Shown here: in pieces, positions 1 to 64,000 of the stretch
Layout of the letters: each line of letters begins with the position of its first letter
How positions within the stretch are numbered: the stretch's first letter is position 1
IMG/VR virus record: IMGVR_UViG_3300021560_000013
Span: 46,272 to 110,271 of that record
DNA: 64,000 nucleotides
Origin: a virus
Strand: one strand, 5' to 3'
Position numbers and translations under genes: made by a program
Notes under the pieces: generated by a model
What the model was told of the DNA's origin: nothing
Databases searched by the model: none
What the model saw: only the letters and a program-made list of their open reading frames with translations

Positions 1-1598
1 CGGGGGTTGGGCCTGCGGGCACGAACATCACCATGTACGCGTCGATCTACAAGAACGGCGCAGGCTACGGCACGATCAGCCGCGCCACCGAGACCAGCAC
101 TGACGGCTGGGCCTCTGTCGGCGGCTCGGACCTGATCCCGTGCAACGCCGGGGACTACCTTCAGCTTTACTACTACACCTCGGGCGCGTGGAATAACACG
201 AGCGCGCAGTTCGCCGTCGCCCAGGTCGGCAATCAGATGGCGATCCCCGCGAGCACCGTGTGCGCACGCGGGTATCGCAACGCTGCGTTCAGCCTCAGCG
301 GCCCCGGCTGGACGAAGGTGCCGATCGACACCGCCGCCTTCGACACGAGCGGCGCGGTGCAGGCCGCGAATGGTCGGCTGGTCGCTCCCGTCGCGGGCTA
401 CTACCAGGTCCAGGCGGACGTGGCGCTGAACGCCACGTCCTCCTTGACCTTCAGCCTGCTGATCTCGCTCTACAAGAACGGTGCCGAGGTGTCACGCGGC
501 ACCGAGTCGAATATCTCCATGAACGCGACCAACGGGCGCGGGCAGAACGTCACCGACATCGTCTACTGCAACGCCGGTGACTACTTGGAGATGTACGTCT
601 ACAACAGCTACGGCTCACTTGCGCTGAGCGTCGGTAGCCCCTTGTACAACTACCTGTCGATGGCGCTGCTCACGCCGCTGTCGGGCACGGCGGGGCCGAC
701 GAGTGCCGCGAGGGCGTACCGCAACGCTGCGTACACGCTGCCAGCGAATGGCTGGCAGAAGATCCCGATCGACACGAAAGACTTCGATCCGGGCAACAAC
801 ATCAGCACGTCAGCGAATCGCTACACGGCTCCCGCCACCGGCTACTACCAGGTGAACGGGGAGGTGGCGCTCGGTCCGACGACCGGGAACATCAGCGTGA
901 TGGTCCACTCGGCCATTTACGTCAACGGCACCTACGTGCGCAGCGGCACGGTCGTATCCAACTCCGACAACAACGGCTACATGCGCGCGGGCGTGGCCGA
1001 CATCCTCTCGCTGAACGCCGGGGACTACGTCGAGCTTTGGTGCTACTCGCTGACCGCGTACGCGCTGCTTGTCGGCCCGAGCTACAACTACCTCAGCGTC
1101 ACGCAGGTCGGCAACTCGATGCAGTTCAAGTCGGCGGGCGGCGACCTGACCGGCAACTACCCGACCCCCCAGCTAGCCCCGCCGCGCGGACGAACCCAGA
1201 TCGGCGGCATGAGCGGGCTGGCGAACACGACATCACTGGCGATGACCTTTGTCGGCACCCCAACCACCGGGAACGGGATGACGGTGAGCGGCAACGGCTT
1301 CAAGGTGCCGACAAAGGGCTACTACCGGGTGCAGGCGGTCGAGACGATCGCGTCGCTCACGCCTGCTGCCACTAGTTACATCCAACTCGGTTTCACGGTC
1401 AACGGAGCGAATGTGCCGAACCCAGGAACGTTCACCACCGGTCTCACTGCCGCCGCCACGGGCTACCCATCAGTCACGGCATTCGAGCAGCTTTCCCTGA
1501 ACGCGGGCGACGTGGTCGGCGTGACCTTCTACAACGGCTCGGGTGCCGCGACGAGCGGGAACGCGGGCATCTTCACGATTGAGTACATCGGACAGTGA
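1..1598 (+). CDS. Tail fibre/receptor-binding protein with tandem C1q/TNF-like domains (5'-truncated)
   Basis: Frame open from window start; repeats ARxYRNAA...GWxKxPIDT..FD...APxxGYYQV...LNAGDYxEL; next to baseplate genes. Confidence 0.75.
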   Translation, partial: GVGPAGTNITMYASIYKNGAGYGTISRATETSTDGWASVGGSDLIPCNAGDYLQLYYYTSGAWNNTSAQFAVAQVGNQMAIPASTVCARGYRNAAFSLSGPGWTKVPIDTAAFDTSGAVQAANGRLVAPVAGYYQVQADVALNATSSLTFSLLISLYKNGAEVSRGTESNISMNATNGRGQNVTDIVYCNAGDYLEMYVYNSYGSLALSVGSPLYNYLSMALLTPLSGTAGPTSAARAYRNAAYTLPANGWQKIPIDTKDFDPGNNISTSANRYTAPATGYYQVNGEVALGPTTGNISVMVHSAIYVNGTYVRSGTVVSNSDNNGYMRAGVADILSLNAGDYVELWCYSLTAYALLVGPSYNYLSVTQVGNSMQFKSAGGDLTGNYPTPQLAPPRGRTQIGGMSGLANTTSLAMTFVGTPTTGNGMTVSGNGFKVPTKGYYRVQAVETIASLTPAATSYIQLGFTVNGANVPNPGTFTTGLTAAATGYPSVTAFEQLSLNAGDVVGVTFYNGSGAATSGNAGIFTIEYIGQ

Positions 1599-1975
1599 TG
1601 CCGACTTACGCGATGGTCACGAAGCACGCGCCGCGACAGGTGGTCAGCCTGTTCGACAGCCCCCTCGCCGCCGACGACCCGTTCCTCGTCCCCTACGGCC
1701 TGGACCAGTGGCCGATCGACGTGACCAGCCTGAGCCCCCAGCCGCAGCCCGGCTGGTCCTACGACGGCGTGGCGTTCACTGAGCCGGGGCCGATGCGCAA
1801 CCGGCGGCAGATCATGGCGAAGATGACCCAGATGCTTCAGCGCAACCAGGACTTCCTGGCGATCCAGACGCCGACGAACGCCCAGGTCGTCCAGGCGGTG
1901 CAGGCGCTGACGAGAGAGGTCACGATGCTGATCCGGATCGTGGCCGACCAGCTGGACACAACGGACGGAACATAG
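1598..1975 (+). CDS. Putative tail fibre assembly chaperone
   Basis: Small ORF coupled (TGATG) to fibre gene; PQPGWSYDG motif then helical C-terminus. Confidence 0.5.
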   Translation: MPTYAMVTKHAPRQVVSLFDSPLAADDPFLVPYGLDQWPIDVTSLSPQPQPGWSYDGVAFTEPGPMRNRRQIMAKMTQMLQRNQDFLAIQTPTNAQVVQAVQALTREVTMLIRIVADQLDTTDGT

Positions 1976-1983
1976 GAGGAGAG

Positions 1984-2286
1984 ATGGAGTTTCAGGCAAC
2001 GTTCTCGTTCGAGGCCGACAGCCCGGAGGACGCGCACGAGCAGATCAGCCAGTGGGTGGTTACGCCCGGCTCAATCCTGATGCACGTCACGCACAACCCG
2101 CCACGGGTGGTCCACCAGCCGTTCGTGGTCGAGTCCGGCGTGGTGGCCGAGCACATCCCCGCGTTCGAGGACTCCTCCGCGCCGCCGCTGCCGATCATGC
2201 CGCCCCCGCCCGAGGAGGTCTCGCCCTTCGCCGCACCGGCGGGCCATCCGATGCCTCCCGCCCCTCACACCCATAACGGAGGGTAG
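1984..2286 (+). CDS. Hypothetical protein, Pro-rich C-terminus
   Basis: Strong RBS AGGAGG; N-terminus resembles that of 54094..54642. Confidence 0.6.
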   Translation: MEFQATFSFEADSPEDAHEQISQWVVTPGSILMHVTHNPPRVVHQPFVVESGVVAEHIPAFEDSSAPPLPIMPPPPEEVSPFAAPAGHPMPPAPHTHNGG

Positions 2287-2288
2287 GC

Positions 2289-2816
2289 GTGAGCACAACC
2301 GAGCCCAACGCGCTCGACTACGACCTGATCCCGCCCGATCCGGGGCTGATCAACCCGGATCTCGCGCTCGACGCTGCGCTCGCGCCGGTCGAGACGGTGG
2401 ACCCGGACGCGCCGATCCCGTTCGGGCGCAGCTGGCGGTTCGACTTCGAGGCCGGGCAGTTCGTCAAGGATGGGACCGCCCCGCAGGAGACCTACGAGCT
2501 TGACTCGCTGATTGTGTGGGTCGAGAAGACCTGCCGGACCGCCCGGTACGCGCACCCGATCTACTCGGACGCCTACGGCGTGGACGGCGGGGAGATCATC
2601 GGCATGCAGGTGGACGACGAACTGCTTGCCGCCTACCAGGACGCGATCACCGAGGCTCTGCTCGTCCACGACCGGATCACCGCTGTGCAGGACTTCGGGT
2701 TCGACATGGATCCGTTTGACGAGGCGCTCTACGCCAGCTTTACGGTGATCCTGGACACCGCCCCGCCGTTCGAGGCCCAGCCCCTGGAGTTCTCCAACAT
2801 GCCCGTCGCGACATGA
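2289..2816 (+). CDS. Baseplate wedge protein (XkdS/gp25-like)
   Basis: W.FDFE.G.F, WVEK...T.RY..PIYS..YG, ITEALL..DRI..V.DF motifs; upstream of baseplate J. Confidence 0.85.
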   Translation: MSTTEPNALDYDLIPPDPGLINPDLALDAALAPVETVDPDAPIPFGRSWRFDFEAGQFVKDGTAPQETYELDSLIVWVEKTCRTARYAHPIYSDAYGVDGGEIIGMQVDDELLAAYQDAITEALLVHDRITAVQDFGFDMDPFDEALYASFTVILDTAPPFEAQPLEFSNMPVAT

Positions 2817-4927
2817 CCGACGTAGTCGATCTCACCGAAGTCTTCTCCGAGACGCTCGCCCGCGTCCGAGCCCGCATGGACGCCGACGCGAACGCCGGGC
2901 TGACCCAGGACGACCCGGCGTGGATCGACCTGCGTGAGGGCACGTTCTACTGGGACATGACCCAGCCTGCGGCGATGGAGTGCGCTCGGCTGTGGGACGC
3001 CATGACCGAGACCGTCGCCGCCGCGTTCCCGTCCACGGCGTGGGGCGACTACCTGGACGAGCACGGCACCACGTTCAGCCTCACGCGCACCCCGGCAGCA
3101 CCGGCGACGGGCTACCTGTTGTTCATCGCGAGCGCGGCGACGCTGATCGCAGCGGGCGTCCAGGCGTCCACGTCGGCGTCATCCACGGGGGACGTGACGA
3201 CGTTCGCCACGACCGCGTCCGGCACGACGAGCGCGCCGCTGGCGATCCCGTCGAGCGTGGCGGTGGGTGTTGCGCAGTCCGGCGGCTACCTGACCGCCGG
3301 AACGCGCTACTACCACGTCACGGCGGTCAACCAGTACGGCGAGACGACGGGCTCGGCGGACCAGTCGGGTGTCACGACGAGCGCGGTGGGCGTGAACACG
3401 CTGACCTGGGCGGCGGTGCCGGGCGACTTCTCGAACCTTGTCGTCAACCCGAACTTCGAGTACGACACGACGGGCGCGGCACCGGCGGCATGGATCTCAG
3501 GCACCGGCGCGGGCGGTGCCGTCACGGTGTTCCAATGCCAGGGCGGCTGGGCGTCCGTCGGCACGAAGTCGGCGCGGCTGACCGGCACCGTGCCGCAGGC
3601 CGGTGGGCAGATCTCGGCCCAGTGTCCGGCTTCGGCCACGTCGCTCGCCGTCCAGCCCGGCGTGCCCTACACGCTGAGCATCGCCGCGAACGCCTTGACG
3701 CTCCCGTCGGGCGTGAACGCATACCCGCAGATCAACTGGTACACGTCGGCAGGCGTCTTCATCTCGGCCAACACGGGTACCGGCGCGAGCGGTCGCCTCA
3801 CAGCGGCGGGGATCGGGCGCGTGACCGTCACGGGCACCTCTCCGAGCAACGCCGCCTACGCCATCCCGCTCTTCGTGATCAACAACAGCAACGCGTCCGG
3901 CGGCACGCTCACGGTTGACGCCTACTTCGACGCCGTCCTGTTCGCGCAGACCGGCGCGTTCACCGCCTACACCGACGGGGACCAGCCGAGCATGGCCTGG
4001 GCAGGCACGCCGGGCAACAGCGTCTCGAACCCGACCGTCGGCCCGATCACCTACAACGTCTACACCACGCAGACGGCGAACTCGATGGGCGCGCTCCTCG
4101 CGAGCGTCACGACCACGAACTACACCGACAACGGCACGGTCACGCCCAACGCGTCGCTCCAGGAGCCGCAGATCAACACCACCTCCGGGGTGCTGCTCGC
4201 CGCGCAGGCGGTCACGCCCGGCAGCGCCGGGAACGTCGGCGCTGGCGCGGTCGCCTCGCTCGATACGGTGATCCCCGCCGTGATGTCAGTCACGAACCCG
4301 AGCCCGATGCAGGGCGGCTCGGAGGAGGAGGCCGACGACGACTTCCGCGATCGCATCCTCGGGGAGTACGTCGGCACTTCGGGCGGCGGCAACAGCGTGG
4401 ACTACAAGCGCTGGGCCGCGTCGCAGGGCATCGAGCGCACCACGGTTGCGCCGGTCTGGAACGGGGCGGGCACGGTCCTGGTGATCGCGATGAACAACGA
4501 CGGCTCGCCGGTCTCCAGCCAGACCGTGACGAACCTTCAGGCGTTCCTCGACCCGTTCGCCGGTCAGGGCGCGGGCCAGGCTCCGATCGGCGCGACGGTC
4601 ACGGTCACCACCTCGACGGTCCGGACGATCACGATCAGCGCCGGGGTGAAGGGCGAGACCGGCTACACGCTCGACGGCACGGCGGGCACGATCGCGACAC
4701 GGGCGGCGATCATGTCCGCGCTGACCGCCTACCTGACCAGCCTGCAGCCGGGCGACACGCTCGTCTACACGCACGCGCTCGCGACGTTCTTCGTCACCGG
4801 CGTCCACCAGGTCATCAACCTCCAGATCAACGGCGGGTCGAGCGACATCACGCTCGGTGGACTGACGCCCCCGACGCCGACGCCCCAGATCGCGAGCCTC
4901 GGTGCGGTGACGCTGACCGACGCCTGA
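2813..4927 (+). CDS. Baseplate J-like protein (XkdT) with inserted beta-sandwich/CBM-like domains
   Basis: D.REG.FYWD, TAWGDYLD, GG.EEE.D..FRDRI, GGN..DYKRWA, PVWNG.GTV motifs. Confidence 0.9.
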   Translation: MTDVVDLTEVFSETLARVRARMDADANAGLTQDDPAWIDLREGTFYWDMTQPAAMECARLWDAMTETVAAAFPSTAWGDYLDEHGTTFSLTRTPAAPATGYLLFIASAATLIAAGVQASTSASSTGDVTTFATTASGTTSAPLAIPSSVAVGVAQSGGYLTAGTRYYHVTAVNQYGETTGSADQSGVTTSAVGVNTLTWAAVPGDFSNLVVNPNFEYDTTGAAPAAWISGTGAGGAVTVFQCQGGWASVGTKSARLTGTVPQAGGQISAQCPASATSLAVQPGVPYTLSIAANALTLPSGVNAYPQINWYTSAGVFISANTGTGASGRLTAAGIGRVTVTGTSPSNAAYAIPLFVINNSNASGGTLTVDAYFDAVLFAQTGAFTAYTDGDQPSMAWAGTPGNSVSNPTVGPITYNVYTTQTANSMGALLASVTTTNYTDNGTVTPNASLQEPQINTTSGVLLAAQAVTPGSAGNVGAGAVASLDTVIPAVMSVTNPSPMQGGSEEEADDDFRDRILGEYVGTSGGGNSVDYKRWAASQGIERTTVAPVWNGAGTVLVIAMNNDGSPVSSQTVTNLQAFLDPFAGQGAGQAPIGATVTVTTSTVRTITISAGVKGETGYTLDGTAGTIATRAAIMSALTAYLTSLQPGDTLVYTHALATFFVTGVHQVINLQINGGSSDITLGGLTPPTPTPQIASLGAVTLTDA

Positions 4928-6186
4928 TGGCTGCCGTCAACCTCACCCCCAGCGCCGGTGCTGCCACCCAGGCGCTCGTGACGCTGTACGCGCCCGCGAA
5001 GGTGTTCTTCACCGCGAGCGCAGCTGCCGCCACGGCAGCGCTCGCCTCGCCGTCCACGCCGGTCACCGGCAACGGGCTGCCCCAGTCGATCGACCCGCTG
5101 GCGATCTTCTCCGACGTGAACACGCCCGACTTGGAGCCGCCGGATCTGCTGTCCGAGGTGCCGCCCTTCGAGCAGAACTCCTACGAGATCCAGGCGGTGC
5201 TCGGCGTTGTCGCGAACGAGCTAGCGCGGATCGAGGCGGCGCAGCAGGCGCTCGTGAACAACTTCTTCCCAGCGTCCGCCGACGCGCTGCTGCCGATCTT
5301 CGAGTCGCTGCTCGGCCTTCCGGTCGCCCCGCCGGGGCTCGACATCGGCACACGCCAGCAGATCGTGCTCGCGTACATGCAGCGGCTGAAGTCAGGCGGG
5401 CGCGGCCTGGACTGGATCAACGCGCTGAGCGCGCTGGCGGGCGTGAGCTTCACCTACCAGGAGCACCTCACCAACCCGATCACGAACCTCTGCACCAACG
5501 GCTCGTTCGAGCAGGACGTGGTCGGTGCCCTGCCCGCCGGGTGGAACACCGCCCCCGGCTACTGGATCAACACGGGCGCGACAGTCACCAAGCAGACGAC
5601 AGGCGGCGGCTATGTCGGCGCGAGCGCGATGCGGATCGTCACGCCCGGCGTCACCACACTGACCGGGGCGAAGTTTCCGATCAATGTGACCGCCGGTCAG
5701 CCGATGACGGTCAGCGCCGCGTTCAAGGGCGCTGCCGGGGGCGAGCAGATCCAGCTGGGCATCGGAGACGCGGTTGTCGGCTGGGCGTCAACCGCCGCCG
5801 TCACGCTGAGCACCGGCTGGCAGGTCTTGACCACCACGCTCACGCCGACGGCCAGCGGCTCGACCTTCGTCGGGATCCGACAGAACCAGGCGAGCTACCC
5901 GGCGGTCACGTTCTACGTGGACGCCGTGATGCTCGTCAACGGCTCCTCGGCCCCGGCCTACGCCGACGGCGATTCGCTCGGCTACCAGTGGTCCGGCGCG
6001 GCGGGGAACAGCACCAGCTTCCAGTCCTCGCCGCCCGCGAACACCGTCCTGGTCAAGATCCCGTCGGCGCTCGCCGGTGTCGGCTGGCCGTACATCCGCG
6101 ACATCACCCCGGCTCACATCGCGATCCAGCAGGGCTACACCGACGGGTTCTTCGTCGGCATCACGAACATCGGGAGCAACCTATGA
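4927..6186 (+). CDS. Baseplate protein (XkdU/YmfQ-like) with inserted CBM-like domain
   Basis: FFPASAD.LLPIFE.LLGLP at N-terminus, PAHI at C-terminus; follows baseplate J. Confidence 0.8.
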   Translation: MAAVNLTPSAGAATQALVTLYAPAKVFFTASAAAATAALASPSTPVTGNGLPQSIDPLAIFSDVNTPDLEPPDLLSEVPPFEQNSYEIQAVLGVVANELARIEAAQQALVNNFFPASADALLPIFESLLGLPVAPPGLDIGTRQQIVLAYMQRLKSGGRGLDWINALSALAGVSFTYQEHLTNPITNLCTNGSFEQDVVGALPAGWNTAPGYWINTGATVTKQTTGGGYVGASAMRIVTPGVTTLTGAKFPINVTAGQPMTVSAAFKGAAGGEQIQLGIGDAVVGWASTAAVTLSTGWQVLTTTLTPTASGSTFVGIRQNQASYPAVTFYVDAVMLVNGSSAPAYADGDSLGYQWSGAAGNSTSFQSSPPANTVLVKIPSALAGVGWPYIRDITPAHIAIQQGYTDGFFVGITNIGSNL

Positions 6187-7316
6187 GCAAGCACCGCCAG
6201 CTGGTCTACGGCGCGCCCATTCCCCAGGACTTCCTGGACGCGCTCCAGGAGTTCATCGGCATGGCCCACTCGGGCCTGCAGCTGTCCGTCGTCACGCCGG
6301 GCACCGCCAGCCAGCCCGCCAACCAGGTGCAGGTCGCTGCCGCGTCCGGCAACAGCCAGGTCGGCATCGCGATCAACGGACTGTGGCGCTACGTCGCCTC
6401 ACCGCCCGCGCCGATCTCGATCTCGGGCGCGCCCGGCACCTACGACATCTTCGCCTGCACCGGCAACAACAGCTTCAGCGTCAACGCGACGCCACCGCCG
6501 CCCGAGCTTGACGCGACCGACTACACGTTCACACTCCAGGCGCTCCCCCAGGGCAGCACGCCGACGAGCCCGCCGAACTACCGCAAGATCGGGGAGTGCG
6601 TGTTCGACGGCACGCGGATCCTGTACCTGCGCCAGACGCTCGGCGGCGGCGACAGCTACCGCCAGTTCCAGGCGGGCGACCTGAAGCTGTCCGCCGTCGC
6701 GAGCCCGCCGCCGGGCTGGCTGCTGTGCGACGGGACCGCGTACAGCCGGGCGACGTACGGCGTCCTCTACGCCGCCCTGGGAGGGTCAGCCTCGCCGCAC
6801 GGCCAGGGAGACGGCTCGACTACCTTCAACGTGCCGGACTACAAAGGCCGCGTTCCGATGGGCGTCGGCACCGCCGCCGGGGCAGCCGGGGCTACCAGCC
6901 ACACGCTCGGAGCCAAGGGCGGCGAGGAGACCCACGTACTGCAGAACGCCGAGATGCCCAGCCACAGCCACGGCGGCTTCGACGGCTACGCCTCGACCGA
7001 CCACTACCACTACGGCGGCACCAGCAACGACTCGCCCGACCATGCGCACAACCTGTCGCTCTCGGCCAACAACTCGCCCGTCACCCAGTCGGGCGGGCAG
7101 GGTTGCGCGACGATCGGCGGCGGGTCGAGCACCAGCGGCGCGACCGCCCGGCACTCGCACACGTTCACGACCTGGTGGCAGTCCCAGACGCGCAACAGCT
7201 ACGACGGCTCGGTCTCCGACCCGAACCACCGTCACGCGATCAGCGCCGACGGCGGCAGCGGCCCTCACAACACGCTGATGCCGTACACCACCTGCAACGT
7301 ATTCATCAAGTTCTAG
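6183..7316 (+). CDS. Tail fibre protein with phage tail-collar domain
   Basis: PPGWLLCDG...GDGSTTFNVPDYKGR, GGEETH.L...EMPSHSH, HNT.MPY; ATG overlaps upstream stop (ATGA), so the 5541 start is rejected. Confidence 0.9.
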   Translation: MSKHRQLVYGAPIPQDFLDALQEFIGMAHSGLQLSVVTPGTASQPANQVQVAAASGNSQVGIAINGLWRYVASPPAPISISGAPGTYDIFACTGNNSFSVNATPPPPELDATDYTFTLQALPQGSTPTSPPNYRKIGECVFDGTRILYLRQTLGGGDSYRQFQAGDLKLSAVASPPPGWLLCDGTAYSRATYGVLYAALGGSASPHGQGDGSTTFNVPDYKGRVPMGVGTAAGAAGATSHTLGAKGGEETHVLQNAEMPSHSHGGFDGYASTDHYHYGGTSNDSPDHAHNLSLSANNSPVTQSGGQGCATIGGGSSTSGATARHSHTFTTWWQSQTRNSYDGSVSDPNHRHAISADGGSGPHNTLMPYTTCNVFIKF

Positions 7317-7359
7317 CTCACGACGTAACACATGCTGCGCGCTCGTGTATCCTGTGAGC

Positions 7360-7441
7360 ACACGAGGACCCCGAACGCAACTCTCCTCGGTCGGGATTGA
7401 AACGTCCGGGCCTCTGAAACGGCTCCTACGGGAGCCGTTTC
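7360..7441 (+). ncRNA. Candidate antisense sRNA complementary to the shared RBS motif CCCGACCGAGGAG
   Basis: TATCCT -10 at 7348-7353; CTCTCCTCGGTCGGG at 7381-7395; ends in hairpin terminator. Confidence 0.55.
7416..7441. terminator. Likely bidirectional intrinsic terminator
   Basis: GAAACGGCTCC-TACG-GGAGCCGTTTC perfect 11-bp stem, UNCG loop, between convergent operons. Confidence 0.8.
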
Positions 7442-7490
7442 GCCTTCCAGGGCCAGGTACCGGGTGGGGGCTCGGAGGGGCGCAGCGGGC

Positions 7491-7802
7491 TCAGGCGGCG
7501 CTCTGGGGGGCCTTCTGGGGCCATAGCCCCGCCATCCGCTCGCGCGCCCCGGCGGTCGTCCAGATCGTCACACCGAATGACGGCGGCGAGCCGATCCGGC
7601 ACTCGCCTTCGAGCGTCAGCCACTCCAGGCGCGGCCTGCCGTCCCGGTCCTCCAGGTCCATCGGGTCAAGGCACCGGCGGCGCGTCTCCGGATCGCTGGA
7701 GCGGTAGTCGCCCGTCCGGTGGATGTCGAACGCCTCGACGGAGTGGAAGTGCCTGCCGCAGGCACTGCAATGGTTGGTGCAGGTGACGGTCTTAGCTGGC
7801 AA
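7491..7802 (-). CDS. FDxHR-type zinc-binding protein
   Basis: HCSACGRHF.S..AFDIHR...RCLDP. Confidence 0.7.
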   Translation of the reverse strand: MPAKTVTCTNHCSACGRHFHSVEAFDIHRTGDYRSSDPETRRRCLDPMDLEDRDGRPRLEWLTLEGECRIGSPPSFGVTIWTTAGARERMAGLWPQKAPQSAA

Positions 7803-8724
7803 CGGGCTCCTCGACCGCCTCGCCCTCGATCGGGATCGAGCCCCCGTTGCGCAGCACGAAGTCCGTTACCTCCTGCAGGATCTCCGTCCGCTTCGCCAGG
7901 TCCGCCCCGGCGAGCTTCAGCCGCACCTTCTGGGGTAGGAATGATCCGGGCCGGACACGGTTCGCCTCAGCGAACGCCACCTGCAGCTGTCGGGCAAGCT
8001 CGTCGTCCGGCCCCCAGTCAGGCTCCTGGTCGATCGGCGCGCCCAGGTCGATGATCCCGCCGAGCTTCTCGTCGTAGCGTGCGCCCACCTCGTCCTCGGG
8101 GATCAGCCCGGTGATCGAGAACTGCTTGCGGAGCACCATCGACTCGGCGCACTTCAGGATCATCGCGTCCGGGTACTTGCCCCAGGACTTCTTCATGTTC
8201 GGGCGGTTGTACTGGGCGAACTTCGCCAGGAAGAACGTCGGCACGCGCACGCCCCGGTAGCACATCGCCCACGCGCCGACGATGTTGCCCTTCAGCCGCT
8301 CCTCGGCGGCGATCTCGTCGTAGGTGTGGACGAACCCATCCTTGGTGCGGGCGATCTTGTCGGTGGCGTAGATCACGTCGCCGTTCATCCCGCCGAAGTC
8401 GTCGTAGCGGTTCGCGATCGCGAGCAGCCCGTCGCGCGAGACGATTGTCACCCACGTCGGCTCCTCGCCGTCGCGGCCCGGCATCTTCGCCAGGTACACC
8501 TGCCCGGCGAACGGGTCGAGCTTGTAGCGCCCCGTCAGTTCGAGGAACATCAGGAACGCGTTGTCGTCCGCGCCGCGAGCGACCGTCCGCTTCATCAGCG
8601 CCAGCTGCTCGTTGTCGAACGCGAACCGCGCCGGACGCGTCAGCGGCGTCGGCATCGCGCGGACGATCATGCCGGGGTTGTCGCCCGGCGGGGCCTCCGG
8701 GGGGGCTGTCTCGGTCTCAGCCAT
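7792..8724 (-). CDS. bet: Bet/RecT-family single-strand annealing recombinase
   Basis: FL......LDPF..QVY, IVSRDG...IA, GAWA..YR, W...P..MI.KCAE...LRK.F. Confidence 0.85.
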   Translation of the reverse strand: MAETETAPPEAPPGDNPGMIVRAMPTPLTRPARFAFDNEQLALMKRTVARGADDNAFLMFLELTGRYKLDPFAGQVYLAKMPGRDGEEPTWVTIVSRDGLLAIANRYDDFGGMNGDVIYATDKIARTKDGFVHTYDEIAAEERLKGNIVGAWAMCYRGVRVPTFFLAKFAQYNRPNMKKSWGKYPDAMILKCAESMVLRKQFSITGLIPEDEVGARYDEKLGGIIDLGAPIDQEPDWGPDDELARQLQVAFAEANRVRPGSFLPQKVRLKLAGADLAKRTEILQEVTDFVLRNGGSIPIEGEAVEEPVAS

Positions 8725-9937
8725 TGCCTGCCTTTCTCGCTTCCACCTGCGCCAGCGATGCCTCCAGCTGGCGCAGCAGTTCGTCGTCTACTTCCTCGGG
8801 CACGATCGGAGGCTTCGGGATGTGGATGTCGAACCGCGTCCCGATCTCCTCACGGTACAAGTCCTCGATCGACTCGCCCACCTGCAGGCCGCGCTCCAGC
8901 TGCTCCATCGTCGGGCGCGCCACCCGGCGCTGCACCCGATGGCCGTACACCCGGTTCGCCTTCGCGTCCTTCACCGGGATCGGACCGTGAACCGACGCCC
9001 ACGCCTTCGCCGCCTCCTTGTTCTGCTTGATCGCCTTCTCGGCCACCAGGATCTGAGCGACCACCTCCTCAGCCTCCTCCGCGTTGCGGATGCGGCCCCG
9101 ACGGCGCGCCGTAGGGAAGATCGGGCACGCCGTCGGGCGGGGGCAGTGGCCGCAGTGGTTACCCGGCGAGGGATGCCAGGTCTCCTCCTCGACCGAGCGG
9201 TCGAAGCGTTCGATCAGCGCCGACATCGTCAACTCGATCTCGTCCAGCTGATCGCGATACAAGGTCGCCTGTCGTGGCTGGGAGTAGCGGGGGTAGAACT
9301 CGCGCAGCGTGATCGACGTGAGCGGCGCGTGGTTCTTGAAGCCGAGCAGCGCGTAGGCCCGCTGCTGGAAGAAGCCCGACTCGGAGATCTCCGAGGGCGG
9401 CGGCAGCCACCAGCCGGTCTTCCAGTCGATCACGATCCCGTGCTCCAGGTTCTCGCCTTCCGCGAACAGCGCGTCCAGCTGGCCGGTGAACACCCGGTCC
9501 ACCTGCCCGCCGTACGGGTTCGGGTAGCGCACGACCGTGTCCAGCCGCTGCTCGATGTCCACCAGCCCGGCGATGTTCCACTGCGTCTCGGAGGCGAACT
9601 TCTTCGTCATCCACAGCAGATCGTGGATCTCGGACATCGGCACGTTCACCATGTCCGCGATCGGCACGTCCGCCTGGCGCAGCGTCTCCAGCATGATCGC
9701 GAGCGCTACGTCCACCTCGATGCGCTCCTCGCCGTGCGCGGCCATCTCCCGCAGCATCTTCGCTGCCGCCCGGTGCCAGATGATCCCCCGGCCCGACGCC
9801 GCGTCCGAGAACGTCTTGCGGTACCGGCGCTCGAACAGGCTCATCAGCCCGCACTCGTCGTAGTCCGACAGGGTGCTTTGCCGGACCCTCGGGAACTCCT
9901 CCAGCGCCTTCGGATACGGCGTCGCTGCTACCACCAC
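8717..9937 (-). CDS. PD-(D/E)XK exonuclease (RecB/Cas4-like, Cys cluster)
   Basis: G.LD...IDWKTG...Q..AY, C-terminal HCGHCP....CP; paired with Bet; CGACCGAGGAGG RBS. Confidence 0.8.
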   Translation of the reverse strand: MVVAATPYPKALEEFPRVRQSTLSDYDECGLMSLFERRYRKTFSDAASGRGIIWHRAAAKMLREMAAHGEERIEVDVALAIMLETLRQADVPIADMVNVPMSEIHDLLWMTKKFASETQWNIAGLVDIEQRLDTVVRYPNPYGGQVDRVFTGQLDALFAEGENLEHGIVIDWKTGWWLPPPSEISESGFFQQRAYALLGFKNHAPLTSITLREFYPRYSQPRQATLYRDQLDEIELTMSALIERFDRSVEEETWHPSPGNHCGHCPRPTACPIFPTARRRGRIRNAEEAEEVVAQILVAEKAIKQNKEAAKAWASVHGPIPVKDAKANRVYGHRVQRRVARPTMEQLERGLQVGESIEDLYREEIGTRFDIHIPKPPIVPEEVDDELLRQLEASLAQVEARKAGNG

Positions 9938-10093
9938 GGGGGTGCCTCCTCGGTCGTTACAGGGAGGCTCGCACGTCGATCGGACGGAACCGCGATCCGT
10001 TTCCCGCAGGGTCCGCGACGGCGGTTAGTCTCCTCGAAGTGTCCCGACCGAAACCCTCCTCCAGCACTCCCGCGAAGCTGCCCCTCTGAGCCC

Positions 10094-10552
10094 GTGGGAG
10101 CCTCCGTAACGCCACGGGAGTGGTACCGGAGGGTGGTGGGCCACCCCCCCAAGCCGTGCGCCGTATGTCGCGGGAGAGTGCGCGTCCAGGGGCACCACAT
10201 CATCACGCAGGTGAGGCTTGAGCGCGTCGAGCGCGAGCGCCACCTGGAGCCCGGCACCCTCGTCTGGGATCCACGGTGCGGCATCGCGATCTGCGAGCTA
10301 TGCCACACCCGCCACACCAGCGCGTTCCGCCGGATCCCCCGCTCGAAGCTCACACCGGAGAACTGGGACTTCATCAACGAGCTAGGGCTCGACTGGTGGA
10401 TCGCGCGCTACTACCCAGGAGAGAGAGATGGCGAAGGCGCAGCAGAACAACGGCAGCACGCAGTCGATCGAGGACATGGCAGGCGACGAGACCGTCCTGG
10501 GCGCGGCGATCAACGGCACCTCGGAACAGCTGAGCTTCGATCTCGGGTCTGA
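10094..10552 (+). CDS. HNH endonuclease (start uncertain)
   Basis: CAVC...GHHII...D.RCGIAICELCH..H at 3' end of the long shadow ORF 8561..10552; tail overlaps next gene. Confidence 0.6.
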   Translation: MGASVTPREWYRRVVGHPPKPCAVCRGRVRVQGHHIITQVRLERVERERHLEPGTLVWDPRCGIAICELCHTRHTSAFRRIPRSKLTPENWDFINELGLDWWIARYYPGERDGEGAAEQRQHAVDRGHGRRRDRPGRGDQRHLGTAELRSRV

Positions 10553-10763
10553 GTACAACCTGACCGACTCGACGCTGAAGCTCGCACAGATCCCGACCAT
10601 GACCGTCAACGGTCAGTTCTCCGAGGGCGACCGCGTGAAGGTGCTGCTGGAGATCGAGGTGGAGTACGTGAGCTTCCCGCCGATCAAGGACCGAGGGTTC
10701 CGCGTCGGCACCGAGCGACGGCACATCGGCCAGGTGATGTCCGCCGCGCCTGTAGACGACTAA
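10428..10763 (+). CDS. Hypothetical protein
   Basis: Purine-rich RBS, typical codon usage. Confidence 0.65.
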   Translation: MAKAQQNNGSTQSIEDMAGDETVLGAAINGTSEQLSFDLGSEYNLTDSTLKLAQIPTMTVNGQFSEGDRVKVLLEIEVEYVSFPPIKDRGFRVGTERRHIGQVMSAAPVDD

Positions 10764-10868
10764 GGCCGCTCTTAGCGGGAACTTTCGGATTGCGGGGCGG
10801 CGTGTCCGGCGCTAGGTTCACGGGTCTGCCGTCCCGACCGACGCTCGCGTCCAGAGCGGGGAGATGCC

Positions 10869-12773
10869 GTGCCTTCTGAAGCCGTCGAACGCGTGCTCGC
10901 GCGCCTATGGGCGCTGGACTGCAACGCACGCGGCAACGAGACGACGGGCTGGACGGCGAAGTGCCCGGCGCACGACGACCGCAGCCCGAGCTTCAAGCTT
11001 GACCAGGCCGACGACGGCAGGGCGCTCGTCTACTGCCACACCGGCTGCACCATTGACCAGATCGCGTCCTCCATGTCGCTCGACGTGCGCGAACTGTTCG
11101 AGCCCGAGCCCGAGTCGATCGACAAGATCGTGGTCGAGCGCTACGACTACACCGACCAGCACGGCGTCATGCTGTTCCAGGTCGAGCGCCTGAGCCCGAA
11201 GGGGTTCCGCCAGCGCAAACCAGACGGGCGCGGCGACTGGTCGTACTCGCTCGGGTCAACGCGCCGAGTCCTGTACCGGCTACCGGCGGTGATCGAGGCG
11301 GTCAAGGCCGGGCAGCGGATCTACCTGGTCGAGGGCGAGAGGGACGTTCACACGCTGGAGAGCAAGGGCAAGGTCGCCACCACCATGCCCGGCGGCGCGG
11401 GCAAGTGGCGCAAGGAGTACACCGAGACGCTGCGTGGCGCACGCGAGGTGGCGATCATCCAGGACGTAGACGAGCTTGACCCGAAGACCGGCCACCGCCC
11501 CGGCCAGGAGCACGCCGAGATGGTGCGCCAGAAGCTAGAGGGTGTCGTCCAGGCGGTCAGGGTGTTCCAGCCCGCCGTCGGCAAGGACATCACCGATCAC
11601 ATCAAGGCTGGGATGGGAGTCGGCGCGATCGTGCCCGCCGGGGAGTCGCGTCCGCATGCACGCCTGGAGATCAAGCCAGCCAGGGCGATCATGGAGGAGC
11701 CGGAACTGGGCGAGGAGGGGTTCCTGCTCGGGCCGTTGGTCTACAAGGGCCACCGGATCGTCGTCGGCGGCTGGACCGGCCACGGCAAGACCACCTTCAC
11801 GATGCACATGGTGAGCGCCGCCGTCAACGGCAAGGAGTTCCTGCGGCCACTCTGGAAGGGCAGGAAGGACAGGGACAGGCCCGTGACGGCGCTCGTGATC
11901 GACGTGGAGCAGGGCACCAAGACGGTCAAGCGCGTGCTCCGCGAGACCGGCCTGGATCACTCCGACCGCGTCCAGTACCTGCGCGTGCCAGACGGGCTGG
12001 CGCTCGACTCCGACCCGGAGGCCATCGAGTTCCTTGAGAAGGCGTTCGCCAAGAACCACTTCGACATCGTGCTGGCCGATCCGCTGTACAAATTGCACCG
12101 GGGCGACCCGAACGACACCAAGGCTGCGACCGAACTGATGCGCCGGTTTGACGACTGGCGCGAGCGCTACTCGTTCGCGCTGATCCTGCCGATGCACTGC
12201 CGCAAGCCGCAAGGCGACCGTGGCCCGAAGCTCTCCCCCCACGACCTGTTCGGCTCATCCGCATACCAGTGGGGTGCGGAGATGTTGCTCGGCGTCGAGC
12301 GCAAGTCGCAGACCAAGACGTGGATCCACTGGTGGAAGGACCGCGAGGGCGAGGCTGCCGAGCAGGGCGCAATCGTCGGCTCGCACTGGGACATCGCCTT
12401 CGATCGGAAGACCGGCTTCGGGCGCTACGTTGAGAACCACCAGGAGCGACTGCCGATCGTCGCCCAGCCGAGCCCGAGATTCGATCTGGGCGACTTCTGC
12501 TACCAGCAGATCCGGGACACCGGCGCGGTCACTCGCGACGACATCAAGTCCCGCCTGCACGCGAAGGGCATCCGCTGGGCTGGTGGCATGCCCGCCATCG
12601 ACAAGGCGCTGGAGAACCAGGGACACCGGGGCGTGATCTCCAACGGCGCGCACCTCAAGAAGGACCGCGTCTACCAGTTGCAACCCGAGCTTCTCACAGC
12701 AGAGAGCCCCGCCGAAGCGGGGCTCGATACCTCATCGCCTACCAGAGCAAGTGAGGAAGGAGGCGCACTCTAG
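10869..12773 (+). CDS. Primase-helicase (Zn finger + TOPRIM + RecA/AAA_25-like helicase)
   Basis: CPAHDD..PS...C..GC; VEGERDV and D.D TOPRIM; Walker A GWTGHGKTT; hhhhDP; H.RK. Confidence 0.88.
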   Translation: MPSEAVERVLARLWALDCNARGNETTGWTAKCPAHDDRSPSFKLDQADDGRALVYCHTGCTIDQIASSMSLDVRELFEPEPESIDKIVVERYDYTDQHGVMLFQVERLSPKGFRQRKPDGRGDWSYSLGSTRRVLYRLPAVIEAVKAGQRIYLVEGERDVHTLESKGKVATTMPGGAGKWRKEYTETLRGAREVAIIQDVDELDPKTGHRPGQEHAEMVRQKLEGVVQAVRVFQPAVGKDITDHIKAGMGVGAIVPAGESRPHARLEIKPARAIMEEPELGEEGFLLGPLVYKGHRIVVGGWTGHGKTTFTMHMVSAAVNGKEFLRPLWKGRKDRDRPVTALVIDVEQGTKTVKRVLRETGLDHSDRVQYLRVPDGLALDSDPEAIEFLEKAFAKNHFDIVLADPLYKLHRGDPNDTKAATELMRRFDDWRERYSFALILPMHCRKPQGDRGPKLSPHDLFGSSAYQWGAEMLLGVERKSQTKTWIHWWKDREGEAAEQGAIVGSHWDIAFDRKTGFGRYVENHQERLPIVAQPSPRFDLGDFCYQQIRDTGAVTRDDIKSRLHAKGIRWAGGMPAIDKALENQGHRGVISNGAHLKKDRVYQLQPELLTAESPAEAGLDTSSPTRASEEGGAL

Positions 12774-13154
12774 GGCGCGCTTCGGACAGATCCGCCCCAC
12801 ACCCCGACAGGGCGTCACCAAGGGGTACCACGGTCGCTCCCCGATCTGGGAGCGGAGGCCGACTGGAAGCCGATGAAGCGCGGAGCTTGTAGCCCGGATC
12901 GGGGTGAAGTGCGTGGCGCGTGGAGGTGGAAAGAGTCCGAAACCGCATGCCGACGGCTCACCCTGCGGATGTTCGTGGCTCGGTCTTCTGTCCCTCCGGG
13001 GGCAGTAGGCCGTAGTCCTCCCCTGCCTTCAGGTCTTCCCAACGGATGTAGTTACCGATCGCGAAGTTGGAGCAGGTCGAGACAGGTCGAGGGTTGAGCC
13101 TCTCCTTACCTCAGAGATCGCCAGGGCGAGGCTCGGACCCTGGTCTTGTGTGGA

Positions 13155-13325
13155 CTATGGCTTACAGCGTTTGCAGGCTGGGTGACCGTCTCGGATGCAC
13201 TCGGAGCGCCTGCGATCGACTACCGGGTTTTTGAGAACCACGCTCAGTAGCCACCTGCATTTGGGCCGGTGGTAGCGGGCCTCTGGGTTGTCGGTCTCGA
13301 TCTTGACCATCGGGTCGTTGTCCAT
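13155..13325 (-). CDS. Small Ada-like metal-binding protein
   Basis: RYHR..C ... ACKRCKP; RBS CCCGACCCGAGAGGAGG. Confidence 0.6.
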   Translation of the reverse strand: MDNDPMVKIETDNPEARYHRPKCRWLLSVVLKNPVVDRRRSECIRDGHPACKRCKP

Positions 13326-13420
13326 GTTCACCTCCTCTCGGGTCGGGATGGTTTGCCGTATACATCGGCAGATCAGGCGTTGGACTTGAGTGCCCTGGCT
13401 CGCGACTTGTGTTTGGGGCC

Positions 13421-13451
13421 TTGACACGGAGCACGCGATCTGTGTTAGAGT
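13421..13451 (+). promoter_or_regulatory. Sigma70-type promoter with degenerate 19-bp palindrome in the spacer
   Basis: TTGACA-19 nt-TAGAGT; GAGCACGCGATCTGTGTTA at 13429-13447. Confidence 0.5.
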
Positions 13452-13525
13452 GCCCGGCTCAATCGCCGTGATGCTCACGCACAAGCGTCAGCGGACCGGC
13501 GTCTACCAAGGGTGGTGAGTGGCTT

Positions 13526-14239
13526 GTGAGTGCCACTGAGCAGGAACCTGCCGACCAGCAGGACGGCCAGAAGGATCTGTCGTTCAGCGAACGAGTCGCG
13601 CTCGACGTGCTGGCGATCTTCGCCGCCCGCGACATGATTGCTGACGGCGCGGTGGACATGTACGCCGTAGCCGACGAGATCCAGCCCACGATCTTCGACG
13701 CGAAGGTCAAGGTCGAGGGCGACCGTTCCAAGGTCGGAGTCACACCGTCTCACCTGATGGACAAGCACTTCCCCGAGGTGCCCAAGCGCGACAGCGTGGA
13801 CAGCACCGACGCGGATCTCCTGGACTACACCGACGCGGTCTACGCCAAGGTGAAGGACCAGGTGTTCCGAGTGTTGAACATCATGCCGGACGGCATCATC
13901 CAGTCCCGCCTCGCCTCCGCGCTGGGCGAAGGCTGGGTGCTGTGTCGCATGAAGGGCAAGCGCGGTGCCGAGGAGGTTGCGTACGTCTCTCGCAGCCGCA
14001 AGTGCATCGACGCGGACAACAACGGCCCGGCGTACCACCGGGTCCAGCTGGCTATCGCTCGCGCGTCGGCACTGACCGGCATGTCGATCGAGCGGGTGCC
14101 CGAGCACGGCACCTGGTTCCAGCGGCAGCACAAGCGGTCGCTGAAGAACAGCCTCGAAGCCGGTGACAACGTGGTCATCGCGGCGCTCGACTCGGGGGAC
14201 GAACCCGACGACGGCCCCGACGAGGACGACGATGAGTAG
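13526..14239 (+). CDS. Hypothetical protein
   Basis: 237-aa ORF with coding-like codon usage. Confidence 0.7.
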   Translation: MSATEQEPADQQDGQKDLSFSERVALDVLAIFAARDMIADGAVDMYAVADEIQPTIFDAKVKVEGDRSKVGVTPSHLMDKHFPEVPKRDSVDSTDADLLDYTDAVYAKVKDQVFRVLNIMPDGIIQSRLASALGEGWVLCRMKGKRGAEEVAYVSRSRKCIDADNNGPAYHRVQLAIARASALTGMSIERVPEHGTWFQRQHKRSLKNSLEAGDNVVIAALDSGDEPDDGPDEDDDE

Positions 14240-14942
14240 TACCCAGGGAGCCCCTTCGGGGGCTCCCGACCCTAACCCGGAGAAGCGGGTGACCTGGCAG
14301 CTTACCGAGGCCGGTGTTCACCCGTGGGAGGACGACGGCGTGATTGGCTGGGTGATCGTCCGGCTGAAGGCCGGGGCGACCGCGTACCAGATCCGCGCCG
14401 AGTCGGTGGACGGCGCGGAGGGCTGGCCCGAGCCCGGCGTGTACCTGGGCCAGAACGCTGCCGAGAAGGCGGTGGCTGTCGCCAAGGACCGCATCCGGCA
14501 CGAGCGCGGCGCGCCGACGATCAAGGCCCAGGCGAAGAAGCCGAAGGCGACCGAGGGCGGCAAGCGGGTGCGCCAGCTGCACGAGGCCAAGCGCGCCGGG
14601 CAGCGCGACGCCGAGGATGAGGTGTTCAAGATGCAGGTGGCGCTCGCGGAGACGATCAGTTTCCTGGAGCGGTTCGACCTGCCGGATCTCACCTGGTCCG
14701 AGGACGTGCAGGAGCACCTGAACGACATCGTCCACGACCTGGAGCGCTGCCGGGGCTGGAACGAGCGGGCGGTGGACACGGTGTGGGCGATGATGGATGA
14801 CGTGAGCCGCCAGCGGCGGATCCGCGATCTGCGCCGCCGCGCCGACGATCCAAGCTCGACCAGCTGGGAGCGCCGGAACGCTCGCGAGTTGTACGAGAAG
14901 CTGGAGCGGAAGTACCGCCAGCAGAAGAACCTCGGTGCTTAG
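14232..14942 (+). CDS. Hypothetical protein, helical C-terminus
   Basis: ATG overlapping the upstream gene end; coding-like. Confidence 0.7.
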   Translation: MSSTQGAPSGAPDPNPEKRVTWQLTEAGVHPWEDDGVIGWVIVRLKAGATAYQIRAESVDGAEGWPEPGVYLGQNAAEKAVAVAKDRIRHERGAPTIKAQAKKPKATEGGKRVRQLHEAKRAGQRDAEDEVFKMQVALAETISFLERFDLPDLTWSEDVQEHLNDIVHDLERCRGWNERAVDTVWAMMDDVSRQRRIRDLRRRADDPSSTSWERRNARELYEKLERKYRQQKNLGA

Positions 14943-15337
14943 GCGGCAGCGGCGGTGGCGGCAGCCTCGCGCTGCCGCTTACGCTCCGCTCGCTGCCACC
15001 GGCGGCGCTTGCGTCCTTCGACCTTCGCGCACAGCGGGCAGTGAGAGCCGCGCCGGAAGAACTTCGTGATTGCGGGCTGCTGCACCCCCAGCGACTCCCC
15101 GATCTCCCGGTCGCTGTAGCCCATGTCGCGAAGCTCGTGGACGGCGTGCCGGATCAGGTCGTCGTACGTGTCGCGCAACCCCCGGATCTGCTCCAGCGAA
15201 TACGTGTCCTCGTACCCGTCGGTGAAGCGCTCTCCTAAGCTCTCGTACGTCCGGGTGATCATGCCCATGAGTTCGGACACTTCGTCGGTCGGGAACGGCC
15301 TTCGCTCATTCCTCCAGGAATGACTCGAATCGCTCAT
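14939..15337 (-). CDS. HTH DNA-binding protein
   Basis: GYSDREIGESLGVQQPAITK HTH; RBS CCCGACCAAGGAG and own promoter. Confidence 0.7.
   Translation of the reverse strand: MSDSSHSWRNERRPFPTDEVSELMGMITRTYESLGERFTDGYEDTYSLEQIRGLRDTYDDLIRHAVHELRDMGYSDREIGESLGVQQPAITKFFRRGSHCPLCAKVEGRKRRRWQRAERKRQREAAATAAAA
15307..15322. promoter_or_regulatory. 16-bp palindrome CATTCC-N4-GGAATG (second operator family)
   Basis: CATTCCTCCAGGAATG; other copies at 25432, 53549, 58941. Confidence 0.55.
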
Positions 15338-15371
15338 TGGCTCTCTCCTTGGTCGGGGTCCACCTAGAGTA

Positions 15372-15390
15372 TAGCGCACGATGTGAGCCA
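15372..15390 (-). promoter_or_regulatory. 19-bp palindrome/-10 promoter
   Basis: TAGCGCACGATGTGAGCCA; runs into TATACT on minus strand. Confidence 0.7.
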
Positions 15391-15395
15391 GCACA

Positions 15396-16010
15396 ATGCC
15401 GCCGAGCCGGTCCGTAACATCTCACGTCGTGCGCATCACCCGCCCCGATCGAGACCCTGACCTGGAGTTCCGCGTGGTCGGCCACAGCGCGCCCGGCGGC
15501 TCGAAGGACGTGGGCGTGATCTACCGCAACGGGCCGAACGGCACGAAGGTGCCGGTCACCGACGCCAAGGGCAAGATCAAGACGTTCGTCCGCGACAAGT
15601 CCGGCCAGGCCGGGAAGGACTGGCGGACGACCGTCGCGACCACGGGCCTGGCGGCGCTCGTCCAGGCGGGCCTTGAGCGGTTCGACGGGCCGCTGTACGT
15701 CGAGCTAACGATCATCCGCCCGCGCGGCCCCGGCCACTACGGTTCGGGCCGGAACGCGGGGCGGCTCCTCCCTTCCGCACCCGCGTTCCCAGCTGTCGCC
15801 CCGGACGTGACGAAGCTCACCCGCTCCACCGAGGATGCCCTGAACTCGGTCGTCTGGAACGACGACTCGCGCAACGTCGCCCTGCTGACCGAGAAGGTCT
15901 ACGCTGAGCCCGGCGAGCCCGAGGGCGCGGAAGTGAAGATTTGGACCCTGCCCGCGACTGTCGGCAGGGTCGAGGCGGATCCGGACCAGCTGGAGATGGC
16001 CGTCGCCTGA
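15396..16010 (+). CDS. rusA: RusA-like Holliday junction resolvase
   Basis: PGGSK, PDVTKL.RSTEDAL..VVW.DD motifs. Confidence 0.85.
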   Translation: MPPSRSVTSHVVRITRPDRDPDLEFRVVGHSAPGGSKDVGVIYRNGPNGTKVPVTDAKGKIKTFVRDKSGQAGKDWRTTVATTGLAALVQAGLERFDGPLYVELTIIRPRGPGHYGSGRNAGRLLPSAPAFPAVAPDVTKLTRSTEDALNSVVWNDDSRNVALLTEKVYAEPGEPEGAEVKIWTLPATVGRVEADPDQLEMAVA

Positions 16011-16066
16011 AGCTCACGCCGAGGAGACGACCGGCCCCAGGCTCACGCCGGGGCCGGTCACCCCGG

Positions 16067-16558
16067 TCAGTCGTCGCCGGTGAAGTCCGGGTTGTGGAAC
16101 AGCACCTCGGGGTCGTCGCGCGAGCGCAGGAAGCGCGGCTCGCCGTTGGAGTCCGTCTCGTCAATGAGGTGATCCACCGCGTGCTCGACAGCGCACCAGA
16201 CCGCGTACTGCCAGACCGCCTTCGCGATGTCCAGCGAGTCGCCGTTCAGGTACAGCGGGTTGCGGCGCATGAAGCTGCGCACGTAGCCGATCAGCGAGCC
16301 GTTCTCGATCCGGAACCGGAACTCCTGCGCGATCGCGTACGTGAGGATCTCGCCCTTCTCCTCGTCCGAGCGCTCCTCGCCCGGCTCAAGCTCCCGGTCG
16401 GCCCACTCGGCTATGTCTAGCTCCTCCGCGCGCTCCAGCGCCTTCGCGGTGCGCCGTTCGATCCGGGTCACGACGGCGCGCTCCAGCATCGCGAGGGCGT
16501 GGCGCTCGGGGCCACCGGACGGCGGGCGCTTGCGCGGCGGTTTGCGCTTACGTGGCAC
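16067..16558 (-). CDS. Hypothetical protein
   Basis: Coupled minus-strand ORF. Confidence 0.6.
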   Translation of the reverse strand: MPRKRKPPRKRPPSGGPERHALAMLERAVVTRIERRTAKALERAEELDIAEWADRELEPGEERSDEEKGEILTYAIAQEFRFRIENGSLIGYVRSFMRRNPLYLNGDSLDIAKAVWQYAVWCAVEHAVDHLIDETDSNGEPRFLRSRDDPEVLFHNPDFTGDD

Positions 16559-17180
16559 GGCGCGCGGCGTCCTTCATCTGCCTGGACAGCGTCTCGATCG
16601 TCTCCTGCGGGACGGTCGGCTCGACCCCTTCGACGCCGAGGCCGGTCGGGATGCCGTCCTCCCAGGCGCGCTGGCGCGTGCCGATCGTGTAGCCCCGCTG
16701 GCGGTCGGCGGCGTGGTCGGTCGTGTCCACCTCGTCCAGCACGTCGAAGCCACCGCCGAGACCGAGCGGCGAGCCCGCGTCCGGCGGGAGCACCCACAGG
16801 TGGTACTCGTTCGCGCCGTCCTTCAGGTTCCACTCGGGCGGGAAGATCTGGATCGCCTCACGGTCACGCCCGGCCACCTCGTTCTTGATCGCCTGGATGT
16901 GCCGCCAGTCATAGATCGCCGCGCGGTCGTTCCGCTTGTAGCTCAGGTGCATCGAGCCGTCCTCGAACTCCAGGCCGAACCCGTTGTAGAGCCGGTTGCC
17001 GAACGCGAACGCCCGCACGGCCCGCTGCGGGTTGCGGTACTGGTAGAAGTGCTCGCGCCCGTCGCTGCGGTGGTACACCTGCGACATCGCGGAGACGCCC
17101 GGCGGCGTCGAGTCCACGAGCCACATCGGATTCCAGCTGGCCTTCGCCGGGTTGCCGCCCGGACGCTTGCGCTTAGCCAT
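16548..17180 (-). CDS. Conserved phage protein of unknown function
   Basis: LS.KR.D.....DWR..Q.IKNE..G...EAIQIFP....L.D.AN.YHLWV. Confidence 0.7.
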   Translation of the reverse strand: MAKRKRPGGNPAKASWNPMWLVDSTPPGVSAMSQVYHRSDGREHFYQYRNPQRAVRAFAFGNRLYNGFGLEFEDGSMHLSYKRNDRAAIYDWRHIQAIKNEVAGRDREAIQIFPPEWNLKDGANEYHLWVLPPDAGSPLGLGGGFDVLDEVDTTDHAADRQRGYTIGTRQRAWEDGIPTGLGVEGVEPTVPQETIETLSRQMKDAARRAT

Positions 17181-17455
17181 CACGCCCACCCCGCCAGCAC
17201 GTCCACCTGCTTGCGGCCCTGGCGGCTGCGCTCCATCGCCGCCTGGTGCTCGTCGCCGTCGGCGCGAGCCTGGTGGTAGAGGTAGGTCTCAAGCTCGGCG
17301 GTCAGCACGTTGCGCATGGCCGTCCGGTCCAGGCTGGTGGACAGCTGCGCGATCGTGACCGCGTGCAGCAGCGCGTCCACGCGCGCCTTGGACTTGGACG
17401 CCAGCAGCTTGAACGTGACCGGCTGCTCGCGCTTGATCTGCTCGCGGGAAGCCAT
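17180..17455 (-). CDS. Hypothetical protein
   Basis: Coupled ORF. Confidence 0.55.
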   Translation of the reverse strand: MASREQIKREQPVTFKLLASKSKARVDALLHAVTIAQLSTSLDRTAMRNVLTAELETYLYHQARADGDEHQAAMERSRQGRKQVDVLAGWA

Positions 17456-17456
17456 C

Positions 17457-17708
17457 TCAGTAGTCGGGCGGGAAGATCCCGCGCATGTCGCGCTCGAACA
17501 TCTCATCCTCGATCCGCTGCTCTTCCAGCTGGACCTGGCGCTCCGTCTCGGCGCGCTCCTCGGGGGTCGTCCAGAACCCGGCCAGGTAGCCACGGTCGTC
17601 GTAAAGCTCACCGCGATCGCCCTTGGTCAGGATCTCTCCGGTCTCACCGAGCCAGAGATCGAAGGTCTCTCCGATCCAGTTGCGCTCGGTCAGCGTCAGT
17701 CGGGTCAT
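17457..17708 (-). CDS. Hypothetical acidic protein
   Basis: Preceded by CCCGACCGAGGAG and palindrome promoter. Confidence 0.7.
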   Translation of the reverse strand: MTRLTLTERNWIGETFDLWLGETGEILTKGDRGELYDDRGYLAGFWTTPEERAETERQVQLEEQRIEDEMFERDMRGIFPPDY

Positions 17709-17741
17709 GCTCACTCCTCGGTCGGGGGTTGCACTACAAGC

Positions 17742-18446
17742 TTAGCACACGTCGTTAGCTTCGCGCGTGCGCTGCTCCATCTGCTCGATGATTCGTCGCC
17801 CGGTCTCGTAGCAGCCGCCGCGCTGGCGGTTGCTGAGCGCGCCGTAGACGATCCACGGCCAGCGCTTCTGAAGCGCGTCCGCCAGCAGCCGGTTGAACGC
17901 GGTGCCGTGGACGCCGACGCGCCGCCCGCGCTTGTCGCGGTCGAGAGGGCCGTCGGCCATGTGCGCCGCCTCGTGGTAGATCAGCCACAGTCCCTCCTCG
18001 TAGCTGGCCTTGCCGAACGTGAACCACACGTCGAAGCCGCCGAGGATCGCGCGGCCCGTGTGATGGCCCTTGTCGCCCCGGCGGATCTTGATGTTGATGT
18101 CGGAGATCGTCGGCTTGTGCCCGTAGGCCCAGCCGTTGAAGTAGCCCATCGCCGTCAGCGCCGTGCGTAGCTCGGTCTTCACGTCCAGGTCACGCTCGAC
18201 GCCGTTCGCGTCCTTCAGCGTGACCAGCCAGCGCGCCCGCTCCGCGTCCGCCTTCCGGCGGGCCTTGGTGGCGGACCTGGCGGCAGCCTCTTCGCGGCGG
18301 CGCTCCAGGCTCGGAGCCGTCCGCTGGACCAGCCTGCCGGTCTTCGCGCTACAGCGCAGGCAGTAGCGCCGGACATCGTCCATGCGCGGGCGCTGCGGCC
18401 CGTTGACGCCGCCGCCGCAGCTGGGGCACACCCATCGGACCGCCAT
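17742..18446 (-). CDS. Zn-ribbon + SprT-like HExxH metalloprotease
   Basis: CPSC..CLRC at N-terminus; YHEAAH...HGTAF. Confidence 0.65.
   Translation of the reverse strand: MAVRWVCPSCGGGVNGPQRPRMDDVRRYCLRCSAKTGRLVQRTAPSLERRREEAAARSATKARRKADAERARWLVTLKDANGVERDLDVKTELRTALTAMGYFNGWAYGHKPTISDINIKIRRGDKGHHTGRAILGGFDVWFTFGKASYEEGLWLIYHEAAHMADGPLDRDKRGRRVGVHGTAFNRLLADALQKRWPWIVYGALSNRQRGGCYETGRRIIEQMEQRTREANDVC
17743..17761 (-). promoter_or_regulatory. 19-bp palindrome/-10 promoter
   Basis: Minus strand AAGCTAACGACGTGTGCTA, -10 TAAGCT. Confidence 0.7.
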
Positions 18447-18887
18447 CAGAACAGCCTCGGGGTCCGGCGTGTGCCGAGATGCCAGCCGTCGCACACCGTG
18501 CAGTGGTACGGGAAGCAGTTGTGCCCGTAGCGCTCGATGTGCATGCGCGCGTCGTGCTCGGAGGCGAACCGGCGCTTGGGCGAGCCGTCCGCTCGGAAGT
18601 GCTCGCCCACGATCCGCTCCTTGCCACGCTTGCGGCTAGGCAAGGCCGCGCTCCTTCAGCGCGAGCAGGTCGTCCAGCCCGCGCAGTGCTTCGCGCTTGT
18701 GCGACTCGCCGGTGCAGGCGTCGCCCACGAACGCGCCGCAGTGGCGGCAGCCGGACGTGAGCCCGGTCTCGATCCCGCGCGCCCACCGAGCACCGTCCTC
18801 GCGGGCCTGCGCCTGGGCGTCAGGGTCCGCGAGGAACCGAGCGTTCTCGGCGGCGATGGCGCGATCGACTTCTCGCTCCAGGCTCAT
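18446..18887 (-). other. Two small Cys-containing hypothetical genes (18446-18643, 18636-18887)
   Basis: Y.C.VC.GWHL and C.HC motifs; coupled. Confidence 0.55.
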
Positions 18888-19543
18888 GTCATCCAGCTTT
18901 CGCTGTAGGCGGTCACGCCCGCTTCGCGGAGGACCGCAGCGACGGCCTGCGCTGCCGCTTCCCAGCGGGTCAGCGACTGCGAGCCGCGCTCGCCGCAGAT
19001 GCTGTGGGGGTAGAGATTGACCCCGCCCCGGTAGCTGTCGGCTCGGCCCATGCCTTCCTTGACCAGGAAGCGCGCGAACCGCGATCCGCCCGGCTTGATG
19101 TTGACCCAGGCCGTGCCGCACACGCCCTCGGGGACGTTGTAGACCGGCTCGTTCGGATCCGCCCCGCCGTCATCGCCGCCCATCCGGGAGGCCATCATGT
19201 TCTTCGGCGTGTACACCACCATCGGCGCGGGGATCGCCTCACGGTATGCCGTCTCGCCAGCCTCAGCTGCTCGCGCGATGAGAGCCTTCATCTCAGGCTT
19301 GCTCATCTTGATCGAGCCGCCGCCGCCGCTCACGCGCCTGACGCACGTCGTGCAGATCTCATAGTCCCGCATGCCTTCTGCGGACTTGCGCTCGATCCGC
19401 CCGCGCTGCCAGCTGCCACGCCGGTCACCCTTCACCTCGGCAACGTCCTTACCGCATATCGTGCGGCTAGACTCTGCGTCGGCTGCGTAGTGCCAGCGTG
19501 GTTGGCGATAGGCACCCGGATTGTTCTTCCGGATGACTTCCAT
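18884..19543 (-). CDS. Conserved phage hypothetical protein
   Basis: EGVCG.AWVNIKP motif; CCCGACCGAGGAGG RBS. Confidence 0.7.
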   Translation of the reverse strand: MEVIRKNNPGAYRQPRWHYAADAESSRTICGKDVAEVKGDRRGSWQRGRIERKSAEGMRDYEICTTCVRRVSGGGGSIKMSKPEMKALIARAAEAGETAYREAIPAPMVVYTPKNMMASRMGGDDGGADPNEPVYNVPEGVCGTAWVNIKPGGSRFARFLVKEGMGRADSYRGGVNLYPHSICGERGSQSLTRWEAAAQAVAAVLREAGVTAYSESWMT

Positions 19544-19599
19544 CTCGTTCGTACCTCCTCGGTCGGGGAAGGCGGGGGGATCACCCCGCACACTGATGA

Positions 19600-19618
19600 T
19601 AGCATACATCGAGTGCTA
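19600..19618. promoter_or_regulatory. 19-bp palindrome between divergent genes
   Basis: TAGCATACATCGAGTGCTA; minus-strand -10 TATCAT. Confidence 0.65.
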
Positions 19619-19954
19619 AGGCCACTGCCGGATCACCGGTCTAAGACTGGGCGAGATCGCTTCTGGCCGCGTGTGACGATCGGGGAGCCGGACGAATGCT
19701 GGCCGTGGCAAGGACCGCCGGACAGTCAAGGCTACGGGCAGGTCAGCGCGGACCGTCGCCCGAGGCGTACGCACCTGCTCGCCTATGAGCTTGCGATCGG
19801 GCCGATCCCCGAGGGCAAGGTGATCCACCACGCATGTGAGAACCGGCTCTGCTGCAACCCGGCACACCTCGAACCGAAGACGGCTCCAGATCATGCTCGC
19901 GACCACGCCGATGCGAGGGCGCACTACGAACTTCTGCCGTGGTACGGCCCGTAG
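19613..19954 (+). CDS. HNH endonuclease (HNH_3-like)
   Basis: RFW..V....ECWPWQG...YG...H...YEL..GPIP....HHAC.NRLCCNP.HL. Confidence 0.85.
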   Translation: MLRPLPDHRSKTGRDRFWPRVTIGEPDECWPWQGPPDSQGYGQVSADRRPRRTHLLAYELAIGPIPEGKVIHHACENRLCCNPAHLEPKTAPDHARDHADARAHYELLPWYGP

Positions 19955-19956
19955 TC

Positions 19957-19975
19957 TCGCGCACGACGTGTGCTA
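19957..19975 (+). promoter_or_regulatory. 19-bp palindrome/-10 promoter
   Basis: TCGCGCACGACGTGTGCTA, -10 TAAGCT. Confidence 0.75.
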
Positions 19976-20013
19976 AGCTGGCTGCCGATCAATCCAAGAC
20001 CGAGGAGGTCACG

Positions 20014-20870
20014 ATGACAACAGCAGCCCCGGTGCGGGCACCGGAACGCGACTGGACGAAGCATCGGTACGAGCTTGTCCCGATCGTGGACAACCAGCAC
20101 CGGTACCCGCACATCATCGTGGGCGATTACGTCCACACGAGCACCGGAGAGCATCGCGCGATCCTGCTCGCGGAAGCCCTGATGGGCGACCACGCGCAGA
20201 TCGAGCGCATGCACGTCTACCACAGCCACCCGTCGCCGGGTCCGATGCGCCGCTACGTCGGGCGCGTCCTCCGGGGCGAGTCGGTCATCCGGCGTCCGCT
20301 CTAGCACGCGTCGTGTGCTAAACTGGTCGGCGTATCCCCGACCGAAGGAGACGCGATGCACACTGGCTATGACGACCTGGTGTGGGTACCGAGCGGCCAC
20401 AACGACGGCTACTCGTACGCCACGGTCGTGCTTGGCAGGAACGACACAGCCTGGAACCCGGCGAGCACGAAGCACGTCATCTACGGCCCGGCCAAGGTGA
20501 CCTACGAGCGGAGCCCGGCCAGCATCACCGGCTACGTCGAATGACCACCCGCAAGGCGGCGCGCAGGAGGCGCGCCGCCAAGCCACGCCCGGCCAAGAAC
20601 CCGCGCGAGGAGGAGCGCGACGCCAAGAAGCAGGAGCGCCAGCTAGAGCGCGCTCGCGCGGCGGCTGCCGACAAGCGCGAGACCGAGGCCCGCACGAAGC
20701 TCGGCAACATCATCCGCGAGGAGATGCAGCTGCCCCGCTGGAAGCACTGCAAGTGCGGGATCACGCTGCGCACCACCCGCGCCGAGATCGACGCGATGGG
20801 TGCGGGCTGCACTGCCGGGCGCTGGGTTTGCCCGACCCTTGACGCGATCAGGCGCAAGCTCGAACGCTAA
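20014..20870 (+). other. Three small hypothetical genes (20014-20304, 20356-20544, 20541-20870)
   Basis: GACCGA(G/AG)GAG RBSs or coupling; two stop codons lie within palindromes. Confidence 0.65.
20302..20320 (+). promoter_or_regulatory. 19-bp palindrome/-10 promoter; first 3 nt are the upstream stop
   Basis: TAGCACGCGTCGTGTGCTA, -10 TAAACT. Confidence 0.8.
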
Positions 20871-20886
20871 CGCGCGTCGTGTGCTA
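20868..20886 (+). promoter_or_regulatory. 19-bp palindrome/-10 promoter; first 3 nt are the upstream stop
   Basis: TAACGCGCGTCGTGTGCTA, -10 TACCCT. Confidence 0.75.
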
Positions 20887-20964
20887 CCCTGGGAGGAATC
20901 ATGGAAGCACACGACACGAGACGGGAGGCGGATCGCGGCTGCCACCCCGACAGAGGGGTGAGAG

Positions 20965-21222
20965 ATGGCTAGGGACAACGGGGCGGTCGCAGGACCGCCC
21001 AAGCCGCGATCGCGCAAGCCGCTGGACATCGTCGGCACCGCTGAGGTGGCGACGATCCTGGGCGTCGAGCGTCCGCGCATCGGACGGTGGATCAAACGCG
21101 GCGTCATGCCGCCGACGGTGGCGAACCTGCAGGCCACGCCAGTCTGGGACAGGCGGGACATCGAGCGGATGATCCCGTGGGTCGAAGAGAACCGCCGTAA
21201 CCGGGAAGCGGTAGCGAGCTAG
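20965..21222 (+). CDS. Excisionase/AlpA-like HTH DNA-binding protein
   Basis: IVGTAEVATILGVER..I.RW...G.MP......PVW...DI. Confidence 0.75.
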   Translation: MARDNGAVAGPPKPRSRKPLDIVGTAEVATILGVERPRIGRWIKRGVMPPTVANLQATPVWDRRDIERMIPWVEENRRNREAVAS

Positions 21223-21225
21223 CGC

Positions 21226-21778
21226 GTGGCGAACACCGCCGCCGAACGCGCGAGGGCTGCGCGCGAGGCCGCGCTGGAGCGCATCCAGCGGCAGGTGGAG
21301 GAAGGGCGACTGGTCATCCGCCAGATGACGCCCGAGGAGCGCGAGCACTGGGGACCGCCGCCACCGAAGGAGAAGAAGCGCAAGACCCCGAGCTACCGGC
21401 CATCGCTGGCGAAGCCGCACTACCACCCTGATGCCGTCCGGGAGGACGCGTAGTCTCCTTGGAGTAACCCGACCCGAGGAGGCGTACATGGCGACAGCCA
21501 ACGCGAAGGTGTCTCAGGCAACCGACTACATCGTGCTGGTCCGCCGGGAAGTAAGAGATCCGGAGTCGGACGAGATGGTCGTCGCCTGGGTCGAGTCCGG
21601 CCACGCGTCCGCCACGGCGCGCGACAGCGCAGTCAAGGAAGTGGCGGGCGACCGCGAGGGCGTCTGGCGTCCCGTGCCGATCCGCAACTGGCAGAAGCCG
21701 ATCCGGACTCGCACCGAGACGACCAGTCGCACGGTGGCCGAGGAGGTGGAGGACGAGCCCGCCGGACCCGCCATCTGA
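21226..21778 (+). other. Two small hypothetical genes (21226-21453, 21488-21778)
   Basis: ORFs; second has CCCGACCCGAGGAGG RBS. Confidence 0.6.
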
Positions 21779-22100
21779 TCCGCCGCAGGAGGAGCAGCAG
21801 CAGCCCAAGCCGTACGACCCGAAGGAGGGCGTCGAGGACTGGGGCGGCTACGACGACCTGGCGCTGGACCAGTACAAGGCGACCGGCTTCTACCTCTCCC
21901 GGCGCAGGCTGGGAGCGACCAAGGCGCAGGCGGCGGCGATGGCGTGCGAGGTGTTCGGCCACGACGCGCCGCGCGGCCTGTGCCGCCGGTGCGGGCTCGG
22001 CGTAGATCTCACGCAGGACGCGAAGGACAAGAAGCGCGTGGCTGAGCGCGACGCGTTTCTCGCTTCCCGGCACGGCTGAGAGCGCCGGTACGCTGTCCCC

Positions 22101-22679
22101 GTGGACGAGGACGGGGCTCGGTCGATCGAAGAGATGCACGAGCGCCAGGAGCGCAAGCGCGGGCGCAAGCCGGGCATGACCGAGGCCGAGCGCGAGGAGC
22201 GCAACCAGGAGTTGATCCGAGACCGGCTGCGCGGCCAATCGTGGACGTACCTGTCCGAGAAGTACGGCATCCAGGCGCGCGTCTGCATGAAGATCTACAA
22301 GGAGTGGCGCGACGAGAACGCGCCGACCTACCAGGGCCGTGACCCGATCGCGATCGTCCACTCGATGCTCGACCGGCTGGAGGCGTGGGTGGAGCAGCTG
22401 GCCGAGATCGCGGACGAGGCCGAGGGCAACGTCAGGATCTCCGCGATCAACGCGCAGCTGAACGCGCTGACCCGCACCGCCGAACTGATGCAGGCGACGG
22501 GCCTGCTGCCGCACGACCTGGGCACGCTGCGCCTGGAGCTTGACGTGCAGGCGCTCGGCGTCCGGCTTGTCACAGTTCTGACAGAACAGGGCGCAACGCC
22601 CGAGATGAAGCGCGCGATCCTCAACGCGCTCCGACCTGATGAAGTGCCGCAGCCCGCACTGTCCAACGGGAGCGGCTGA
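22101..22679 (+). CDS. Probable terminase small subunit
   Basis: N-terminal HTH then helical region; upstream of TerL. Confidence 0.65.
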   Translation: MDEDGARSIEEMHERQERKRGRKPGMTEAEREERNQELIRDRLRGQSWTYLSEKYGIQARVCMKIYKEWRDENAPTYQGRDPIAIVHSMLDRLEAWVEQLAEIADEAEGNVRISAINAQLNALTRTAELMQATGLLPHDLGTLRLELDVQALGVRLVTVLTEQGATPEMKRAILNALRPDEVPQPALSNGSG

Positions 22680-22877
22680 GGACTCCCGCTTCTGCGCGTA
22701 CCACCGTGACCTGTTCGCGGACATCGCGCAGGAGATTGACGACGGCAAGGAGTTGCGCCGCCGGACGCCCGAGCGCCGACGCCCGAGCGCGCACAGAGGC
22801 TGCGATCACCCCGGCTGCCCCGAGCCCGCCCTGCCGCGCGAGCCCTACTGCGAGGCCCACCTGAGGATGCTGACCCA

Positions 22878-24632
22878 GTGACGCTCAAGCTCGATCCGCG
22901 CAGCAGCTTCGGCATGACCGTCACCGACGCGTTCCTGGACGCGCTCGAATCGGACATCGCCGCGCACGAGCAGCGCCGGGCGAGCTTCCTGCAGTGGGCG
23001 CTCAAGGTGCCCGAGACGCGCGGGCCGCTGAACTTCGAGCGCTGGCCGTTCCAGCGCGAGCTATACGAACAAGGGTTCGATGACCGCGAGGTCGTCGTTA
23101 TGAAGGCCACCCAGCTGGGGATCTCCGCATGGCTCGTCCGGTGGGCGCTGTGCTGGGCCGACATGCACGCCGCCCGCGTCCTTTACATCTTCCCCCGCGA
23201 GCGCCAGCTGCTCGACTTCTCCGACGGCAGGATCAAGCCGCTGATCCTGGGCGAGTACCTGCGCACGCGCGTGCCGCCCGCGAGCGTGATGAACAAGACA
23301 CTCAAGTCCGTCGGGCTCGGGATCATCTACTTCCGAGGCTCCGAGGCCGAGGCCGGGCTGGAGTCGATCGACGCGGACGCGCTCGCCCTGGACGAGCACG
23401 ACCTGCTGGTGCAGGCGCACATCCCCATCGCGGAGCGCCGCGTCGGCGGGCAGGACTCGCTGGGCCTGATCCGCCGGATCGGGTTCCCGACGATCTCCGA
23501 CCACGGGATCCACAAGGAGTTCAAGAAGACCGACCAGCGCCAGTGGACCGTGAAGTGCGAGCACTGCAACGAGTGGCAGGCGCTGACGTGGGCCGAGAAC
23601 ATCGACCTGGAACGCGAGATCCGGATCTGCCGGGCGTGCCGGGCACCGCTGGACGTGACCCGAGGCGAGTGGGTGGCGAGCTACCCGGACCGGCGGGTGC
23701 GCGGCTACCACGTCACGAAGCTGATGCTGCCCGAGCCGATCATCGTGCCGAAGCTGATCGAGGCGTCGCGCGAGATGGTCACCTACAAGCGCCAGATCTT
23801 CTTCAACCGGGACCTGGGCGAGCCGTGGGAGGCCGAGGGCGCGCGGCTGACCCCGGCGATGATCGCCGCCGCCCAGCGCGGCTACACGCAGCAGACCGGC
23901 TACGACGGCGTCAAGCCGGTGATCATGGGGATCGACGTGGCGAGCGTTCGCGCGCTGAACGTGTGGATCACCGAGCGCACGAGCGACACGACAGGCCGGG
24001 TGCTGTACCTGGGGCTGGTGGACAGCTTCGATGAGCTTGCCAAACTGATGGACCGTTACCGAGTGGTGATGGCGGGGATCGACCACCTCCCCGAGAACCG
24101 CCTCGCGCAGGCGTTCGCGAATCGCTTCGCCGGGCGCGTGTTCATCATCAACTACGGGACCGACACTCAGCGCGACGTTCTCCAGGTGGACGATGGTCAG
24201 CGTCGCGCGAGTGTCCGCCGGACCGAGGCGATCGACGCGGCGCAGGAGCGCATCCGGGCGCAGCGCGAGTATCTGCCGCAGGATCTCCCGAGCGACTTCG
24301 TGGAGCAGATGTGCTCGAACGTGCGCTCCGTCGAGCAGGACGACGTGGGGAAGGTGAAGGTGCTCTACCGGGCCGACGGGCCGGACGACTGGATGCAGGC
24401 GCTCACGTACGCGGTCGTGGCCGAGGAGTGCTGGTGGATCCGCCAGCAGGTGGATCACGAGGAGGTGTTCTCGATCGACCAGATGGAGCAGCTGGGGTTC
24501 GAGCGCTCGACGCTGCGCGACCCCGAGTCGATGGACTACTCACCCGGTCGCAGCGACGGCGAGTACGCGATCACCAACGGGCATGTCAACGGCGACGGCT
24601 ATAGCGACGAAGAGGGCTACGACTGGGGATAG
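22878..24632 (+). CDS. terL: Terminase large subunit (lambda GpA-like)
   Basis: PFQRE, MKATQLGIS, DE.D Walker B, CEHC/CRAC, FFN..LGEPW, GIDV nuclease motif. Confidence 0.9.
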   Translation: MTLKLDPRSSFGMTVTDAFLDALESDIAAHEQRRASFLQWALKVPETRGPLNFERWPFQRELYEQGFDDREVVVMKATQLGISAWLVRWALCWADMHAARVLYIFPRERQLLDFSDGRIKPLILGEYLRTRVPPASVMNKTLKSVGLGIIYFRGSEAEAGLESIDADALALDEHDLLVQAHIPIAERRVGGQDSLGLIRRIGFPTISDHGIHKEFKKTDQRQWTVKCEHCNEWQALTWAENIDLEREIRICRACRAPLDVTRGEWVASYPDRRVRGYHVTKLMLPEPIIVPKLIEASREMVTYKRQIFFNRDLGEPWEAEGARLTPAMIAAAQRGYTQQTGYDGVKPVIMGIDVASVRALNVWITERTSDTTGRVLYLGLVDSFDELAKLMDRYRVVMAGIDHLPENRLAQAFANRFAGRVFIINYGTDTQRDVLQVDDGQRRASVRRTEAIDAAQERIRAQREYLPQDLPSDFVEQMCSNVRSVEQDDVGKVKVLYRADGPDDWMQALTYAVVAEECWWIRQQVDHEEVFSIDQMEQLGFERSTLRDPESMDYSPGRSDGEYAITNGHVNGDGYSDEEGYDWG

Positions 24633-25434
24633 CGTCCAGGCGCGGGCGTACGTAATCCCGGTAGGCGTGCAGGTTGAGCCGACTGCCGCCCAGACCGACC
24701 CCGCCGCGCCCGCGCCAGTACAGGTCCGCGAAGCGGGCGTCGTCCCGCTCGCATGACACCTCGATCTTCTGGTCGGACCGGCGCAGCAGCGAGACGTGGC
24801 AGAGCGGCATCCCGGCAGTGAGGATGTGCCTGCCGTCGCCCTGTAGCCGGTAGCGGAACACCGGGTTGAATTGGTGGTAGATGTCGGTGTGGATCAGGCC
24901 GGGGATCGCGACCACGGGAGCGTCCACCGCGTAGGGCACCGGGTCCACTCGCAGCGAGTAGCCGGGCGGCGTCTCGACCACCCACATGCATTCGAGCTTG
25001 AACGCCATCTCATCCTCGTCCGGGTAACGGGGCATTCCCTCGCGCTGGTCCAGCGGGTGAACGGAGACCATCGGCAGTCCGGGCGGCGCGGCGAAGTCGC
25101 GCACCCTGCCGCCGTCCTCGTACACCACAACGTCTTCCCACAGCGGCATGATCCAGCCGGTCGTGAGGCGATCGAGGACCGCCGGGCAGCGGCGCATAGT
25201 GCTCGGCAGCACGCCGAACGGCCTGCCGATGCCCTCGTTCGTCTCGTGGGGCATCTCCTTCCACCAGTCCGGGATGGCCTTGTGTGCAGGCACGAGCGGG
25301 TAGGTCTCGGCCATGCCCGGCGTAACGGTGTAGAACTTCACCTCAGGCGCACGTCGTCGTAAGCGCATATCTGGTGGCAGCCTAGTGGATCTGACCGACG
25401 GGATGAACGAGGGCAGCTGAGCCGGTTCGGTCAT
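24586..25434 (-). CDS. Conserved phage protein (DUF6065-like), reverse orientation
   Basis: PDWWK, T.RRCP...D....GW..PLW, TPPGYSL, PG.I.TD, AG.PL motifs. Confidence 0.65.
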   Translation of the reverse strand: MTEPAQLPSFIPSVRSTRLPPDMRLRRRAPEVKFYTVTPGMAETYPLVPAHKAIPDWWKEMPHETNEGIGRPFGVLPSTMRRCPAVLDRLTTGWIMPLWEDVVVYEDGGRVRDFAAPPGLPMVSVHPLDQREGMPRYPDEDEMAFKLECMWVVETPPGYSLRVDPVPYAVDAPVVAIPGLIHTDIYHQFNPVFRYRLQGDGRHILTAGMPLCHVSLLRRSDQKIEVSCERDDARFADLYWRGRGGVGLGGSRLNLHAYRDYVRPRLDAIPSRSPLRRYSRRR

Positions 25435-25447
25435 TCCACAAGGAATG
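25432..25447. promoter_or_regulatory. 16-bp palindrome CATTCC-N4-GGAATG
   Basis: CATTCCACAAGGAATG at start of 24586..25434 gene. Confidence 0.55.
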
Positions 25448-25475
25448 GGTAAACCTTACGCACGCGCCCTTCCCA

Positions 25476-25494
25476 TAGCGCACGTCATGTGCTA
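25476..25494 (+). promoter_or_regulatory. 19-bp palindrome/-10 promoter
   Basis: TAGCGCACGTCATGTGCTA, -10 TATCCT; leader hairpin then CCCGACCGAGGAG. Confidence 0.8.
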
Positions 25495-26416
25495 TCCTCT
25501 AGGTGGAGGGTGGGAGGCTCCCGCCCTTGACTCCCGACCGAGGAGACACCATGCAGGCCACCACGCTGTATCTCGCGAATGGTCTCGTCAGGACCGTGAA
25601 GGGCCGCGCCGAGGATGTCGGCGCTGCGCTCAAGCGGCGGAAGCTGGGCGATGATGACCGGCTCCGTCAGTTCACCGACCTGAACGGCGAGACCGTCACC
25701 GTCAACGCCGACGCCGTGGCGCTCACCGAGGCCGCGAACGTCGCCGCGAAGGGGACCTTCGGCTTCAGCCGGGTCCTGGAGGAGGCAGCATGATCAAGGC
25801 GATCCGAGCAGAGATCCGCTACCGCGTCCAGCTGTTCTGGGCGGCGGTGGACATCGCATTCGAGTTCGTCGCGATGGAGTGGGCGGCGATCGCCGTCCGC
25901 TGAAAGGAGAGAGATGACCGCAGCGATCCTCACCACCCTCACCGGCGCGGGCTGGGCGCTCTACGCCTGGCTGCGCGGCAAGACCGGCACGCTTGAGCGC
26001 GAGGAGCTTCTCGTGGCGCTGATGATCGGGCGCGTCCGGTGAGCGCCCCGCCGGTCCGGCACGTCGCCACGATCTTCGGCGGCAAGATCCACTACGCATT
26101 CAACGACGCGGGCATCACGTTCTGTGGTGCCCGCGTCGGCATCTTCGATGTCCACCATCCCGACCTGGAGGTGGACTGCCGCAACTGCATCAAGGTCTTC
26201 GAGCACCGGCGCAAGCTCGCGCAGGCGCACGCGTGATCCGCCCGACGATCCACCGAGGCCGACGGCTGATGCTCGACGGGGCCACCGTCGGCTGGCTGGT
26301 CAAGCGCGATGGCATCTGGCGCGCATACCTGGTGCCCCGCCGGGGAATGCAGATCGTGATTGTGGCCGAGGGTCACACGCGCGAGGAGGCGACCGAAGCG
26401 GTCTGCCTACTCGCGG

Positions 26417-26435
26417 AAGCTCACGACTTGTGCTA
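26417..26435 (+). promoter_or_regulatory. 19-bp palindrome/-10 promoter
   Basis: AAGCTCACGACTTGTGCTA, -10 TAAGCT. Confidence 0.75.
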
Positions 26436-27914
26436 AGCTCTAGGTGCAGCCAATCGGCTGCGACACACCGACCGAGGAGAAGACGTGGAGTCGTACACCG
26501 CCTGGGACCTGATCGGGTTCGACGGCACAACCGAGGTGATCGACCGCCTGCTGGGCGGCAATCCCCGGTACGCCGAGCCCGACTACGAGCCGATCCCGGC
26601 TCGGGTCCGGGTGGTCGGAGGGCGGACGCTGTACGAGGCGGTCACCAACAACGGTGGCTGCAAGGTCCGCTTGAACCGGCTGGTGGACAACACCGGGCAG
26701 GTCAACCCGACGAGCCGCTACGTCGATCCCGACACACCATTGGAGGTGGTGAGAGATGGCTAACCGAGCAGTGTTCCGACTCGAACCGGCTGGCCTGATG
26801 GACCGAACCGACGGACGCGTGATGAAGCACGCGGGCGCGGAGGTTCACAAGATCCAGCCGCACGGCTGCCCGCCGAACGGCACGATGGGCATGGTCTACG
26901 TGCAGGTGGCCGACAGCGGCGAGTTCATCGGGCTCGTCTCGAAGCACTCGCTGGTCAAGACCGGCAAGACCGCTCCGGTGCGCGATCGCGCCGCCGAGGC
27001 GCGCGAGGAGCGCTCACGGCAGCTGCGCTCAAGGATCCGGGTGGTCTGATGCCGACGCCTGAGCTAAACGACCTGGGCCAGCCGCACGAGCGGTGCAAGC
27101 GCTGGAACCACGGCGGTCCCTGCTGGGGCGCGCTGCGGTTCGAGCTACCCGAGATGCCCGACGAGAAGCGCGAGCGCCACGTCTCGGCGGTCTACTCCGT
27201 CCTGCGCCGATCCGGCCTGGTCGTGACCGGCGCGCGTCGCGCCGAGTACTGGGCGCTGGCCGAGGAGCTACTCGCAGCTGCCGACACCGGGATATGACCC
27301 GCTGGGCCTACGAGCACGACGAGCTAGTCCGGATCGCCACCGAGGTGCTGGACCCGCTTGACCAGTGGGCGTTCAAGTGCCACGAGGCTTCACTGAAGCT
27401 GGTGAAGTCCGGGCGCTTCGGCACCTGCCGGGTGGCGCGCGGCTGGGGCGAGGGCGTGACCGGCCAGCACAGCTGGGTGGTGCTCGGGGACGACTGCTAC
27501 GACGACCGTGCCACGATCATCGACCCGACGCTCTGGAGCTACGACGAGAGCGTCAAGGGCGTCTGGGTCGGCAGCTACAAGCACGGCAAGCACGAGCCGC
27601 ACGGCAAGGGCTCGATCTGGAACTGGGGCCGACCGAACTCGGCCACCGGTCCGGCGATCGAGCTAACGCCGCGTAAGCCGTTCTCGCGCTCGGCTCAAGG
27701 CTTCCTGGACATCCTGGGGCCGCTGGACAAGGAGGGCTGGATCCACCTGGCGCACGCGCCGGTGGAGGGCTGGCCCGCCGCCGAGATCATCGACGCGCTG
27801 TGCGAGACGCCGCACCCCACGATCAAGGGCCAGACGTTCGAGGCGTACATCCCGATCGACATCGTGGGGATGCTCACCGACCGGCGGGCCGACCTGTACC
27901 TGTCCGACCCCACG

Positions 27915-27933
27915 TAGCGCACGACGTGTGCTA
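27915..27933 (+). promoter_or_regulatory. 19-bp palindrome/-10 promoter (consensus copy, includes upstream stop)
   Basis: TAGCGCACGACGTGTGCTA, -10 TACACT. Confidence 0.85.
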
Positions 27934-27941
27934 CACTCAAT

Positions 27942-28049
27942 GAGGAGGGGGCGCTGGCAAGGACCAGAGCCTCCCGGAGCGACGCCGGACCGCGTGAAGC
28001 GACCGGACCCTCCGGAGAGCCGAGGCACCGTCCCAGGCCCCCTTCCTTC
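27942..28049 (+). ncRNA. Long rod-like structured 5' leader or ncRNA
   Basis: Nested complementary segments GGGGGC/GCCCCC, GCCTC/GAGGC, CCGGAG/CTCCGG, CCGG/CCGG. Confidence 0.45.
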
Positions 28050-28592
28050 AACCCCGACCGAGGAGATCACATGCAGTTCGAGATCAACGACGCTCAGGCG
28101 CAGGCACTGATCGACGTGCTACGCGACCACGCTGACGGCGAGCCGGTCCTGTTCACCAAGCAGGGCAACGGCACCCTGACCGTCGCGTTCAACCTGGCGA
28201 CGATCGACATCGACACGGCGGGGATCGCGGAGGAGAACTGAGTGTTCGCCTACGAGACCGAGCCGTACGCGCGCTTCGCTGACGAAGGCCAGCCTCTCTT
28301 CTTCCGGCGGCGCTACGGGGGCAGCCCCGAGCCGCCGCAGGAGATCGGCGGCATGATGTTCGTGTCGCTCGCCCCCGCCGAGGCGATCTGGATCTACGGC
28401 TACTCGACGCAGTCCCGCTACGCCGAGGACCGCGCGCTAGACCCCGGCGTCTGGGCTACCCGCCGGGCGTTCTGGGGCTGGCACTACAGCGTCATGGAGC
28501 CGCGCGGTGAGCCGGGCTACATCGCCCTGGCCGACGTGACCGAAGAGATCACCCGCGAGGAGTTCGAGGCAGCAGCCGAACGCGGCTGGTCG

Positions 28593-28611
28593 TAGCGCAC
28601 GATGTGTGCTA
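28593..28611 (+). promoter_or_regulatory. 19-bp palindrome/-10 promoter (includes upstream stop)
   Basis: TAGCGCACGATGTGTGCTA, -10 TACACT. Confidence 0.85.
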
Positions 28612-30362
28612 CACTCTAGGTGGAGGGAATGAGCCCTCCGCTCCCGACCGAGGAGGACGACAGTGACGACCGAGGCACGACACATCCTCGACCCAGAGGG
28701 TGCCGACGCCGCGACGATGAATAGCTGGAGTGACCGTCACCCGGCCACCATCGTCAAGCGCACGGCCAAGACGATCTGGGTCCAGGAGGACCGCGTCGTG
28801 AACATGAGCAGCGAAGAGACCCGCGAGAGCGGTCTCGCCTTCGCTCAGGGTCACGGTGACGTGACTGTGTTCACCCGCGACTACGACGCGCCGATCCGCG
28901 AGTACCGGCTCCGCAAGAACGGGCGCTGGATGGCGAAGGGCGCGCCGATGAACAGCCGGGGCTCCAGCCTGAGCATCGGGCGGCGCTCCTACTACTACGA
29001 CCCACACTTCTGAGGAGGTGACGAGGATGGCAAGACGACAGATCATGGACGGCACTGGCTGTGTCGAAGGTCTGGAGACGTACGTCAACCGGATCACCGG
29101 CGAGCCGGGCCGGATCAAGGTGGCCGTCGAGGGCGGCGAGATCGTGGCAGTGCTCTGCTGCTGGTTCGCGGCCTGCGAGAACGAGGCCATCAGCACGGAG
29201 GCACATCCGATCCTCGGCCAGGTGCCGATCTGCGACCGGTGCGCCGAGAAGGTCGAGGCGATGACATGAGCGCCGAGACCAGGACTCCGGAGCGAGTCGC
29301 TGAGCACGCCCAGGAAGCGTTCTGGGCGGCGGTGGCCGAGAGCTACCCGGAGGTGACGACCGGCGACTTCCCGCCCGGCGATGACTTCCCGCTCGCGCTC
29401 GCGATGGAGCGCGCGATCGAAGCGTGGCTGATGTGGAACTGGCCCGAGGGCTCGAACCCGCCGGGTTGGAAGTGCCCGCGCTGCGGCGACGACAGGCGCG
29501 GCTGCGACCGCGACGAATGTCGAAGCATGTGACCAGATGATCTCGTTCAGTACCGCGACCGACGAGGAGCTTGTGGCGATGCGTGAGGCGATTGACGCGC
29601 TCACGCTCGCCCAGCCTGCGGCGATCCACGACGACCCCGCCTGGTGCGAGATCGTCCACGCGGTGATGGGCGAGGTTTACGCCAGGCAAGTCTGGCGGCA
29701 GATAGCAGCATGAACACCGACCGAGGAGACACGATGGACGAACCACGCATCACGATGAAGGACCGCAGCATCGTTGCGGACTACCTGATCAACACCGACA
29801 ACGAGGGCCGCAACGGCGCGGAGCGACGGCACTACGCCGCCGTCACCGTCGGCTACACGAAGGGCGGCATGAACTACTTCTCCGGGAAGTCGAACGCGCG
29901 GGGCTACTACGCGTCGATCAACCGGGAGACCGAGTCGAGCGACGGGATCTTCACGTCGCGCAGCTTCACGCTGTTCGCTGGGCTCGGGCTCATGCGCTCA
30001 GAGCCGGTGGGCCGGTTCTCGCAGAAGGGCCTGAACGCCTTCTTCGAGGAAGTGATGGAGGCGATGCCCGCGCTGCGCACCGACGAGCGTGTGGCGGCGT
30101 ACTTCGAGCCTGCGGAGGTGCCCGCATGACTCGCACGATGAAGCTGGCCCTGGAGGCCCTGATCGACGTGCAGCGCCGGGAGTCCTTCCGGCCCGAGGTG
30201 GCCGACCAGATCCCGGATGAGACGGTGCTCGGCGTCATGGTCGCCCGGTACCTGGGGGACGGCGCGGCGGTGCTGGAGGTGTGCGTCGGTGCGCTGACGG
30301 ACCTGAACTACCACGAGGACGCCGAGCGCGTCCGCGAGATCCTAGAGCGAGTCACCACGTAC

Positions 30363-30381
30363 TAGCTCACGATGTGAGCAC
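30363..30381 (+). promoter_or_regulatory. 19-bp palindrome (includes upstream stop)
   Basis: TAGCTCACGATGTGAGCAC; TACAAT -10 shortly downstream. Confidence 0.7.
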
Positions 30382-30919
30382 CGACGTGATACAATGAAGG
30401 TGCGGGGGGAACACCCCCGCACTCCACCCGACCGAGGAGACACTGATGGAAACAGCCGAGACGTTCCGCCCCTGCGACGTGCAGCAGATGATCGCGCAGA
30501 TCGGGCGGATGAACATCATGGCGATCAGCGGCGGCAGGATCGAGCGCCGCGAGACCGGCATCACCCTGCCGGTCGGCGCTGGCTACAGCGTCACGATCGA
30601 CCTGGACTGGGACGACACCTACGTCGTCAGCCGCGTCTTCAAGCGCGGAGCCAAGCGCTGGATCAAGGGCACCCGGCGCAACATCTACTACGACGAGGTG
30701 GGCGAAGTGGCCTACAAGGCGTCGTGCTTCCGCAACGGACCGAGCTACTGGGATGAGTCAGCGGTCTGACATCAAGGCCGAGCAGTTTGGTGCCGATAGG
30801 GGCATCACCAAGACTGCGGACGGGGCCGGGGTGAGCCTGGGGGCGAGGCTCACCCCGCCGCAGATACCTACCGGCGAGCGTACGCGCTCGTCTACATCAC
30901 GAGAGAGAGGAGAGGGCCG

Positions 30920-31564
30920 ATGGCCCGAGTGACCTACGTCAAGGCGGCGAAGGGCCGCAAGGACGGACGACCGCGCCGGTGCAGCCGGTGCGGCAACGAG
31001 ATCAAGCCGGGGGAGTCGTACTCCTGGTTCGCGAACCGGATTGGCCGGTCGAGCATCCGCAAGGACTTCTGCTCGAACTGCCGGATCCGCGAGTCGGACA
31101 AGACCACGAGCCCGCACATGCAGACGATCTACGCCGGGCAGGAGGCCGCTGAGGACACGCTCGGCCAGGCCGACCTGACCCTGGCCGACATCGCGGAGGC
31201 CGTGCGCGGCTACGCCGAGGCCCTGAAGGAGGCCAGCGAGAGCTACGGCGAGAGCGCCGACAACATGGAGGACGGCTTCGGCCACGAGACCGAGATGTCC
31301 GCCGCGATCCGCGAGAAGGCCGAGTCGTGCGAGAGCACGGCGGACACGGTCGAGTCGGCAGCCGACGACATCGAGTCGATGGACGATCCGGATGCCGACG
31401 CCGCCGAGTTCCAGGACGACTACGAGGGCGACTGGGACGACGAGAAGGACGAGGCTGTGGACACCGAGGAGTGGGAGCAGCACGTCGAGGCTAAGCGCGA
31501 GGAGCGCCGCGAAGCCGCCATCGACGCCGCCAACGAAGCGCTCGGGGAGTGGCCGGACCTATGA
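30920..31564 (+). CDS. Zn-finger + highly acidic helical protein
   Basis: CSRCG..IKPGESY.W...C..C N-terminus; D/E-rich remainder. Confidence 0.7.
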   Translation: MARVTYVKAAKGRKDGRPRRCSRCGNEIKPGESYSWFANRIGRSSIRKDFCSNCRIRESDKTTSPHMQTIYAGQEAAEDTLGQADLTLADIAEAVRGYAEALKEASESYGESADNMEDGFGHETEMSAAIREKAESCESTADTVESAADDIESMDDPDADAAEFQDDYEGDWDDEKDEAVDTEEWEQHVEAKREERREAAIDAANEALGEWPDL

Positions 31565-32136
31565 CCAGAGGAGCACAGAGCACCCTCGCCAACGAGGAGT
31601 TGACCGAGGCCGTCGTGGAGTACGTGCAGACGGCGGCGAAGGCGGCGCTGGCTGGCGAGAGGGTCGCGGGCATCCGCGAGGATGGCTACGTCGAGGCGTA
31701 CGCCATCGGTGCCAACCTGATCGACCGGGGCATCCTTACGCACGAGCACCTGCAATCGTCTTCTTCCTCCTGGAAGGACGACGCGCGCAAGTCGATCGAC
31801 GGCAAGGTCAAGCGCCTGCTCGACGCCGAAGCCGCCAAGCCGGACGCGCGGATTCTGCGCTTCTCCTCTCGGACGGACGAAGCGCCGTTCAAGCTCGACG
31901 GGTACTCGCGCAACTATTACGGCCAGAGCGTCCTGTACGGCACGCCCGAGTTGGTCGAGGCCGGACGGCAGGCATTCGAGGCCCGGATCGCGCGGGAGCA
32001 CGCCGAGACCGAGGCGATGGACGCCATGCTCGCGCGAGCGGCAGCGGCGAACTGGCCCGAGCCGGACAAGCACACCCGGCTGAGCGTGACCTACAGCGCC
32101 GACGCGCTGTTCGAGATCCTGGAGCGCATGGGCGCT

Positions 32137-32155
32137 TAGCGCACGACGCGTGCTA
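32137..32155 (+). promoter_or_regulatory. 19-bp palindrome/-10 promoter (includes upstream stop)
   Basis: TAGCGCACGACGCGTGCTA, -10 TACGCT. Confidence 0.8.
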
Positions 32156-32562
32156 CGCTGAGGAGGCACATGAAGCACTTTCCGATCCAACCGATCCGGC
32201 GCATAGCGGTCACCCGTGAGGAAGCCGCCGACATGCGCGAGGCGCACGCCGAGGGCTGGCACACGCTGCCCGAGGGCCTGCCGCGCGACGGCTGCCCTGA
32301 CTGCATGGGGCGACCGCTGCGCACCTACCCGACCGCCGCGAGCCTGGAGCGACGCAATGCGTGAGCACATCCTCCAGAGCCACATCGGCACCGACGGGAA
32401 CGAGTACGGCTCGCACGCCTGGTGCGGGCTGCTCGTGCGCGGGCGGCGACCGAATATCAGCCCGGACGACTACCAGGACCGCGTCGCCAAGAACGTGACC
32501 GGCAACGTCTGCCGCAACTGCATCTCGGCCCTGGAGAAGGGCGTACCGAGGGTGGCGCACTG

Positions 32563-33582
32563 ATGGCGAAGATCGCTTACGAGGACAAGAGGTTCAGCGC
32601 CGGGTCGCTTGAGACGATCGCCCAGGCGAACGAGATCCTGGAGGAGTACGAGAAGCTGGGCTACGACCTGACGCTGCGGCAGTTGTACTACCAGTTCGTC
32701 GCCAGGGACCTGATCCCGAACACTGAGCGCAGCTACAAGCGGCTCGGCTCGATCGTCAACGACGCGCGCATGGCCGGGTACATCGACTGGGACCTGCTGG
32801 TGGATCGCACCCGCAACGTCCGCTCAGTCCCGCACTGGGACGACCCGGCGGACATCATCGAGGCGACCGCCCGGAGCTTCAAGGTGGATCGCTGGGACAA
32901 GCAGAACGACTACGTGGAGGTGTGGATCGAGAAGGACGCGCTCGTCGGCGTGATCGCCGGAATCTCGACCCGGCTCGACGTGCCGTACTTCGCCTGCCGG
33001 GGCTACAACAGCCAGAGCGAGCAGTGGCGCGCCGCGCAGCGGCTGCTCCAGCGGGTGATCGACGGCAAGAACGTCACGATCATCCACCTGGGCGACCACG
33101 ACCCGTCGGGGATTGACATGACCCGCGACAACGACGACCGGCTGAAGCTGTTCGTCCGCCAGGACTACCTGCGCCACAAGGTCGGGGAGCTTGAGCACTG
33201 GGACACGCTCAGCGACGCGAACCAGGACGCGACACTGCGCCAGTGGCTGCGCGAGATGCCCACCGTCGAGGTGCGCCGGATCGCGCTGAACATGGACCAG
33301 ATCAACCAGTACAACCCGCCGCCGAACCCGGCGAAGATGTCCGACAGCCGGGCGCACGGGTACGTCGAGGAGTACGGCTACGAGTCCTGGGAGCTTGACG
33401 CGCTCCCGCCGGACGTGCTGGAGAACCTGGTCCGCGACAACGTGGAGAGCCTGATCGACGTGCCCGCGTGGGACGCCGAGGAGCAGCGCGAGCACGACGG
33501 CCAGCGGTTGCTGCGGCTCGCGAGCGAACGCTGGGACGAGATCGTGGAGAGCCTGAACGGAGACAACCCCGAGGAGGACTGA
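32563..33582 (+). CDS. Topoisomerase VI-A/Spo11/JetD-like wHTH + TOPRIM protein
   Basis: TLRQLYY, EVWIEKDAL, RGY.S, GDHDPSG, WELDAL. Confidence 0.8.
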   Translation: MAKIAYEDKRFSAGSLETIAQANEILEEYEKLGYDLTLRQLYYQFVARDLIPNTERSYKRLGSIVNDARMAGYIDWDLLVDRTRNVRSVPHWDDPADIIEATARSFKVDRWDKQNDYVEVWIEKDALVGVIAGISTRLDVPYFACRGYNSQSEQWRAAQRLLQRVIDGKNVTIIHLGDHDPSGIDMTRDNDDRLKLFVRQDYLRHKVGELEHWDTLSDANQDATLRQWLREMPTVEVRRIALNMDQINQYNPPPNPAKMSDSRAHGYVEEYGYESWELDALPPDVLENLVRDNVESLIDVPAWDAEEQREHDGQRLLRLASERWDEIVESLNGDNPEED

Positions 33583-34055
33583 TGTCCGGCTTCACCCTGA
33601 ACAGCGTCACGCTGTCCGGCACCCTGACGCGCGATCCAGACGTGCGCACCACGCCCGGCGGCACCGAGGTGTGCAAGCTGCGGATCGCGGTCAACGGGCG
33701 CAAGAAGAACAACTCGACCGGCGAGTGGGAGGACGTGCCGAACTTCTTCAACGTCACCCTGTTCGGCGGGCTCGGCGCATGGCTCGGGAACAACATCAAG
33801 AAGGGCCAGGACATCGCCGTGCTGGGCGAGCTTCGCTGGCACGAGTGGACGACCGACGACGGCGGCAAGCGCGAGGCCGTCGAGGTGATCGCCAACTCGA
33901 TCATGCCGCGCGGCAAGAGCAACGGCGGCGGCAGCAGTAGCAGTTCGAGCTACGACGACTCCGACATCCCCGCCGACACGTCCGGCCTGCCGCCGGTGGG
34001 AGCCACCGCCAGCACTGCCGTGAACCCGGCAGACGATGACGACATCCCGTTCTGA
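33582..34055 (+). CDS. ssb: Single-stranded DNA-binding protein
   Basis: N.V.L.G.LTRDP..R.T, KG..I.V.G.L....W....G.KR, C-terminal DDDDIPF. Confidence 0.95.
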   Translation: MSGFTLNSVTLSGTLTRDPDVRTTPGGTEVCKLRIAVNGRKKNNSTGEWEDVPNFFNVTLFGGLGAWLGNNIKKGQDIAVLGELRWHEWTTDDGGKREAVEVIANSIMPRGKSNGGGSSSSSSYDDSDIPADTSGLPPVGATASTAVNPADDDDIPF

Positions 34056-34471
34056 GGAACCGCTGGGCGAGGTGCTCGCTCGCGTCCGCGACGAGCGCAG
34101 CACCTACGCCTACGGCGACTCGGGCGAGGCACAGGCCGACGGCCAGTACCTGGCGGACGCGGTCGAGGAGTTGATCGCCGCGCTGTGGGACGTGCGCGTC
34201 TACCAGGCGGGCGACGCGCAGCGCCAGCAGGACGTGGCCCGAGGCGTGTTCCAGCGCCATCCTGACTGGACGCCGGGCGACTGGTAGGACGGGCAGGGCC
34301 TGGGGCTCGGAGGGCCGCAGGCGGGCCGGGAGGAGCCCACAGAGCCCGTTTGAGGGACTAGGCCCGGCGGCGCTTACGCTCGCAGCGTGGGCGCAGTGCC
34401 GATCCTTCTGAGGAGGGCTGTCCTGGCGGCAGTAAGGTGCGTCGTATGGGCGATCCTGGAGTCAGCGCCGC

Positions 34472-34843
34472 GTGAGCCGCTTCGACAGGATTGTCGTCCC
34501 GCGCCCTGTCCAGCCACCGTGCCCCGCCGCGTCGCTCGTGGCCGAGGCCGAGGGCGGCACCGGCTGCGTCTGCAGGATCACGGCGAACCTGATAGCCAGC
34601 CAACAGAACCCTTCGACCCTCGCGAAGTACTGCTTCTCCTCGGAGGGGTACCAGACCTGCCCGACGTGGCGCGCCGACCGCGACGAGTACCACCGCAGCA
34701 GGACGATCCGGGACCTGCTGACCAGGAAGGGCGACAGGGTGGCCGGTCACCCGGAGGACCGGGAGCGCAACCAGGGACTGGCGCTGGCGATCGAGGCCCA
34801 GGAGCGCGACGCATGGCAGTCGCAGCGAGACCGCGAGAGCTAA
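34472..34843 (+). CDS. Cys-containing hypothetical protein
   Basis: CP...C.IT...YC....Y.TCP.W. Confidence 0.55.
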   Translation: MSRFDRIVVPRPVQPPCPAASLVAEAEGGTGCVCRITANLIASQQNPSTLAKYCFSSEGYQTCPTWRADRDEYHRSRTIRDLLTRKGDRVAGHPEDRERNQGLALAIEAQERDAWQSQRDRES

Positions 34844-34996
34844 CCGCCGGTGAGTACCTGACGGATGGCAGCAAGGCGCTCCTGTACGTGCTCGAAGTGG
34901 ATCCGCGCGGACGCGCGATGGTCGAGGACGTGAGGACGCTGGAGGTGTACCGGATCAAGGTGACGGCGCTCGACGGCTGGCGGGTGGTGACTCCGG

Positions 34997-37045
34997 ATGG
35001 CGCGTGACAACAGCGGCCTGATCGGGCGCGCCCGAGAGATCCTGGAGGAGCGCACCGGCAAGACGATCATCGACCAGGAGCACCTGAGCCTGCTGGAGGC
35101 CAGCGATGTCGAGCGCCGGGCGATGCAGAAGGAACTGGACCTGCTCGGCTGGTACGTGCTCGACTACATCGGCGGGCAGCCGCAGGAGGTGAAGGCGACC
35201 GAGCGCCGCAAGATGGCGGCGCAGGCGCGCATGGTCTGGGTGCAGGATCCGGTGGCCGGGGCGAACGTCGATCTCAGCTGCCAGTTCATCTTCGGACGTG
35301 GCGTCCCCAAACCGAAGGCGGCGGACGACAAGGTCCAGGAAGTCATTGACGAGGCGTGGGACGACCCGGACAACAAGGCGACGCTGACCACGTTCCCGGC
35401 GCAGACGGCGCTCTGCACCGACCTGGTGCTCCAGTCGAACCTGTTCATCCTGTTCTTCGAGGGCGACGACGGCAAGGTCAAGCTCGGGATCCTCGACCAC
35501 GACTCGGTGGAGGACGTGGTCCGCGACTCGAACAACCGGCTGCGCGTCCTGTACTACGTCGCGCGCCGCCGCGAGTACGGCTGGGACTACGTCATGGACC
35601 GGCCCGACATCAAGGCCCAGATGGCGCAGCAGGACCCGCGCAAGCCGCGCGTCATGTACTACCAGGCGCTCGCGGCGACCGACCCGGAGACCGGCGAGCT
35701 TGACTCCCAGGACGACGCCTGCCCGCCCGAGAAGCTGGGCGAGGGGCTCGTCTACCACATCGCGATCAACCGGGGCTCGGAGCAGATCTTCGGCATCCCG
35801 GCGATGCGCCGGATCGTGAAGTGGATGGCCGCGCTGAACGACTTCATGGCGGCGCGCGTGGACCTGACGCAGGCAGCTGCCGCGTTCATCATGCGCCGGA
35901 CGGTGCAGGGCTCGCCGCAGCAGGTGGCGGCGATCGCGGCGAAGGCGATCTCGCGCCGGTCGGGCCTGGCGGCGACATCGGTGGACGACCCGACGATGGG
36001 CACCGTGCAGGCCGGGCCGAGGCCGGGCTCGATCCTGAACGAGAACCAGGGCGTCAAGACCGAGCCGTTCGCCGTGTCAACGCAGGCGGCGCAGGCGGCG
36101 CAGGACGCGCAGATGATCCGCTCGCAGATCTCCTCCGCGACGTGGCCGCAGCACTACCTCGGGGACCAGAGCAACGCGAACCTGGCGACGGCCACCGCGC
36201 TGGAGCTTCCAGTAGTCAAGAAAGTAGAGGCGTACCAGGAACTGTTCGAGGGCCTGTTCCGCACGTTCATCGACCGGGCGATCCAGAACGCCGTGGACAA
36301 CGGCACGCTGCCGACCGAACTGACCGATGAGGAGCGCGCCAAGCTCAAGGCGAAGAAGCCCGAGAACCAGACGCCGGGCTCGCCGCCGCCGGACGCGCCC
36401 GGCGCGCCGCTGCAGTCCGAGCCGCCCGCGTCGATGACAGACGTGCCGTCGCAGAACGGCTCGACGCAGCTGAGCGCAGGCTACGAGGGTCAGACCGAGG
36501 ACGAGGAGGACACCGAGCGCGACCTGAGCTACGAGTTCGCGATGCCGTCGCCACTCAAGCGCCAGATGGCCGACCTGATCAACTCGATCGCGAACCTGGC
36601 GCGCACGTTCGACCCGAACAACACCAACCTCGAACTGAGCCGGACGCTGCTCGCTGTCGCGCTCGGCCAGGGCCTGGAGCTTGCCGATCCCGCAGCTGCC
36701 GTCGATCGGATCCTGCCCGAGGGCTACGTCGATCCGATGCTGGCCGCGCAGATGGGCGGCGGTGGCGGTGGATCGCCCGGCCAGGTCCCACCGCCGCCGC
36801 CGCTGATCCCGACCGGCGACACCGGCCCGAACATGTTCGGCCCCGGCGGACCGCCGCCCGGCGCAGGACCCGAGCCGAACCAGAACCCGTACGGCGCGCA
36901 GGGCTGGAGCAGCAACTACCAGGACAACCAGGGCCAGCCGATGTACCAGTCGCGCGACGAGGAGCTAGACGCGATCTGGGAGCAGGAGCTTGCCGAGGTG
37001 GTCGAGGGGTTCCTGACCGCAGCCGCCCAGAACGGGCGCGGCTAA
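34997..37045 (+). CDS. Portal protein
   Basis: Size, helical core, HIAINR...FG.P, P.HYLGD.S.ANLATA..LE; upstream of MuF; Pro/Gly-rich tail. Confidence 0.8.
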   Translation: MARDNSGLIGRAREILEERTGKTIIDQEHLSLLEASDVERRAMQKELDLLGWYVLDYIGGQPQEVKATERRKMAAQARMVWVQDPVAGANVDLSCQFIFGRGVPKPKAADDKVQEVIDEAWDDPDNKATLTTFPAQTALCTDLVLQSNLFILFFEGDDGKVKLGILDHDSVEDVVRDSNNRLRVLYYVARRREYGWDYVMDRPDIKAQMAQQDPRKPRVMYYQALAATDPETGELDSQDDACPPEKLGEGLVYHIAINRGSEQIFGIPAMRRIVKWMAALNDFMAARVDLTQAAAAFIMRRTVQGSPQQVAAIAAKAISRRSGLAATSVDDPTMGTVQAGPRPGSILNENQGVKTEPFAVSTQAAQAAQDAQMIRSQISSATWPQHYLGDQSNANLATATALELPVVKKVEAYQELFEGLFRTFIDRAIQNAVDNGTLPTELTDEERAKLKAKKPENQTPGSPPPDAPGAPLQSEPPASMTDVPSQNGSTQLSAGYEGQTEDEEDTERDLSYEFAMPSPLKRQMADLINSIANLARTFDPNNTNLELSRTLLAVALGQGLELADPAAAVDRILPEGYVDPMLAAQMGGGGGGSPGQVPPPPPLIPTGDTGPNMFGPGGPPPGAGPEPNQNPYGAQGWSSNYQDNQGQPMYQSRDEELDAIWEQELAEVVEGFLTAAAQNGRG

Positions 37046-37093
37046 AGCTTCACCGCCAGCTGTCGATCACTCGTGTAAGAGCGTGGAGCAGCT

Positions 37094-37159
37094 AAGCGCG
37101 TAACGTGCGCTTGGCAAAGCACACGACGCGTGCTACTATCTAGCGCAAGACACGCGCTA
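37094..37159 (+). promoter_or_regulatory. Three 19-bp palindromes around a -10 (TACTAT)
   Basis: AAGCGCGTAACGTGCGCTT (37094), AAGCACACGACGCGTGCTA (37117), TAGCGCAAGACACGCGCTA (37141). Confidence 0.65.
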
Positions 37160-37194
37160 GGGGAGTGCGTGCTAACTAACACGAAAGGGGCAAG

Positions 37195-38982
37195 ATGCTA
37201 CGACGCATCATGCTGGCGGTAGGGGCTACTCTGCTCGCGATCGCCATCACAGTGCCGCTGGTCGCCTCCGGGCAGACCGGCACACCGTGGGTCAAGACTC
37301 ACGGGAAGGGACGCGTAGTCAGCGTCAAGCGCAACCCGAAGCAGTGCGGGGAGCGGGGAGGCTGGCAGTTCAATCTCAGCGTGAAGCCGTGGAAGCTGAT
37401 CGCGTGCAACGGAGCAAGGGGGCTGACCGGCGCTGCCGGTCCACAGGGTGCCAACGGTGCCGCTGGGGCTACTGGGGCCACCGGAGCTACTGGAAGCGCT
37501 GGAGCTACTGGTGCTCAGGGTCCGCGTGGGCTCACGGGGCTCCAGGGGATCCAGGGCCTCACGGGCGCGACCGGCCCGGCGGGTGCAAACGGCACTAACG
37601 GGACCAACGGCCCGAAGGGCGACACTGGCGCGAAGGGCGACCAGGGGCCGCAGGGTGTGCCGGGCGATCCCGGACAGCCTGGGTTCTCGGCCTACCAGCT
37701 GTGGCTGGCGGGGCCTGACGGCATCCTCCACACCAGCGACGACAACGTCGGCTCGGTGGCGGACTTCATGCTGTCGCTAGTCGGGGACCGGGGACCGCAG
37801 GGTCCGGCTGGGCCGAATGGGCCGCAGGGTCCGCAAGGCAATCCCGGCGCTGCCGGTCAGAAGGGTGACACCGGACCGCAGGGTCCGAACGGACCGCAGG
37901 GTCCGACCGGGAACCCCGGCCACGATGGCGCTACTGGTCCTCAGGGGCCGAAGGGCGATCAGGGTCAGAAGGGGGACCAGGGCCTCACCGGCCAGAACGG
38001 TCCCCAGGGTCCGCAGGGTAACCCCGGTGCCGCTGGTCAGAAAGGTGACACTGGTGACCAGGGTCCGAAGGGTGACCAGGGCTCGAAGGGCGATCCTGGC
38101 GTGAAGGGCGACAAGGGCGATCCGGGCACGAACGGTGCCAATGGTGCCGACGGCGCGAACGGCGTCGCGGGTGCCAACGGCAAGGACGGTCAGTCCGCGT
38201 TCGAGATCTGGGTCGCGCTCGGCGCTCCCGGCTACACCGGGACGGACGCCCCGAACCACGGCGACTTCATCGCCACGCTGAAGGGCGAGAAGGGTGACAA
38301 GGGTGCCACGGGTGACCAGGGCGCGAAGGGCGACCAGGGTGCCAACGGTGCCAAGGGCGACACCGGCGCTCAGGGTCCGGCGGGCTCGAACGGCGTCAAC
38401 GGCCTCGACGGCAACAACGGGTCCAAGGGCCTGTCGGCCTGGGAGCTTTACCAGTCTCAGGGTGGCGTGCTCGACCTGGACAGCTGGCTGGCGTCGCTGC
38501 ACGGCTCCAACGGCGCGAAGGGTGACACCGGCGCGCAGGGTCCGCAGGGCAACCCCGGCCACGACGGTGTGGACGGCAAGGACGGCGCTCCGGGTCAGAC
38601 CGGCGCGACCGGCCAGCAGGGTGCTCCGGGTCAGCAGGGCAAGCAGGGTGACACCGGCGCGACCGGTGCCGACGGCGCTCAGGGACCGCAAGGCCCCAAG
38701 GGCGACCAGGGCGACCCCGGCGCGCAGGGTCCGAAGGGCGACAACGGTCCCCAGGGACCGCAGGGCAACCCTGGTGCCGCTGGTCAGAAGGGCGACACGG
38801 GTGCCACCGGCCCGCAGGGTCCGGCTGGTCCGCAAGGGCAGCCCGGCCACGACGCGGTGACCGCTTCGACGGTCGTCTGCATCGTCACCAACGGCGGGGG
38901 GAACAATCCCAAGCTCGCCATCGGTGCGACCGCGTGTGCCGGACAGGCCACGATCACCCTGGCGGCTCCCGCCGGGTCGTAA
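37195..38982 (+). CDS. Collagen-like protein with N-terminal signal peptide
   Basis: Long Gly-X-Y runs broken by three SA(Y/F/W)(Q/E)-type spacers; MLRRIMLAVGATLLAIAITVPLVASG leader. Confidence 0.9.
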   Translation: MLRRIMLAVGATLLAIAITVPLVASGQTGTPWVKTHGKGRVVSVKRNPKQCGERGGWQFNLSVKPWKLIACNGARGLTGAAGPQGANGAAGATGATGATGSAGATGAQGPRGLTGLQGIQGLTGATGPAGANGTNGTNGPKGDTGAKGDQGPQGVPGDPGQPGFSAYQLWLAGPDGILHTSDDNVGSVADFMLSLVGDRGPQGPAGPNGPQGPQGNPGAAGQKGDTGPQGPNGPQGPTGNPGHDGATGPQGPKGDQGQKGDQGLTGQNGPQGPQGNPGAAGQKGDTGDQGPKGDQGSKGDPGVKGDKGDPGTNGANGADGANGVAGANGKDGQSAFEIWVALGAPGYTGTDAPNHGDFIATLKGEKGDKGATGDQGAKGDQGANGAKGDTGAQGPAGSNGVNGLDGNNGSKGLSAWELYQSQGGVLDLDSWLASLHGSNGAKGDTGAQGPQGNPGHDGVDGKDGAPGQTGATGQQGAPGQQGKQGDTGATGADGAQGPQGPKGDQGDPGAQGPKGDNGPQGPQGNPGAAGQKGDTGATGPQGPAGPQGQPGHDAVTASTVVCIVTNGGGNNPKLAIGATACAGQATITLAAPAGS

Positions 38983-39034
38983 CAAGCTCCGACAGGAGGG
39001 CTCCAGGGATGGGGCCAAGGAACAACGGGACCGC

Positions 39035-39062
39035 GAGCCCCCGGCCATCAGGCCGGGGGCTC
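39035..39062 (+). terminator. Hairpin terminator after collagen gene
   Basis: GAGCCCCCGGCC-ATCA-GGCCGGGGGCTC. Confidence 0.7.
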
Positions 39063-39103
39063 CCGCTTGTGAGGGTACGGACGATCGCCCGTAGGCTTCA
39101 GAC

Positions 39104-42094
39104 GTGGCGGTCCAGCCCGCTGATCAGCAGCCCCAGCCGGTCCATCCGGATGTCCAGCGGCTGATCGACGCCGCGCAGATCGGCGCGACGATCCAGGCGG
39201 GCGTTGCCGTGTCGAAGGCGGCGGTGACAGCCGGGCCAATCGCGGTGACCGTGCTGCCACGCGCCGCAGCGGAGATCGTAGGTGCGCCGGTCGAACTGGC
39301 GGCGCACGCCGTCAAGTGGGCGGTCATCCTCCGCGTCCTGCGCCGCCTGTTCCGGCGGCATCACATGGAGACCGCCAGCTGGCTGGAGACGCAGCTGCGC
39401 AAGCAGTTCCCCGACCTGGATCCGGCGGTGATCCGGCAGGCCGTCGAGCAGGAGTTGAAGTTCGAGCGCGCGTTCCAGGCGAAGGCGCTCAAGCGCGCCG
39501 AGGCGGACTTCCACGCGGCGGGCCAGCTGCCGACACCCGAGGCGCAGGCGACGCGCGTCCAGCAGATCCTGAACCGCGAGAAGCACTACAGCCAGCTGCG
39601 CGAGCAGGCGCTGCTCGACCGGGCGATGCGCTTCTGCCACAACGCGACGGTCAAGGCGATCTCGCCGGACGGCGCGAAGTGGGTGCTCGGCCAGCGCAAG
39701 ACGCACACGCCGGGCTGCGTCGCGATGGCGGGCAAGAACTGGCCGTGGCCGGTGCTCGACGTGATCAACCCGCCGGTCCACACCGGGTGCGGCTGCGAGC
39801 TTCGACCGCTCAGGCCGGGCGACACCGTCCCGCCAGTCGGCACGGCGATGAACCTGGCCCGCCAGGCGATGGCCCTGGAGGAGGCTGTAAGGGCCGCTGC
39901 GCCCGGCGAGATCGAAGCCTGGCTCCAGGGTCAGGTGGTGCGCCCCGTGGTCGCCAGGGCGCTCCAGCGGCTCCAGGAGGGCACGTACGAGGAGGCGCTC
40001 CACCCGCGTGGCCGTGGCGGCAAGTGGATCGGCAAGCTGCTCAGCAGCCCCGGCTTCACGCAGCGCCGCCAGGCGCACGAGGTCCACGACGCGTTCCGGC
40101 GCGGTGAGGACGTGAGCGTGAGCAAGGTGGTCGATTCGCGCGCCGAGGCGACCAAGCAGTTCAAGACCGACTTCCTGGCAGCGATGCGCGAGGCCCGGCC
40201 CGGCTACGGCACCGGCAAGGTCCAGATCGCGGAAGGCTCGGTCGATGATCCCGAACTGATCAAGCGCGTCCAGCAGGCCGCTGAGTGGTTCCCGAAGGAA
40301 TGGATAGACAGGGCCGGACCGCTCCGCGTGGTCGAGTCCAAGAGCCCCGGCGTCTACGCGCTGCGCGCCGAGGTGGCGAAGGACCACATCTCGACCATCG
40401 CGCTCCGCAAGGACTCGTGGGAGAAGAACATCGTCCACGAGATGATGCACTGGCTAGAGGAGAAGAACCCCGAGGTTCACAAGGCGGCGCAGGAGTTCCT
40501 CGACCGCCGCACCGAGGGCCAGGAGATCGAGCCGCTGATCAACGGCGCGCCGCACGAGGAGGTGAAGGAGGGCGGCTTCGTTGACCCGTACATGGGCAAG
40601 ATCTACAACCACCCGTCCACCGAAGTGCTGACGATGGCGATGGAGGGGCTGGTCGCAGGGGCGATCCGCGTCGAGGACGACCCGGACCACTTCGCGATGC
40701 TGCTGAGCACGCTGACCGGCCAGAAGGTCGAGCCGTCCGAAGTCGGCACGTTCGGCCAGGGCTTCGACCTGAGCGGACTGAAGACGGCCAAGGCCAAGAC
40801 GGCGGCGACAGCTGCCGCCCGCGCGATCGAGACGGCGACCGGCGTCGTTCACCCGGTGAAGTTCACTCACCTGGATCCGGACGATCCGGCGACGGCGCGC
40901 TCGCTCCCGAGCGGGCACATCGCGGTGGACGAGAGCACCAGCCCGCACTTCCAGATCTCCGCGATCGTCCACGAGTACGCGCACAACATGGACCGGTCGG
41001 TGCTCGGCTCCGAGGACGACTGGTTCACCCAGCACGCGGACGAGTCCGGCCCGCTCTACAAGGCGCTGATGGCGTCGCCCACCGTCCAGAAGATCAAGAA
41101 CGACGAGGTGGAGATCCTGAAGGGCGACCCGCGCACGACGGCGCAGCTGCTCCAGGCCCGCGAACTGTTCGCCCGAGCGTTCGAGCAGTACGTCGCGATG
41201 CGCGGCGGCAACGAGCGGCTGCGCGAGAACCTGCGCAAGCTCCAGGGCGACCGGCTGCTCAGCTTCCAGCAGTGGCAGGACGACGAGTTCAAGCCGATCG
41301 CCGCCGAGATGGACAAGATCGTGCGCCAGCAGCACGCCGTCCAGGAGAGCAAGTGGACCGAGTGGCTCCACCCGCGTGGACGCGGCGGTCAGTGGGTCGA
41401 TGCGATCCAGCACGTCAGCAAGGAGATCGAGCAGCCCGAGGCGCACGAGGGCTTCACCGGCGAGGACTTCGCCAGGGGGCTGGACGGCTTCACGCACGGC
41501 GACCTGACGGCGATGCGCATGAACCGCACCGACACGCAGAACCTGTTCGGGGAGGTCTGGCTGAACGTGTTCCACAAGGGCCGGGGCGAGCCCGTCGGCA
41601 TGGCGCGCGTCACGATCAAGCCGCCGACCAACCAGGGCGTCCGCTCGATCGAGTTCAACAACATCGTGCTCAAGGAGGCCGAGCAGAACCAGGGGTTCGG
41701 CAAGGCGTTCACCGATCACCTGTTCAAGGTGGCGCGCGAGGGCGGCGTGGACAAGATGGAGATCGAGGCGGTGTCCGTCGGCGGCTACGCGTGGGCCAGG
41801 CGAGGGTTCGTGTGGACCGGCGACAAGGGCGCGCAGCAGCGCGCGATCCTGGCCGACGCGAAGGAGAAGGGCCGCTACCAGGCGATCCAGGAGCACGTTC
41901 GGCAGAAGCTCCTGGAGGAGCTTGACCGCAAGATCGCTGCCGGTGAGTTCACCAGCGAGGCCGAGCTTGCCGCGTTCGGCCACGGCGAGTACTGGAAGGA
42001 CGAGGACGGCAACCGCACCTGGCTGGGCAAGGAGTTGATGATGGGCTCGCACTGGGAGGGCGACCGCCCGATCACCGTCACCACTAGCGCATGA
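39104..42094 (+). CDS. MuF-like minor head protein fused to two zincin-like domains and a GNAT acetyltransferase
   Basis: C...G....PPVHTGCGC MuF motif; HEMMH..TEVLTM; HEYAH..ELFARAFEQY; QNQGFGK..GGYAWARRGF. Confidence 0.8.
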   Translation: MAVQPADQQPQPVHPDVQRLIDAAQIGATIQAGVAVSKAAVTAGPIAVTVLPRAAAEIVGAPVELAAHAVKWAVILRVLRRLFRRHHMETASWLETQLRKQFPDLDPAVIRQAVEQELKFERAFQAKALKRAEADFHAAGQLPTPEAQATRVQQILNREKHYSQLREQALLDRAMRFCHNATVKAISPDGAKWVLGQRKTHTPGCVAMAGKNWPWPVLDVINPPVHTGCGCELRPLRPGDTVPPVGTAMNLARQAMALEEAVRAAAPGEIEAWLQGQVVRPVVARALQRLQEGTYEEALHPRGRGGKWIGKLLSSPGFTQRRQAHEVHDAFRRGEDVSVSKVVDSRAEATKQFKTDFLAAMREARPGYGTGKVQIAEGSVDDPELIKRVQQAAEWFPKEWIDRAGPLRVVESKSPGVYALRAEVAKDHISTIALRKDSWEKNIVHEMMHWLEEKNPEVHKAAQEFLDRRTEGQEIEPLINGAPHEEVKEGGFVDPYMGKIYNHPSTEVLTMAMEGLVAGAIRVEDDPDHFAMLLSTLTGQKVEPSEVGTFGQGFDLSGLKTAKAKTAATAAARAIETATGVVHPVKFTHLDPDDPATARSLPSGHIAVDESTSPHFQISAIVHEYAHNMDRSVLGSEDDWFTQHADESGPLYKALMASPTVQKIKNDEVEILKGDPRTTAQLLQARELFARAFEQYVAMRGGNERLRENLRKLQGDRLLSFQQWQDDEFKPIAAEMDKIVRQQHAVQESKWTEWLHPRGRGGQWVDAIQHVSKEIEQPEAHEGFTGEDFARGLDGFTHGDLTAMRMNRTDTQNLFGEVWLNVFHKGRGEPVGMARVTIKPPTNQGVRSIEFNNIVLKEAEQNQGFGKAFTDHLFKVAREGGVDKMEIEAVSVGGYAWARRGFVWTGDKGAQQRAILADAKEKGRYQAIQEHVRQKLLEELDRKIAAGEFTSEAELAAFGHGEYWKDEDGNRTWLGKELMMGSHWEGDRPITVTTSA

Positions 42095-42103
42095 TGTGCG
42101 CTA
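42085..42103 (+). promoter_or_regulatory. 19-bp palindrome/-10 promoter
   Basis: TAGCGCATGATGTGCGCTA, -10 TACACT, near-leaderless to ATG 42119. Confidence 0.8.
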
Positions 42104-42118
42104 CACTGTAGTCAGACT

Positions 42119-45100
42119 ATGGATTGGGCGACAGCAGCAGCAACCGTGAGCGACAGGGCAAACCTGTCCGAGCCACCCGACGCGCCCGGCGATGACTGGG
42201 ACTTCTGGGACGAGGTGCAGAAGCTCGTTGACCCCGAGCTTCAGGAGGCATACGCAGCAGAGCTTCACCCGCGCGATCGCGCCGGGCGCTGGATGGAGAA
42301 GCTGGGGCTGAACCGCCTGCACGAGGTGGGCGGCGCACCGCGCGACGACCTGCTCGGCAAGATCCCGAAGGACATCGACTACATGGCCGTCGAGTCACCC
42401 GAGGAGATCCAGCGCAAGGTCGAGGCAGCTGGAGGCAAGGCCGAGCCGCTGATGGTCCGAGACCGGCTCGTGGGCGTTCGCGCGACGCACCCGGATCTGC
42501 CGCCCGGCGGCGTCGAGATCGTGCCGCCGCGCGTCGAGCAGTCCACCGGCGAGGGCCGACACGACTTCGCGATCGTGCCTCATCCCGGCCTGGGCACCGG
42601 CGCGAGCCCGGAGCACATGATCTCCGACGACGCGCAGCGCCGGGACTTCACCGTCAACGCGATGTACCACGACACGGCGACCGGCGAGACGGTCGATCCG
42701 ACCGGCCACGGCGTCGAGGACGCGCGCACGCGCACGCTGCGCATGGTCCACGACCAGAGCTTCCAGGAGGACCCGCTGCGGATGCTGCGCGGCGCACGGT
42801 TCGCCTCACAGCACAACCTGACGCCGGACCCGGCGACGTTCGCCGCGATGCAGCGCGACTCCGGAGGCATGACCGCGCTCACGCAGAAGGGTGTGAGCGG
42901 CACCGTCCAGGACGAGATGCGCAAGCTCCTGATGGGCGACAACCCCGGCAAGGGCCTGCGACTCATGCGCGACACCGGCATGCTGCAGCAGCTGCTGCCC
43001 GAGCTTGCGCCGATGGTCGGGTTCGACCAGCGCTCCGTCTACCACGAGCACACCGTGGATGAGCACACGTTCGAGGTGGTTGACGAGTTGGCGAAGGCGG
43101 GCGCGAGCTACGAGGCACGGCTCGCGGCGCTGTTCCACGACTCGGGCAAGCCAGCGACCGCGAACCTCAAGCCGGACGGCCACTTCCGCTTCCACTCGCA
43201 CCCCGAGCACGGCGATCACCAGGACGTGGGAGCGCAGATCGCGCACGACACGCTGAGGCGGCTGAACTACCCGAAGGACACGCTCGACCACGTCACCGGC
43301 CTGGTGCGCGAGCACATGCTCACCGCCGTCACCAAGCCGACGCCGGTCAAGGCCAGGCGGCTCCGAGCCCGCTTCTCGGACAAGTTCCTGACCGACCTGC
43401 TCGACCACAAGGCCGCTGACATGGAGGGCCACGGCGACATGGTGGCGAAGGACCGCGAGGGGATCGGCAAGCTCCGCGCGCTGCTGGCCGAGAACGCCGA
43501 CGCGCCGCGCTCGCTGAAGGATCTGAACGTCAACGGGCACGACCTGATGGCCGAGGGAATCGCGGAGGGTCCGGTGATCGGCCAGACGCTCAACCAGCTA
43601 CTACGCGAGGTCGTGGACAACCCGGACCTGAACCGGCGCGAGTGGCTGCTGAACCGGGCTGCGAAGCTGGCGGCGCTGAGCACCCAGGAGTGGGCCGCAC
43701 TGGAGGAAGCGAACATCTACGAGGAGGCGCTCCACCCGCGCGATCGACTGGGCAAGTGGATGTCCAAGGAGTTCGGTGAGCAGCTGGCCCGGCCCGGCAA
43801 CAAGCGCAGCGGGAAGAAGCCGACGCCGTACAGGCCCGCGCAATGGACCGACACCGGCCAGGACTTCCAGACGATGGCGCACGAGGCCGCGCAGCTGGTT
43901 CACCCCGAGGGGACGCCCGAGGAGCACGCCGAGATCGCCAGGGCCGTGACTGCCGACAGGCCACCGCCGAGGGGCGTGAGCAAGGAGGCGAAGAAGGCGG
44001 CGAAGAAGCTGCGCGACAAGAGCGCGCCCGAGGGCCGCTGGGGCCAGTACATCTACCGGCTGCACGGCATCGCCGCCGCCGCTCACGCCGACCAGACCGA
44101 CCGGAGCGGCAAGCCGTACATCCAGCACGTCGAGGCGGTGGCTGACTCCGTCTCGGATGAGGCCAAGCCGGTGGCGCTGTTCCACGACGCGCTGGAGGAC
44201 GCCGAGCTAACGCCCGAGGTGCTGAAGGCGGCGCTGACCGAGCCGCACGTAATGACCCCCGAGCAGGCGCAGACGATCGTTGACGCGATCGGGCTGCTGA
44301 CCCACGACGACGCGGAGTCCTACGGCGAGTACATCGACCGGCTCGCGAACGCGCCGGGCAAGGCGGGCGAGCTTGCACGCGAGGTGAAGCGCGCCGACCT
44401 GCAGCACAACCTGGGCCGCATGACCCCGGAGATCGTCCGCGACGCGCCGCAGCTGCAGGAGCGCTACGGGAAGGCGCTGCGGACGCTCGCGCCCGAGCGC
44501 ACGCCGATCTCGCAGCGCGGCGCGCCGCTGAACGTGAACAACCTGGACGAGGCGACGGTGCTGGCCCGGCTGCGCAAGCTGTACGAGGCGAGTGAGCAGG
44601 CGGGCACGGCTGAGATCGAGAAGCACTGGTACCAGCAGGCGCACGACGAGATCGCCGCGCTGGCCGAAGAGCACGACGTTGACCCGCATGTGCTCGCCGC
44701 GATGGTGGCCGCGACATCGCCGCAGCTGACCTGGCGTCACGAGTTCAAGGACGGGCGTGTCAAGTACCCGAACCTCGAACTGGCGGTCAACGCGATCAGG
44801 CTCGCGCGCCGCTACCCGGACGAGCCCGCGCCGAAGCTGGTGGACCGGCTGGTCGAGGCGTCCACGAAGCGCACGCCCGAGGAGCGCAAGGCCGGACCGA
44901 GCGAGCTTGGTGGGCTGGGCGAGTCGATCCTCAAGGCGATCCGGATCTACCGGGGCGAGGATCCCGAGCGGGTCCTCGGCGCGCCCAAGACGCGCTCGTT
45001 CGCGAACAACCTGACCTACCCGGACCAGGCGACGACGGTCACGATGGACGAGCACATGGCCCGCGCGGTGATCGGCCAGGTCAGCAAGGAGGGCTACGGC

Positions 45101-45289
45101 GGCGGCGCAGGCGTGTTCAACGAGACCGCCGAGGGGTCGGGCTACACCTGGAGCGCCAACATGGTCAAGCGGCTGGCCGAGGAGAAGGGCGTCCTCCCGC
45201 ATCAGGCGCAGGCGATCGTCTGGGTGGCGCAGAAGGCGCTCGCGGACGCCGCCGAGGCCGAGGCCAAAGCCGCCAAGGCGAAGGGCTAA
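42119..45289 (+). CDS. Polyprotein: class II CCA-adding enzyme with HD domain + RelA/SpoT-hydrolase-like HD domain + HhH-glycosylase-like domain
   Basis: VGG..RD.LLG..PKDID, RRDFTVNAM, EDPLR.LR..RF, LFHDSGK; AH.DQ.DRSGKPYI.H..LFHD.LED..VK.AD..HN; WY..AH..AATSP..PKT.SF..N..T.D.H..QA..W. Confidence 0.85.
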   Translation: MDWATAAATVSDRANLSEPPDAPGDDWDFWDEVQKLVDPELQEAYAAELHPRDRAGRWMEKLGLNRLHEVGGAPRDDLLGKIPKDIDYMAVESPEEIQRKVEAAGGKAEPLMVRDRLVGVRATHPDLPPGGVEIVPPRVEQSTGEGRHDFAIVPHPGLGTGASPEHMISDDAQRRDFTVNAMYHDTATGETVDPTGHGVEDARTRTLRMVHDQSFQEDPLRMLRGARFASQHNLTPDPATFAAMQRDSGGMTALTQKGVSGTVQDEMRKLLMGDNPGKGLRLMRDTGMLQQLLPELAPMVGFDQRSVYHEHTVDEHTFEVVDELAKAGASYEARLAALFHDSGKPATANLKPDGHFRFHSHPEHGDHQDVGAQIAHDTLRRLNYPKDTLDHVTGLVREHMLTAVTKPTPVKARRLRARFSDKFLTDLLDHKAADMEGHGDMVAKDREGIGKLRALLAENADAPRSLKDLNVNGHDLMAEGIAEGPVIGQTLNQLLREVVDNPDLNRREWLLNRAAKLAALSTQEWAALEEANIYEEALHPRDRLGKWMSKEFGEQLARPGNKRSGKKPTPYRPAQWTDTGQDFQTMAHEAAQLVHPEGTPEEHAEIARAVTADRPPPRGVSKEAKKAAKKLRDKSAPEGRWGQYIYRLHGIAAAAHADQTDRSGKPYIQHVEAVADSVSDEAKPVALFHDALEDAELTPEVLKAALTEPHVMTPEQAQTIVDAIGLLTHDDAESYGEYIDRLANAPGKAGELAREVKRADLQHNLGRMTPEIVRDAPQLQERYGKALRTLAPERTPISQRGAPLNVNNLDEATVLARLRKLYEASEQAGTAEIEKHWYQQAHDEIAALAEEHDVDPHVLAAMVAATSPQLTWRHEFKDGRVKYPNLELAVNAIRLARRYPDEPAPKLVDRLVEASTKRTPEERKAGPSELGGLGESILKAIRIYRGEDPERVLGAPKTRSFANNLTYPDQATTVTMDEHMARAVIGQVSKEGYGGGAGVFNETAEGSGYTWSANMVKRLAEEKGVLPHQAQAIVWVAQKALADAAEAEAKAAKAKG

Positions 45290-45305
45290 CTCACGATGTG
45301 CGCTA
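45287..45305 (+). promoter_or_regulatory. 19-bp palindrome with perfect -10 (includes upstream stop)
   Basis: TAACTCACGATGTGCGCTA, -10 TATAAT; ATG 7 nt later (leaderless). Confidence 0.8.
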
Positions 45306-45316
45306 TAATGAAGGGT

Positions 45317-47161
45317 ATGGATCCAGTTGCCCCCATCACCCCGGACGACCCGGTGAGCATCGACACCTTCGAGGCCGTGATGGCCGCGATGGACGACCTG
45401 ATCGGTGGCGACGGCACGCTCGCGGAGGCGTTCAACCCGAACCAGCCGCGCTTCCCGAAGGGCCACGCGAAGGCGGGCCAGTGGCGACCCAAGCTCGTGA
45501 CCGGCGCAGGCGGGCTCGCGCCCGGCCACCTCGATCGCGACATCCGGAAGATCAACGACCTGATCGAGCAGGGGACCGGCGGCGGCACCGTCGTGAACGT
45601 GTCACCCGGCAGCCTGGACGTGATCGGCCAGCAGGTCGAGAAGGTGGCGCTGAAGTACTCGGCGCGCAAGGTCTACGAGAAGCGTCTGGAGGACATCCGC
45701 GCCGAGCGCACGGCGATCCAGGACGCCAAGTGGGACGCGTACGAGAAGGCGTGGCGCGCCGCGCCGCCGTTCGAGGAGCGCGACCCGCTGGAGCCCGAGG
45801 ACTTCATCGACCCGAAGGACGCCGCCCGGCTGAAGGAGATCGCGGAGGAGGAGATCAAGCTCGTCAAGCAGCGTGACTTCGCTGACCGCGACGCGATGCT
45901 CGGCGTGCTCCAGAAGATCCGCCCGATGGGCGGCAAGCTGAACGTCGCGCCGTGGACCGAGAACAAGATCGAGGCGCGCACCGACAACGAGATCGAGAAG
46001 GCGTACCGCGAGCAGGAGCTAGCGCGAGGAGCGGGCGCGAAGGTGCTGATGCAGCGCGACCTGGAGGCCAACCTCAAGCAGGTGCTGAAGCTGATCCCCA
46101 AGGCGTGGCTGGACGACACCAACAGCAAGGGCACCGTCAACTTCCTGTTCTCCGACACCCGCGCGTACGCCGACACGCGCGAGGAGACGCCGCCCGGCCA
46201 GTGGGACGAGTGGAAGGGTGCGCGCAAGGCGCTCGACACGCTGGCGGGCGAGGGCTACAAGCTGCTGGGCCGCGACAAGAAGGTGAGCACGTTCCTGATG
46301 CTCGAAGCGCCGAACGGCGACGTGGTGGCGCTGCGCTCCGACGGCTCGATCCCGAAGGGCGTCGGTGAGTTCTCCGACACCGCGCTGGTGCTCAGCAAGG
46401 AGGGCACATGGACGCTGCCCGGCTTCACCGAGCACGCGACGGCCAAGGACGCGAAGAAGTTCGTGACGCCGATGAAGACGCTCCCGCCCGAGCCGACGAT
46501 CCCGTCCCCGTCGAGCGCGATGGGCCAGAACTGGGATCCGTACGAGCGCATGCGCACCGCCGTCGCCAAGCGCGAGCAGGAGGGCTGGAAGTTCGTCGGC
46601 ATGCGCGGCAAGTGGGCGACGCTGCGCAAGGGCGACGAGGAGATCTCGCTGAACTGGGCGGGCGACCCGCTGACCAAGCAGGTCGGCCAGGGCGGCAAGG
46701 ACCGGGGTCTCGACCCGCTGAACCCGTACGTGGTGATCCCAGCGCCGCCGGTGCCGAGCCAGACGAACACGACGATCAAGATCGACCCGAGGCCCGGCGA
46801 CAAGGACACGCTGCTGCACGAGCTATGCCACCGCATGGAGGTGGTCTACGGCGAGCAGAACAACGCGGGCTACCACCCGCTGTCGATGGCGATGCACAGC
46901 TTCTTCAACAGCCGCACCAAGGGCGAGGAGACGCAGAAGCTCCGGGACCTGTACCCCGGCTACGCCTACGAGGGCCACGAGATCTCCAAGCCGGACAAGT
47001 TCATCGACGGCTACTGCGGCAAGATCTACAAGGGCGAGAGCACGGAGCTACTGACGATGGGCCTGCAGTACCTGTTCTTCCCCCGCTTCGGCTCAAACCG
47101 TGACGTGAACAAGGATCCGGCGTACCGGCGGCTGATCCTCGGAGTGATGGCGACGCTATGA
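45317..47161 (+). CDS. Probable head-associated protein with C-terminal zincin-like domain
   Basis: FNPNQPR.PKG...AGQW tag; HELCH...RTKGE..DKFID.Y.GKIY...STELLTMG, paralogous to a domain of 39104. Confidence 0.75.
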   Translation: MDPVAPITPDDPVSIDTFEAVMAAMDDLIGGDGTLAEAFNPNQPRFPKGHAKAGQWRPKLVTGAGGLAPGHLDRDIRKINDLIEQGTGGGTVVNVSPGSLDVIGQQVEKVALKYSARKVYEKRLEDIRAERTAIQDAKWDAYEKAWRAAPPFEERDPLEPEDFIDPKDAARLKEIAEEEIKLVKQRDFADRDAMLGVLQKIRPMGGKLNVAPWTENKIEARTDNEIEKAYREQELARGAGAKVLMQRDLEANLKQVLKLIPKAWLDDTNSKGTVNFLFSDTRAYADTREETPPGQWDEWKGARKALDTLAGEGYKLLGRDKKVSTFLMLEAPNGDVVALRSDGSIPKGVGEFSDTALVLSKEGTWTLPGFTEHATAKDAKKFVTPMKTLPPEPTIPSPSSAMGQNWDPYERMRTAVAKREQEGWKFVGMRGKWATLRKGDEEISLNWAGDPLTKQVGQGGKDRGLDPLNPYVVIPAPPVPSQTNTTIKIDPRPGDKDTLLHELCHRMEVVYGEQNNAGYHPLSMAMHSFFNSRTKGEETQKLRDLYPGYAYEGHEISKPDKFIDGYCGKIYKGESTELLTMGLQYLFFPRFGSNRDVNKDPAYRRLILGVMATL

Positions 47162-47430
47162 GCGCGAGCTTCACCTACACCGGCACCCTGGACGGCCACG
47201 ACGTGACCGGCCAGGTCAAGGACGGCAGGATCCTGGGCAACCCGTTCGTCGCGATCCGCGTCAAGGCTCTGGTGGACGACGGCACGAACATCGGGCTCGG
47301 ACCGTGGGCCGGACCGGCGACGCTGGACGACGAGATCCTTGCCAGGGCGACCGTCGCGGCGGTGATCGACAAGCCGAGCTTCGACCCGCCGGTCGAGACC
47401 GAGCCGCTGCCCGAGGGCGTCGTCTCCTAA
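47158..47430 (+). CDS. Small acidic protein coupled to the zincin gene
   Basis: ATGA overlap. Confidence 0.65.
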   Translation: MSASFTYTGTLDGHDVTGQVKDGRILGNPFVAIRVKALVDDGTNIGLGPWAGPATLDDEILARATVAAVIDKPSFDPPVETEPLPEGVVS

Positions 47431-47473
47431 CTCGAATCCTGAGCCAGCCGGGCGCGCCCTTAGAGTCCGGGGC

Positions 47474-47791
47474 ATGCAACAGATCGTCCAGCGGGTCTGG
47501 AAGGAACCGGCAGTCGCGATCGGCCTGGTGACCAGCATCGCGCTCGCCATCATCGTCGTGATCTCCGGTGACTCATGGAACGTGTCCACCATCACCGGCG
47601 TCATAGCGCCGTTCGCGTCAGCGCTCGGCATCCGCACGCAGGTGAAGCCCGTCGGCAGGCCCGACGAGGCGACGCCGCCGCCGGTAACGCTCACGCCAGC
47701 GCCAACGCCAGAATCTGCGCCTACGCCAGAAGAGCCGCCGCCAGCTGACCATGACGAGAGTGTGATCACTCCCGGCGACCCGACGAAGTGA
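47474..47791 (+). CDS. Putative holin
   Basis: Two hydrophobic segments after KEPA; directly upstream of lysins. Confidence 0.6.
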   Translation: MQQIVQRVWKEPAVAIGLVTSIALAIIVVISGDSWNVSTITGVIAPFASALGIRTQVKPVGRPDEATPPPVTLTPAPTPESAPTPEEPPPADHDESVITPGDPTK

Positions 47792-48304
47792 TGGCTCAGA
47801 ACGGGCGGCTACCCGACTCGGACCTGGCCCCGATCGCCGCCGGACGGCTGCGCAAGGACGCAGCTGCAGCCTGGAACAGCATGAACGTCGAGGCCCGCAA
47901 GCGCGGGTGCGAGCTAGTGCCGACCGGCTCGAAGTCGTCCTACCGAACCTACGAGCAGCAGGTGGAGCTTTGGAGGCTCTACAAGGCCGGGCGCGGCAAC
48001 CTCGCCGCCACGCCCGGCACCTTAGGCCAGCAACCACGGCTGGGGGATCGCCGTCGATGTCGCGACGCAGGAGATGCGAGCGATGATCGACCGCATCGGC
48101 GCGCAGTGGGGATTCGAGAAGCGCACGAGCGACGCGCCCGGAGAGTGGTGGCATCTGCGCTGGCGCGAGGGCTCGTGGAAGGGCACCGACCCCGGCCCGC
48201 ACGGCGCGCCGCCAGCGCCAGCGCCCGTACCGGTGGGAAGTGACCGCGCGACCGGCATGCGCTACTACGAGTCGAACATGGCTCCGAAGGGATTTCACTC
48301 ATGA
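47788..48304 (+). pseudogene. M15 (VanY-like) peptidoglycan peptidase, frameshifted by a 7-nt insertion
   Basis: SSYRTYEQQ..PGT in one frame, SNHGWGIAVD..EWWH in another; removing TTAGGCC (48022-48028) restores PGTSNHG. Confidence 0.8.
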
Positions 48305-48837
48305 ACCTCGGCAAGGCGGGCGCTGACCTGATCACAGAGTTCGAGGGCTTCCGCTCGCGGCCATACCGGGACGCGGTCGGCGTGTGGACGATCGGGTACG
48401 GATCAACGGCAGGTGTAGGCCCGAACACCCCGCCGATGACCGAGCAGCAGGCGCGTGACCGCCTGATGCGCGAGGTGGACGCCCAGTACGGCAGAGCGAT
48501 CAACGCTCTCGGCGTGCCGTTGACCCAGAACCAGTTCGACGCGCTGACCAGCTTCGTCTACAACGTCGGCGTCGGCGGCGTCGCCCCGAGTACCGGCGTG
48601 GGCCAGGCGCTCCGGGCGCGCAACTACCAGCGGGCGGCGGACGAGCTACTGAAGTGGGACAAGGCCGGGGGTCGCACGCTCGCCGGGCTGACCAGGCGTC
48701 GCCAGGCGGAACGCAAGCTGTTCCTGGCCGCTGACAAGCCTCAGCCCAAGCCGAAGCCTGCAGCGCCGGTCGGCAGCGATCGAGCGACAGGCATGCGCTG
48801 GTTCGGAGAGATGCACCCGGCAGGGTTCAACGCATAG
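48301..48837 (+). CDS. Phage lysozyme (GH24) endolysin
   Basis: FEG.R..PY.D.VGVWTIGYG, QNQFDAL.SF.YN.G, W...GG..L.GL.RRR..E. Confidence 0.92.
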   Translation: MNLGKAGADLITEFEGFRSRPYRDAVGVWTIGYGSTAGVGPNTPPMTEQQARDRLMREVDAQYGRAINALGVPLTQNQFDALTSFVYNVGVGGVAPSTGVGQALRARNYQRAADELLKWDKAGGRTLAGLTRRRQAERKLFLAADKPQPKPKPAAPVGSDRATGMRWFGEMHPAGFNA

Positions 48838-48846
48838 GAGAGAGAC

Positions 48847-49128
48847 ATGGCAAGAGGAGTCGTGGCATACAACGCCGACGGTCGGATCGACTACCACTCG
48901 CTCGACCAGAACGGCGATCCGTGGGCGCGCTACATGGGCAAGGACGGCAAGTGGTCCAACTGGCGCAAGTTCGGGCGCGGCGGCGCGCAACCGTTCGTGG
49001 AGATCGACATCGGCAGACACCCGGACGGTAGGCTGGAGACGTTCGCCAGGACGGCGGGCAACGTCACCTACCACAACTGGCAGGACGGACCGAACGGCCA
49101 GTGGCAAGCGAACTACAGGCAGTTCTGA
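48847..49128 (+). CDS. Two-blade beta-propeller lectin-like protein
   Basis: Two repeats xxxxxDGR(I/L)...W/Y.....G.W. Confidence 0.6.
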   Translation: MARGVVAYNADGRIDYHSLDQNGDPWARYMGKDGKWSNWRKFGRGGAQPFVEIDIGRHPDGRLETFARTAGNVTYHNWQDGPNGQWQANYRQF

Positions 49129-49129
49129 G

Positions 49130-49378
49130 ATGTCAATCAACGTAGGCAACGCCACCCCCGCGAAGCTCGTCCCGGCATCCACCGAGGACCAGGGCCTGAT
49201 CAACGTGAAGAACACCGGCGCGAACCCGGTCATGCTCTCCAAGACATCGAGCGCCACGTTCGCCACCGGCTCCTACTCGCTGGCAGCCGCCACCGGCATC
49301 CAGGTCAGCCTGAACCCCGGCGAGGAGCTATACGGGATCTGCTCCTCCGGTCTCACCTCGACCGTGGACGTGATCTAA
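49130..49378 (+). CDS. Hypothetical small beta-rich protein
   Basis: ORF right after lysis genes. Confidence 0.6.
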   Translation: MSINVGNATPAKLVPASTEDQGLINVKNTGANPVMLSKTSSATFATGSYSLAAATGIQVSLNPGEELYGICSSGLTSTVDVI

Positions 49379-49387
49379 GCTGCGCCG

Positions 49388-49417
49388 GATCCGGGAGGCC
49401 GCAAAGCCTCCCGGATC
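49388..49417 (+). terminator. Hairpin after lysis cassette
   Basis: GATCCGGGAGGC-CGCAAA-GCCTCCCGGATC. Confidence 0.6.
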
Positions 49418-49687
49418 AAGCCCCACGACGAGAGGAGCACCGATGGCCGTCACCGACCCCAGCCCCCTGGACCCCGCCGAGCCCGCGTCCGTCCCAGCCG
49501 ACGTGCCACCGACGCCCGACCCGCCGACCGGACCGCCCGAGCACGTCGATCCGCCGCACAGCGAGCCGACGCCAGCGCCCGAGCCGACAGCGCCCGCAGG
49601 CGAGCCCGCAGCTGCGCCGACGGACCCGCCACCCGAGCCGACGCCGGACAACGCCGGGGACTGAACTTCCCGCACGTAGCGAACATC

Positions 49688-49706
49688 TAGCGCGCGTCGT
49701 GCGCTG
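49688..49706. promoter_or_regulatory. 19-bp palindrome
   Basis: TAGCGCGCGTCGTGCGCTG upstream of CCGACCGAGGAAGG RBS. Confidence 0.65.
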
Positions 49707-50855
49707 CGCCTGCTAGGGTCGGCACCGCCGAAGGACCGACCGAGGAAGGCTCATGCCGTGCGCGAGACTAGTCTTCGGGGGTGTGAGCGAGCAGGAGGAG
49801 TGGGAAGCCCTACTCACCGAGGCGCTGATGATCCCCGAGACCGCCGAGGAAAAACAGCGGCGGCTCATGCACCTGCACCGCGACATCCTGCACGAAGCGC
49901 CGCCCGAATGCCTGCCGCTCGCGGACAAGGTGGAGCAGGCGATGCGAGCGATCCATGCCTGCTGAGCCGTGCGAGGAGTGCGGTGTGCTCGACGCGCTCG
50001 ACCGCCACGACCCGACCTGCCCGCGCGCCATCCGTCTCGGACTGTCCAGGCTGGCGGAAGGCGAGGAGCCGATCAGCCCGAGCGACCTGGAGATCGAGGA
50101 GCAGGAGCCCGAGCCCGAGCCCGCTGTCCACGGTGCGCCCCAGGAGGACATCCGCGAGTACCGCGACGACGGCGAGCAGTGGGTCGCACAGCCCCGCCGG
50201 ATGATCCGCGCGCAGGCAGCCGCAGCCGCGATCGAACAGGCGAACGCGCTCTGGATCGCCTACTACGGCGAGACCGACGGCGCGGCCTTCGACGTGATCG
50301 TGTTCGGCTCCGAGATCGAGGCGCTCCGCTACGCCGTCAAGCACGGCTGGAGCGTGCGCCATCTCGAACTCGACCGCAGCGTCCGCGAGCAGGCGCAGGA
50401 CCACGCGTGAGAGCCAACATCGTGATCATGCTGCTGTTCACGTTCGCGATCGGCCAGTTCGCCGCCGAGCAAAGCTGGAGCACCGTCGCGATCGTCGGCG
50501 TGATCGTGATGGTCATCCTGTGGAAGACGTTCGACCAGATCAACCGGCTGGAGCGAGGAGCGACCCCCGACGAACCGCCCCCTGAGACGCTCCCTGCCGC
50601 CACTGGAGAGGCTCCCGGCCAGCCCGAGGCCCGGCGTGCCACCCACACCAACGGCGGCTACAGACAGGCGCAGAAGCCGTGAGAGCGTGCCGCGCGGACG
50701 CCGACGCACCCCGAGTAGCGGCCACGCCCGGTCGGCCTGGGCTGATCAGTGGCTTACGAGCGGGAGACGCCCCCGAACCACCGGAGGTAGGGGAAGGGAG
50801 TCCGGGGCCACGCCTTGATCCCATGAGTGTCATTCCGCGCGACACGGGGATAGGC

Positions 50856-50874
50856 TAGCGCACGATGAGCGCGA
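50856..50874. promoter_or_regulatory. 19-bp palindrome overlapping a start codon
   Basis: TAGCGCACGATGAGCGCGA. Confidence 0.55.
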
Positions 50875-51228
50875 CCAGGGCAAAACACAAGCACGCCTGG
50901 CAGATGAACGTCCACCTGGACTTCTGCCACTACTACACCTCGATCTACACCTGCACCCGGTGCAGCGCAACCTGCACCATCACCCGCGAACGCGACCCCA
51001 AGCGCATGAGCAGCGCCATGTTCATGTTCGAAGAGACCTACGAGGAGATCCGCCGCGACGCCCGAGGCCGATTCGTCACACCGCACTGGGAAGTCAAGGT
51101 GTGCGACCGCTGCGAAGAACTGAAGGCCGGGGCCAAGGTCCGCTACGACATGGTCATCGTCGGCAAGGACGGCACCGTCGAGATCGAGCGCCACCAAGAG
51201 TTCGAGCAGCGAGCCGACGAAGACGACG

Positions 51229-51540
51229 ATGGCGACTGAGCGGATCCGCTGGCGCATGCACGACGGGCTCATGGCCCGGCTCGACCAGCGAGCCGCAGGC
51301 GAAGGCCGCACCCGCATGCAGCTGGTCGAACAGGCGCTCGCAGAGTTCCTCGACGTGCCCCTAGCGCACCCCGAGCTACCCGAGCAACCCGTGGAACTCT
51401 GCCCCGAATGCGAAGCCGGGATCATGCACGACGGCAAATGCGGCAACTGCGGCTGGTGGAGACGGCCAAGACCCTGGAAGAAGAACGCGCCACCGGTCCG
51501 CGTAACGCGCGCCCGTGTGACCAGCCGCCAAGCCCGCTAA
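51229..51540 (+). CDS. Ribbon-helix-helix DNA-binding protein with Zn ribbon
   Basis: RIRWRM...L.ARLD..A..EGRTR.QLVEQAL.EFL; CPEC..CGNC. Confidence 0.7.
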   Translation: MATERIRWRMHDGLMARLDQRAAGEGRTRMQLVEQALAEFLDVPLAHPELPEQPVELCPECEAGIMHDGKCGNCGWWRRPRPWKKNAPPVRVTRARVTSRQAR

Positions 51541-54093
51541 GCTCACGAAATGATCTTAGCCCTGATCGTCATCTTCGCCTGGATCTGCCTCAGCTGCTAC
51601 CTCGTCGTGATCATCGCCCGCACCATCCACCGAGCCGTCTACGCCTACCGCTGCAACCACCTGCCACGCATCACCGAATGGCAGGCCCGGCAGAACTGCG
51701 CACCGCTCTCCAACGCGTTCTCCCGCCACACCGAACAGAACGTGAGCCCCGGCCCTGTGCCCGTAGCGCGTGACCACCGGAGCCCACAATGAGCAGGCTC
51801 GCACGCATGACGGACAAGTACGAGAACGAGCCAAGCAACCGGCTAGGACGCATCGCCGCCGCCATGATGCAAGCAGGCGAACAGCACCCCGAAGCCAAGG
51901 AAGGCGACCGCGTGATCGTGATGCTCGACTACGCACCCGACGGCAGCGGCATGATCGCCCACGGCGGCTACGACAAAGACGAAGGCCGAGAAGCGTTCGT
52001 GAATCTCCTCGCGCACGTCCAGATGCTCGCGGAAGCCAACGGCATGCGACTCGACTTCATCCCCAACGCCCGGCCCGTCGGAGAAGGCTGATGCCCAGCA
52101 ACGCGCGGCTCGGGCTCGACAAGCTGCTGGCCGAATACCCCGACGCCGACGTGTCCGAAGTCATCCACCAGCAGGACTCAAACCACGCGAACGACGGCCC
52201 GTGGACCTGCGTCGATCTGCGCATCGACGGCCAGCGCATCCCGTTCGCGATCTGGAACCACACCGGCAACGTGTACCGCGTCGAAGGCCCCGACGGCGAA
52301 TACCCCGGAGCCGTGGAGGACGACCCGTTCCTGACCGTGACCCTGCTCGGGTGAGATGGCACCCGGAGCCGTGCTCGATGGCGTGGCCTGAGAACAGCTG
52401 CAACTGCGTGGGATGCGTGTACCGCGAGATCGCGCAGAAGCTCTGGGTGGGACTCTTCTCCGCGTGGGGATCCTGGCCGCACTGGCGCTGATCGCGATGA
52501 CCCTGTACGCGTTCAACGGCACGATCGACCCGCTTGCCTTCGCCACCATCCTGATCGTGATCTACGCCTACCGCTCGACCGAATGAACGCCTGGCAGCAC
52601 CAGCCCGTCCGCTGCGACTGCAGCCACCCCGGCAAGCACCAGAGCCGCTGGAAGCCGCACCCCGCCACCGGCAGGCTCGTCTGCCACGTCTGCCATCCGC
52701 CGCCCGGCAGCGCCGAGTTCGAGCGCGCCCACCGGCTCATCCGCACCAACGCTCCCGACCGCTCAAAACCCGAGGAGAAGAATGCCGCCAGCCCGCAAGA
52801 AGCCCAAGCCGCCCGAGGAGCGCAAACGCCCGCGCGCAGGCACGACCTACCCCAGCGCACCCAAGGATCCGACGGAGCGCCGCCAACACTTTTCGACGCG
52901 TAACGCACTCATCGCAGGCGTCGATCCCGACGAGTACCAGGCCGCGATCGAAGCGCAGCTGAAACGCGCCCGCGAGCACGGCGACCAAGACCTGCACGCG
53001 CTACGCAAAAGCGACCGATGAGCTACGCGACCGGAGGACAACCCATGAGCCACAGCCAGGCCCGCCACGCGCTGATCGGCCACTACCGCTGCCCCTGGTG
53101 CCCGCATGAATCACCCACCGCCGACCAGCACCGCCAGCACGTCCGCACCCTGCACCCCGACGAGTACGCCAAGCAGATGACGACCGCCGGATTCGAGCAG
53201 AACCCCGACACCGGCGAGTGGACACCGAGGCACACATGAGCAGCTACCAGTCGCTCGTGGATCTCGCGATCGAGCGGGCGCGCGGCGCAATGCACCAAGG
53301 CAACCCGGTACGCGCACGCGAGTGGATCGAGGCTGCAGCTGCCGCCGAGAAGGCCGGGCGTCCCGACATCGACCCGGAGCTACGCCGCACGCTCGACCGG
53401 CTGATCGAAGCCGTCGAGCACCTGACCGAGCAGGTGACGACTTGACAGCTGGCCTACGATCCCGCGTGAGACCGCCTGAGCCCCTTCTATCGCTGGTACG
53501 AGGCCGGATGAATGCTCGCAAGCGGACTCCCATAACGCCGGATCCCGCCATTCCGCGAGGAATGAGCGATCGCGATGAGTGACTGCGAGGCGTGCGGCTG
53601 CCCGCTGACGTGGGCGATGTCCACCAGCGGCGCACGCAGCCCGATCGAGACGGCCACGTCCAGCGCAGGCAACGTGCTGCTGCTGAAGCCGAAGGGCCTG
53701 GACACGCTGCTGGCCGTCGTGCTCTCGAAGGACGCGCTGGAGATGGCTCACCAGCTGAACGTCCCTCTACACCTGAACCACTTCGCTACCTGCCCGGAGC
53801 GGGAGCGCTTCCACCAACCCCGAGGAGAGAGACCATGACCATGCGAGTGATCGTGAACGTGGGCGTCGTGTTCGACGTGGAGACCTACACCGACGCGGGC
53901 CAGATCCTGGACCGGATCGACACCAAGCTGAGCAAGACCCTGGCCGGGAAGGGCAAGCACGAGATCACCGGCTTCCAGACACGCCCGTGCAAGGCCGCGA
54001 AGTTCGACCAGCTGGCCTACGCGCAGGACACGATGGCGCGCATGCCCGAGCCGGACATGGCCGAGATGCCGATGCGCGGATAGCATCCCGAGC

Positions 54094-54642
54094 ATGGCCG
54101 TCCGGGTATCGGTGTCGATCACCTTCACTGCCGAGAGCCGCGACGAGGCGATCGGGACGGTGGCAAGCTGGACGCTGCACCAGGGCTCGACCGTGACGCT
54201 GATGGTCGAGGATCCCGAGCGGGCGGTCATGCAGCCGACAATGGAGATGGTCGGCATTCAGGACGTTGACCAGGACGGCCACATCGACGTGCTGCCGGGA
54301 ACGGGCGGAATCGAGCTACCGCCGGGCTCGGTTGGGCCAGCGCATCCGATCGTGCTGCCGCCAGACCAGCCGCCGCCTGAGCCACCACCACCCGATCCGC
54401 CGGTCGCAGCGTTCACCTACGAGTTGCCGTCCGGCGGGGTGGGCCGAGGCGACGTGGTCACATTCGACGCGTCCGACACGACCGGCGCGACGGACTACGC
54501 GTGGACGTTCGGGGGTGGCGGCACGGCAACCGGCGTGACGGTCACGCACGCGTGGTCGGCACGCGGGAACTTCGACGTGACGCTGACTGCGACCGGCCCC
54601 GGTGGAAGCGCCAAGACCACGCAGACCGTGATCGTCGGCTAG
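54094..54642 (+). CDS. PKD-domain protein
   Basis: PVAAFT..VTFDAS....Y.WTFG.G..A.G....H.W...G...VTLT. Confidence 0.8.
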   Translation: MAVRVSVSITFTAESRDEAIGTVASWTLHQGSTVTLMVEDPERAVMQPTMEMVGIQDVDQDGHIDVLPGTGGIELPPGSVGPAHPIVLPPDQPPPEPPPPDPPVAAFTYELPSGGVGRGDVVTFDASDTTGATDYAWTFGGGGTATGVTVTHAWSARGNFDVTLTATGPGGSAKTTQTVIVG

Positions 54643-54870
54643 TTCAAGATCCGGCTCGCCTGGCCGAGTACCAGGGTGGAGGGTGTTCCCTTCAGTCCCG
54701 ACCGAGGAGTCCCACATGAGGCAGGAAGCCGACAAGACGCAGGGCGCGCGGATCCCGACCGCCGCCCAGGCAATGGCGTTCGCGGTGATCAAGGACGCCG
54801 ATCGGCAGACGCCGATGGCGCTGGCGCTGGCGCAGTTCATCCTGGACGCCGCCGAGCAGTAGCCTTGAGT

Positions 54871-54889
54871 TAGCGCACGACGTGTGCTA
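54871..54889 (+). promoter_or_regulatory. 19-bp palindrome/-10 promoter (consensus copy)
   Basis: TAGCGCACGACGTGTGCTA, -10 TATGCT. Confidence 0.85.
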
Positions 54890-55928
54890 TGCTCTACGTG
54901 GAGGGCGGAAGCCTTCCGATTCCCGACCGAGAGGAGCCCGACGTGAGCACGCTGACCGCGCCGCCCCGTCCTGCCCCCAAGCCTGGTGGCAACCAGCCCA
55001 ACCCCCACACCTGGAACGGAGCGTGGGGCTGATGGAGAGCTACCAGAGACCTGACGCGACCGGCATCCGCTGGGGGCTCGCGTTCCGCTGCTACCGAGGC
55101 GGCGAAGCCGTCGATCGCGGCTACGGCATGCCCTGGACCGTCGAGCGCTGGAACGGCGAGGACTGGGAGTTCATCGCACGAGCGGCGAGCTACCAGCGCT
55201 GCCGCGAGATCCCCGACGAGTGGCGCAAGGGCCAGCACCGCCGGATCAAGCGGACCACCGAGGAGGACTCGGCTCGCGCGCTGAACGCGCTGAGAGGACG
55301 ACTGTGACCGAGAAGAAGACCATCCGAGAACGCATGAACGCCCCTGAGGCGCAGCGCGAGCAGATGCTGCACAACGCGGCTCTGAAGCGCCACTACGCGC
55401 CAGGCACGCGCGTGCGCCGCTTGAAGACCGGGCGCGAGGGCGTGATCACCTGGTACGGGCGCGACAAGAAGCGCCGCGTGCTGGGACAGGGCCTGCCCCG
55501 AATCGGCGTGCGCTGGGACGGCAACACCGGCGTGAACTTCATGGGCACCGCCGGGATCGTCCGCTGCGACGGGCTGCACCTGGACGACACGAAGGCCCGG
55601 CGCACCACGCCGAGCCGCCGGTTCAAGGTGCTGAGCACGGTCGGCATGCCGCCGAGCGCGCTGACCAACGATCGCGGCACCGGCCTGTTCTACGGCCAGC
55701 GCACACTGGGCGACCAAGACCTGACCGCCGACGAGTTCGCCTGGCTGGGCGAGATCGCGCGTGAGCACAACGCCGGGGCGCTCGTCGTGGAGGTGACGCC
55801 CGGCTCGATTGGCGAGTTCGACTCGCGCGGCCAGACCGAGGCGTGGGACTGGGCGCGCTACCTGGTGGGCCGCTACGACCGCGATGGCGATCGCCCGCGA
55901 GGGATCGTGTTCATCGACCTGGACAACA

Positions 55929-55947
55929 AGACGCACGTCGTGCGCTA
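55929..55947 (+). promoter_or_regulatory. 19-bp palindrome/-10 promoter
   Basis: AGACGCACGTCGTGCGCTA, -10 TAAGCT, then CCCGACCGAGGAGG. Confidence 0.75.
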
Positions 55948-57746
55948 AGCTGAAGACCCGACCGAGGAGGAAACGCATGACCACCCTAAGCAGACGCGTT
56001 GGCGAGACGACGCGCCTGAGCACCTGGCCGATCTACGCAGTCGTGGCGATCTCGAAGGCCGACGGCTTCAAGCGGCTGAAGCGGGGCGCGCCCGAATGCG
56101 CCAGCTACGACGCGTGCGCCGAGTACGTCGAGCGCAACGAGTCCGACGACAACCCGGAGCGCTACGAGATCTGGGAGGTGGAGGCGTGACGCGCGAAGAG
56201 ATGGACGCGAGGGCTCGCGAGATCGAGACCGAGCTTGACAACGAGGCCCACGCGGGCTGGGCGTCATACCCGGCTGAGCTTGACGTGGACTACAACCGGG
56301 CTCGCCTGCGCGTGCTGCTGGCCGACGGCACCGTCCGGCTGTTCCAGCTGGACGACGTGGAGACGTTCGCCTGCCCCGAGTGCGGCACCGCGATGGTCCG
56401 CTCGCCGTCCGACCGGGACTTCCTGATGCACGTCGAGTCCACCGACTGCGCGCCTGAGCCCTGGCCGACACCCGAGGAGGCGAGGTGACCCGCGAGCGCC
56501 GGTGCAGCTGCGAGCCGTACGAGCTTTGCGAGTGCTTCGAGGCGTTCGACTACAACCGTCCGCCCGAGGGCTACTACGTCGGCCAGACCTACATCTCGGC
56601 TGCCGAGATCGACGGCGGCGAGCAGACCGGCATCTACCTGGACGCGTACGGAAGACAACACGAGCGCCCGCAGAACGCGGGCTGGTGAGGAGAAGACGCA
56701 TGAGGACGGTTCACCTGGTGCCGCGCATCGAGCGCAGAGACGGCACCTACAAGAGCAACGAGGGCGCGACGTTCGCGGTCGTGGACGGCGAGGGCCGAGA
56801 CCTGTTCGCCGTGTACGTGATCCCCGCCAACCGGGCGCAGGACACGCACATCTCGATCGGCGCGCAGCTGGTGGATCCGCACTACGCGGACCTGTTCGCG
56901 CAGGCGCTGGCAGAGGCCGGTGCCGAGGCCGCGATCATGGACGGGAGGGCCGGATGATCTACACCGCGACGATCACGCCCGGCGAGGCGCTGCCGGACGG
57001 CACGCTCGACCCGCTGTACTGGGCGTCGCTGGACGGCGACACCTACCTGCCCGTCTCGCGTCCGGCGCAGCCCGGCGATGAGGAGACGATCGCTCAGCTG
57101 TTCGAGGGCGACGGCAACTTCAAGCCGCTGGTGTGGGGCGAGCGCGGGATTCACTTCGCCGCCCTGCAGGTCAAGGGCGATGTCGAGTTCTCGGAGGTGG
57201 GCGATGCCTGACCCGGAGCGGGCCGACGATGTGCGCTGGCACTCGGTGCTGGGGATCCTCCGCAACCTGATGAAGGAGATCGGCCACGACCCGGACGACC
57301 TGATCATGCCGGTTGATCTGCCGATGTACGCGGAGGAGATCGACGCGCTTTACCGGCCCGAGTTGAACCGGCTGCGCGCATGAGCGACCTGGCGCAGATC
57401 CTGAGCACGATCGTGGCCGTGGTGATCGGCTACGCGTTCGGCGTGTACCACACCCGCCGGGCGATGCGCGATGCGCTCGCGCAGCTGAAGCGGGAGGGGA
57501 AGCTGTGACGAAGCATGGCTGCCGGTGCGGCAAGCGCGACTGCTGGCGGATCGTGACCTACCGGGGCAACTACTCGGCGTTCAACGGCTACCGGTTCGAC
57601 CCGAGTGACTACTCGGAGATCCAGTGCAAGGCGGCGCTCGGCGGCTGCGGAGCGCGCTGGCGCACCAAAGCGAAGTACGTCGAGGAGATCCGCGCACGCG
57701 AGCGGTCAGAACGCTGACGGTTGCATAGCAACACGAGCTTCACAGA

Positions 57747-57765
57747 ACCGTCACGACGTGTGCTA
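57747..57765 (+). promoter_or_regulatory. Degenerate 19-bp palindrome
   Basis: ACCGTCACGACGTGTGCTA. Confidence 0.55.
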
Positions 57766-58978
57766 GGTGAGCGCCGGAACGGGTAGTACCCTGCCGAACG
57801 GAGGCACTAGGAGGCACGCATGGCTACCTGGACCGAGATCGCGATCGACATGGCTCGGGTGATCGCAGCGCAGAACGGCTGCACGCTGGAGAGCTTCTCG
57901 CTGGACGGCGTGGACAGCTACGAGCAGGACGGCGTCGAGATGGTGATGGTCAAGGCGACTGCCCGGATCGCTCCTGCGCTGGACGGCGACGACGACATCC
58001 CGTTCTTCGACTCGGATCCCGTCCCCGTCGTCGGCTAGGGTGCCGCCGGTGGAGCCGTCCGGCGTGAGCTTGAGCCGTCTGGGCCTGATCGCGCCCGACG
58101 GGCTGTTCTGCCCCGAGGGCGGCGCGCACGAGGTGCTGGAGCCCGAGCTTCTGATCGCCGCAGGCGACGGCGGCGGTCACGTCACCTGCACGAAGTGCCA
58201 CCGGCGCATCTACCTGTGCGATCCGAAGGAGTTGTGATGGGAGCGGCGAGCCCGATGGAGCCCGTTCACGTAGGTCGCTGGATCAAGCTGTACCGCGCCG
58301 GTGACCGGCACCTCTACCCTGGTCTGCACCTGTGGCTCGGCAGGCGGTTCGGTCATCTGCGGCTGTGGCCCCCGAAGCGGGTGCATGGATGAGCACCGGC
58401 CCGCATCACGTCTTCGTTCACTTCGAGACCGAGGCCGGTGTCCAGCTGGACGCGTTCAAGGCGTGGGCGCACGAGAACGGGCTCGTGTACGCGGACGAGA
58501 TCGCCGGGCGCAACGTGTGGCGCAAGGGCAAGCCGCGCATGGGCGTCGAGGTGACGTTCGGGAATGGCGCACGCGGCAGTACGGCCAAGCCGGACTCGCC
58601 GCCGCCGGACGTGGCCGAGCATGTGATGCTGAGCACCGACTGGGGCGGTCCGCGCCAGGCGGATCTCGCGCAGCTGGCGCGCTCGTTCTGGATCGAGTTC
58701 GGCGGCGCGATGTTCGCGGACGGCGACGCGCGCAAGGCGATCTGTGGAGGCTTCTCGATCTAGCCGTAGCCTCGGGGTGAGTGCTCAGCTTCGAGGTCAA
58801 GCCGGACGGCGGCGTGCTGATCGAAGGCAACGAGACCGACCTGCTGGCGCTCGCGACCTGGCTGCATCTCGCGGTGTCCAGAGGCCACGTCGCGCCGAGC
58901 TACGTCGCGGACCGGGGCATGGTGACGGTCGAGATCCGGCGATTCCCCGAGGAATGAGCGAACGGGTAGGATCGCGTC

Positions 58979-59323
58979 GATCCCGACCCGGCATAGGACC
59001 CACGCCTTCGACGCGGCAGCACCGCCCCAGCGGGTCTCTAGGTTCGTCCGATTCTCAGGGGCAACGCTGACTCTGGCGCGACGCCTGCGGCAGCCGGGCC
59101 GGGATCAGTCCGGCTGACGCGGGATCCTGGTAGGCGACAAGCAAACAAGGAGTCGCCTATTGAGTTAGCTGACGGCTTCCCCAAGGCTATGTCAAGGGCG
59201 GTTGGGCGGGACCGCCCCGGTTAGACTTCGGCATCGACCTTCAACCCGCAAGGGTCGAGTACGCCACGCGCGCGGTAGCGCACAGGCGATAAGAGGAGCG
59301 GTCTTCGGGCCGCTCCTCGCTTT
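58979..59323 (+). ncRNA. Candidate ~345-nt structured non-coding RNA
   Basis: TAGGAT -10, no credible ORF, at least six hairpins, UUCG-loop terminator at 59293-59318. Confidence 0.55.
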
Positions 59324-59358
59324 CGCTAACATCGCGTGCTAAGCGACCGAGGGGAGAA

Positions 59359-59763
59359 GTGATGAAGCTGGCGTGCATGAAGTGCGGCAAGGTGCTGCCG
59401 CTGGAGGTGACGGTGGAAGAGGGCGAGGATCTGTCGTCCTCCGAGGAGTTCGGCATGCTGCCGGACAAGTTCCGGGTGGACATCCCCGTGCCGCCCGGCG
59501 GGATCCTGATGGCGCTGTGCATGGACTGCGTGACGCCACGCCAGGCGTTCCAGCGGATGATGGAGTTGACGGCGGCGATGCTGGAGTCAGCCGAGGACTA
59601 CATCGAGAACATCGAGGGCATCGGCAGGATCCAGCCCGCGCTGCTTGACAAGCCGGACGTGAAGGCGAGCCTGGTCAAGGCGCGCGAGCAGGCGGCTGAG
59701 GCCCGGCGGCAGCTGGAGGCGCTGGCCGCTGTCGAGCACACGATCGAGGACGAGGACGGATAA
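59359..59763 (+). CDS. Hypothetical protein (CxxC pairs)
   Basis: CGACCGAGGGGAG RBS; degenerate palindrome at 59323-59341. Confidence 0.6.
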   Translation: MMKLACMKCGKVLPLEVTVEEGEDLSSSEEFGMLPDKFRVDIPVPPGGILMALCMDCVTPRQAFQRMMELTAAMLESAEDYIENIEGIGRIQPALLDKPDVKASLVKAREQAAEARRQLEALAAVEHTIEDEDG

Positions 59764-59805
59764 CGGGCGCGGCTCCGGACACCCTTGCACTCGCGCCCTG
59801 CCCGG

Positions 59806-60027
59806 CTAGGACTCCGGGTCGAAGATGACCGTGAACGGTCGGCCCTGCGTGAACTGCTGCGCCGCCACGTCGTTGCGGACGGTCATGCGGATCATGCCCG
59901 CCGGGGTCGCTTCCGCCCATTCGGCGTTGCGGCCTTGCGCGTAGTCCGGCGTTAGCTCGATCTCGTGCGCCCACTCCATGTCGTTGACGCGTGAGACCTT
60001 GAACTTCGCGGTGATCGCCATGCTCAC
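59806..60027 (-). CDS. Conserved small phage protein
   Basis: AKFKV..N..W..ATP.G.I.M.V.N..A..QF; AAAGGAGG RBS. Confidence 0.65.
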   Translation of the reverse strand: MSMAITAKFKVSRVNDMEWAHEIELTPDYAQGRNAEWAEATPAGMIRMTVRNDVAAQQFTQGRPFTVIFDPES

Positions 60028-60237
60028 CTCCTTTCTGCGCCGGTACGCTACCGGCGATGGAGGCGATCAACCCGGAGCTTCAAGCGGAGATCCAGGCGTT
60101 CGCGAATCACGCGGCCCTGCGCGCCCGCTCGCAGGACGACCTGATCGAAGGTGTCCGGCTGTACGCGGAGAAGCTGCTGGGCGAGCCGGTGACGGTGAAT
60201 CTGAGCGACGCGGGGCTGCTGTCGGTCAACGTGTCGG

Positions 60238-60672
60238 TCACTGGCCGTTCTCCCGGCTGATCTGCTCGCGGGCGTACTCGACGGCGGGCTCGTACCAGTC
60301 GATCTCGGGGTACACGTCGTCGTCGCCAACGTCGGCTAGGTCCACGGTCACGTCGGTGTCGTCCTCGGTGCCGGGCTGCCAGACGGTCATCTCGCGCCTG
60401 ACAGGTAGCCAGCCGACGAACAGGTTGTTGTCGGACAGGACCCGCTTGCGCGCCTGGCCGAGCAGAATCTTGCGCTCACCGGCGAGGCGGCGGATGCACG
60501 GGTCGCAGATGTTCAGTTCGAGGTAGGTCCCGTTCATCGGGTCGAAGATCGTGGATCCGTAGTGGCCCTGGGTCTCGAAGGCGGTGGCGGCGTACGGCGA
60601 GTTGATGTAGCTGTCGTCCATGTTCTCGATCTCGCGATCGCAGACGACGCAGGGAAGGGCGTTGCGTGGCAT
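60238..60672 (-). CDS. Hypothetical Cys-containing protein
   Basis: CVVC..GHYGST.FD..ICDPC; CCGACCGAGGAG RBS. Confidence 0.65.
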   Translation of the reverse strand: MPRNALPCVVCDREIENMDDSYINSPYAATAFETQGHYGSTIFDPMNGTYLELNICDPCIRRLAGERKILLGQARKRVLSDNNLFVGWLPVRREMTVWQPGTEDDTDVTVDLADVGDDDVYPEIDWYEPAVEYAREQISRENGQ

Positions 60673-60765
60673 GTGTGCTCCTCGGTCGGTCATTCGGTCT
60701 CACTCCTGTAGAAGGAGCGATAAGCCCGAATGTGTAAAACCGAGATTCGAGAAGATCTCCGCACC

Positions 60766-60784
60766 GAGCACGCGACGTGCGCTA
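60766..60784 (+). promoter_or_regulatory. 19-bp palindrome/-10 promoter, leaderless to ATG 60795
   Basis: GAGCACGCGACGTGCGCTA, -10 TAGGGT. Confidence 0.7.
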
Positions 60785-60794
60785 GGGTGAGCGC

Positions 60795-62218
60795 ATGACG
60801 AGAATCATCCTGACCCGCTACGACGACGGCGGCGAGCGCCTGGTCGTCGGCTGGGATCACCCGAGCAACGGCTGCTTCTATCAGGAGTTCAACCAGGGCG
60901 ACGACGAGCCCGAGGTGCTGCGCGACGGCGGCATGATGAACGGCATCCCGATCACCGCGCTGGTCGGCTCGATGCCCGACGACCTGAGCCCGTACGTGAC
61001 CGACGAGGTGCTGCACCTGCTGGGTGAGCACGCCGAGGATCCCGACTCCGGGTACAAGGGGCCGAACGCGCGCCCGGTGGATCTGACGCGGCGTGCCTAA
61101 CCCGACGGACGGCTCACCACAGGATCCCCGCTTCGTGGCGGCGGCGAAGCTGATCGGGCGCACCGGCGCTCGCAGCTTCCAGATCCGCTACTCCGACGAC
61201 GAGGAGCCGACTGTGTGGATGGCGGTCGGGGAGTGGTCGATCAGCAACGGGCGTCCTGTCGCGAACGGCGGCAAGCAGACGTTCGAGGCGGCAGCTGGCA
61301 TGGACCCGCTCACAGCGGTGCTGCGGCTGCTCGATCAGATGGTGGACGGCGGCATGTGTACGCACTGCAACCGGCCCACCGGGATCACCGACCACTGGCA
61401 GAGCGAGATGCCGATGAGCGACACGGTGTGCTGGTACACGTATGACCCGGAGCTTGAGGAGTACCGGCGATCTTGCGAGGGGGACACGGAAGCGCCGGTC
61501 GAACCAGAGCCGTCGAGCGAGAAGCTGGCGCAGGCACTGGAGGCGACGAACATCCCGACGCTGAAGATGCTTGCGGCCAGAGCGCGCCGGAACGAGTTCC
61601 ACGACTTCAAGGCTCCGCACGCGATGCCGCAGCATGTGCTCGTGGCCGAGCTACGGAAGATCGGTGGCCGCGCCGCGAACGACATCGCGCAGCGCGTCAT
61701 CGACGGCGAGTTCGACGCGACCAAGACCGAGTCGGACGCGTGGGCGGCATCGCCCGAGGGCCAGGCGACGATGAACGAGCTACTACGGAACCCACCTTCC
61801 GAGGGGGCTGCACAATGACGACCGTGACCACTGTGCGCGCGGTTGTCTGGGTCTGCCCGCGCTGCCACGGCTATTTCGCGTCGAGCAGCGCGGGCGATCT
61901 TCACCAGGCGATGAACACCGACCTGAAGGGCGACCCGACGTTCCCCCGCTCGCGCTGTCAGGTCTGCGGCGCTGACCGCCAGCCCCACAGCGTGGACATC
62001 GAGGTGCAGCCTTGACCGTCGAGACCGAGGCGTGCCGTCAGGAGATCCGGCGCATGTGGCTGTCCGGGGCTCGGCTGGAGGACATCTCGGCGGTTCTTGG
62101 TGTCGTCAGCGTCGGCTCGGTGATGTCGCGAATGAGGCAGGAGGGCTACGACCTGCCGTACCACAAGGAGCGGATGCGCCGTCTCCTCGACAGCTGGCCT
62201 GCGGAGCCGCGCGAATGA
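60795..62218 (+). other. Hypothetical genes 60795-61100, 61093-61818, 61815-62015 and small HTH 62012-62218
   Basis: Coupled ORFs; last has W..G.....I...LG HTH pattern. Confidence 0.6.
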
Positions 62219-62859
62219 TCACCCCGGCGCTCGTGCTTGACAGTCGTGAGCGGTGGCGACCCTGCGCCGTCGAGACGCTGGCGCAGGTTGGCGCGACGGT
62301 GAACGGCCAGCCGGTAGATCTGGCGAGCCTGCCGGTCGCTGGCGGGAAGATCGACATGCCGCGCGACATGGTCCAGCCCGAGGTGCCGCTCGTCGGCTAT
62401 CACCGCGTGAAGGACGCGGGCTCGCTGTGGTGGCACCAGTTCTGGTTCTGGTACCTGTTCAACCCGAAGAAGTACGCCGGGTTCGGTGAGCACGAGGGCG
62501 ACTGGGAGATGATCCAGCTGGGCTGCCGTGACCCGGAGGGCAACGTGCCGATCCTCGTGACGTTCAGCCAGCACGGCGGCGGCGAGCGGCGCGAGTTCTG
62601 GCGCTGCGAGCTTCTCCACGGCCACCCGAAGGTGTACGTCGCACGGGACAGCCACGCGAACTACTTCGGCCAGCACCAGGACGTGACCGATCAGGCCGAC
62701 GGGCACGGCGAGACGTTCACCGCGATCGAGTGGCGCGAGTTCGGGGGCTGGGCGGACTGGGCGGGGAAGTGGGGCAACTCGGAGAACAGCCCCGGCGGTC
62801 TGTCGGCCCGCCGGGCGTGGCAGGCCCCGCACGCGTACCACTCACAGGCGCGCGGCTGA
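62215..62859 (+). CDS. Vps62/NPP1-like domain protein
   Basis: QFWFWY.FN...HEGDWE...FSQH..G...VYVA..SHANY. Confidence 0.65.
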   Translation: MITPALVLDSRERWRPCAVETLAQVGATVNGQPVDLASLPVAGGKIDMPRDMVQPEVPLVGYHRVKDAGSLWWHQFWFWYLFNPKKYAGFGEHEGDWEMIQLGCRDPEGNVPILVTFSQHGGGERREFWRCELLHGHPKVYVARDSHANYFGQHQDVTDQADGHGETFTAIEWREFGGWADWAGKWGNSENSPGGLSARRAWQAPHAYHSQARG

Positions 62860-63240
62860 TGGCGAAGGTCTCTGAGCGCGACTACCTGCGCCTGGTGGCG
62901 CTCGGGCAGCTGATGGCGGCGAAGACCGCGCTCGTGCAGGCGCGCGACAGCCTGCACGCGATCCAGCACCCACGCGCGGAGAAGATCGGCGCGGCCACGG
63001 CGGTCGTGCTGCAGACCGTCTCGGAGATCCAGGAAGACGCGCAGGCGGGCCGGTGATGGACGAGTACACGCAGGATCTCTGCCAGCTGGCGCTGCAGGCC
63101 GCAGACCGGATCGCGACGGCGCTGGAGCGGATCGCTGCCGCTGTCGAACCCGCTCAGCAGGCGGTGCCCGCCGAGACGTACCGCGAGATGGCACCGCCGG
63201 ATCGCAAGCGCTCGGCGTACCACAATCCGCCGCCGGGCTG

Positions 63241-63666
63241 ATGCCGTACGCGGAGCGCACGCAGGTGCCGGTCTCGAAGTCCCGCACCGAGATCGAGAAG
63301 GCCCTGGCGAAGTACGGCGCTGACGCGTTCGGGTTCGGCTGGGAGGGCGACCGCTCGGTGATCCAGTTCCGCGCCGACGGGCGCTACGTCCGGTTCACTG
63401 TCCAGATGCCCAACCGGGAGCAGATGACGCAGGCGCGCTTCGAGCAGGCTGAGCGCCAGCGCTGGCGGGCGCTGCTGCTGGTCGTGAAGGCGAAGCTGGA
63501 GTCGGTCGAGGCGGGGATCGAGACGTTCGAGGAGGCTTTCCTAGCCCATGTCGTGATGCCGGACGGGACGGTCGTCAAGGAGTGGCTCGGGCCGCAGCTG
63601 GACGAGGCGTACTCGACCGGGCTGATGCCGAAGACGCTGCTGGCGCTGCCGCCGGGAGCCGACTGA
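63241..63666 (+). CDS. Conserved phage hypothetical protein
   Basis: YA..T.VP...SR.EI...L..YGA...RQRWR.L....KAKLE.V..GI..FEE.FL. Confidence 0.7.
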   Translation: MPYAERTQVPVSKSRTEIEKALAKYGADAFGFGWEGDRSVIQFRADGRYVRFTVQMPNREQMTQARFEQAERQRWRALLLVVKAKLESVEAGIETFEEAFLAHVVMPDGTVVKEWLGPQLDEAYSTGLMPKTLLALPPGAD

Positions 63667-64000
63667 TGCCGACGTTCGATCAGGACGGCAGGCAGGCGAG
63701 CGCGATCGAGATCTCGTTCCCCGAGGCGGTCACGATCACGCGCGTCGAGGTGCGCCACAGCGAGGTGACGTTCTTCGACGGCCCGAGGGAGATCCTGTCG
63801 GTCATCCGCAACACGTACCCCGGCGCTGGCCTGGCGGTCGAGCCCGCCGACGGCGTGGAGTTCGTGTGAGCCTCGGCGTCGATCACGGCTGGGCGCGGGT
63901 CGAGATGCCCGAGCACTTCATCGAGCAGTGGAACGCGATGAACGCGCCGGTGGATCCACCCGCTGCGTTCGAGCGCGGTGAGCTTCGCGCGCTGGTGGGC

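Follow-up and report, generated by a model that had tools for sequence, protein, structure and literature searches.

Why does a phage that places a 13-nt sequence just ahead of the start codons of many of its genes also keep one exact copy of that sequence where no gene begins? This orphan copy (minus strand, 7383-7395) is the only one of 13 exact copies without a gene. It lies in the window, a 64,000-nt stretch of DNA that corresponds to bases 46272-110271 of the 110,271-base IMG/VR virus record IMGVR_UViG_3300021560_000013 (G+C content 68%), and positions given below are those of the window unless the genome is named. The initial annotation of this DNA had proposed that the orphan copy belongs to an antisense RNA directed against a ribosome-binding site that the tagged genes share.

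The layout of this uncultured phage was taken from a GC3-based ORF map and from family scans (Pfam and PHROGs). The plus strand carries a long structural block (32 kb, genome 21.7-53.6 kb) whose last gene encodes the tail fibre and ends with a TAG stop codon at 7314-7316, and a minus-strand RecE/RecT operon converges on it from the right, beyond which mainly small non-structural genes are found. The orphan copy is located where the tail-fibre gene and this operon converge (Table 1). The 103-aa protein encoded at the 3' end of the operon contains a zinc-binding domain of the phage FDXHR type and also matches a dsRNA-binding zinc finger, though below threshold (E = 0.006). Its gene was considered as a dedicated partner of the element at the junction and rejected, because in three related loci (L009-L011) the RecT match and the tag are only about 120 nt apart, which leaves no room for such a gene there, and the two are probably unrelated. 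Searches by DNA and by RecT protein found no close cultured relative of the phage, and no prophage copies were found in the bacterial genomes searched.

Table 1. Features of the window discussed in the text, with their positions, strands and supporting evidence.
Feature	Position	Strand	Evidence or remark
-10-like box TATCCT (TANNNT)	7348..7353	+	conserved in relatives, hexamers as in the phage cassettes; putative function
Predicted small RNA of ~85 nt, or 3' end of the late-operon transcript	7360..7446	+	predicted from box, hairpins and tail
Long hairpin, 5' arm GAGG-ac-CCCG-a-ACG	7364..7377	+	folds; arms complementary across clades
Anti-tag CTCCTCGGTCGGG	7383..7395	+	exact complement of the 13-nt tag; minus strand reads as the tag
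Long hairpin, 3' arm ACG-t-CCGGG-CCTC	7402..7414	+	folds; anchored pair table
Hairpin 1, probable plus-strand intrinsic terminator	7416..7441	+	perfect 11 bp, cUACGg tetraloop, base GAAACGG/CCGTTTC
Gene-linked tag, exact	17714..17726	-	ATG 5 nt downstream, 83-aa gene
Gene-linked tag, exact	19555..19567	-	ATG 11 nt downstream, 219-aa gene
Gene-linked tag, exact	25533..25545	+	after operator-promoter cassette and leader hairpin, 80-aa gene
Gene-linked tag, exact	28053..28065	+	56-aa gene
Gene-linked tag, exact	28643..28655	+	after operator-promoter cassette, 116-aa gene
Gene-linked tag, exact	30427..30439	+	107-aa gene
Gene-linked tag, exact	54697..54709	+	48-aa gene
Gene-linked tag, exact	55957..55969	+	5 nt past cassette -10 box, 70-aa gene
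Tail fibre with tail-collar domain, last late gene	5541..7316	+	Pfam Collar, E = 8.6e-15; PHROGs tail-fibre families
Convergent operon (exonuclease, RecT, zinc-binding protein)	7491..9937	-	family scans
PD-(D/E)XK exonuclease	9937-8717	-	family scans
RecT	8724-7792	-	family scans
103-aa zinc-binding protein, 3' end of RecE/RecT operon	7802-7491	-	family scans

The tag, CCCGACCGAGGAG, contains the Shine-Dalgarno core GGAG and has 13 exact copies in the 110-kb genome, nine of them in the window, while the reversed pattern, searched as a control over the whole genome, has no exact copy. When up to two mismatches are allowed, 29 matches are obtained against 7.2 ± 2.8 in shuffled sequences. The other copies had been described as lying in sense orientation just before a start codon, and this is the pattern that we observe: 12 of the 13 exact copies are found 5-11 nt 5' of an ATG or GTG, on the strand of the sizeable ORF that begins there, and the near-exact copies mostly keep the same distance from the start codon of a same-strand ORF. 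Ordinary gene-linked copies are also found on the minus strand (at 17714, 19555, 15345, 9946 and 60678). The tagged set comprises about 20 non-structural genes that belong to at least 12 separate transcription units on both strands, and no tag occurs anywhere in the structural block. A Pfam scan of 10 tagged genes gave no match, and for the 15 tagged genes scanned the PHROGs matches were to families of unknown function, with the exception of one weak helix-turn-helix (HTH) match. The distance from tag to start codon is fixed and that from promoter to tag varies between 5 and 35 nt, so the tag looks like a signal that acts at the level of RNA, in translation.

Many tag copies stand in the order operator-promoter cassette, often a leader hairpin, tag and start codon. 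The cassette (GCGCACG-N3-5-GTGC TAnnnT) is a palindromic operator that overlaps the -10 box; there are about 25 copies genome-wide, most of them with a tag downstream within the distance just given (examples of cassettes in the window are 25472-25498, 28589-28615, 54867-54893, 55925-55951 and 20298-20324). Cassettes often stand back to back for divergent genes, as in the pair in the region of 19975-19979, and the TAG stop codon of the upstream gene often lies inside the operator. The leader hairpin, a GC-rich GGAGGG-N4-6-CCCTCC between the -10 box and the tag, is present in many tagged leaders (25499-25532, 28616-28642 and 54894-54921, for example) and absent in others. Behind the shortest cassettes (window 55946; genome 2078 and 12738) the tag must be at or adjoining the 5' end of the mRNA, as for the tag of the 70-aa gene, which lies at or near the 5' end because its -10 box is so close. 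The weak HTH match (PHROG 3855, E = 8e-4) belongs to a 132-aa protein (14939-15337, minus strand) whose own gene sits behind a cassette and a near-exact tag, and which is a candidate for the regulator that binds the operator.

At the orphan copy, the order along the plus strand is a TANNNT box, a long hairpin topped by the complement of the tag (the anti-tag), and hairpin 1 with a T-rich tail. The predicted fold of this segment, from the putative RNA start to the tail, has an energy of -38.3 kcal/mol. The initial annotation had seen the TATCCT box, which is indeed present, and had described flanks that pair and leave the motif in a loop. The flanks do pair, as the two arms of the long hairpin, but the seed is partly paired as well: four anti-tag bases are engaged within the structure (UCCU with GGGA) and a 5-nt apex (CGGUC) is free, so that there is no open loop. 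As to whether the seed is sequestered, opening the whole anti-tag costs +5.9 kcal/mol, and RNAalifold prefers an alternative pairing of GUCGGG with CUCGAC of the 3' arm, and this competition implies that access to the anti-tag may be regulated or limited. The terminator reported 20 nt downstream corresponds to hairpin 1, which begins at that distance past the anti-tag and is a perfect 11-bp stem, but a simple consensus scan detected no promoter or terminator here, and in the window itself the 10 nt after hairpin 1 include only 2 T. No conserved -35 element precedes the TANNNT box. Rfam assigned no family to the element, the only match being Fibrobacter-1 with 14.1 bits against a gathering score of 77.9 (E = 3.3).

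To what extent this arrangement is conserved can be seen in 16 related elements, ten of which were found without using the motif. RecT homology led to seven loci (71-79% protein identity), each with the exact 13-mer 3' of RecT and with the arrangement unchanged; L036, L062, L086, L137 and L139 came from pattern scans, and L250-L252 from tail-fibre homology. Relatives that keep the tag and lack the antisense copy would, according to the initial annotation, have spoken against an antisense RNA; the exact copy is kept in all 16, and all share one identical tag. Among the same phages the tag of the exonuclease gene varies by 0-2 mismatches. A RecT profile search intended to reach more distant relatives with another tag yielded only the seven loci already known, and a pattern search that did not require the motif returned known elements only.

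The arms of the long hairpin have diverged between clades to 56-64% identity, yet they always pair. When arms were swapped between clades, the chimeras had a mean energy of -13.6 kcal/mol (sd 4.8) compared with -21.3 kcal/mol for native arm pairs, and in an anchored pair table many stem positions are occupied by several Watson-Crick pair types. Arm-swap energies and the anchored table were used in place of a single consensus alignment, since MAFFT put the arms out of register and RNAalifold then gave only hairpin 1 and the alternative short pairing. The gap had been called non-coding, and this is borne out by the relatives, in which ORFs over the motif range from 0 to 75 aa, are absent in several and are conserved in none. 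The exact motif, the arms that diverge in a complementary manner and the lack of a conserved ORF together indicate that the element has been maintained by selection as a structured, non-coding unit and does not represent a degenerate ribosome-binding site. As a separate observation, the 3' arm of a group of elements (L012-L014, L137, L015, L139, L250-L252 and L062) keeps GCTCG(G/A)C, which repeats CUCGG of the anti-tag, and the 5' arm of the same elements resembles the CCGAG part of the tag; the long hairpin may thus hold an internal mimic of its own target.

Which strand carries the functional RNA is less straightforward. The orphan copy had been described as reversed, which is correct with respect to the tail operon, but it has the same orientation as the minus-strand genes immediately to its right. 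In 15 of the 16 elements a box (TATCCT, TATGCT or TAAGCT) is found 26-35 nt ahead of the anti-tag, and L086 has a box further off. These hexamers are identical to -10 hexamers of the phage's own cassettes, the bases that follow, CTCTA(A/G)G, resemble the CTCTAGG of the cassettes, and in L250 half of the operator is retained ahead of the box. Actinobacterial promoters often show only TANNNT. Past hairpin 1, the relatives have a T-rich tail on the plus strand and not on the minus strand, with 3.25 T in 10 nt compared with 0.75 (Wilcoxon p = 0.0008; the counts for L250-L252 are approximate because the hairpin ends were overshot). Hairpin 1 has UNCG tetraloops on the plus strand in the window (UACG) and in L013 (UUCG), and in five relatives it is more stable on that strand. 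A tail-fibre-like gene ending in ..IKT* stops 9-60 nt 5' of the element in 8 of the 16, including the three that were found through that gene, and 199-477 nt upstream in four more, and the scan found none in the remaining elements. Given the position of this gene, the anti-tag would usually be in the 3' end of a late transcript even without a promoter of its own. In L013 (1773-1830 region), a separate GC hairpin, CAGGGGC..GCCCCTG, stands just 5' of the -10-like box, an order that would fit a terminator of the preceding gene followed by an independent small-RNA promoter. Box, T-tail, loops and position thus all point to the plus strand, and it is from these sequence features that we infer transcription, its strand and its start site.

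The folding data are of a different kind. When the fold was constrained to the long hairpin, its energy on the opposite (RecT) strand equalled or beat that on the plus strand in 10 of 13 elements, with the plus strand better in the other three, and the counts of G-U pairs are similar on both strands and favour neither. Folding energy and G-U pairs do not decide the functional strand. The original idea of an antisense RNA against a shared ribosome-binding site gains from the conserved structured element and from a layout like that of a small-RNA gene, but not from the stem itself, which folds equally well or better on the opposite strand. This leads to the reading that the functional RNA is the minus strand, in the 3' region of the RecE/RecT transcript, where the hairpin would present a true copy of the tag and might act as a decoy or landing site for the factor that reads the tag, whether 30S subunits or a protein of the phage, or might stabilise the 3' end. 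The motif does have the orientation of the adjoining operon, the greater stability on the RecT strand in those 10 of 13 elements favours this strand, and a purine-rich extension follows the tag there (GGAGUGAGGG, GGAGAAGGG). Read on the minus strand, hairpin 1 comes ahead of the tag and would terminate many transcripts; it lacks a U-tail in that direction and so may leak. The minus-strand reading also does not account for the conserved -10-like box or for the T-tail on the plus strand, and the stem of clade B (L012, L014 and L137) and of L086 needs G-U pairs that are available on the plus strand only. Moreover, in L250-L252 the left-hand tail fibre is kept while the right neighbour does not look like RecT (by visual inspection of the L251 and L252 sequences only). 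We consider a minus-strand RNA unlikely.

If the RNA is read from the plus strand, what could it do? The anti-tag and the tag are complementary at 13 of 13 nt, with a 13-bp duplex of -27.5 kcal/mol, and the 15-nt identity noted between this locus and 25532-25546 was confirmed. Opening the exact targets costs +2.8 to +6.5 kcal/mol. Folding and cofolding against the tagged leaders had been suggested as a check, and the cofold gain is -9 to -32 kcal/mol. The duplex would end 5-11 nt before the start codon with GGAG covered. We propose that the -10 box starts an RNA of about 85 nt at about position 7360, or alternatively that the late tail-operon transcript runs into the element, and that either RNA would end at the conserved hairpin 1. 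Such an RNA would display the long irregular hairpin (7364-7414), with the exact complement of the phage-private tag at its top, and by pairing with the tags the anti-tag would cover the Shine-Dalgarno GGAG and lower the translation of the whole tagged set. Because the late operon has the element at its end, pairing would plausibly occur when the late genes are on. The reading that we favour, and to which we give an even chance of being right, is that an RNA from the plus strand, be it a small RNA or the 3' end of the late-operon transcript, base-pairs with the tagged leaders and reduces translation from them; repression by pairing is what we infer from complementarity and from the site of the duplex.

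The same anatomy is equally expected if the plus-strand RNA pairs with the tags and the outcome is something other than repression, be it opening or stabilising of the leader (activation), cleavage by RNase III, or protection of the late mRNA 3' end in cis. Many leaders carry the GGAGGG..CCCTCC hairpin just 5' of the tag, and this could be remodelled upon pairing, but these hairpins leave GGAG unsequestered. The 13-bp duplex, by contrast, covers GGAG and ends close to the start codon, and in known cases of small RNAs that occlude the ribosome-binding site, a duplex over the Shine-Dalgarno sequence blocks 30S binding. We therefore regard a non-repressive outcome as improbable.

Somewhat more doubtful still is that the pair of hairpins is a two-way terminator between convergent operons in which the tag is kept as a DNA-level site, for protein binding or recombination. 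The element is located at a convergent junction, its stems fold on both strands, and the motif has small symmetric ends (TCC...GGA). A two-way terminator, however, needs no exact 13-mer on its top, and this 13-mer is kept in 16 of 16 elements while the arms change; a DNA-level site is at odds with gene-linked tags that are fixed to the start codon and variable with respect to the promoter, as expected of an RNA-level signal. Finally, it is very improbable that the orphan copy is what remains of the ribosome-binding site of a minus-strand gene now lost or very small, since the nearest minus-strand start, the TTG that had been noted and that opens a 20-aa frame, is 2 nt past GGAG where real tagged genes have 5-11 nt, no ORF (including the 191-aa antisense ORF that begins 21 nt away) is conserved in the relatives, and a relic would not remain exact in 16 diverged phages. 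Both frames were rejected as coding, the 20-aa frame for its spacing and lack of conservation, and the 191-aa ORF because it overlaps the tail-fibre gene and has no family matches.

The closest known counterpart of the tag is the start-associated sequence (SAS, and its extended form ESAS) of Cluster K mycobacteriophages (Pope 2011, PMC3203893), whose role was still called unknown in 2024 and 2025 (PMC11373665, PMC12699233). Both are private, asymmetric 13-nt motifs with a Shine-Dalgarno core, present in 11-19 copies per genome in Cluster K and in 13 exact copies here, and in both the copies are confined to non-structural genes, whose start codons they precede by a few nt. Some SAS copies lie behind an inverted-repeat promoter element, as many tags lie behind the cassettes in our phage. 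The two differ in sequence, the Cluster K consensus GGGATAGGAGCCC being unrelated to CCCGACCGAGGAG, and the phage lineages are unrelated too; the tag system is an analogue, and not a member, of the Cluster K SAS.

The likeness extends to the orphan copy. K1 phages have a single reversed SAS that is not at a gene start, and K2 and K3 phages have no reversed copy (PMC3203893). In Adephagia, late transcription is reported to start in exactly the gap that holds the reversed SAS (PMC11373665). We computed that in K1 phages, as in our phage, the reversed copy tops a conserved hairpin on the transcribed strand. In Anaya the reversed SAS lies in the 385-nt gap between gp96 and gp97, where the plus strand folds into a long hairpin (-78.5 kcal/mol, z -3.99) with CCUCCUAUCC as its apical loop. 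This gap region is conserved in 145 K phages; the TAGACT upstream of it is invariant, compensatory changes occur, and G-U pairs specific to the transcribed strand are numerous. The K gaps, which separate the last genes of the right arm (Anaya L167:39768-39905, which is 59767-59904 of the record, and L207-L214), contain the TAGACT, a palindrome GCACAnCTGTGC and two covarying hairpins, the second of which shows the reversed SAS in its loop in K1; some Cluster K genome records annotate a hypothetical protein across the gap. The K1 hairpin lies in the leader where late transcription starts, whereas ours is at the end of the late operon. Furthermore, in several Cluster K phages the loop has ceased to match the SAS or the reversed copy is missing: Amgine has kept the SAS and its loop has diverged to only a partial match, the loop of Amohnition shows no better pairing than shuffled sequences do, and in SirPhilip the tag is kept and the loop's match to the reversed SAS is gone. 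The persistence of the Cluster K tag without a matching loop or reversed copy implies that such tags need no anti-tag, and the parallel with Cluster K1 is a partial one.

Among phage antisense RNAs, those of P1/P7 (c4), P22 (sar) and P4 (CI) act at ribosome-binding sites. Like the RNA proposed here, they are short structured phage RNAs whose exposed bases control phage genes by pairing with repeated targets. Theirs are one or two sites in one operon, often reached by the processed transcript of the operon itself, whereas here, in contrast to c4 and CI, about 20 targets share a tag and are dispersed over the 12 or more transcription units. The protein RegA of T4 is a translational repressor that recognises a loose AU-rich site. 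The logic that we propose is the same in that one phage factor shuts off many early messages at their start regions, but RegA is a protein, whereas we propose an RNA that is exactly complementary to its targets over 13 nt. Among host RNAs, the actinobacterial 6C and B11 have C/U-rich loops that pair with Shine-Dalgarno sequences (PMC10470900). These and the staphylococcal RNAIII and Rsa RNAs resemble our element in presenting a pyrimidine-rich top (CUCCUC) to GGAG-type Shine-Dalgarno sequences of many targets. They differ from it in being host RNAs with short generic seeds, while the seed of our element reaches 8 nt past the Shine-Dalgarno sequence and is private to the phage.

These comparisons suggest, tentatively and with the chances somewhat against it, that private tags together with a single anti-tag RNA on the late transcript form a recurrent post-transcriptional off-switch for non-structural genes, an RNA counterpart of T4 RegA that evolved independently in unrelated lineages and that would explain the K1 SAS, whose reversed copy tops a hairpin in the late leader. 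A conserved RNA that mirrors the tag is a concrete and testable partner for the SAS, which was described in 2011, and a single regulator that could address a whole gene set would be a simple strategy for a phage. If true, a regulon-wide antisense switch would be new to phage biology and would offer a compact design for synthetic control. The similar layout in Cluster K1 mycobacteriophages, which can be cultured and engineered, means that the idea can be tested at the bench.

Follow-up and report, generated by a model that had tools for sequence, protein, structure and literature searches.

Why a phage should carry a CCA-adding enzyme, an alarmone-hydrolase-like HD domain and a glycosylase-like domain in one polypeptide, and what such a protein would do, are the questions raised by P0001, which is encoded by an uncultured soil myovirus of high GC content (68% GC). 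The window, i.e. the whole stretch of 64,000 nucleotides analysed here, belongs to a 110-kb record with an estimated completeness of 89%, in which genes for terminase, portal, sheath and tape measure attest to its viral nature. A sequence-only reading of this DNA had proposed a delivered package that unblocks and rebuilds tRNA ends or removes alarmones.

Domain make-up of P0001

The open frame of P0001 is intact (Table 1), its codon composition (GC3 0.92, GC2 0.44) matches that of the record's other genes, and its start is backed by conserved N-termini in the relatives P0005, P0033 and L004. The single chain contains four catalytic domains, and the layout is that of a leader with tag, a CCA enzyme with its own HD domain, a second tag with a basic linker, an Aph1-type hydrolase and DUF7178. 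The fusion and the three enzymatic identities first proposed were upheld by the open frame, the motifs and the Pfam, PDB and phrog matches; active-site residues are intact, those of the glycosylase-like domain being candidates.

Table 1. Features of the P0001 locus, with positions in the window (res, residues of the respective protein).
Feature	Position	Strand	Remarks
Portal gene	34997..37045	+	phrog_10963 portal, E 1.7e-29
P0002, upstream neighbour, 996 aa	39104..42094	+	MuF-like N-terminus, two HExxH zincin-like segments, C-terminal GNAT
Promoter-like element TGTGCGCTACACT	42095..42107	+	read from sequence; ATG 11 nt downstream
P0001, multi-enzyme (polyvalent-type) protein, 1,056 aa	42119..45289	+	intact open frame
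N-terminal leader, res 1-62, ending in junction copy 1	42119..42304	+	common to proteins with different cargo
Junction element copy 1, LHPRDRAGRW, res 49-58	42263-42292	+	motif scan
Class II nucleotidyltransferase head, res 70-208	42326..42742	+	motif A 71-87, motif B 174-176; PolyA_pol
CCA enzyme neck/body, motif D EDPLRMLR 217-224, motif E 265-271, RNA-binding segment 263-298	42767..43012	+	PolyA_pol_RNAbd
CCA enzyme HD phosphohydrolase domain, res 313-411	43055..43351	+	Pfam HD
C-terminal tRNA nucleotidyltransferase domain 2, res 464-512	43508..43654	+	Pfam tRNA_NucTran2_2
Junction element copy 2, LHPRDRLGKW, res 538-547	43730..43759	+	CCA / HD-hydrolase boundary
Basic, low-complexity linker, res 550-645	43766..44053	+	between junction copy 2 and HD hydrolase
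Aph1-like small alarmone hydrolase HD domain, res 647-787	44057..44479	+	PDB 7SMG, phrog_990
DUF7178, HhH-GPD glycosylase-like domain, res 796-1056	44504..45286	+	candidate catalytic K957, D977
P0003, downstream neighbour, 621 aa	45296..47161	+	degenerate N-terminal leader/tag, C-terminal HExxH segment

The CCA-adding module (residues 66-518) retains the complete class II nucleotidyltransferase (NTase) motifs GGxxRD (71-76), DxD (85-87), RRD (174-176), EDxxR (217-221) and motif E (265-271). Pfam matches were obtained with PolyA_pol (59.4 bits, cut-off 23, E 6e-16), PolyA_pol_RNAbd (39.4 bits, cut-off 22, E 5e-10), HD on residues 313-411 (30.7 bits, cut-off 22) and tRNA_NucTran2_2 (31.8 bits, cut-off 27), HDIG falling narrowly under its cut-off on the same HD domain (27.4 against 27.6 bits), and the tRNA nucleotidyltransferase family phrog_2244 matched residues 70-492 with E 2.6e-56. 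In its NTase motifs A-E, HD domain and tRNA-binding tail the module resembles multifunctional CCA addition/repair enzymes (E. coli Cca, NF008137; actinobacterial PcnA, TIGR02692), where an HD domain likewise follows the NTase body. However, it scores at only about one third of the equivalog cut-offs of the cellular enzymes, with 155.8 bits against 438.8 for TIGR02692 tRNA_CCA_actino (E 1.4e-45) and 129.4 bits against 451 (E 1.4e-37) for the 'multifunctional CCA addition/repair protein' model NF008137, the matches to both models extending across the HD domain, and identity to CCA genes of the phage database is only 26-34%. To judge from these sequence comparisons, the module is a divergent family member and not an orthologue of a host enzyme. 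Among 36 large relatives the residues of NTase motifs A and B, as well as the H…HD…H residues of the HD domain, are at least 90% conserved, and both sets are under purifying selection.

For the second HD domain (residues 647-787) the closest solved relative is the (p)ppApp hydrolase Aph1 (PDB 7SMG, E 1e-9), with Rel/SpoT hydrolase domains next (E 6e-5 and weaker); phrog_990 matched with E 3e-25 and Pfam HD_4 with 12.8 bits, below its cut-off of 27.2, and membership of the small alarmone hydrolases (SAHs) is based on the PDB 7SMG and phrog_990 matches. Of the earlier label 'SpoT/Mesh1-like', the likeness to SpoT and SAHs is real, whereas 'Mesh1-like' is better replaced by Aph1-like. Of 13 homologues, 12-13 keep the catalytic set H656, H670, H689-D690, E693-D694, D760 and N764. 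With Aph1, which stems from a Bacteroides caccae prophage (Ahmad et al., 2023, PMC10083569), P0001 shares the HD fold and every metal and catalytic residue. Experiments have shown that D24 and R119 of Aph1 set its (p)ppApp specificity (PMC10083569); these two residues and Y134 have conserved equivalents in D661, R767 and Y783, D24 being found in 13 of 13 homologues of the HD clade and R119 in 12 of 13. Within the Aph1 signature D661, R741, R767 and Y783 are identical, with R96 and K133 retained or conservatively replaced (K133 by Arg), whereas D116 is Gly in P0001. Both hydrolases are phage-encoded, but Aph1 is a tetrameric protein of about 150 aa with an adjacent synthetase toxin, whereas its counterpart forms one part of a 1,056-aa chain and lacks such a partner.

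The C-terminal domain matched DUF7178 (Pfam PF23802; residues 814-1038) with 76.5 bits against a cut-off of 27, and its nearest Atlas clusters are DUF7178, 92-100% viral. An HhH-GPD glycosylase fold was predicted by a confident model with weak Foldseek E-values, the predicted structure resembling the two-lobed all-helical fold of the HhH-GPD glycosylases Ogg2 Tm1821, AGOG, MagIII, endonuclease III and MutY as well as of QNG1/DUF2419. In the model a helix (949-952), the hairpin LGAP and a second helix (956-966) are followed by D977, which caps the N-terminus of the helix after these, in line with the HhH-GPD pattern of an HhH with a Lys opening its second helix and an Asp at a helix N-cap some 20 residues on. 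K957 and D977 are invariant in six distant DUF7178 members, and our reading of sequence and model is that they may be equivalent to K120 and D138 of endonuclease III. In contrast to this predicted likeness in fold, DUF7178 has no sequence-profile similarity to any solved HhH-GPD glycosylase and is almost wholly viral; P0001 has no Pfam HhH-GPD match, and a profile of five DUF7178 members matched no PDB chain even at E 10. Since QNG1 acts on a nucleotide, an HhH-GPD-type fold is not confined to DNA, and the action on modified DNA bases suggested earlier is but one option among several for a predicted glycosylase. Large phage proteins that bear the names ART-PolyVal or 'large polyvalent protein associated' repeatedly contain DUF7178-like folds. 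In mycobacteriophage Scout and Anabaena phage A-4L, stand-alone DUF7178 genes are located with other small genes at the ends of the genomes, which we take to be early regions.

Exchange of modules and gene context

Full-length orthologues with 58-69% identity were found in L003, L004 and L005, related phage contigs of 122-125 kb, and P0004 shows 64% identity. The CCA module occurs together with HD and DUF7178 in only four other genomes or clusters. The HD+DUF7178 pair stays together in at least 13 proteins, whatever stands N-terminal to it, and outside the phages with the full fusion it is found alone or behind other modules; DUF7178 also occurs without the HD partner. The CCA module is present in dozens of giant proteins, many without the HD hydrolase, and 83 of its best 150 relatives exceed 700 aa. 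The 36 large relatives scanned carry the Thoeris inhibitor Tad3, HicA, SprT-like, 2H phosphoesterase and GNAT domains, HD_4 in one case (1/36), and no RSH synthetase among their Pfam families; in two cultured phages, the genes next to the stand-alone CCA genes showed no HD_4. The conserved unit is HD+DUF7178, with the CCA module as one of several exchangeable N-terminal partners. Because linkage of CCA enzyme and hydrolase is rare, the data do not demand that CCA addition and de-pyrophosphorylation be functionally coupled, and since the modules are exchangeable cassettes, a toolkit is indicated instead of an obligate pathway; the notion of a fixed 'tRNA repair kit' was not borne out.

A junction element of about 25 residues (…LHPRDRxGRW…), for which no description was found in the literature, stands ahead of each module of P0001, and similarity to the L004 orthologue falls from 69% to 49% across its second copy. 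Leaders of the P0001 type precede different cargo in P0005, P0015, P0033, P0159-161 and a 515-aa protein of L006, and the leader/tag motif is also internal, with up to seven copies per protein. The sequence-only reading mentioned neither the repeated element nor the leader. The linker at residues 550-645 is conserved in eight close relatives only and had no family match.

P0001 lies downstream of the portal gene between two multi-enzyme proteins, and the order of portal and polyvalent proteins A, B and C is retained in L003-L006. P0002 carries two junction elements (at residues ~300 and ~756); the model of its N-terminus (pLDDT 67) matched in BFVD almost exclusively 'phage head morphogenesis / minor capsid / MuF-like' proteins, with weak Foldseek E-values (2e-3 to 5e-2) at a probability of ~1.0, and Pfam Phage_Mu_F gave no match on P0002. 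P0003, the true start of which is probably the ATG at 45317, matched phrog_19443 'minor head protein' with E 1.6e-7. LPD1 was matched below threshold in the genes flanking P0001, a MuF or zincin domain is absent from P0001 itself, and the same slot in a related phage holds GNAT together with an ADP-ribosyltransferase (ART) exoenzyme domain. The closeness of TGTGCGCTACACT to the ATG implies a putative near-leaderless transcript of P0001. An exact second copy stands ahead of the next gene (45297-45309), and five such elements were found in the window against two expected, which is not significant on count alone.

By these features P0001 represents a new combination of domains among the polyvalent proteins already described from phages (Iyer, Burroughs, Anand, de Souza & Aravind, 2017, PMC5512222). 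These likewise combine several unrelated catalytic domains per polypeptide, among them zincin-like peptidase, GNAT, ART and 2H modules as found in neighbours or relatives of P0001, are tied to MuF-type head proteins and portal-proximal genes, shuffle domains between relatives, and were proposed to act at the moment of invasion. P0001 differs in that it lacks MuF and peptidase itself and in that its modules are set apart by the conserved junction element; the terms CCA-adding enzyme, SpoT-type HD hydrolase and glycosylase are absent from the text of that survey (PMC5512222). Phage enzymes that are packaged in the head and injected offer a second comparison: as in T4 Alt and the internal proteins with the capsid-targeting sequence, a short N-terminal leader is borne by unrelated cargo, and T4 Alt and the MuF fusion toxins of SPP1 gp7 type have parallels in the ART relative in the P0001 slot and the MuF-like neighbour near the portal. 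The P0001 leader/tag, however, is unrelated in sequence and is also internal. The 'delivered package' was not sustained as stated, for it rests on context, i.e. the post-portal position, the MuF-like neighbour and the shared leader and tag.

Proposed role and alternatives

We regard P0001 as a polyvalent multi-tool acting at or soon after genome entry against host responses that involve adenosine 3'-pyrophosphates and tRNA ends, and give this reading an even chance of being correct. The protein would probably be loaded into the head with its MuF-type neighbour by way of the shared leader and tag, might be cut at its junction tags, and would blunt responses that use adenosine 3'-pyrophosphate chemistry and tRNA acceptor ends. 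Its HD hydrolase would clear (p)ppApp and, probably, strip the 3'-pyrophosphate placed on tRNA A76 by toxic small alarmone synthetases (toxSAS) such as CapRel, PhRel and FaRel2, the CCA enzyme with its HD would clean or rebuild damaged or extended CCA ends, e.g. from MenT/AbiEii-type toxins, and the glycosylase-like domain would be a third, independent tool with a DNA base, an RNA base or a free nucleotide as candidate substrate.

Precedents have been published for several of these steps. SAH enzymes restore tRNA pyrophosphorylated by toxSAS, and MESH1 and ATfaRel, the two SAHs tried on tRNA, both restored FaRel2-modified tRNA (Kurata, 2021 preprint) and are (p)ppApp hydrolases as well (PMC10083569; Kurata, 2021 preprint); Aph1 was never tried on tRNA in the paper describing it, where the term 'tRNA' is absent (PMC10083569). 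The phage SAH PaSpo neutralises toxSAS, and Actinobacteria and their phages commonly carry CapRel and PhRel (PMC9712102). Over-expression of the CCA enzyme PcnA suppresses MenT3 in M. smegmatis, most tRNA genes of which lack an encoded CCA (PMC11541572), and the stand-alone CCA enzymes of large phages were proposed as tools of tRNA 3'-end repair (Iyer et al., 2021, PMC7824862), whereas the module of P0001 is embedded in a multi-enzyme chain within a structural gene block. By analogy, it is plausible that P0001 counters defences which act by blocking tRNA ends or by flooding the cell with alarmones; to this extent the tRNA-rescue and anti-alarmone claim stands, though not as a fixed pathway, since the modules are swappable.

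A rather unlikely alternative is that the three enzymes act separately as helpers in the infected cell, with no defence targeted and nothing injected. Extra CCA capacity would speed tRNA maturation if the host is an actinobacterium with mostly CCA-less tRNA genes, the HD hydrolase would keep the cell metabolically active by clearing (p)ppApp or (p)ppGpp, repair of phage DNA would fall to the glycosylase, and the fusion would merely secure co-expression. Swappable modules and the gene's own promoter-like element agree with this, as do the stand-alone CCA genes of cultured phages, which adjoin genes of RNA maintenance (Pth2, RNA ligase, phosphoesterases) outside structural modules, and the mycobacteria, in which CCA is missing from the majority of tRNA genes and the CCA enzyme is indispensable (PMC11541572). 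However, the portal-proximal multi-enzyme block and the shared leader/tag argue for joint handling with the neighbouring proteins, relatives join the CCA module to conflict-type domains (Tad3, HicA, ART, GNAT), and the Aph1-type signature points to adenosine alarmones, i.e. toxin products, and not to housekeeping ppGpp.

It is improbable that P0001 is a nucleic-acid end-processing kit built around HD+DUF7178, in which the HhH-GPD domain removes from phage or host DNA a base that is damaged or has been modified by the host, the blocked 3' end is then cleaned by the HD phosphohydrolase, and the CCA module is an unrelated passenger. The constancy of the pair irrespective of what precedes it would fit, and so would the invariant K957 and D977 with endonuclease III-type spacing, as in bifunctional glycosylase/lyases, and the label 'glycosylase' given to the DUF7178 family (gp87-like) in mycobacteriophage GenBank records. 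But the HD domain is nearest to a nucleotide 3'-pyrophosphohydrolase and keeps adenine-specificity residues unneeded by a DNA 3'-phosphatase, DUF7178 also exists alone, and a DNA substrate does not follow from membership of a fold family in which QNG1 uses a free nucleotide.

Very improbable is an immunity module after the model of Aph1 in Bacteroides prophages, with the HD hydrolase shielding the cell that produces it, or a cell just infected, against a (p)ppApp-synthetase toxin of the same phage, which would be a MuF-toxin, or of competing phages. Aph1 is indeed a phage immunity protein encoded beside a MuF-fused (p)ppApp synthetase (PMC10083569), and P0002 has a MuF-like domain; however, no RSH synthetase is among the Pfam families of the 36 relatives, as stated above, and a search of the 110-kb record for the RelA_SpoT synthetase domain (PF04607) gave no match with E of 1 or less, whereas control genomes scored. 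Because this record, with an estimated completeness of 89%, yielded neither an RSH synthetase nor any tRNA genes, self-immunity and the maturation of phage tRNAs probably do not explain P0001.

The least probable explanation, that the NTase module is an RNA-tailing enzyme, such as a poly(A) polymerase, which marks host RNAs for decay, could draw on the motifs shared throughout by class II CCA enzymes and poly(A) polymerases, on several top PDB matches named 'poly A polymerase' and on scores far under the cellular equivalog cut-offs, but at the level of families the module matches CCA enzymes best (TIGR02692 E 1e-45, NF008137 E 1e-37, phrog_2244 E 3e-56), the HD domain and tRNA_NucTran2_2 tail are typical of CCA addition/repair enzymes, and PcnB models score lower and cover the head only. 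In this head, the gap between motifs A and B is estimated to be about 18 residues longer than in the B. stearothermophilus CCA enzyme.

The P0001 gene and its modules

Four enzyme modules, intact as judged from their motifs, were shown to be joined in a single phage protein, P0001, encoded within a block of modular proteins adjoining the portal gene. The reading frame is open over 1,056 codons with a GC3 of 0.92, like the phage's other genes, and its start was confirmed by N-termini conserved among relatives. A promoter-like motif, TGTGCGCTAYAMT, is located directly before the start codons of P0001 and of its downstream neighbour P0003, a spacing that implies near-leaderless mRNAs. Together with three looser copies, five were found across the window versus two expected, a count that is not significant by itself. 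The listed ATG of P0003 overlaps the motif; the true start of this gene is probably ATG 45317 (MDPVAP…), paralleling the MDW… start of P0001. The genes of P0001, P0003 and the upstream neighbour P0002 share one frame here, and a single read-through polyprotein was considered; it was dropped, as the frames differ in the related locus L003.

Coordinates of the features discussed (positions in the window unless a locus is named)
Feature	Position	Length	Remark
Promoter-like motif, looser copy	15368-15380 (minus strand)
Large terminase	22878-24632
Promoter-like motif, looser copy	27925-27937
Promoter-like motif, looser copy	28603-28615
Topoisomerase-like gene	32422-33582	386 aa	PHROG 6247 'DNA topoisomerase', E 1.7e-113
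Portal	34997-37045
P0002	39104-42094 (+)	996 aa
Promoter-like motif of P0001	42095-42107
P0001	42119-45289 (+)	1,056 aa
P0003 (listed start)	45296-47161 (+)	621 aa
Promoter-like motif of P0003	45297-45309
Lysin-like protein	G000:C1:8820-11702 (L010; outside the window)	960 aa	endolysin-type peptidoglycan-hydrolase PHROG matches; carries LHPRGRGGKW
Exoenzyme-domain protein of a related phage	L006:7645-9234	530 aa
Mycobacterium phage Scout gp87	L015:1644-2216		stand-alone DUF7178
Anabaena phage A-4L ORF03	L016:1270-1953		stand-alone DUF7178

The class II nucleotidyltransferase motifs claimed in the sequence-only reading were all recovered, with GGxxRD at residues 71-76, DxD at 85-87, RRD at 174-176, EDxxR at 217-221 and motif E at 265-271. 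The Pfam models PolyA_pol, PolyA_pol_RNAbd, HD and tRNA_NucTran2_2 all exceeded their cut-offs within residues 70-512, and PHROG 2244 (tRNA nucleotidyltransferase) matched with E 2.6e-56. The best NCBIfam models, the actinobacterial CCA enzyme and the multifunctional CCA addition/repair protein, each reached only about one third of the equivalog cut-off, which argues for a divergent family member and against a recent copy of a host gene.

The second HD domain (residues 647-787) falls under the threshold of Pfam HD_4 and is matched by phrog_990 at E 3e-25. In sequence comparison with solved structures it comes closest to 7SMG, the (p)ppApp hydrolase Aph1 (E 1e-9), and Rel/SpoT hydrolase domains follow at a clear distance with E 6e-5 or weaker. 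The metal and catalytic residues H656, H670, H689-D690, E693-D694, D760 and N764 are all present and kept in 12-13 of 13 homologues. From the six-residue Aph1 signature (Ahmad et al.) four positions are identical, one Lys is replaced by Arg and one is lost; D24 and R119 of Aph1, experimentally shown to set (p)ppApp specificity (Ahmad et al., PMC10083569), correspond to D661 (13/13 homologues) and R767 (12/13) in P0001.

Residues 796-1056 represent Pfam DUF7178 (E 3e-21), an almost wholly viral family, for which an AlphaFold2 model built with 14 aligned relatives was confident and all-helical (pLDDT 84, pTM 0.83). Foldseek placed AGOG and Ogg2 on top, although these matches were weak, and a DUF7178 profile against PDB sequences gave nothing at E 10 and hence no sequence-level tie to solved glycosylases. 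In the model a helix-hairpin-helix is made up of a short helix, LGAP as the hairpin and PKTRSFANNLT as the second helix, with D977 capping the next helix 20 residues past K957. Neither K957 nor D977 varies among six family members of 25-43% identity; Scout gp87, annotated as 'glycosylase', and A-4L ORF03 are two of these. The earlier suggestion of an HhH-like, glycosylase-like third domain is thus supported at the level of fold and motif; its substrate may be DNA or another molecule, since QNG1 has the same fold and can act on a free nucleotide. This virus-specific family thereby gains a proposed fold and, as candidate catalytic residues, a Lys/Asp pair. DUF7178-like folds recur within large phage proteins named ART-PolyVal or 'large polyvalent protein associated'. 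An alignment scan of one genome per prokaryote species found no DUF7178 relative and therefore provided neither a prophage copy nor a clue to the host, and word-index searches returned close relatives only. In Scout and A-4L, which are cultured phages, the stand-alone gene lies at a genome end amid small genes, in what we take to be an early region, and both phages offer tractable systems for testing DUF7178 function.

Junction elements and the distribution of modules

Ahead of each module stands a conserved element with the approximate pattern LxEAxYxExLHPR[DG]RxG[RK][WF], which the sequence-only reading had not listed; it is located at residues 49-58 and 538-547 of P0001 and present in two copies in P0002. 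Among the relatives 87 copies were counted versus 0.1 expected from shuffling, with at most seven per protein; a literature search with the motif strings found no relevant paper. Orthologue similarity breaks exactly at these elements: identity between P0001 and L004 changes from 69% to 49% across the element, residues 1-309 and 745-995 of P0002 are kept in relatives while the middle is swapped, and the L006 protein has only the leader and DUF7178 in common with P0001. The leader, comprising the first 62 residues, also heads proteins with other cargo. In dozens of giant phage proteins from metagenomes the element points to the limits of cargo modules that can be exchanged. One further genome site is the lysin-like protein, consistent with an element marking particle-associated proteins.

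Besides P0001, the full three-part fusion was found only in P0004 and L003-L005. The second HD domain and DUF7178 form a stable unit in at least 13 proteins, alone after the leader, after a Pfam-supported 2H phosphoesterase plus GNAT (P0006) or after the CCA enzyme. The module replacing the CCA enzyme in P0005 presents two HxT motifs that suggest a 2H phosphoesterase at the level of motifs only; neither Pfam nor BLAST to the 2H domain of P0006 confirmed it. Many large proteins contain the CCA module (35-56% identity); of the best 150 cluster representatives, 83 are longer than 700 aa and 57 longer than 1,000 aa. Across 36 of these large relatives the catalytic residues of the nucleotidyltransferase and of HD show at least 90% conservation, and the other recognisable domains comprise GNAT, HicA, SprT-like, 2H phosphoesterase, PcfJ, an intein and the Thoeris inhibitor Tad3. 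Among P0004-P0082 (alignment A5) one protein contains Tad3 (E 4.7e-29), two the HicA toxin and one an intein, and most of the length of the giant CCA-module proteins is without Pfam match. In two cultured phages with stand-alone CCA genes, neither HD nor DUF7178 was found beside these genes.

The portal-proximal block and a possible role at tRNA ends

The P0001 gene, with a multi-module protein on each side, lies downstream of the genes for the portal and for a collagen-like fibre. In P0002 the C-terminal GNAT is accompanied by two HExxH zincin-like segments; P0003 has a leader in degenerate form and an HExxH segment at its C-terminus. The N-terminal model of P0002 (pLDDT 67) retrieved from BFVD almost exclusively proteins named 'phage head morphogenesis', 'minor capsid' or 'MuF-like', including MuF-toxin fusions; Pfam Phage_Mu_F matched neither this N-terminus nor any other part of the phage record. 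The fold search suggests that the N-terminus is MuF-like, and a PPxHTGCGC segment is conserved within this putative domain. Four related contigs of 107-125 kb retain the order of the portal gene followed by the three multi-enzyme genes (gene contexts were taken from IMG/VR loci L002-L009 only). In the cargo block of the 107-kb relative a protein combines GNAT with an ADP-ribosyltransferase exoenzyme domain (Pfam E 6.5e-17), reminiscent of the packaged enzyme Alt of T4.

P0001 and its block match the published polyvalent proteins, a class proposed to pass into the host along with the DNA (PMC5512222). That survey makes no mention of a CCA enzyme, a SpoT-type hydrolase or a glycosylase. With P0001 the polyvalent repertoire gains three enzyme types, the CCA-adding enzyme, the Aph1-type hydrolase and, as a candidate, the HhH-GPD-like glycosylase. 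Each component has precedents in phage CCA enzymes, HD alarmone hydrolases, Aph1 and polyvalent proteins, the first two being already known from jumbo phages (PMC7824862). New are the domain combination, the pair of Aph1-type domain and DUF7178, the DUF7178 fold assignment and the junction element, none of which was found described in the searchable literature.

Regarding function, the HD hydrolase may take off (p)ppApp and/or the 3'-pyrophosphate of A76, the CCA/HD module may rebuild tRNA ends, and P0001 could be loaded into the head via leader and tag and possibly be cut at the tag. There are precedents for such activities: MESH1 and ATfaRel also hydrolyse (p)ppApp (PMC10083569) and restore FaRel2-pyrophosphorylated tRNA (Kurata 2021 preprint), and toxSAS are neutralised by PaSpo, a small alarmone hydrolase encoded by a phage (PMC9712102). 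As for the toxSAS themselves, CapRel defends against phages and is prevalent among Actinobacteria, and the PhRel encoded by mycobacteriophage Phrann prevents superinfection (PMC9712102). Over-expression of the CCA enzyme PcnA suppressed the tRNA-extending toxin MenT3 in M. smegmatis, a species in which CCA is missing from about 70% of tRNA genes (PMC11541572). The domains and motifs described in the sequence-only reading were confirmed and its anti-defence interpretation is partly supported by these precedents, but a dedicated pathway is not, since the modules swap freely, which argues for P0001 as a multi-tool.

One specific reading, which we consider rather unlikely as a whole, would make P0001 a pre-made, head-delivered antidote to tRNA-acceptor-end immunity. 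By docking on tRNA 3' ends the CCA module would keep the Aph1-type hydrolase tethered there, and the latter would remove the 3'-pyrophosphate set on A76 by CapRel/PhRel-type toxSAS; the CCA/HD module would next trim and rebuild ends changed by MenT/AbiEii-type enzymes. DUF7178, as an N-glycosylase specific to viruses, would work on RNA or a nucleotide and not on DNA, and LxEAxYxExLHPRDRxGRW would be a new signal for capsid loading and cleavage that lets phages swap cargo cassettes. Defences by toxSAS/MenT tRNA-end toxins and (p)ppApp are common in Actinobacteria and, to our knowledge, the counters known so far are sequestering inhibitors and stand-alone hydrolases only. If the anti-defence reading is true, phages that infect high-GC soil bacteria have an enzymatic means of countering these toxins and (p)ppApp poisoning. 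Maturation of phage tRNAs is disfavoured because the 110,271-bp record has no tRNA genes, and self-immunity because it has no RSH synthetase; Pfam RelA_SpoT found no match in the record.

The phage record

The window covers the final 64 kb of this linear IMG/VR virus record, which has about 68% GC and an estimated completeness of 89%. No close relative was found in the phage database: megablast of 16 kb gave one 42-bp match only, and tblastn detected stand-alone CCA genes only, at 34% identity or less. The stretch is also present in soil metagenome runs from several studies, with no RNA runs listed among them. Genes for a major-capsid-like protein, tail sheath and tape measure upstream of the window identify the record as a myovirus. 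Morphogenesis genes occupy two distant blocks, terminase, portal and cargo at 69-93 kb and capsid, sheath and tape measure at 21-36 kb of the record, so that either these genes are truly split or the record is circularly permuted. The topoisomerase-like gene lies between terminase and portal, an unusual place for such a gene.
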